Source of the DNA: a virus
Lineage: Duplodnaviria > Heunggongvirae > Uroviricota > Caudoviricetes
Virus record (IMG/VR): IMGVR_UViG_2645727945_000016
DNA: 4,187 nucleotides
Reading direction: 5' to 3' (one strand)
In this document: positions 1 to 4,187 of the stretch, in pieces
Layout of the letters: every line of letters starts with the position of its first letter
Numbering within the stretch: position 1 is the first letter of the stretch
The notes under the pieces: model-generated
Told to the model about the DNA's origin: nothing
What the model saw: only the letters and a program-made list of their open reading frames with translations
Databases searched by the model: none
Position numbers and translations under genes: made by a program

Positions 1-15
1 ATCAGTGAAGGTAAT

Positions 16-48
16 TTAAAAACGGTTCTGTGAAAGTGACACGAACCG
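16..48 (-). terminator. Rho-independent terminator on the minus strand, downstream of the 149-aa gene
   Basis: Minus-strand RNA reads CGGUUCGUG-UCACUUU-CACAGAACCG followed by UUUUUAAAUU: a 9-bp stem with one bulged A, a 7-nt loop and a U-tract. It begins 18 nt after the stop codon at 66..68. Confidence 0.6.
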
Positions 49-65
49 ATCTCCATCGATGTTAC

Positions 66-575
<510 letters not shown>

Positions 576-592
576 ATATATATATGTATTTT

Positions 593-666
593 CTCTGTTA
601 AGCGTGAGCTACGTGAAAAATAATTTTTGGTGTGGGTATTAACTTTGCTTTATTCACGTAGAACAC
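593..666. repeat. R1: 74-bp intergenic element, direct-repeat copy of R2, with an internal 9-bp inverted repeat
   Basis: Bases 593..639 (ctctgttaagcgtgagctacgtgaaaaataatttttggtgtgggtat) match 2869..2913 with one substitution and a 2-nt indel. A divergent 13-nt core follows, then ttcacgtagaacac (653..666) matching 2929..2942 at 13 of 14 positions. Internal arms ctacgtgaa (609..617) and ttcacgtag (653..661) are reverse complements. It lies between the tape measure stop (674) and the 149-aa gene. Confidence 0.85.
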
Positions 667-673
667 CGTTAAA

Positions 674-2854
674 TCAATCATCTTCTGGGAATGATGAACT
701 TAATAACGTAGCTTCTGCATATTGGTCGTAGATATTACTGCTAAAGGTCATAAAGCTGGTTTCATCTGGTTTAATGGCAACTTCACCACCAAGTGAAACT
801 TTCACTGGTTCCTGAATACGCTTACTCAAAGCACTAATTTCATCTCTTAGATTTTGGATGTCAGTGCTCGTTAATGATGCATCTTGTTTCATGGTAATCA
901 ATTCTGGATGATTGAATCTTGCAATATTCATTGTGGCATTGTTAAACAATTCACCCATTGAACTAAAAATTCTACTCCATCCTTCGTTAATCACATTCGG
1001 TTTATTAGGGTCACCAGAATACACAGGATTAAAGTCACTACCCACACCTACCCCAGATGGATGCATATTAGCGTTTTTGACTACTTCCTGATTCATAAAA
1101 TCCAGTGCTTTCTTCAATGCATATAAACCAAGAGTGACACCTCTGATTTGTGGAATCATTGAAGCTAATGCTAACGCTGTTTCATAACCGTCATCAGCAT
1201 AACCAATTGCAAGAGCACTACCTACACCACCAGCTACACATTTCAGTTTTTCACCACCTTTACCAGTAGCTACCTGACCAGCCACCTGATTAGCTCTTGT
1301 ACCTAACGTTGTGATTGCTCTTGTCAGGTTCATAACCCCTGTAGTAGCACTGAATAGTGTCTTTGCAGATAACGCTATAGCAAGACCTTTGACGAAGTTG
1401 ATAAATCCATCACCGACTTCATCAAGTAGCTTTCGCTTAGTGTCATCAAGACTGTAATAGAACTTCTTAGTCTGTAAAATCCAGCCTTCAAGGTGATTGT
1501 TAAAGATACGGATGTCATCTACACCAGCTTTAAGCATGTCGATAAGTCCACCGATAGCATCACCAGCGATAGAAGAACTCATACCCATTTCACTAAGCAG
1601 GTTACTCAGGCTGGATAAGAAGCCGTTTAACTCATCCTGTGAACCTGAGAAGATTTTAACCATCGTATCATCCCAGTTGTTTGCTAACTTACCTAAAGCT
1701 GTCTGAGTGCTCTTAGCGACTTCAGCCCAACCACCCGCTTTATCAATCATCAAGCCCATCTGTTTAGCGACTTTAGGGAGAGTATCACTACTTAAAATCT
1801 TCCCGTCTTTCATCGCTTTATCAAGCTCTGTAGCAGTCATACCCAATGCTTCAGCGAATAGCTTAAATGCACCAGCCATACGGTCACCTAACTGCCCACG
1901 TAATTCTTCAGCCTGAATCTTGCCCTTAGAAGCCATTTGCTCAAAAGCCTTCAGAATGCCGTTTAGCTCATCATTACTAAGCCCCATTAAGCGACTCATA
2001 GCCGTTGCATTACCAAATAGCTCCTGTGTCTGTTCCTGTGACATAGAACCCTGAGCACCTGCTGCAAACTTAGCGTAGCTTGATAGCCCTTCAGAGATAT
2101 TAAGACCTGTCTTGTCAGCCAGTCCCCTGATAAATGTTTCAGCTTCAGATGCTTTATCACCAAGTACAAACTTAGCGGCTCTCTGTGCGGAATCTCGTTT
2201 AAGACCTGCATTCATGATGGCCTTGTAAGCGTTAAGAGCACCCATCACAGAGTAAAATGCACCAGATAACTTGATTGCATTGCTTGCAAGATTATTAAAT
2301 GCGTCGCTTGTATTGTTAATGCTGGTGGCCTTTGTCTGTGACCTGAGTTTATTCAACGTTTCACGAAGAGATTGATTTAATTTTGCAAGTTCAGCGTTAA
2401 ACTTTTCACTTCCAATATTGCCAGCTTTACTACTTAATGCGTAAAACTGTGCTTTAAACATTTTAGCCATCAGCGGATTAATATCACCAAGCTTAGACAT
2501 ATTCACACTATGCGCTGCTGTGATTGCTCTGTTGCCGCTAATTCGTGGCTGTCTTGGTTGTTTTGGAGGATTAATAGCGTCATTAACCTGACTTGTGAAA
2601 CGGAAAACTTTAGTATTTCTTGCTCTCTGTTCAATCTTGTCAAAGGTCTTATTAAACTTCCTTTCAAGTTGCCCTAAAGAACTTGTCAGATTGCTGTCAA
2701 GTTGCTTGGTATCGACCTTAAACGCTCTATTCAAATTACGTTCAATTCTTTGTGCTGACTGCAAAGCTGCCTTTTCAACTCTTTGCAAGCCCTTAATAAC
2801 GTTCTCGCTGAAGCCTAGCTCAACGATAAAACTATCAACTTTAAATTGTGCCAT
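674..2854 (-). CDS. Phage tail tape measure protein (726 aa)
   Basis: 2181-nt ORF with AGGTGA (2869..2864) 9 nt upstream of the ATG at 2854 and an in-frame TGA two codons upstream, so this is the first possible start. The translation is long, largely alpha-helical and Ala/Gly/Ser/Leu-rich. The central stretch ELNGILKAFEQMASKGKIQAEELRGQLGDRMAGAFKLFAEALGMTATELDKAMKDGK resembles the conserved tape-measure domain as I recall it, and there are Gly-rich hydrophobic segments near the C-terminus (GGVGSALAIGYADDGYETALALASMIPQIRGVTLGLYAL) typical of this family. Family assignment is from recollection, not a search. Confidence 0.85.
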   Translation of the reverse strand: MAQFKVDSFIVELGFSENVIKGLQRVEKAALQSAQRIERNLNRAFKVDTKQLDSNLTSSLGQLERKFNKTFDKIEQRARNTKVFRFTSQVNDAINPPKQPRQPRISGNRAITAAHSVNMSKLGDINPLMAKMFKAQFYALSSKAGNIGSEKFNAELAKLNQSLRETLNKLRSQTKATSINNTSDAFNNLASNAIKLSGAFYSVMGALNAYKAIMNAGLKRDSAQRAAKFVLGDKASEAETFIRGLADKTGLNISEGLSSYAKFAAGAQGSMSQEQTQELFGNATAMSRLMGLSNDELNGILKAFEQMASKGKIQAEELRGQLGDRMAGAFKLFAEALGMTATELDKAMKDGKILSSDTLPKVAKQMGLMIDKAGGWAEVAKSTQTALGKLANNWDDTMVKIFSGSQDELNGFLSSLSNLLSEMGMSSSIAGDAIGGLIDMLKAGVDDIRIFNNHLEGWILQTKKFYYSLDDTKRKLLDEVGDGFINFVKGLAIALSAKTLFSATTGVMNLTRAITTLGTRANQVAGQVATGKGGEKLKCVAGGVGSALAIGYADDGYETALALASMIPQIRGVTLGLYALKKALDFMNQEVVKNANMHPSGVGVGSDFNPVYSGDPNKPNVINEGWSRIFSSMGELFNNATMNIARFNHPELITMKQDASLTSTDIQNLRDEISALSKRIQEPVKVSLGGEVAIKPDETSFMTFSSNIYDQYAEATLLSSSFPEDD

Positions 2855-2868
2855 TGTTCATATTTCAC

Positions 2869-2942
2869 CTCTGTTAAGCGTGAGCTACGTAAAAAATAAT
2901 TTTTGGTGGGTATATCTGTTCAGAAGATTTCACGTAGCACAC
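2869..2942. repeat. R2: 74-bp intergenic element, direct-repeat copy of R1, immediately upstream of the tape measure RBS
   Basis: See R1. Internal arms gctacgt (2884..2890) and acgtagc (2932..2938) are reverse complements. In minus-strand RNA the stem extends through a U-G wobble (2891/2931) and three A-U pairs. The minus-strand 3' end of the element (CGCTTAACAGAG) runs directly into the GGTGA Shine-Dalgarno of the tape measure gene. Confidence 0.85.
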
Positions 2943-2946
2943 ATAC

Positions 2947-2988
2947 AAAAAAGGGAGAAACTACCGATATCACTCGATAATCTCTCCC
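2947..2988 (-). terminator. Rho-independent terminator on the minus strand between the 67-aa gene and R2
   Basis: Minus-strand RNA reads GGGAGAGAUUAUCGA-GUGAUA-UCGGUAGUUUCUCCC followed by UUUUUU (plus-strand a-run 2947..2952). The stem is 15 bp in the minus transcript, three of them G-U wobbles; on the plus-strand transcript those positions would be A-C mismatches, so the structure is strand-specific. It starts 48 nt after the TAA stop at 3038..3036. Confidence 0.75.
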
Positions 2989-3035
2989 CGTATTATAGAT
3001 TCGATAGAACCTATCTCATATACCCAACCAATTCT

Positions 3036-3239
3036 TTATCTAATCAGATAATAATTACCATCTTCACCGACAATCTGACAATCACTTGGTAATTTATCAA
3101 GACACCATTTAGCGATTCTTCTGATTCTGCTATTTTGCCTAGAGGTGGATGATTTGATTCGTTTTGGTTTGTTGGGTTGTTCTTTCAATCTCTCGCTAAT
3201 TGCTTTAATAAGTTCATAGCGTTCCGTTAAATCAAACAT
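3036..3239 (-). CDS. Hypothetical small basic protein (67 aa)
   Basis: ATG at 3239 preceded by AAGGAGGTGA with a 5-nt spacer. An in-frame TGA lies immediately upstream of the ATG, so it is not a frameshift extension of the 236-aa gene. The central segment is Lys/Arg-rich (KPKRIKSSTSRQNSRIRRIAKW), suggesting nucleic-acid binding. A terminator follows. Function unknown. Confidence 0.65.
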   Translation of the reverse strand: MFDLTERYELIKAISERLKEQPNKPKRIKSSTSRQNSRIRRIAKWCLDKLPSDCQIVGEDGNYYLIR

Positions 3240-3264
3240 TCATCACCTCCTTTTTAATTCATAG

Positions 3265-3975
3265 TCAAAGTGCCTTTGCGTATTTCTGAGAAATCTTCAC
3301 TAACTGCTCAATATCAGCCTGCATAGCAACCTTCTTCTGCGTTTCATATGCAGAAATAAGGTCTTTCATAGCCTGAAGCTCTCTTAAGAGACACAACTTA
3401 ACATTTTCAAGTTGCTTGTTACGTGATGCTAAGATGTTCTGTCTGGCAATTTCACGGAGTTCTTCATCGCTCTTATTGGTCGTGTAAATAAACTGACCAG
3501 CACCTCTTGAAGCTTTAACCATCTTCACAATTCGATGTCCAGCAGGAAGACTACTAATCACGTCTGTGACGTTTTCTGGAAAAGTACCAAAACCATCATT
3601 GTCTTCGTATGTGAAGTAAACATACGGCTTCTGTGACAATTCATCCTGAATCTCAAATTCTGACGGCTCAATAGCTGATTGCATCAGGGTAACTTTGCTG
3701 TAAGCGTCATCAAGTTTAATACGTTGTTCTTTCAGCAGTGGGTAATATTTCTTTTCAAGATTAAGTAGTGCTTCACCCTTGCAGATATCTGGCATTTCTT
3801 GAGGCTCAGGAGACACAAAGATGATTTCCTTTGGTGACATCTTTAGCGATTGCTCAAGCTTAATTCTTTCATCGTGTTCTTTACGCTGAATAGTGATAGC
3901 TGGATGTTCAGTCTGTGGCGACCAGTCACCGAAGCTGTCAACCTTTTTACCGTTAATATATAAATCGTTTGTCAT
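3265..3975 (-). CDS. Hypothetical protein (236 aa) with a predicted coiled-coil C-terminal region; function unknown
   Basis: ATG at 3975 preceded by AGAGGAAA with a 6-7 nt spacer. Stop is TGA at 3267..3265, only 25 nt before the start of the 67-aa gene, so the two are probably co-transcribed. The C-terminal 70 aa or so is helical and heptad-like (EELREIARQNILASRNKQLENVKLCLLRELQAMKDLISAYETQKKVAMQADIEQLVKISQKYAKAL). I do not recognise it as a major tail, tube or chaperone family. Confidence 0.75.
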   Translation of the reverse strand: MTNDLYINGKKVDSFGDWSPQTEHPAITIQRKEHDERIKLEQSLKMSPKEIIFVSPEPQEMPDICKGEALLNLEKKYYPLLKEQRIKLDDAYSKVTLMQSAIEPSEFEIQDELSQKPYVYFTYEDNDGFGTFPENVTDVISSLPAGHRIVKMVKASRGAGQFIYTTNKSDEELREIARQNILASRNKQLENVKLCLLRELQAMKDLISAYETQKKVAMQADIEQLVKISQKYAKAL

Positions 3976-3997
3976 TACTATTTCCTCTAAGTGGTTA

Positions 3998-4075
3998 TTT
4001 CTTAATAGAGCACCTTCGACGACAATACACTTAGAAGATGACTTAACGATTTATTAAAGATGCTCTATTAAGAAA
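3998..4075. promoter_or_regulatory. Perfect 15-bp inverted repeat pair separated by 48 bp, in the 5' region of the 236-aa gene
   Basis: tttcttaatagagca (3998..4012) is the exact reverse complement of tgctctattaagaaa (4061..4075). The proximal arm ends about 10 nt upstream of the RBS of the 236-aa gene. Confidence 0.4.
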
Positions 4076-4104
4076 AGCCCTAAACATAATCTGTGAAGGG
4101 CTTT
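4067..4104 (-). terminator. Weak candidate terminator on the minus strand, for a gene lying upstream beyond the window end
   Basis: aaagccct (4074..4081) and agggcttt (4097..4104) are reverse complements with a 15-nt loop. The minus-strand RNA continues AGGGCUUUUCUUAAU. The stem has only about 4 G-C pairs. All three minus-strand frames have stops at 4150..4175, consistent with an upstream gene ending inside the window. Confidence 0.3.
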
Positions 4105-4187
4105 GAAGGTTTGCTTATAACGTTAACGAAGTTTCAGGAAAAACTTTCTTTAAAAGCTCTGTTTAAAAACTCTTAAAGAAAGCCCTA

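Follow-up and report, generated by a model that had tools for sequence, protein, structure and literature searches.

R1 and R2, inverted-repeat elements beside the tail genes of an Escherichia coli island, as putative mRNA-leader hairpins of a wider 53-nt family

Genes, signals and host island

The window, meaning the whole stretch of 4,187 nucleotides that was analysed, carries all of its genes on the minus strand, and each of two inverted-repeat elements, R1 (593..666, minus strand) and R2 (2869..2942, minus strand), lies directly upstream of a start codon. The gene enclosed by them encodes a tape-measure protein of 726 aa (674..2854, minus strand; PF20155 TMP_3, phrog_4036), with R2 upstream and R1 downstream of it. 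R2 stands 14 nt upstream of the tape-measure ATG at 2854, between a terminator-like hairpin and a ribosome-binding site. R1 is placed between two co-directional genes; it begins 8 nt past the tape-measure stop, and about 77 nt separate its end from the likely start (ATG 515) of a Dit-like gene (distal tail or 'baseplate'), of which the window holds the 5' part (93..515, minus strand) and whose family, PF21821 Dit_like, was matched on the intact homologue in locus L018. Counted from the end of the 53-nt core of each element (609-661 in R1, 2885-2937 in R2), the first ORF start is reached after 72 nt in R1 and 30 nt in R2.

The terminator-like hairpin has 16 pairs followed by a T-run (2952..2989, minus strand), ends 9 nt before R2, and is present in all variants of the chromosomal island described below, including those without R2. 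Directly upstream of it is a sigma-70 promoter-like site, ATGAGA-16-TATAAT with 10 of 12 matches (2992..3019, minus strand); since its near-consensus -10 abuts the terminator hairpin, a transcript from this site would open with the terminator. In islands L009 and L011 the same promoter-like module is found after the terminator. The intergenic region around 2952-3019 is built of shuffled small modules. A 67-aa ORF upstream of the terminator and R2 (3036..3239, minus strand) and a 236-aa minus-strand ORF upstream of the tape-measure gene matched no family; the latter is preceded by a non-coding stretch of 550 nt that holds hairpin-forming inverted repeats, one of 3998-4016 with 4057-4075 (95% complementarity) and one of AAGCCCT with AGGGCTT at about 4076-4104. 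A second hairpin, AAAGGCTT...AAGCCTTT (530..579, minus strand), lies between R1 and the Dit-like ribosome-binding site, and its 5' arm repeats the ribosome-binding-site context ATCAAAGG; in sequence, the arm ATCAAAGGCTT repeats the context ATCAAAGGAG. The 3' arm of this hairpin could pair with either copy, so a translational switch would be possible.

At its left edge the window, from 1 to about 92, is the end of an IS21-family element, ISEc12, with 96-100% identity to many plasmid and chromosomal copies, which interrupts the Dit-like gene at about position 92; because the insertion sequence truncates that gene, the 3' end of the 156-aa ORF at 66..536 is an artefact of fusion. Over the Dit-like stretch 93-491 the DNA identity to Felix O1-like phages is 96%. 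Other island variants show about 71% DNA identity across 93-491, and the tape-measure protein has only about 33% amino-acid identity to that of Felix O1; together, these values suggest a recent exchange between the island and infecting phages. Despite the 96% identity of the Dit-like part, the window does not come from a Felix O1-like phage itself: its match, at 90-94% identity, is an E. coli chromosomal island that measures about 10.6 kb and is located between tonB and yciI (L018:18083-28685).

This island contains a large serine recombinase, the two tail genes, an HNH endonuclease and six small proteins without a family, together with 1.9-3.3 kb of non-coding DNA in which iterons (short direct repeats) GGTCGGTTAAGAA occur three times; some variants carry a small resolvase/invertase as an additional gene. 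In the L018 copy there are no capsid genes, no terminase genes and no PADLOC match, and comparison of island proteins with PADLOC, NCBIfam and Pfam gave nothing beyond Dit_like, TMP_3, HNH_3 and Resolvase. The island looks like a phage satellite or a tail-interference element; a literature search on the island and on a Felix O1 satellite found nothing relevant. Among species-representative genomes it was found only in Escherichia albertii. Of 5426 complete E. coli genomes, 447 contain R, always on the chromosome and at 1-5 places per genome, every one of them inside this island, which has two copies of R; the island-carrying strain FORC_069 matches R2 at 100%. This confinement sets R apart from genome-wide repeats of the REP/ERIC type.

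It was also considered whether R might be a Felix O1-type promoter copied along with the tail genes, which was rejected: no intergenic space surrounds the tape-measure gene in Felix O1-like phages, and R found no match in 50,697 phage records and is absent from Felix O1 too. Similarly, motifs of R are not enriched in Felix O1 except CTTAACAG, and that in a separate non-coding region. This 8-mer has 8 copies in the island (L018:18000-29400; 0.35 expected), one in 33 kb of flanking host DNA and 21 in Felix O1 (2.6 expected), of which 7 cluster (L019, 12800-13700) within 1.6 kb of non-coding DNA that separates convergent gene blocks. The end of R itself is GCTTAACAGAG.

R1 and R2 and their variants

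On the plus strand R1 reads CTACGTGAA at 609-617 and TTCACGTAG at 653-661, and R2 reads CTACGTAAA at 2885-2893 and TTCACGTAG at 2929-2937. On the minus strand, which is the coding strand here, both copies therefore have the form CTACGTGAA, 35 nt, TTYACGTAG. In R1 the 5' arm (653-661) and the 3' arm (609-617, TTCACGTAG) pair by Watson-Crick pairs throughout, while in R2 the 5' arm (2929-2937, CTACGTGAA) and the 3' arm (2885-2893, TTTACGTAG) include one G-U. The arms and the spacing of about 35 nt that the earlier note had described are present in both copies, and the tenth base that it gave to the second arm is found in R2 only, the corresponding base of R1 being a662 (TTCACGTAGA, not an ending in GC).

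The variable base is C in R1 and T in R2 on the coding strand (g615 and a2891 on the plus strand), opposite an invariant G; that these bases face c655 and c2931 was confirmed in the window sequence. The further statement that this was the sole substitution in the conserved block does not hold, as the two copies also differ by GGTGTGGGTAT vs GGTGGGTATAT, and the part of the loop that adjoins the arm at 653-661 or 2929-2937 is unrelated in sequence between R1 and R2. Nor is the G/A difference a compensatory change or covariation, as had been proposed: it is one-sided, turning G-C into G-U on the minus strand and C-G into C-A on the plus strand, and it represents wobble tolerance, not a compensatory double change.

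By chance alone, 4.2 kb should hold about one 9-bp inverted repeat within 60 nt. When the minus-strand RNA was folded in silico, as the earlier note had suggested, R1 gave z = -3.6 and R2 z = -4.4, with 0 of 200 shuffles as good, compared with z values of only -1.1 (R1) and -1.2 (R2) for the plus-strand RNA. The fold of both elements consists of one long-range stem of 9-11 pairs plus 3 around an unstructured, open loop of 33-35 nt, and the stems survive folding in context. The repeat is not due to chance, since it is found in both R copies, folds beyond expectation as minus-strand RNA, recurs in the 447 genomes and has its arms in unrelated mobile elements; the R1/R2 inverted repeat is a genuine, selected feature. 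As for the minus-strand RNA structure inferred in the earlier note, the strand of the genes, the position before start codons and the coding-strand wobble agree with it, whereas the single R1/R2 change and the invariant core give it no help.

Among 28 distinct island copies of R that were aligned, the 8-bp arm core is invariant, and the C/T position corresponding to g615/a2891 toggles between otherwise identical copies. Within the island family, C/T is therefore a recurrent one-sided transition, which fits an RNA stem and is not evidence for one. Uncompensated stem breaks, which had been named beforehand as speaking against a structure, do occur in part, at terminal pairs: three distinct copies have ACGTACAAC in place of ACGTAGCTC, and GTGAT replaces GTGAA in two others, which were found at six loci. 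Of the left part of the loop there are three unrelated versions, which are freely combined with several versions of the right part and are found at either position, and one R copy lacks the 5' arm. Just before the 3' arm, a TAnnnT (TATTTT, TAGAAT or TAGATT) is kept in island copies with a decayed inner stem. Several islands that are otherwise intact have no R2, and in them the terminator abuts the ribosome-binding site, so R2 is dispensable for having a tape-measure gene. Scans of metagenome and viral collections with 15-base patterns returned mostly chance matches and seven new R copies, all of them metagenomic. In one R2-type copy (L004:4459-4612), a hairpin-forming insertion of 24 nt, TGATTCGGATAAGAATTATCCTCA, follows the 5' arm and lengthens the loop from 35 to about 59 nt.

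The wider 53-nt family, P1 and cre

Scanning of IMG/VR with arm patterns revealed the same arms with the same 53-nt span in contigs of 37-63% G+C. R1 and R2 are diverged, partly decayed copies of this widespread palindromic element. The family is defined by CTACGTGA and TYRCGTAG exactly 37 nt apart, a description that fits both R1 and R2, and the two align without gaps to 34 other members. The coding-strand consensus is (GCG)CTACGTGAAATCTG, about 25 nt, CAGATTTYRCGTAGCG; the span is constant at 53 nt across the family, and the loop sequences are unrelated. Members outside the island have stems that reach 14-19 perfect pairs (GCGCTACGTGAAATCTG / CAGATTTCACGTAGCGC), and in many members the arms are extended to TGCGCTACG...CGTAGCGCA, with ends TG...CA. 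At the inner stem AAATCTG / CAGATTT, most pairs of R1 and R2 are mismatched, and pairs 15-19 are broken in most island copies.

Many members belong to P1 relatives of 80-95 kb with loxP or lox-like sites, C1 operators, and cre, c1 and pacB homologues, and family members precede the start codons of cre, cra and other phage genes by 9-70 nt. The other downstream genes, at 9-41 nt, include ORFs of 273, 526 and 487 aa and a 353-aa ORF between loxP and cra; from their N-terminal sequences alone, the 273-aa and 526-aa ORFs look like terminase subunits. The extra ORF of 353-356 aa is without a Pfam match (L300:11271-12600 and L342, Cronobacter phage JK004), and the order in some P1-like phage-plasmids is loxP, palindromic element, ORF, cra, cre. 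The Cre proteins encoded next to the invariant arms share 36-56% mutual identity (most 36-44%). At divergent cre/c1 regions, the element is found in both orientations relative to the neighbouring genes.

In phage P1 the element precedes cra, a small gene ahead of cre, by 33-35 nt. Its sequence in the cra/cre upstream region (X03453) is GCGCTACGTAAAATCTG, 25 nt, CAGATTTCGCGTAG(C), with the same 53-nt span as R; the P1 loop box ACACCGCC resembles the R loop box ATACCCACC, and the following flank CACTTAGC...AGAGGTGAAAAATG resembles the R2 flank CACGCTTAACAGAGGTGAAATATG. Unlike R, the P1 element, going by its loop box, is inverted relative to its downstream gene; its coding strand shows one U-G and one A-C, and it overlaps a putative -10. 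In the GenBank record, the depositors' putative pR1 -10 (TAAAAT) falls inside the 5' arm, which would accordingly be missing from a transcript begun at pR1. Most P1-clade elements have the coding-strand A-C mismatch, and the same base creates TAAAAT. The loops show a resemblance to boxA of P1 ParB (ATTTCAC / GTGAAAT) and a boxB-like CGCCA; P1's own element has degenerate ParB-type boxes, and the island has no ParB.

Comparison of the window and six related loci with Rfam, with E values up to 1 admitted, gave no family at the element. A tblastn comparison of the island proteins with the P1-like loci fetched gave no shared homologue and no shared regulator. No description of the P1 palindrome or of the wider element was found in the papers searched, among which the original 1986 paper and the P1 genome paper were not. 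Cre itself was considered as the reader and rejected, because each Cre clade has its own lox site beside the same arms. In a comparison with the P1 late promoter, which the P1 protein Lpa activates, the region before pacA in P1 showed no CTACGTGAA; the arms of R are of 9 bp and 35 nt apart. Finally, a 59-nt stretch, CTACGTGA...TTACGTAG, is shared by about 70 environmental viral contigs of 4-14 kb (L232-L341, IMG/VR); it varies mainly every third base and so looks like coding sequence, and it was set aside as an unrelated, chance pattern match.

Candidate readings of the element

For the analysis of pairing, 36 distinct elements, most of them retrieved by patterns requiring the arms, were oriented by the downstream ORF and aligned without gaps. 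Over a stem of 19 pairs, 80.6% of cells pair on the coding strand vs 75.9% on the opposite strand. The two variable core pairs are, on the coding strand, UA in 28 and UG in 8 elements, and GC in 14, GU in 18 and AC in 4; on the opposite strand the same positions are mismatched in 8 and 18 of the 36. Two elements, L440 and L459, have the C-rich loop box inverted and keep their wobble on the coding strand, so the wobble follows the gene and not the loop. With clades as the unit, the strand bias comes to about 8 to 2 and lacks significance on its own. The covariation for which the earlier note had looked to related elements was seen at three inner pairs, which show compensatory changes among the 57 distinct sequences of the Cre-like loci described below, and not in the outer core: the inner types are TA 32/AT 13; GC 20/AT 4, this pair also with GU 7 and AC 21; and GC 18/AT 8, this one also with GU 21. 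The core CTACG/CGTAG never varies in the elements collected, which is owed partly to pattern scans that required the arms, and being invariant it is uninformative about pairing. RNAalifold reported 8 pairs with a covariation term of -0.2 and no pair changed on both sides.

Because most members had been retrieved by arm patterns, Cre-like loci were also collected by protein only, giving 159 loci with 57 distinct sequences. T[CT][AG]CGTAG is present upstream of cre in 148 of the 159 loci (93%), and on the coding strand of the 57 sequences there are 131 G-U cells vs 60 A-C cells. In the P1 clade, three extra arm changes all keep coding-strand pairing, as U-G in L503 and in L527/L547 and as A-U in L469, the last of which completes a series of G-C, G-U and A-U. 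The wobble that follows the gene, the compensatory inner types and these P1-clade changes favour a base-paired structure of the coding strand. Other clades depart from it: the L587 group, a large Cre clade, has lost the outer half of the 5' arm, and the Cre clade of L553, L558 and L579 has three adjacent uncompensated mismatches, and in both the 3' arm and its T-rich flank are intact.

Judged from sequence, R is most likely a hairpin in an mRNA leader, its functional role being putative. R would be transcribed within the minus-strand mRNA, and the stem-loop would form in vivo 14-77 nt upstream of the tape-measure (R2) and Dit-like (R1) starts, where it may act post-transcriptionally on processing, stability or translation control of the downstream cistron; the 3' arm (CGTAGCG and the T-rich flank) would also be read sequence-specifically by a conserved, probably host-encoded, factor. 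This combined reading, a leader hairpin with an added sequence-specific constraint in its 3' half, is adopted tentatively, with a confidence that falls a little short of even.

The persistence of the 3' arm where the 5' arm is lost can also be explained at the level of DNA, by a palindrome whose arms are the operator of a probably host-encoded protein, and/or whose 3' arm and T-rich flank form a promoter core; in detail, TAnnnT would end 3 nt before CGTAG, transcription would start within CGTAG (about 2885-2889 in R2 and 609-613 in R1), and the 5' arm would lie near -45, untranscribed. The -10-like TAnnnT before the 3' arm has A at -8 in 83 of 87 sequences and T at -4 and -3 in 87 of 87, which fits the critical -10 bases, and it outlasts the inner stem in the island; the P1 element is inside the region annotated as promoter pR1. 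The invariance of the arms over the whole G+C range of the contigs and beside diverged Cre proteins with differing lox sites, the constant spacing in the family and the occurrence in both orientations at divergent cre/c1 regions would suit such a site as well. In addition, all variable core sites are in the 3' arm, so a wobble bias is possible without any RNA. However, a sigma-70 scan finds no promoter in R1 or R2 and there is no conserved -35, R1 is within an operon, 8 nt past a stop codon, and the island and the fetched P1-like loci share no candidate DNA-binding protein. The conserved positions, moreover, come as complementary pairs, three of them with compensatory changes, and the two variable core pairs show no transversions in the 36 elements; L577 has one, a T-T at the G-Y pair. 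A DNA-level site is regarded as the serious rival of the leader hairpin, at a somewhat lower probability. By-eye comparison with sigma-32, sigma-54, sigma-E, the MotA box, CRP, TyrR and LacI-family half-sites found none that fitted.

The presence or absence of R2 at the same site between islands raises another alternative, that of a mobile or recombination-prone module, a MITE-like cassette or relic with little function of its own that was duplicated around the tape-measure gene. The extended arms with TG...CA ends in many members, the loop halves found in all combinations and at either position, which suggest frequent exchange between copies, and the existence of one copy with a 24-nt insertion and another that is truncated are in keeping with it. 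Against this, no target-site duplication is visible at any insertion, each genome has just 1-5 copies, all in this island, and identical arms with unrelated interiors are the opposite of a recently amplified MITE; furthermore, the motif is kept at the same place relative to cre in 93% of Cre-like loci, which indicates selection rather than mobility. A mobile module is accordingly thought improbable, and classification as a MITE was rejected: inverted repeats are present, but filled and empty sites differ by no duplication, and the copies are few and confined to one island.

It is also conceivable that R is a recombination site for the serine recombinases of the island and that R1 and R2, as direct repeats, let a resolvase excise or exchange the tape-measure cassette. 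The island does have a large serine recombinase and in some variants a small resolvase/invertase, and the two direct repeats flank a gene whose centre is highly variable between islands, down to 48-58% amino-acid identity. Nevertheless, the points between which tape-measure sequences diverge fall within the gene, near 947 and 2358, and not at R, for which reason a conserved linker at cassette boundaries was rejected. The AT-rich near-palindrome of the loop is not conserved among R variants, P1-like phages with other recombinases have a single copy of the element, and the L228 island keeps both R copies without the small resolvase. This explanation is regarded as highly improbable.

To return to the leader hairpin, a broader form of it is possible, in which we place less confidence than in the hairpin with a constrained 3' half: a conserved 53-nt leader stem-loop would be common to P1-family phage-plasmids, other phage genes and the Felix O1-related satellite-like island, and a host factor would read it in coding-strand RNA and set downstream expression, including that of native Cre. 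If R is a functional leader hairpin, it would be a portable expression signal common to very different mobile elements, used before cre by P1-type plasmid prophages and before Felix O1-like tail genes by the E. coli island, which would imply a shared reader, probably one that the host encodes. R would also be a new structured motif for the catalogue, since no Rfam family matches, and it would bear on how Cre stays at a low level in its natural setting. Beside the island's tape-measure and Dit-like genes there is no conserved non-coding signal other than R1 and R2, which makes them an obvious handle on when the satellite-like island expresses its tail proteins.

Several known classes of element were compared with R. 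An intrinsic (Rho-independent) terminator was rejected, as none is found in R1 or R2: such terminators have a G+C-rich stem, a loop of 3-8 nt and then a T-run, whereas R has a loop of 33-35 nt and, after the stem, CTCACGC instead of a T-run. The lambda nut site combines a boxA CGCTCTTTA-like sequence with a 15-nt boxB hairpin that has a 5-nt loop; R, with its loop of 33-35 nt, was rejected as a site of this type, and CACGCTTAACAG after the stem resembles boxA only with a 2-nt gap. Correia elements of Neisseria are of 100-150 bp, occur in hundreds of copies and have TA target duplications; elements of this type have terminal inverted repeats and promoter-like ends, lie upstream of genes, are co-transcribed, form hairpins and vary in presence by site. 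R is similarly short, bounded by inverted repeats, located upstream of genes and present at some sites only, but the span is 53 nt, each mobile element carries 1-2 of them, target duplications are absent and the interiors are unrelated. The PeSL cassettes of T4-type phages consist of a terminator-like stem-loop and an early sigma-70 promoter and mark recombination junctions. R is likewise a repeated regulatory cassette whose direct repeats flank single genes in a phage-derived cluster; unlike PeSL, it has no promoter detected, and the mosaic junctions are inside the tape-measure gene. The intercistronic RNase III sites of T7-like phages have a helix of about 20 bp, an internal loop and a small terminal loop. 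RNase III, which the earlier note had suggested, cleaves within a helix of about two turns, and none of the present observations speaks for this enzyme in particular. R resembles them as a conserved hairpin between phage cistrons and differs from them in its 9-11 pairs plus 3 with a loop of 33-35 nt, while the P1-like members of the family reach 18-19 pairs.

Follow-up and report, generated by a model that had tools for sequence, protein, structure and literature searches.

The middle promoters of phage T4 have no −35 element and combine a MotA box at −30 with the sequence TAnnnT. The late promoters of P2 and P4, a helper-satellite pair, carry an upstream dyad element and are activated by Ogr/Delta. 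In the Cluster K mycobacteriophages, conserved asymmetric sequences (SAS/ESAS) are located just upstream of translation starts. They are repeated at several genes per genome, and some come with an imperfect inverted repeat with a variable spacer. The early region of Felixounavirus EC6 contains about ten repeated cassettes of promoter, stem-loop and ribosome-binding site, and in one type of these the inverted repeat brackets the −10 element. The PeSL cassettes of T4-type phages place a promoter, a stem-loop and a Shine-Dalgarno (SD) sequence within about 100 nt (PMC2839356).

Here we describe an intergenic element, R, found in a window of 4,187 nt, which is the whole stretch of DNA analysed, and compare it with these systems.

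Results

Genes of the window

All genes of the window are on the minus strand. The tape measure gene (TMP; 674–2854, 726 aa) matches PF20155 and phrog_4036. Its product is 34% identical over 529 aa to the TMP of EC6, with the N-terminal 45 aa nearly identical. Next to it is a Dit-like baseplate gene (93–515; the ORF spans 66–536, with the real start at 515), whose full-length form in island L009 has 262 aa and matches PF21821 and phrog_3721. The gene is truncated here, since positions 1 to about 105 match the end of a copy of the IS21-family element ISEc12 and the intact Dit-like homology starts at 93.

On the other side of TMP are ORFs of 67 aa (3036–3239) and 236 aa (3265–3975). The 67-aa product, encoded just upstream, is arginine-rich. 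Neither protein has a sequence match in PDB, and both proved on comparison to be unrelated to the EC6 tape-measure chaperones. The RefSeq name "transposase" for the 236-aa protein is unsupported in searches of Pfam, PHROGs, NCBIfam, PADLOC and PDB.

The repeat pair and its parts

A first-pass annotation of the window claimed a 74-bp element in two copies around TMP, and this is what we find. R1 (593–666) and R2 (2869–2942) are direct copies of one 74-nt element on the minus strand. The repeat finder reports a 47-nt direct repeat (593–639 and 2869–2915) with 91% ungapped identity and a 14-nt block (653–666 and 2929–2942) matching at 13 of 14 positions, both at the same offset of 2276. Gapped alignment reproduces the pattern described earlier: a single C/T change, a 2-nt indel (AC), a core of about 15 nt that diverges, and a preserved 5′ block. 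The 38-mer CCAAAAATTATTTTTYACGTAGCTCACGCTTAACAGAG occurs exactly twice in the window, both times on the minus strand, against 0.00 expected from 200 shuffles. The pattern CTACGTGAA-N35-TTYACGTAG matches only R1 and R2 in the window. The repeat finder also identified each copy as an imperfect palindrome, a point missed in the annotation. The arms are GTG(T)GCTACGTGAA and TTYACGTAGC(T)CAC with about 33 nt between them, and in R1 the palindrome has imperfect 23-nt arms that extend to TTAA at both sides.

R2 (nhmmer profile score 76.5 bits) reaches from a terminator, T, to the TMP ribosome-binding site. Its left arm GTGTGCTACGTGAAA, with the core CTACGTGAA, covers 2928–2942 (alignment columns 1–15) and forms an inverted repeat with 2880–2894. 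A conserved box, ATACCCAC, follows at 2906–2913. It stands 7 nt upstream of the −10-like hexamer TATTTT, a TAnnnT sequence (2893–2898, columns 45–50); this distance is 7–9 nt in the other copies. The box is found in every loop type, with the variants ATACCYRC, ATATCCAC and ATACCAAC. The right arm TTTTACGTAGCTCAC covers 2880–2894 (columns 49–63), and the conserved tail GCTTAACAGAG (2869–2879) enters the SD sequence GAGGTG (2865–2870). The last two bases of R2 are inside GAGGTG, and R2 does end at the tape measure SD sequence as had been stated.

R1 begins 8 nt past the TMP stop codon. Its left arm is at 652–666, the box at 630–639, TAnnnT at 617–622, the right arm at 604–618 and the tail at 593–603, all on the minus strand. 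Both copies were thought to be immediately 5′ of a gene. This is true of R2; R1 ends 78 nt before the ATG at 515. A second hairpin, hp2 (530–579, minus strand), occupies the DNA from R1 to the Dit-like ribosome-binding site. The 150-nt fold containing hp2 has z = −4.2, and the major-allele frequency in hp2 is 0.96. Islands of the L020 type (see below for the islands) have no hp2, and there R1 directly adjoins the ribosome-binding site.

Directly 5′ of R2 is T (2943–2989, minus strand), an intrinsic-terminator hairpin of 16 pairs with a T-run, which ends in TTTTTTGTAT. It is the only call of the terminator scan on the gene strand (2952–2989). Upstream of T is a promoter-like module, P (2992–3019, minus strand), made up of ATGAGA-16-TATAAT (10/12 matches) with a small hairpin. 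The presence of P is optional, and other islands carry it in duplicate between T and R.

The island carrying the window

Matches of the window to Felixounavirus are limited to 93–491 (96% DNA identity) and to patches of TMP (about 86–89%). A BLAST search of 50,697 phage records gave no match to R or to 2856–4187. The window had been taken as phage DNA; the positions to which it maps in complete E. coli genomes place it in a chromosomal island of 10–12 kb and not in a phage genome. The island is inserted at the start of tonB, in the tonB-yciI spacer, or within yecE, and its att core AATGACCCTTGA overlaps the tonB start codon.

The gene order begins with a large serine integrase, followed by the Dit-like gene, R1, TMP, R2 and the terminator. 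Genes for the 67-aa and 236-aa proteins, a 107-aa protein, a small HNH protein (annotated in RefSeq as HNH endonuclease) and more orphans come after it. The island also contains up to 3.3 kb of ORF-free DNA and variable cargo, for example a resolvase, a Dam-type methylase or an AP2-domain protein. Apart from the integrase, resolvase, TMP and Dit-like protein, the island proteins fall into no Pfam, PHROG, NCBIfam or PADLOC family; the sole exception is a 92-aa protein with a weak, sub-threshold match to DndE/PDC-S26. Among the papers searched, none described this island or any Felix-O1 satellite. The island family spans E. coli and Shigella, with further islands in Salmonella, and its tail genes, TMP and Dit-like, are related to, though diverged from, those of Felix-O1-like phages.

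No spacers separate the chaperone, TMP and Dit-like genes of EC6. The whole 86-kb EC6 genome contains no R-like element and shows no motif enrichment: CTACGTGAA, ATACCCAC and CACGCTTAA either do not occur or are as frequent as expected by chance, and the box with TAnnnT is not enriched. Seeing that the phage homologues have no spacer and that EC6 has no R-like element, R is an island-specific addition. With no BLAST match and no motif recurrence in EC6, we rejected R as a late or phage-specific promoter of the Felix-O1 group.

Occurrence of R

Of 5,426 complete E. coli genomes, BLAST detects R in 446 with R2 as the query and in 463 with R1. These roughly 460 genomes, about 8% of complete E. 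coli, include ETEC E24377A and APEC O18; O55:H7 TB182A is another strain with the island. There are a median of 1–2 places and a maximum of 5 per genome in complete E. coli, all chromosomal, and every R locus inspected is this island. Pattern-only scans of viral and species-representative collections yielded 13 real loci, all adjoining Dit-like or TMP genes; one further hit (L022) was a chance pattern match within a coding region and was dropped. The pattern CTACGTGAA-N35-TTYACGTAG-N7-TTAA can serve as a compact marker for locating these islands.

An island sample independent of R was obtained by fetching 86 loci through the island-specific 236-aa protein. The R profile gives at most two strong matches in each, located only at the site upstream of TMP and in the TMP/Dit spacer. 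R does not recur genome-wide as a motif; it occupies only two, sometimes three, places per island. R1 is almost universal. It is absent only in L104 and L108, where the TMP stop abuts the Dit start in the phage-like manner, and it is diverged in L105 and L074. R2 is carried by about half of the islands. The islands without R2 show one of three states: a clean junction of TTTTTTGTAT directly with GAGGTG, a remnant of the form ATGAACRCTTAA..GAGGTG, or the small hairpin module P alone.

The third place is that of R3, a diverged copy that is located some 450 bp from the island end facing yciI and lies on the opposite strand. As with R2, a terminator precedes it via a TTTTTTGTAT junction. R3 has a full R-like form in 6 islands, and the remainder retain only TAACTT-TCACGTAGG-N6-TTAAG.

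Conservation and exchange

Fifty-five distinct R sequences were recovered, and 31 representative variants, R3 included, were aligned for column analysis. The compared sequences share ancestry and recombine, and the counts given here are of non-independent events. Invariant in the 31 variants are C6, T7, A8 and C9 of the left arm; T29, A30 and C35 in and around the box; T45, A46, T50 and T51; and A53, C54, G55 and A57 of the right arm. Columns 47–49 are variable, the hexamers in the alignment being TATTTT, TAGAAT, TAGTTT, TAGATT, TAATTT and TAACTT. The hexamer of L042, a sequence that appears only in the upstream listing, is CAGAAT, with the A and the final T kept. The GCTTAA of the tail is conserved to at least 90%. 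The spacer between the arms is a constant 33 nt across three unrelated loop types. It is the 5′ half of the spacer that falls into the three types, which have the same length and are freely combined with types of the −10 region and of the right arm.

The major-allele frequency is 0.90–0.96 in the columns of R, the top of the region, versus 0.69–0.85 in TMP. Between islands the N- and C-termini of TMP fall to 50% and 35% aa identity. An identical R2 is found in islands whose neighbouring 236-aa proteins are only about 64% identical, for example in L075. That R might belong to a larger duplicated segment was a possibility named earlier, and it does not apply: R is 90–100% identical, and TMP in between is 35–50% identical in aa. 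This sequence comparison supports R as a conserved non-coding element with its own identity, outside any larger duplication. Derivatives of R occur as well. In L035 a part of R is deleted between CAC repeats, and several islands have a self-complementary insertion of 26–27 nt at the stem/loop boundary of the left arm; the same insertion is present in R3.

The mosaic of types indicates that copies of R clearly exchange parts by recombination. To this extent the suggestion of a recombination boundary is supported; exchange or deletion of TMP as a cassette bounded by R does not follow from it. The distance from the TMP start to the Dit-like start is 2060–2355 nt in the 73 loci where both were located, with one exception of 3542 nt (IS2). 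From this preserved spacing, none of the 73 loci has lost TMP, and the idea that TMP is deletable between the R copies finds no case (0/73). Breakpoints inside TMP are as frequent as those at R, and R was rejected as an exclusive recombination boundary. The first-pass idea of cassette exchange is thus weakly supported.

Folding of R

The sense strand of R is predicted to form a stem of 11–15 bp around an open loop of 33 nt (z = −2.1 and −2.8), whereas the antisense strand folds no better than shuffles (z = −0.5 and −0.9). In the arms of 31 variants, 85.5% of the cells are paired versus 85.3% in shuffled alignments, and the covariation score is 0.076 versus 0.080. Changes on both sides are seen at 2 pairs (7 cells), no better than chance, and most departures from pairing are unpaired cells. 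The commonest polymorphism of the arms, T/C at column 52, keeps a G-U or G-C pair through 10 one-sided changes. Two pairs are lost, with no compensating change, in TACGTACAACAC, a common variant of the right arm. The hairpin of T serves as an internal control: in 16 variants, two of its pairs (15 cells) have changed in a compensatory way. No match to the R regions was found in Rfam at E ≤ 1. Seeing that covariation is at the shuffle level while the T control is positive, and that Rfam gives no match, the arms of R are conserved as sequence, not as pairing partners.

We rejected R as an intrinsic terminator, for its loop has 33 nt and there is no U-tract past the right arm. We also rejected it as a known structured cis-regulatory RNA, having found no Rfam family and no compensatory pairing.

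Discussion

Taking versions at the DNA and RNA levels together, R is probably a portable cis-regulatory cassette that acts on the gene downstream. The version that we favor, with a probability of roughly 0.4, is at the DNA level: R would be an internal, activator-dependent promoter/operator that restarts transcription after terminator T. TAnnnT would be its −10 element, and the ATACCCAC box would stand in place of a −35. Transcription would start near the invariant A57 of the right arm, and the tail GCTCACGCTTAACAGAG would give a short 5′ UTR entering the SD sequence. The arms CTACGTGAA and TTYACGTAG, 44 bp apart from centre to centre, could be bound by a regulator whose gene is on the island or in a helper phage. 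By restarting transcription after T, the cassette would place the tail genes under their own regulation, as a transcription unit distinct from the upstream operon. That R is active as a promoter, in which orientation and from which start site, and that a regulator exists, we infer from sequence.

The promoter/operator reading builds on the anatomy and positions of R, its pattern of conservation, the modular exchange of its parts, its absence from the related phage and the lack of covariation between the arms of the 31 variants. T is a real sense-strand RNA hairpin, so a restart or modulation of transcription may be needed downstream of it. R2 and R3 each lie behind a terminator hairpin through the common TTTTTTGTAT junction, and R2 always ends at a ribosome-binding site, as does R1 in the L020-type islands. 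T45, A46 and T50 are fixed while columns 47–49 are free, which is the pattern of a −10 element, and the invariant A57 is 7 nt downstream. The 33-nt spacer in all loop types fits a fixed protein-DNA geometry. The earlier suggestion of a phage-specific promoter or 5′ leader is therefore retained in part: the position before ribosome-binding sites, with R2 and R3 behind a terminator, agrees with it, but phage specificity does not hold, as Felixounavirus has no R.

A sigma-70 scan of 51 variants on both strands gave at best 8/12 matches, below the threshold of 9/12, and no conserved −35. We thus agree with the first-pass annotation that no convincing sigma-70 pair is present. Patterns of sigma-E, sigma-54, sigma-28, T4-late and CRP types were looked for in R by eye, and none was convincing. 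Several points go against the promoter/operator reading. TA is self-complementary and A5-T-T-A-T5 is palindromic, and the opposite strand reads TTAAGC-17-TAATTT; the orientation of the putative −10 depends mainly on R3, whose TAACTT favours the sense direction, and on its position relative to the genes. Of columns 39–51, 6 of 13 are invariant, and by hand calculation these would include all three key columns with a probability of about 0.07, which is suggestive only. Since about half of the islands have no R2 and TMP is intact there, TMP expression does not require R2. R1 is within the operon with no terminator upstream. The tolerated insertion of 26–27 nt fits a hairpin better than a fixed operator spacing, and the better folding of the sense strand and the pairing retained at column 52 also count against a purely DNA-level element.

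These last points lead to the main alternative, that R acts as RNA, which we consider possible but doubtful. Carried in the operon transcript, a hairpin of 11–15 bp whose 33-nt loop is rich in A and U would stand just before the ribosome-binding site. It could be a processing site for RNase III or E, or a 5′/3′ stabiliser separating the TMP and Dit-like cistrons. It could also be the site at which a small basic protein controls translation or antitermination, with the arginine-rich 67-aa product as a candidate. The hairpin is predicted for the sense strand alone (z = −2.1 and −2.8 against −0.5 and −0.9), the T/C change at column 52 gives G-U or G-C, and the neighbours T and hp2 behave like sense-strand RNA hairpins. 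R1 lies inside the operon right after a stop codon, an RNA stem could tolerate the 26–27-nt hairpin insertion at its stem/loop boundary, and the TMP site can do without R, as might be the case for a modulatory leader. However, 31 distinct variants show zero covariation, the departures being unpaired cells, and variants of the outer stem break pairs. The 33-nt loop, predicted to be unstructured, keeps invariant motifs and does not vary in length, for which an RNA loop would have no need. Rfam offers no match, and without a U-tract R is not a terminator.

The recombination between copies raises a distinctly less probable alternative, namely that R is a conserved linker or unstable palindrome, homogenised by gene conversion, that provides recombination homology and has no regulatory role of its own. 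This corresponds to the recombination boundary proposed in the first-pass annotation. Types of the left loop, the −10 region and the right arm occur in many combinations, with types A and C at both sites; the two sites share a type in only 2 of 34 islands. Breakpoints exceed their mean density about 1.4-fold in the R2 zone and 2.3-fold in the R1 zone, but peaks of equal height stand in coding sequence around window positions 3752, 1492 and 869, and the pairs compared are non-independent. R2 stays identical beside a flanking protein that is about 64% identical, and R has derivatives with deletions or insertions, among them that of L035, the remnants and the copies with the extra 26–27 nt. On the other hand, L006 changes its TMP type within the gene and not at R, no island has lost TMP by recombination of R1 with R2, and a neutral linker would not be expected to preserve TAnnnT without variation, or its spacing and its position relative to the ribosome-binding site. 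It is highly improbable that R is a MITE-like element or a site for a recombinase or HUH enzyme, such as an attC-like site, an IS200/605-type end hairpin or a pseudo-att. The 23-nt arms of R1 out to TTAA could suggest it. The attC core consensus is RYYYAAC, which GCTTAAC of the tail fits, and the TMP site is either filled or cleanly empty (TTTTTTGTAT joined to GAGGTG). Yet comparison of filled and empty TMP sites reveals no target-site duplication for R2, and copies are confined to this island, with the 13 pattern-only loci all beside TMP or Dit-like genes. No transposase, IntI or Y1/HUH domain was detected in the scanned island proteins with Pfam, PHROGs, NCBIfam and PADLOC, nor was a tyrosine recombinase found among them. 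The att core AATGACCCTTGA at the tonB start is unrelated to R, and the small resolvase is variable cargo missing from many islands that bear R.

The promoter/operator reading can be extended to the island as a whole, though the extension is unlikely as it stands. The island would be a phage satellite, or belong to a satellite-like defence family, that exploits virulent myoviruses of the Felix-O1 type, with the R cassettes as one regulon. R3 would then read across the joined ends of the excised circle into the integrase. A helper phage or island regulator acting on the CTACGTGAA arms would switch the regulon on. The island's own tape measure and baseplate-hub proteins, made only during infection, would hijack or poison the tail assembly of the helper.

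If R is a switchable promoter/operator, it would be the control point for the tail genes of a widespread and unstudied E. coli island. The question of satellite versus anti-phage element would become testable, as would the signal sensed by the island, and the putative target phages are ones used in typing and therapy. Should R prove to be no more than a leader hairpin or recombination linker, it would be a modest case of intergenic modular shuffling outside the T4-type phages.

Comparison with known systems

The T4 middle promoters and the P2/P4 late promoters share with R a TAnnnT with another box for the −35, or dyad symmetry. In P4, activation of the satellite's promoter comes from the helper or from the satellite itself. 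The sequence and spacing of the box differ, and an activator of R is hypothetical. A MotA-box-like sequence, CTTTGCTTTA, is found only in loop type B and on the wrong strand. SAS/ESAS and R are unrelated in sequence, host and copy number.

The early cassettes of EC6 are from the phage lineage closest to the tail genes of the island. Like R, they have a promoter region, an inverted repeat and a CTTAA(A)C..GGAG context that resembles the R tail GCTTAACAGAGG; the tail likewise resembles the ribosome-binding context CCTTAAACTAGGAG of the Felixounavirus early cassettes. Unlike R, they have recognisable −35/−10 pairs (TTTACA-17-TAAAGT, TTGACA-17-TAAATT), and there is no homology past the CTTAA..GAGG tail. 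They precede early genes, whereas the EC6 tail genes are tightly packed.

PeSL cassettes differ from R in several respects. PeSL has strong sigma-70 −35/−10 sequences spaced at 16–18 nt; R reaches at most 8/12 with no −35, and only its −10-like TAnnnT is conserved. The stems of PeSL are short and of the GGGG/CCCC kind, whereas R has arms of mixed A/T composition with a 33-nt spacer. The hyperplastic regions of lytic phages contain dozens of PeSL copies, and a chromosomal island 2–3 copies of R, with no R-bounded deletion or mini-circle footprint found. In other respects the two agree. R has a stem-loop, its 11–15-bp arms bracketing TAnnnT, and T is directly upstream of R2. A terminal SD sequence is present, as R2 ends in GAGGTG and R1 abuts the ribosome-binding site in the L020-type islands. 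Gene replacement is a mixed case: TMP between the copies is highly variable and the copies exchange parts, but no island lacking TMP was found and breakpoints fall inside TMP as often as at R. PeSL and R are both intergenic composites of about 75–100 nt with a stem-loop, an A/T-rich promoter region and a downstream SD sequence (PMC2839356, PMC4122927). In both, direct copies flank a variable gene, adjoin or act as terminators, and recombine with each other (PMC2839356, PMC4122927). On these shared features, R may be regarded as analogous to the composite promoter-terminator cassettes of the PeSL type (PMC2839356, PMC4122927).

Island content and insertion sequences

The whole window belongs to an apparently undescribed island of 10–12 kb, which occupies nt 18000–29500 of comparison locus L009 and nt 5355–16860 of L012. 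Its genes include a large serine integrase, a small HNH gene, orphans, and diverged, Felix-O1-like tape measure (TMP) and Dit-like genes, and the cargo at one end is variable. Up to 3.3 kb of the island is ORF-free DNA with iteron-like repeats (CTAACCGAATCAACTATG). Insertion occurs at the tonB start codon or within yecE. Of the complete E. coli genomes, about 8% harbor the island, ETEC E24377A and APEC O18 being among the carriers. The island resembles a phage satellite or, alternatively, an element for defence against Felix-O1-like phages.

Window nt 1 to about 105 match the istB-side end of ISEc12, an IS21-family element, at 95–97%, and homology to the intact Dit-like gene, which encodes 262 residues in intact islands, starts at nt 93; ISEc12 therefore truncates the Dit-like gene. 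Both chromosomes and plasmids carry this ISEc12-end sequence, which is present in 1,845 of the 5,426 E. coli genomes. In L003 and L010 (Shigella flexneri), the loop of R1, the copy of the 74-nt non-coding element R in front of the Dit-like gene, is interrupted by an insertion sequence with the terminal sequence TGAACCGCCCCGGGAATCCTGGAGAC, which we take to be of the IS629/IS1203 type, and the left arm and box of R1 are lost. Downstream of R1, the sequence TATCAAAGGCTTG (nt 567–579), within the left arm of a hairpin, fits the IHF consensus, WATCAANNNNTTR; the fit may be a coincidence.

The region upstream of TMP

The spacer in front of TMP (window nt 2943–3019, with equivalents in L004, L005, L030 and other loci) is an assembly of optional modules: P, the terminator T, a second copy of P, and R. 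Module P (ATGAGATAGGTTCTATCGAATCTATAAT) is promoter-like and is itself a small hairpin (GGATAG..CTATCC), whose GGATA/TATCC arms recur in a 26–27-nt insertion (GGATAA..TTATCC) of some R copies.

Directly after the gene for a 67-residue protein lies the motif TTGGTTGGGTATAT (nt 3018–3031), which is conserved in nearly all islands and is retained also where R2, the R copy before TMP, is missing. The motif and the R2 loop, ATATACCCACCAAA (nt 2902–2915), are complementary over 12 of 14 positions and flank terminator T. The complementarity could reflect pairing of the RNA over a long range, or else the motif may be an inverted second copy of the ATACCCAC box. At the TMP start itself, an out-of-frame mini-ORF of 6 codons, ATGAACAATGGCACAATTTAA (nt 2841–2861), begins 4 nt past the Shine-Dalgarno sequence GAGGTG and overlaps the TMP start codon (nt 2854), where ATGAATG stands in other islands; either ATG may be the one used, and the two may be coupled.

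The 236-residue protein encoded further upstream (nt 3265–3975) is named 'transposase' in RefSeq, and Pfam, PHROG, NCBIfam, PADLOC and PDB gave no match supporting a function. Its homologues in the protein collection exceed 3,000; of the 120 that were listed, those with a name are from Escherichia, Shigella and Salmonella. Directly upstream of the gene is an inverted repeat of 19 nt with 95% complementarity (TTTCTTAATAGAGCACCTT / AAGATGCTCTATTAAGAAA, nt 3998–4075), which is kept in L009 (22 nt, 91%) and may be an operator or the terminator of the preceding unit.

R3 and the early cassettes of EC6

A third R-like copy, R3, which is diverged, is found at L046 nt 435–643 (minus strand), L012 nt ~5909 (minus) and L009 nt ~28946 (plus). 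It points outward from a position about 450 bp short of the end of the island and is adjoined by the perfect palindrome GTCACAT-C-ATGTGAC and a promoter-like pair, GTGACC-17-TATATA. In an excised circle, R3 would read past the att junction and on into the gene for the integrase.

The early region of Felixounavirus EC6 contains about 10 cassette repeats (L019 nt 37900–42231, which is EC6 82–86 kb, and L018 nt 500–620). Each combines a sigma-70-like promoter with a stem-loop (GGGGAGG..CCTTCCCC or GGGGCTTA..TAAGCCCC) and with CCTTAAACTAGGAGATTC, after which comes ATG. The EC6 early-region cassettes are PeSL-like.

Follow-up and report, generated by a model that had tools for sequence, protein, structure and literature searches.

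Does a strong transcription terminator placed directly ahead of a tape measure gene make that gene a transcription unit of its own? The question is raised by a window of 4,187 nucleotides (the whole stretch of DNA analysed here, filed as a tailed-phage sequence), in which a pair of genes for proteins of 236 and 67 aa, a terminator-like hairpin and a tape measure gene follow one another on the minus strand, the strand that holds all substantial open reading frames of the window. An earlier note on this DNA had read the locus as part of a canonical long-tailed phage, where a terminator at this place would be anomalous, and had suggested that the tape measure gene starts its own transcription unit at an adjoining element, termed R2, or else that the upstream pair is an independently regulated insertion.

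Read on the minus strand, the element consists of a stem-loop at positions 2953..2989, GGGGAGAGATTATCGA-GTGATA-TCGGTAGTTTCTCCC(T)TTTTT, and a T6 tract at 2947..2952 (minus strand; A6 on the plus strand), after which comes a conserved GTAT(G/A)TG. Positions 2988-2974 pair with 2953-2967, giving 15 pairs closed by a loop of six nucleotides (2973-2968), and a G.U between 2989 and 2952 forms the sixteenth pair; the consensus scan counted 16 pairs, 6 of them G-C. Folding of the minus strand with ViennaRNA yielded -23.9 kcal/mol (z = -6.06), a value equalled by none of 200 shuffles, whereas the same segment reached only -10.9 kcal/mol on the plus strand. This asymmetry in stability results from the several G.U pairs of the stem, and on the plus strand the run of A lies ahead of the stem, so that no terminator-like structure is formed there. 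As a control, we scored the best hairpin at a run of five or more T in 300 dinucleotide-preserving shuffles of the window. The strongest hairpin of the window that ends at such a run scored -22.2 kcal/mol, compared with a mean of -9.5 (sd 2.7) and a minimum of -19.3 kcal/mol for the shuffles, none of which reached -20. What stands out is the strength of this hairpin and not the number of terminator-like sites, which was not above chance (2 observed against 2.8 expected in the consensus scan). The site is intergenic, on the coding strand and separated by 46 nt from the 67-aa stop codon, and an Rfam scan of the whole window (E ≤ 1) gave no relevant match for the hairpin or for the R element. The earlier description of a minus-strand hairpin with a 15-bp stem and a U6 tract, specific to one strand, situated between the 67-aa gene and the tape measure gene and followed directly by R2 (which starts 5 nt after the T-tract), is borne out in its coordinates as well as in its strength, with 0 of the 300 shuffles as strong. 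By sequence and fold, the hairpin with its T-tract is a genuine Rho-independent terminator, predicted to act as such in vivo, and in itself it is an ordinary one of a known kind.

The spacer between the stop codon of the 67-aa gene and the terminator (2990..3035, minus strand) holds a motif conserved in the family, TTGGTTGGGTA, together with a small movable hairpin, GATAGGTTCTATC, which is located 5' of the terminator in some relatives and 3' of it in others. The consensus scan additionally reported a sigma-70-like match in this spacer, ATGAGA-16-TATAAT at 3019..2992. We rejected this match as a conserved promoter, as it is missing or damaged in most relatives (its TATAAT is missing in L016 and altered in L015 and L028) and as its small hairpin sits on either side of the terminator, depending on the island.

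To describe the terminator across the family, we compared 21 distinct loci (the window, L014-L026, L028, L030-L033, L037 and L039). A hairpin followed by T5-T8 is present after the 67-aa gene in all 21, with folding energies from -17 to -26 kcal/mol, in at least four sequence versions: the type of the window, a second with the right arm ...TCGGTAGCTCTCCC, a third reading GGGGAGAGATTAACC-TTAATT-GGTTGGTCCTCCCC and a fourth reading GGAGAGATTATCTGGAT-GGCA-ATCTGGGTAATTCTCC, besides one more variant with another loop. An RNAalifold alignment of 12 distinct sequences gave 12 consensus pairs, none of them broken, of which 2 show compensatory double changes and 5 show one-sided changes from G-C or A-U to G.U, indicating selection on RNA pairing in the coding strand. 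A 61-nt segment with the terminator was found in 359 of 5,426 complete E. coli genomes, always intergenic and in one copy per island. A dispersed repeat of the REP or ERIC kind was considered and rejected, the segment being single-copy in each island and confined to this junction. The terminator keeps its place after the 67-aa gene despite shuffled flanking modules: the 236-aa proteins of the loci fall into types of ~85%, ~62% and ~26% identity, the 67-aa proteins into types of ~92% and ~43%, and the tape measure proteins into several amino-terminal and carboxy-terminal types. Together with its flanks, the terminator is much better conserved than the genes that adjoin it.

The genomic surroundings differ from those assumed in the earlier note. 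In a megablast search against 50,697 phage records, only positions 93-491 of the window, in the 5' part of a tube-initiator (Dit-like) gene, matched, at ~96% identity to Felix O1-type phages (Felixounavirus), and the stretch 2800-4187 matched phages only in the 54 nt with which the tape measure gene begins. E. coli chromosomal contigs encode exact copies of both the 236-aa protein and the tape measure protein. As judged from these comparisons, the window is part of a mobile island of ~11 kb in the E. coli chromosome and not of a phage genome. The island splits a chromosomal DUF72 gene between cmoA/cmoB and aspS/ruvC, and its GC content is 37-43% compared with 50-55% for the flanks; that of Felix O1 is 39% (PMC3185647). 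Its gene order is Dam methylase, a replication-initiator-like protein of 320 aa, small ORFs, the 236-aa and 67-aa genes, tape measure, a gene for a tube-initiator (Dit-like) protein, and recombinase. The latter, at the island end, is a large serine recombinase of 507 aa (Resolvase/Recombinase/Zn_ribbon_recom; phrog_95, 1.8e-76), and the 320-aa protein has weak matches to replication-initiator and DnaD-like PHROGs (1e-9 to 1e-5). Among the island ORFs, Pfam and PHROG searches recognised no capsid, portal, terminase, packaging, sheath, tube or chaperone gene; the recognisable structural genes are the tape measure and Dit-like genes only, and diverged functions are possible in the remaining ORFs, for which these searches gave no hit. 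Related islands are present in 480 of the 5,426 complete E. coli genomes at no fewer than two integration sites, i.e. at least two, the second being located between tonB and yciI. We found no published description of this E. coli island family, for which our coverage of the literature is incomplete and an earlier description is possible; the family appears to be undescribed.

Within the window, the 236-aa gene (3265..3975, minus strand) is a conserved island gene, and the 67-aa gene (3036..3239, minus strand), which always has the terminator on its 3' side, encodes a basic protein. Neither protein matched Pfam, PHROG or NCBIfam, a tblastn search of both against the 50,697 phage records gave no match, and BLASTP detected no similarity of either to the two tape measure chaperones of phage garuso. 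The 236-aa protein has 3,095 homologues, in E. coli, Salmonella, E. fergusonii, E. albertii and Shigella. AlphaFold2 models were of modest confidence (236-aa protein: pLDDT 67, pTM 0.45; 67-aa protein: pLDDT 75, pTM 0.29), and a Foldseek search of the 236-aa model against viral structures returned nothing better than E = 0.027, with TM-scores below 0.35. The NCBI label 'transposase' on the 236-aa protein was found to be without support and was rejected.

The genes downstream of the terminator are of another kind. The tape measure gene (674..2854, minus strand) encodes 726 aa recognised by PF20155 TMP_3, phrog_4036 and TIGR02675, with its nearest phage relatives in Felixounavirus at 30-34% amino-acid identity. 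The tube-initiator/Dit-like gene (PF21821 Dit_like, phrog_3721) encodes 262 aa in intact copies, and only its 5' part is present here (94..515, minus strand). It is truncated by an inserted IS21-family end of the ISEc12/IS100 type, istB side (1..93), that matches the ISEc12 ends of many E. coli records at 100% identity. The first 400-510 nt of the Dit-like gene share 94-97% nucleotide identity with Felixounavirus, and DNA that is ~95% identical to that of a phage points to recent exchange. In Bas63, a Felixounavirus, the tape measure gene is followed by gp18, whose product is the tube initiator of the baseplate hub and is located together with the tape measure protein's tip (PMC12609058). Based on this role, the island would hold both the protein that nucleates the tail tube and the one that sets its length. 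Gene content and conservation identify the 236-aa and 67-aa genes as conserved core genes of the island and the tail genes as its phage-derived part, the reverse of the proposal that the upstream pair had been inserted. The view of the terminator as a strong structure at a real module boundary holds, with an upstream pair that bears no relation to the tail or chaperone genes of phages.

Between the terminator and the tape measure gene lies R2 (2869..2942, minus strand), an island-specific element of ~75 nt whose 3' end reaches into the ribosome-binding site of the tape measure gene; a second copy, R1 (593..666, minus strand), is located upstream of the Dit-like gene. R contains an inverted repeat of 11+3 bp, GTG.GCTACGTGAAA ... 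TTTTACGTAGC.CAC, with an AT-rich, partly conserved centre (ATACCCAC..AAAAAT); its 3' tail, reading GCTTAACAGAG, enters the ribosome-binding site. The element precedes the Dit-like gene in every locus with an intact junction and the tape measure gene in 13 of the 21 loci, R2 being missing in the other eight (L015, L020, L021, L024, L026, L030, L033 and L039). In a further locus, L005, there is just one R, a hybrid, and the tape measure gene is missing. The composition of this hybrid identifies R as a recombination substrate, with R2 x R1 recombination having removed the tape measure gene. A blastn search of phage genomes gave no match to R, and its core motif occurred in IMG/VR in island contexts only. 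We accordingly rejected R as a copied helper-phage promoter, since it is absent from Felix O1-type and all other phage genomes searched. The core of the R stem is invariant save for one G.U/G-C position, with no compensatory changes, and performs no better than shuffle controls. The consensus scan of the window found no sigma-70-like site in R2 or R1; a weak -10-like sequence, TATTTT/TAGAAT, occurs at a fixed position without a -35, on account of which R could be an activator-dependent promoter. It could likewise be a protein-binding site or an element of RNA processing or stability. Between R1 and the Dit-like ribosome-binding site, a further hairpin (530..579, minus strand; -12.9 kcal/mol, z -3.1) is kept in L014-L018 and missing in L024 and L026.

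The eight loci without R2 bear directly on how the tape measure gene is transcribed. In five of them (L039, L021, L026, L020 and L033) the T-tract is separated from the tape measure ATG by 20-35 nt, leaving no room for a promoter and a 5' UTR; in L039 the T-tract is followed by GTATGAGGTGAATATGAATAATG and the ribosome-binding site begins 5 nt past it. The gap of ~45-65 nt in the other three (L015, L024 and L030) could just fit a promoter. Intact tape measure ORFs of 647-691 aa are present in seven of the eight loci, among them four of the five with short gaps, indicating that the R2-less loci are not decaying copies; in the remaining short-gap locus, L020, the ORF stops after 159 aa. The island of L026 is complete, with Dit-like gene and integrase intact, and no promoter-like site was found in it from the 236-aa gene to the tape measure start. 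Likewise, the consensus scan of our window detected no sigma-70-like site between the terminator and the tape measure start. A short gap combined with an intact tape measure ORF implies transcription through the terminator in such islands, and we infer read-through as the probable route of tape measure expression. As to the interpretation given in the earlier note, the terminator and the boundary are real, the phage context was mistaken, and an independent tape measure unit with re-initiation at R2 as the rule is contradicted by these relatives.

A conserved promoter further upstream is the obvious candidate source of the transcription that arrives at the terminator, and it could supply the entire string of genes. 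In each of the 14 loci compared, this near-consensus extended -10 promoter, TTGACA-17-TGnCATAAT, lies ~400 nt ahead of the 236-aa gene, and the conserved TTGACA-17-(TG)CATAAT marks the start of the leader, outside the window (L002 9575-9603). The structured leader behind it contains two hairpins that resemble terminators. Of this ~400-nt leader of the 236-aa gene, the window contains the 3' part (3976..4187, minus strand), in which folding revealed a terminator-like hairpin at 4076-4110, half of a second at 4170-4187, and a hairpin with a 19-bp stem at 3998-4075 directly before the 236-aa ribosome-binding site.

A terminator ahead of tape measure genes is also found in the phages to which the island tail genes are related. 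In phage garuso, a 13-pair terminator on the coding strand, AAGGGGGAGACTTTAAAAGGTCTTCCCCTT + TTTTGTTT, separates the tube gene from two chaperone genes that precede the tape measure gene; the chaperone start codon lies 33 nt further on. It corresponds to terminator t64 of Felix O1 (PMC3185647, Table 2), and how Felix O1 transcription passes its many terminators is unknown according to the authors of that study (PMC3185647). With both phages having such a terminator ~30 nt before these genes, this layout represents the normal state in the source lineage of the island tail genes and is not the anomaly it had been taken for. The phage and island arrangements share a strong, G-rich stem with a T-tract on the coding strand ~30 nt before the first gene of the module, a similar stem base (GGGGAGA...TCCCCTTTTTTGT) and the lack of a promoter between the terminator and the tape measure module. 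They differ in their neighbours: the phage terminator stands between the tube gene and two chaperone genes, whereas that of the island follows the unrelated 67-aa gene and has the tape measure gene next. Beyond the generic features of terminators no sequence homology is detectable, and many islands have the R element added. It is the islands without R2 that closely mirror the terminator-tape measure layout of Felix O1-type phages.

Attenuation inside a phage structural operon is well known from T7, where the terminator T-phi follows the major capsid gene. The island terminator is likewise an intrinsic terminator in a co-directional string, and in such operons partial read-through lowers the expression of downstream genes, a read-through that is predicted for the island; in contrast to T7, the upstream genes of the island are not known as abundant structural proteins. 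A further precedent is PR'-tR' of lambda, a promoter-proximal terminator of the late operon that is overcome by Q antitermination. The sequence of strong promoter, leader with terminator-like hairpins, genes, a further strong terminator and tail genes recalls this system in layout only, and such a layout would suit a processive antiterminator, although no Q-, N- or put-like component was identified.

On balance, we lean modestly towards the terminator being an operon-internal attenuator or conditional terminator that holds the tail genes low or silent, with their expression depending on read-through, be it basal or induced by antitermination. The hairpin would end or strongly attenuate transcription of the island's 236-aa and 67-aa genes at the border with the phage-derived module of tape measure and tube-initiator genes, and would do so within a co-directional string instead of serving as a full stop with obligatory re-initiation. 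Polymerases passing it, by basal leak or by antitermination, would yield the tape measure mRNA; antitermination would be turned on by an infecting helper phage of the Felix O1 type, and the resulting effect would be tail proteins that are low or off relative to the products of the upstream genes. Judged by its distribution among the loci, R2 is an optional, island-specific element. Counting against read-through is the strong hairpin itself, for which its -24 kcal/mol and U6 predict little passive passage. The presence of R2 between terminator and tape measure gene in the island of the window also counts against it, and no gene for an antiterminator was identified.

An alternative account has transcription of the 236/67 operon stop efficiently and completely at the terminator and places a promoter in R2 (and in R1 for the next gene), so that the tail genes would form separate units, perhaps with a phage or island activator binding the inverted repeat. 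Much in the arrangement suits this: the hairpin looks strong, R2 begins 5 nt past the T-tract and reaches the tape measure ribosome-binding site, R stands ahead of the Dit-like gene in every intact locus, its fixed -10-like TATTTT/TAGAAT without a -35 is like that of activator-dependent late promoters, and TACGT motifs in its arms could be protein-binding sites. We nevertheless consider it unlikely in view of the 8 of 21 relatives that lack R2, mostly with an intact tape measure gene and in five cases with gaps of 20-35 nt. The lack of a sigma-70-like match in R2 or R1 argues in the same direction, as does the absence of R from the phage genomes searched, so that R was not copied from a helper promoter, and the related phage has the terminator-then-gene layout without R. 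In those islands that do carry R2, a full stop with re-initiation at R2 might still occur.

Two further accounts give termination a lesser part, and both seem to us distinctly improbable. The hairpin might act mainly after transcription, by protecting a 3' end or by serving a polycistronic RNA as a site of binding or processing, while hardly affecting the polymerase. Such a role would fit its unusually long stem of 15-16 pairs, rich in A/U and G.U in the middle and conserved at the RNA level, as well as the other large hairpins before the 236-aa and Dit-like genes that suggest a heavily structured transcript; yet an invariant T5-T8 directly past a G/C-rich stem base defines an intrinsic terminator and would be needless for a stability hairpin, and a site just past a stop codon is the typical terminator position. 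Alternatively, the segment could be conserved as a DNA linker for cassette exchange among islands, with termination being incidental. The far better conservation of the terminator and its flanks relative to the genes beside it, amid modules that vary in type and combination, is in line with this, and recombination at intergenic repeats does occur (the R2 x R1 event of L005, with loss of the tape measure gene). The compensatory and G.U-preserving stem changes, however, indicate selection on RNA pairing, and a linker function is compatible with the attenuator reading without replacing it.

If the terminator is an attenuator, the question of what the island does with two tail genes leads to the PLE satellites of Vibrio cholerae. 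These use a large serine recombinase for integration and are parasites of a lytic myovirus (PMC12987554); they bring genes for a chaperone, a tape measure protein and a hub protein of their own and build chimeric tails (Mathur et al., Nature 2026, PMC12987554), which constituted the first report, in 2026, of satellite-encoded tape measure proteins and chimeric tails (PMC12987554). PLE11 further encodes Rta, a small protein of 80 aa that blocks tail assembly of the helper (PMC12987554). Like PLE11, the E. coli island is small, has a large serine recombinase as its own integrase and a replication initiator (in the island from weak matches), and lacks detected capsid and terminase genes and with them a self-sufficient virion gene set. 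Its own tape measure gene and baseplate-hub component are related to those of lytic myoviruses and, for the island, of one phage group, Felixounavirus. The tape measure protein is far diverged from that of the phage in both cases (30-34% identity for the island, 20% for the PLE) and somewhat shorter (679-726 aa in the island, 735 aa in garuso), and a small protein of unknown fold is encoded beside the module (67 aa in the island, 80 aa for Rta). The island differs from PLEs in its host and helper lineage, in having no recognised tail assembly chaperone, and in a tube-initiator gene that is ~95% identical to phage DNA over its first 510 nt. The resemblance to PLEs is one of gene content and layout only, and in these respects it resembles a satellite of Felix O1-type phages. 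Phages of this type are used in Salmonella typing, biocontrol and therapy. A more far-reaching version of the attenuator reading, which we regard as rather doubtful, would combine the conserved terminator and the two leader hairpins into a terminator cascade that silences the tail genes until helper-dependent antitermination sets in, in PLE-like satellites that parasitise lytic Felix O1-type myoviruses and build chimeric tails.

The island family, found in hundreds of complete E. coli genomes, is a more interesting result than the terminator, the value of which lies in marking the border between the island genes and a two-gene tail module of the Felix O1 type. The probable expression through the terminator, together with the same layout in the phages, provides a testable handle on how Felix O1-type late transcription proceeds past terminators. 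If the satellite reading is true, these islands would constitute an undescribed PLE-like satellite family in E. coli, Salmonella and their relatives, present in ~7-9% of complete E. coli genomes, and such an enterobacterial counterpart of the PLEs, directed against Felix O1-type phages, would matter for phage resistance and gene transfer.

The intergenic region around the minus-strand terminator that separates the 67-aa gene from the tape measure gene (stem-loop 2953-2989, T6 tract 2947-2952) seems, as judged from sequence comparison, to be assembled from short shuffled modules. The motif TTGGTTGGGTAT, located directly after the 67-aa stop codon (window 3018-3031), is conserved across the island family and is complementary over 14 nt (86%) to ATATACCCACCAAA (window 2902-2915), the conserved centre of R2, the copy of the ~75-nt R element preceding the tape measure gene. 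This pairing, if formed in RNA, would bracket the terminator. The placement of a small hairpin module (GAGATAG..CTATCGAATC.TAT, window 2997-3024) relative to the terminator differs between islands: it is upstream in some and downstream in others (L017, L018, L023, L025 and L037), and L015 and L037 have a copy on each side. The island hairpin also has the motifs GGGAG, TATCGAG, GGTAGTT and CCCTTTTT in common with t29 of phage Felix O1 (gggagctatcgagaggtagttccctttttagttt, Felix O1 16583-16616; PMC3185647 Table 2), which could reflect either common descent or coincidence.

Upstream of the 236-aa gene, we delineated a promoter followed by a structured leader (9575-10000 in the related island locus L002, with the 3' part corresponding to window 3976-4187). 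All 14 loci compared retain the near-consensus extended -10 promoter TTGACA-17-TGnCATAAT. Downstream of it lie a 5' hairpin, a nested hairpin that stays paired despite differences in its inner sequence, two terminator-like hairpins (GCCCTAA..TTAGGGC-TTTCTT), and a hairpin with a 19-bp stem adjoining the ribosome-binding site of the 236-aa gene on its upstream side. This could be a leader that is regulated, or alternatively a gene for a small RNA of ~190 nt; the PLEs, Vibrio cholerae satellites with their own tape measure protein, encode the conserved regulatory small RNA SviR (PMC12987554). The 236-aa protein itself (window 3265-3975) and its homologues are annotated by NCBI as 'transposase' in most genomes, a label for which Pfam, NCBIfam and PHROG yielded no supporting model. 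Its predicted structure comprises a small β domain and long helices, and it occurs at the same island position as three strongly divergent types (~85%, ~62% and ~26% identity).

Within the tail module, the first ~510 nt of the Dit-like tube-initiator gene (window 93-491; L002 13485-13994) exhibited 94-97% DNA identity to Felixounavirus genomes, whereas the neighbouring tape measure gene reached only 30-34% protein identity. At the sequence level, this disparity implies that island and phage recently recombined within the Dit-like gene. Two islands, L024 and L026, lack the hairpin that separates R from the Dit-like gene and have a possible hydrophobic mini-ORF of 18 codons (MLELLIFIATHGNLLIFI) between R and the tape measure stop codon, ~170 nt before the start of the Dit-like gene.

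In one E. coli assembly, the entire tape measure gene is cleanly deleted (L005 10940-11185 compared with L002 11033-13397), with one hybrid R left ahead of the Dit-like gene; this deletion is the product of recombination between R2 and R1, the R copy preceding the Dit-like gene. Separately, an IS21-family element of the ISEc12/IS100 type (window 1-93) truncates the Dit-like gene of the window, and IS100 copies break the tape measure gene in two further islands (L017 362-2163; L019 700-2501). The tail module may be a recurrent target of IS21-family elements, or may be repeatedly inactivated.

Among the tape measure genes of the 21 loci, the intact ones encode proteins of 647-726 aa, all shorter than the 735-aa tape measure protein of the Felixounavirus-type phage garuso. 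Were the island proteins built into tails, slightly shorter tails would be expected, in line with those reported for the satellite PLE11 (PMC12987554).

Follow-up and report, generated by a model that had tools for sequence, protein, structure and literature searches.

Two adjacent genes of the DNA studied here, encoding proteins of 236 and 67 amino acids (p236 and p67), may together constitute a non-canonical factor that redirects tail assembly in a PLE-like satellite of Felix O1-type (Ounavirinae) virulent myophages. We put this reading forward tentatively; the role in tail assembly is suggested by the position of the pair and by analogy with described systems, not by homology. The analysed stretch (the window, 4,187 nucleotides, IMG/VR record IMGVR_UViG_2645727945_000016) is part of a chromosomal island of E. 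coli and not of a phage genome. The following features were located in the window.

1..92, no strand assigned: end of a copy of ISEc12 (IS21 family) inserted into the tube-initiator gene.
93..515, minus strand: 5' part of the gene for the tube initiator (Dit-like, 'phage baseplate protein'), ~96% identical at the nucleotide level to Felixounavirus phages.
593..664, minus strand: copy 2 of the cis element and direct repeat, 5' of the tube-initiator gene.
674..2854, minus strand: gene for the island tape measure protein (TMP, 726 aa; PF20155, phrog_4036, E = 2e-96), directly 3' of the terminator.
2869..2942, minus strand: island-specific cis element, copy 1 of a 47-nt direct repeat, 5' of the TMP gene.
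2942..2989, minus strand: intrinsic terminator 3' of p67, with a 16-bp stem (2952-2989) and a T-run (2942-2951).
3036..3239, minus strand: p67 ORF (67 aa, ORF call), encoding a basic protein.
3246..3250, minus strand: p67 RBS GGAGG, read from the sequence within AAGGAGGTGA, 6 nt 5' of the ATG.
3265..3975, minus strand: p236 ORF (236 aa, ORF call), a member of an orphan family.
3983..3987, minus strand: p236 RBS GAGGA, read from the sequence, 7 nt 5' of the ATG.
3976..4187, minus strand: 3' half of the ~400-nt p236 leader, with conserved hairpins (arms 3998-4016/4057-4075 and 4074-4086/4092-4104).

The ORF sizes, the 25-nt spacer between the two genes (3240-3264), the strong RBSs, the basic character of p67 and the terminator had all been described in an earlier note on this DNA and were confirmed in the sequence. 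Both ORFs are real genes, because their dN/dS values were low (0.29-0.37 for the p236 gene and 0.09-0.31 for the p67 gene) and full-length divergent homologues were found, with identities as low as 26-31% for p236 and about 46% for p67. Two apparent relatives of p236 were discarded: a 1,358-aa 'homologue' (P0136), which was a spurious LPAGH-repeat match, and a locus that seemed to offer a new context (L017), in which an IS, which we take to be IS911 from the sequence of the fusion ORF, was inserted within p236. The p67 frame is offset by +1 from the p236 frame and is shut by a TGA immediately 5' of the p67 ATG, and inspection of the sequence did not reveal a slippery site between the two frames, in agreement with the earlier claim that no frameshift relates the genes. 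The RBS of p236 could pair with upstream sequence (inverted repeat I6, TCTTCTAAGTG / CACTTAGAGGA).

The island comprises 11,288 bp inserted in E. coli yecE, and its GC content is 39.2%, as against 51-53% in the yecE flanks and 38.9% in Felixounavirus garuso. It encodes a large serine recombinase (LSR), a replication initiator (phrog_270, E = 1e-9) accompanied by three iterons of 23 nt each, and a Dam-HTH protein. The pair had been assigned to a slot directly 5' of the TMP gene, which proved correct (TMP at 2854..674). The presumed phage context did not hold, as the pair belongs to a yecE island of ~11.3 kb with an LSR, its own replication initiator and only two tail genes, those for the TMP and the tube initiator. 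These two were also the only island proteins for which a Felixounavirus genome encodes homologues (E = 7e-78 and E = 3e-118, respectively). The island TMP is ~30-34% identical to Ounavirinae TMPs, but over ~45 residues at its N-terminus and ~10 at its C-terminus it is almost the same as Felix O1-type TMPs. The tube-initiator gene is cut by the IS insertion in the window; residues 6-180 of its product are ~98% identical to garuso gp119, and the C-terminal ~80 aa diverge. Three non-coding blocks of the island matched non-coding DNA of Ounavirinae phages and, judging by these matches, are copied from Felix O1-like phages. The GC content, equal to that of the helper, and the copied helper non-coding blocks would fit, indirectly, an element that depends on the helper for excision, replication, packaging and transduction and interferes with it. 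The island thus appears to be a satellite (parasite) of Felix O1-type phages; a literature search for a connection of satellites or PICIs with Felixounavirus or Ounavirinae found none.

The gene order p236, optional ORF, p67, terminator, TMP, tube initiator and LSR was common to the E. coli variants and to the islands of Citrobacter and Pluralibacter, across which p236 identity drops to 26-31%. The synteny comparison proposed in the earlier note therefore showed the pair to be kept at the same locus in islands of these three genera and not in phages. The full gene set was present in all nine IMG/VR loci found with the island LSR, and the p236-p67 pair was carried by 374 of the 5,426 complete E. 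coli genomes (about 7%). None of its 402 places in E. coli genomes was on a plasmid, and the phage records also lacked the pair. A profile search of genome contigs, run with a 4-sequence alignment, recovered only two species. This distribution bears on the suggestion that the two genes are unrelated cargo (a 'moron') riding in the island as a defence, toxin-antitoxin, superinfection-exclusion or anti-defence cassette. That an acidic protein is paired with a basic one, that both are orphans and that a PHROG antitoxin family was weakly matched (E = 0.039) would suit such a cassette. However, the pair occupies the same core position in every island variant of the three genera, is found neither on plasmids nor in phage records, and gave no PADLOC match. 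The variable cargo of the island sits elsewhere, in the left arm (Dam versus HNH/AP2) and in the optional insert between p236 and p67, which is a different small acidic ORF present in some variants. The accessory-cassette reading, one of those offered in the earlier note, is thus disfavoured, and we consider it highly improbable.

Neither p236 nor p67 belongs to a recognisable family, as the earlier note had supposed from the translations. Searches of both proteins against Pfam, NCBIfam, PHROGs and PADLOC (PADLOC-DB 2023, including its anti-phage defence profiles) gave no family match, with PHROG noise only at E ~0.04, and tblastn against 50,697 phage records returned nothing. As regards tail assembly chaperones (TACs), no such family was matched in Pfam, PHROGs or NCBIfam at E <= 1, nor in a sequence profile search of the PDB at E <= 10, a database that includes the HK97 (2OB9) and PLE (5IR0) proteins. 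Profile HMMs of the two families did not match any garuso ORF. BLASTP against the garuso G and T chaperones yielded only a 7-residue INGKKV stretch (E = 0.14), which was rejected as a chance match, being lost in distant homologues and encoded by different codons. Predicted-fold searches with the pair returned generic coiled-coil matches only; for p67 there was no fold or family match, and no HTH, zinc finger or known RNA-binding fold was detected. The earlier note had named assignment to a known family of tail, tube or chaperone proteins as the outcome that would overturn its view; neither the homology nor the fold searches gave such an assignment. NCBI PGAP names p236 a 'transposase'; no catalytic or DNA-binding Pfam or NCBIfam domain supports this name, which we rejected and correct here as a systematic database misannotation.

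The AF2 model of p236 (computed pI 5.6; pLDDT 75) contains an unbroken C-terminal helix (170-235) packed on a helix at 68-100, which bears out the long coiled-coil C-terminus that had been claimed for this protein. p236 is predicted to fold into an antiparallel coiled-coil hairpin (68-100 and 170-235) bearing a small alpha/beta tip domain (106-166), in which the motifs D127-G128-x-G130 and P144-x-G146 are invariant in the homologue alignment; the N-terminal 64 residues are poorly ordered in the model. p236 might instead act on the capsid, as an external or internal scaffold (a functional Sid/TcaP/CpmB analogue) that makes the helper coat form small capsids matched to the 11.3-kb island, with p67 as an accessory. 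Most satellites of large phages remodel capsids, and the island is close in size to P4 (11,624 bp) and one eighth of the helper genome (85.8 kb). p236 is the sole sizeable island protein without an assigned role, and its gene lies 5' of the attenuator, as expected for a many-copy protein. It also shares with P4 Sid (244 aa) and Psu, PLE TcaP and SaPI CpmB the character of a satellite-encoded, mostly helical late protein of ~240 aa from an ~11-kb element. However, hhalign comparisons of p236 with P4 Sid and Psu gave probabilities of only 0.7% and 0.1%, no scaffold or capsid-associated protein appeared among the fold-search matches, the hairpin with a globular tip differs from the extended architecture of Sid, and the p236 gene always adjoins tail genes and not capsid genes. 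We therefore regard capsid-size redirection as unlikely. A role in packaging specificity, of the kind seen in PICIs and PICMIs, in which a small-terminase-like p236 and a DNA-binding p67 would make the helper large terminase act on island DNA, was judged very unlikely. In its favour, satellites commonly encode TerS, the oligomerisation cores of TerS are helical hairpins, and p67 is basic.

The transcriptional arrangement around the pair was examined beyond the window end. A sigma-70 promoter (TTGACA-17-CATAAT, an 11/12 match, plus TG) lies ~400 nt 5' of p236, just past the end of the window, as do the first terminator-like hairpins; the promoter was kept in all 12 aligned islands and the hairpins 3' of it in 11, the exception being the Pluralibacter locus L019. 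An Rfam search of the whole island returned nothing. The terminator 3' of p67 was kept in every island variant examined, those of Citrobacter and Pluralibacter included, with a varying stem sequence. The spacer between p67 and TMP measures no more than 74-99 nt in two islands (L016 and L025), where it consists of the terminator and an RBS and leaves no space for a promoter, so that the TMP gene would be read through from the promoter 5' of p236. We infer that the pair, the TMP gene and the tube-initiator gene are co-transcribed by read-through past this terminator, which is probably an attenuator or a target of antitermination rather than a full stop. Hence, the earlier description of a unit closed by a dedicated terminator was right as to the terminator, but the short spacers and the read-through to TMP argue against an isolated unit. 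The cis element before the TMP gene has inverted arms GTGCTACGTGAAA / TTTTACGTAGCTCAC, separated by ~33 nt, and then CACGCTTAACAGAGGTG and the RBS. The idea that this repeated element imitates a late promoter of the helper was rejected, as it is absent from the phage records and from the garuso genome.

These elements raise the alternative that p67, p236 or both control the island life cycle, as an antiterminator or activator by which transcription gets past the terminators of the leader and 3' of p67, as a factor for the ACGT inverted repeat, or as a recombination directionality factor (RDF) of the LSR. Several terminator-like hairpins gate the operon, and the island-specific inverted-repeat element occurs directly 3' of p67, with a second copy preceding the tube-initiator gene. 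The p67 protein is basic (computed pI 9.7; 15 of its 67 residues are Lys or Arg) and small, and small size is shared by several known RDFs of this recombinase class. The predicted structure of p67 comprises an N-terminal helix (4-20), a disordered Lys/Arg-rich linker (21-39) and a small beta-rich C-terminal domain with a conserved K-W-C-x-D-x-x-P-S-D motif; the Arg/Lys-rich segment, with a Trp after it, resembles the arginine-rich type of RNA-binding motif. Against this reading, p67 lacks a recognisable HTH, zinc finger or RNA-binding fold, and a 236-aa coiled-coil protein would be an unusual regulator. Moreover, p67 occurs as mosaic allele types among the islands, and these track neither the LSR nor the cis-element variants: the types were ~55% different between islands with LSRs 93-95% identical, and the type B sequence was retained where the LSR was only 34-63% identical. 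Overall, regulation by the pair seems quite unlikely.

Position and analogy favour the tail-assembly reading. The closest known system to the island, likened by published description, would be the PLE of Vibrio cholerae. PLEs encode a TAC, a TMP and a baseplate hub protein (tac-tmp-bhuB) and build chimeric tails (PMC12987554, Nature 2026); satellite-encoded TMPs and chimeric tails were first shown in 2026 in these Vibrio elements, whose tail proteins are incorporated selectively 'through an unknown mechanism' (PMC12987554). Both elements reside in the chromosome as islands, encode a large serine recombinase and a replication initiator of their own, and are associated with virulent myophages. 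Both carry a partial tail module, composed of their own TMP and a hub-proximal protein paralogous to that of the helper, and both have genes directly 5' of the TMP gene, in the chaperone slot. Orphan small proteins are a further common feature: PLE11 encodes Rta (80 aa), an orphan that inhibits the TMP of the helper, has no homologues outside satellites (PMC12987554) and acts on tail assembly, while such an action is only proposed for the pair. The PLE differs in that its gene 5' of TMP encodes a true TAC by fold (5IR0 resembles HK97 2OB9), whereas the sequence and fold searches showed no such similarity for p236 and p67. The second structural gene encodes BhuB in the PLE and a Dit-like tube initiator in the island, and the island has Enterobacteriaceae as hosts and Ounavirinae as helpers. 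The Tai systems of PICIs, prophages and P4-like satellites also inhibit tail assembly; they act against temperate phages, on the needle or on the tail tip protein J, and are sometimes paired with a counter-defence gene (PMC11364771). Like the proposed action of the pair, they are mobile-element proteins acting on phage tail assembly, whereas the island is of another type; the likeness of Rta and Tai to the pair is one of logic only, by description.

The expectation of small acidic chaperone genes 5' of TMP was valid for Felix O1-type phages, in which G/GT genes occupy this site, but not for the island. Like lambda G/GT, HK97 gp10 and garuso_116/117, the pair consists of two adjacent genes immediately 5' of the TMP gene, whereas in the island a terminator intervenes between them and TMP. 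A -1 slippery site links the helper chaperones (garuso_116/117), which are 132 and 79 aa long and have pI values of 4.8 and 4.5. In contrast, the genes of the pair have separate RBSs, a stop closing the second frame and a 25-nt spacer, with no programmed -1 frameshift. TACs are small (~100-150 aa) and acidic, which fits neither p236 (236 aa, pI 5.6) nor p67 (pI 9.7). The helper also has a terminator just 5' of its chaperone-TMP genes. The points against a tail-assembly role are the lack of any sequence or fold match to a TAC in the searches, the lack of a frameshift, the excessive length of p236 and the basic rather than acidic p67; in addition, the island TMP keeps a helper-like N-terminus and could therefore be served by the chaperones of the helper. 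Of the readings in the earlier note, that of a divergent pair of chaperone or scaffold type remains the best by position and analogy, but not by homology.

Allele comparisons were consulted for pointers to a partner. Among the islands compared, neither p236 nor p67 co-varied with TMP, tube-initiator or LSR alleles. p236 alleles were 26-87% identical within islands otherwise 93% identical, and TMP N-terminal types assorted independently of p236. At one locus (L031), a p236 only 26% identical to that of the window stood beside a TMP and a tube initiator 91% and 98.5% identical to those of the window. The lack of co-variation of p236 with the TMP and tube initiator speaks against a chaperone matched to its client allele by allele, and for a target in the helper.

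According to the proposed tail-assembly mechanism, the pair would open a helper-gated morphogenesis operon of the satellite, composed of the sigma-70 promoter, a leader with tandem terminator-like hairpins, p236, the optional acidic ORF, p67, the attenuating terminator, TMP and the tube initiator. p236 and p67 would occupy the position of the helper's G/GT chaperones while being non-homologous to them. Their location 5' of the attenuating terminator would fit proteins needed in excess over the TMP and the tube initiator, of which there are few copies per tail. The pair might ensure that the TMP and tube initiator of the satellite, and not those of the phage, enter tails built of stolen phage parts. 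The coiled-coil hairpin of p236, with its conserved tip, could bind a helical tail-core partner, which may be either the satellite TMP, escorted by p236, or the helper TMP or chaperone, blocked by p236; the small, basic p67 would then be a partner or adaptor of p236. The stronger claim, that the island is the first satellite of Felix O1-type virulent coliphages and the pair a new class of tail-assembly selector, forcing the satellite TMP and tube initiator in or blocking those of the helper, is possible, yet we regard it as doubtful.

Felix O1-type phages are widely used in Salmonella and E. coli typing, biocontrol and therapy. If the proposed relationship is true, the island, which occurs in about 7% of complete E. 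coli genomes and copies tail-core genes and regulatory DNA from such phages, would be a parasite of theirs that has so far gone unrecognised, and would probably confer resistance to them. If the tail-selector reading is also true, the allelic diversification of p236 would reflect an arms race with helper tail-core proteins, and the pair would represent the mechanism that the PLE work left unknown (PMC12987554). The pair is a concrete candidate for how satellite tail proteins may win over those of the phage, in a tractable E. coli system in which this can be directly tested.

Every gene of the window is carried on the minus strand, and the arrangement of p236, p67 and the surrounding elements was as follows:

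3976-4187: part of the promoter and leader region of p236 (9575-9999 in the island locus L002)
3983-3987, minus strand: Shine-Dalgarno sequence GAGGA of p236
3975..3265, minus strand: p236 (236 aa)
3246-3250, minus strand: Shine-Dalgarno sequence GGAGG of p67
3239..3036, minus strand: p67 (67 aa), 25 nt downstream of p236
2989..2952, minus strand: terminator with a 16-bp stem and a T-run
2854..674, minus strand: tape measure protein (TMP) gene (726 aa), following a 181-nt gap after p67
593-664 and 2869-2942: island-specific 47-nt direct repeat (L002 13337-13383 and 11061-11107)
1-92: end of ISEc12 (IS21 family), inside the Dit-like (tube-initiator) gene, which is the next minus-strand gene after TMP

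On re-examination, the layout described in the earlier note (two ORFs separated by 25 nt, strong ribosome-binding sites, a basic p67, a terminator and no frameshift) proved accurate. The p67 frame lies at +1 relative to p236 and is shut by a TGA directly 5' of its start codon; thus, no G/GT-type frameshift joins the two. The computed isoelectric points were 9.7 for the basic p67 and 5.6 for the mildly acidic p236. The dN/dS values against allelic copies ranged from 0.09 to 0.37 for both ORFs, and full-length homologues of p236 extended to identities as low as 26-31%, those of p67 to approximately 46%. Both ORFs are real genes.

The failure of the earlier note to recognise a family for either protein was borne out by database searches. 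Neither p236 nor p67 matched Pfam, NCBIfam, PHROGs, PADLOC or PDB sequences, and tblastn gave no match among 50,697 phage records. When HMMER was run exhaustively over 1.84 billion cluster representatives, no more than 20 clusters proved related to p236, and five of these are distant relatives over the full length. In the p67 model (pLDDT 72), a helix is joined by a linker rich in Lys and Arg to a small, beta-rich domain, and a fold search with this predicted structure returned no match. Both proteins fall outside every described family. The name 'transposase', assigned to p236 by NCBI PGAP in hundreds of genomes, was not supported by any transposase domain. In the island locus L017 (179-889), an IS insertion, which we take to be IS911 from the sequence of the fusion ORF, yields a p236-IS fusion ORF, and such fusions may be the source of the name. 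A capsid-size scaffold would suit a helical, Sid-sized p236 encoded on a P4-sized island, but p236 is not similar to the P4 proteins Sid or Psu, and we consider this role unlikely. That the pair might act as a TerS-like packaging factor is very improbable.

Exact copies of p236 were located on E. coli chromosomal contigs, within an insertion of 11,288 bp that interrupts yecE, with yecN on one side and yecD-aspS on the other. The window is therefore part of a chromosomal island, and the phage setting assumed earlier did not hold. The GC content of the island (39.2%) differs from that of its flanks (51-53%) and is close to that of Felixounavirus garuso (38.9%). The island encodes, in order, a Dam-HTH methyltransferase, a replication initiator (320 aa; phrog_270, E = 1e-9), several small ORFs, p236, p67, TMP, the Dit-like protein and a convergent 507-aa large serine recombinase. 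Three tandem 23-nt iterons (ACCCAACCA.AA.TTGGTTAC.T), probably the island replication origin, lie within the replication-initiator gene (L002 7030-7098). The ISEc12 insertion in the window shortens the tube initiator to 156 aa versus 262 aa and alters its C-terminus; the junction at approximately position 92 recurs at 100% identity in complete genomes, e.g., NZ_CP029973.1. In L023 (10266-10553, 13178-13702), the island variant of the bloodstream isolate KBN10P04869, the Dam-HTH gene of the left arm is replaced by genes for an HNH endonuclease and a protein with an AP2 domain, and the TMP and recombinase genes are broken by IS2 and ISEc12. These changes indicate that the islands are mosaic and often decaying.

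The synteny comparison proposed in the earlier note showed one arrangement in all related loci examined: p236 and p67 come first, then the terminator, TMP, the tube initiator and the recombinase. Among the E. coli variants, identities were 62-87% for p236, 40-94% for p67 and 40-86% for TMP. The Pluralibacter island occupies another chromosomal site, with a p236 identity of 29-31%, and the recombinase of the Citrobacter island is only 34% identical. The same yecE island type also harbours another p236 allele class, deeply divergent at 26% identity. Its p236 in the island locus L031 (10001-10705) is 26% identical to that of the window (3265-3975), whereas the recombinases are 93%, the TMPs 91% and the tube initiators 98.5% identical, which represents extreme diversification of a single locus. 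No co-variation of p236 alleles with those of TMP, the tube initiator or the recombinase was detected. The optional element of the locus is not p236 or p67 but an extra small ORF between them, present in some islands. It is acidic (91-102 aa, pI ~4.8) in L023 (8221-8529) and the Pluralibacter island L019 (10697-10972), and another island, L024 (10712-11160), has a longer related insert in the same gap, which measures 450 nt. The copies are mutually homologous, share the motif DGRDDLT...ERGVECI and match no family. The pair was present in 374 of the 5,426 complete E. coli genomes, and all its occurrences there (402/402) were chromosomal. Unrelated defence, toxin-antitoxin or moron cargo, the last an option raised in the earlier note, is disfavoured and highly unlikely, as the pair is core to the islands and was never found outside them.

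Only TMP and the tube initiator, among the island proteins, have homologues in a Felixounavirus genome. The Dit-like protein is homologous to the product of the gene after TMP in Felix O1-type phages, which the virion structure of Bas63 shows as the tube initiator gp18 (PMC12609058). Residues 6-180 of the island protein, the tube-like domain, are ~98% identical to garuso gp119, and its last ~80 residues are divergent, with only ~25% identity (L002 13461-14249 versus garuso locus L001 5629-6429). The protein is chimeric; in Bas63, the C-terminal extension of the tube initiator threads through the baseplate. The island TMP is only ~30-34% identical overall to Ounavirinae TMPs and retains their ends (the first ~45 and last ~10 residues). 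Three non-coding blocks of the island left arm, outside the window (L002 4551-4614, 5317-5472 and 5494-5572), match non-coding Ounavirinae DNA at 84-89% identity. One corresponds to a divergent intergenic stretch (Moogle; garuso 57728-57782), and two run collinear with a large gene-free garuso region (49952-50107). A near-identical block of 48 nt adjoins the yecE junction and has three copies in phage NBEco004. The blocks may mimic promoters, an origin or packaging sites.

A near-consensus sigma-70 promoter (TTGACA-17-CATAAT plus TG, 11/12 match) lies ~400 nt 5' of p236, just beyond the window, and is kept in 12/12 islands. Of the 12 aligned islands, 11 (all but L019) have a hairpin with an island-variable stem within ~10 nt downstream of it, and many variants carry more terminator-like hairpins in the ~400-nt p236 leader, a layout that suggests control by antitermination. 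All variants keep the terminator downstream of p67, with differing stem sequences, and it might serve as an attenuator or antitermination target. In the island loci L016 and L025, the p67-TMP gap of 74-99 nt leaves no space for a promoter. Taken together, the conserved promoter, the terminators and the narrow gap point to a single terminator-gated operon, in which p236, p67, TMP and the tube initiator would be expressed by read-through. The 47-nt repeat element, present upstream of TMP and/or the tube-initiator gene in every island and absent from the helper-type Felixounavirus genome, has inverted CTACGTGAA arms with ~33 nt between them, plus a conserved tail (CACGCTTAAC / CACGCTTAACAG); its arm differences are G-U-compatible, hinting at an RNA hairpin. 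A variant in the island locus L005 (10940-11185) lacks the entire TMP gene, the tube initiator directly following p67, and probably arose by recombination between two repeat copies. A regulator, antiterminator or recombination directionality factor would accord with the terminator gating and the basic p67; however, neither protein shows a fold for binding DNA or RNA, co-variation with the recombinase or with the repeat element is lacking, and such a function is rather improbable.

By analogy, the island appears to exploit virulent Felix O1-type phages as a satellite, and it bears the hallmarks of such an element. The PLEs of Vibrio cholerae are islands with a large serine recombinase that belong to the virulent myophage ICP1; in 2026 they were shown to encode a TAC, a TMP and a baseplate hub protein of their own and to build chimeric tails. 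The PLE TMP is selectively incorporated by an unknown mechanism, and in one variant an orphan 80-aa protein, Rta, blocks the helper TMP (PMC12987554). The island parallels PLEs in its large serine recombinase, its own TMP and its putative tie to a virulent myophage, but differs in host and putative helper clade, both new, and in its non-homologous chaperone-slot genes. In actual Felix O1-type phages, TMP is preceded by G/GT chaperones of the usual acidic kind, which have a slippery site, whereas in the island this position is taken by p236 and p67. Judged by where they lie, by their conservation and by their probable co-transcription, the two proteins would be the satellite counterpart of whatever acts on TMP, and we tentatively propose, as a reasonable possibility, that they redirect tail assembly. 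Since p236 does not co-vary with the island TMP, the target leans towards the helper, e.g., a helper TMP or chaperone that would be blocked or diverted, and away from a role as allele-specific chaperones for the island TMP. Within an incomplete coverage of the literature, we found neither a description of the island nor a link of Felixounavirus/Ounavirinae to satellites or phage-inducible chromosomal islands, and an earlier account may exist. The system would be a satellite that carries part of a tail module and whose host and helper clades are both new.
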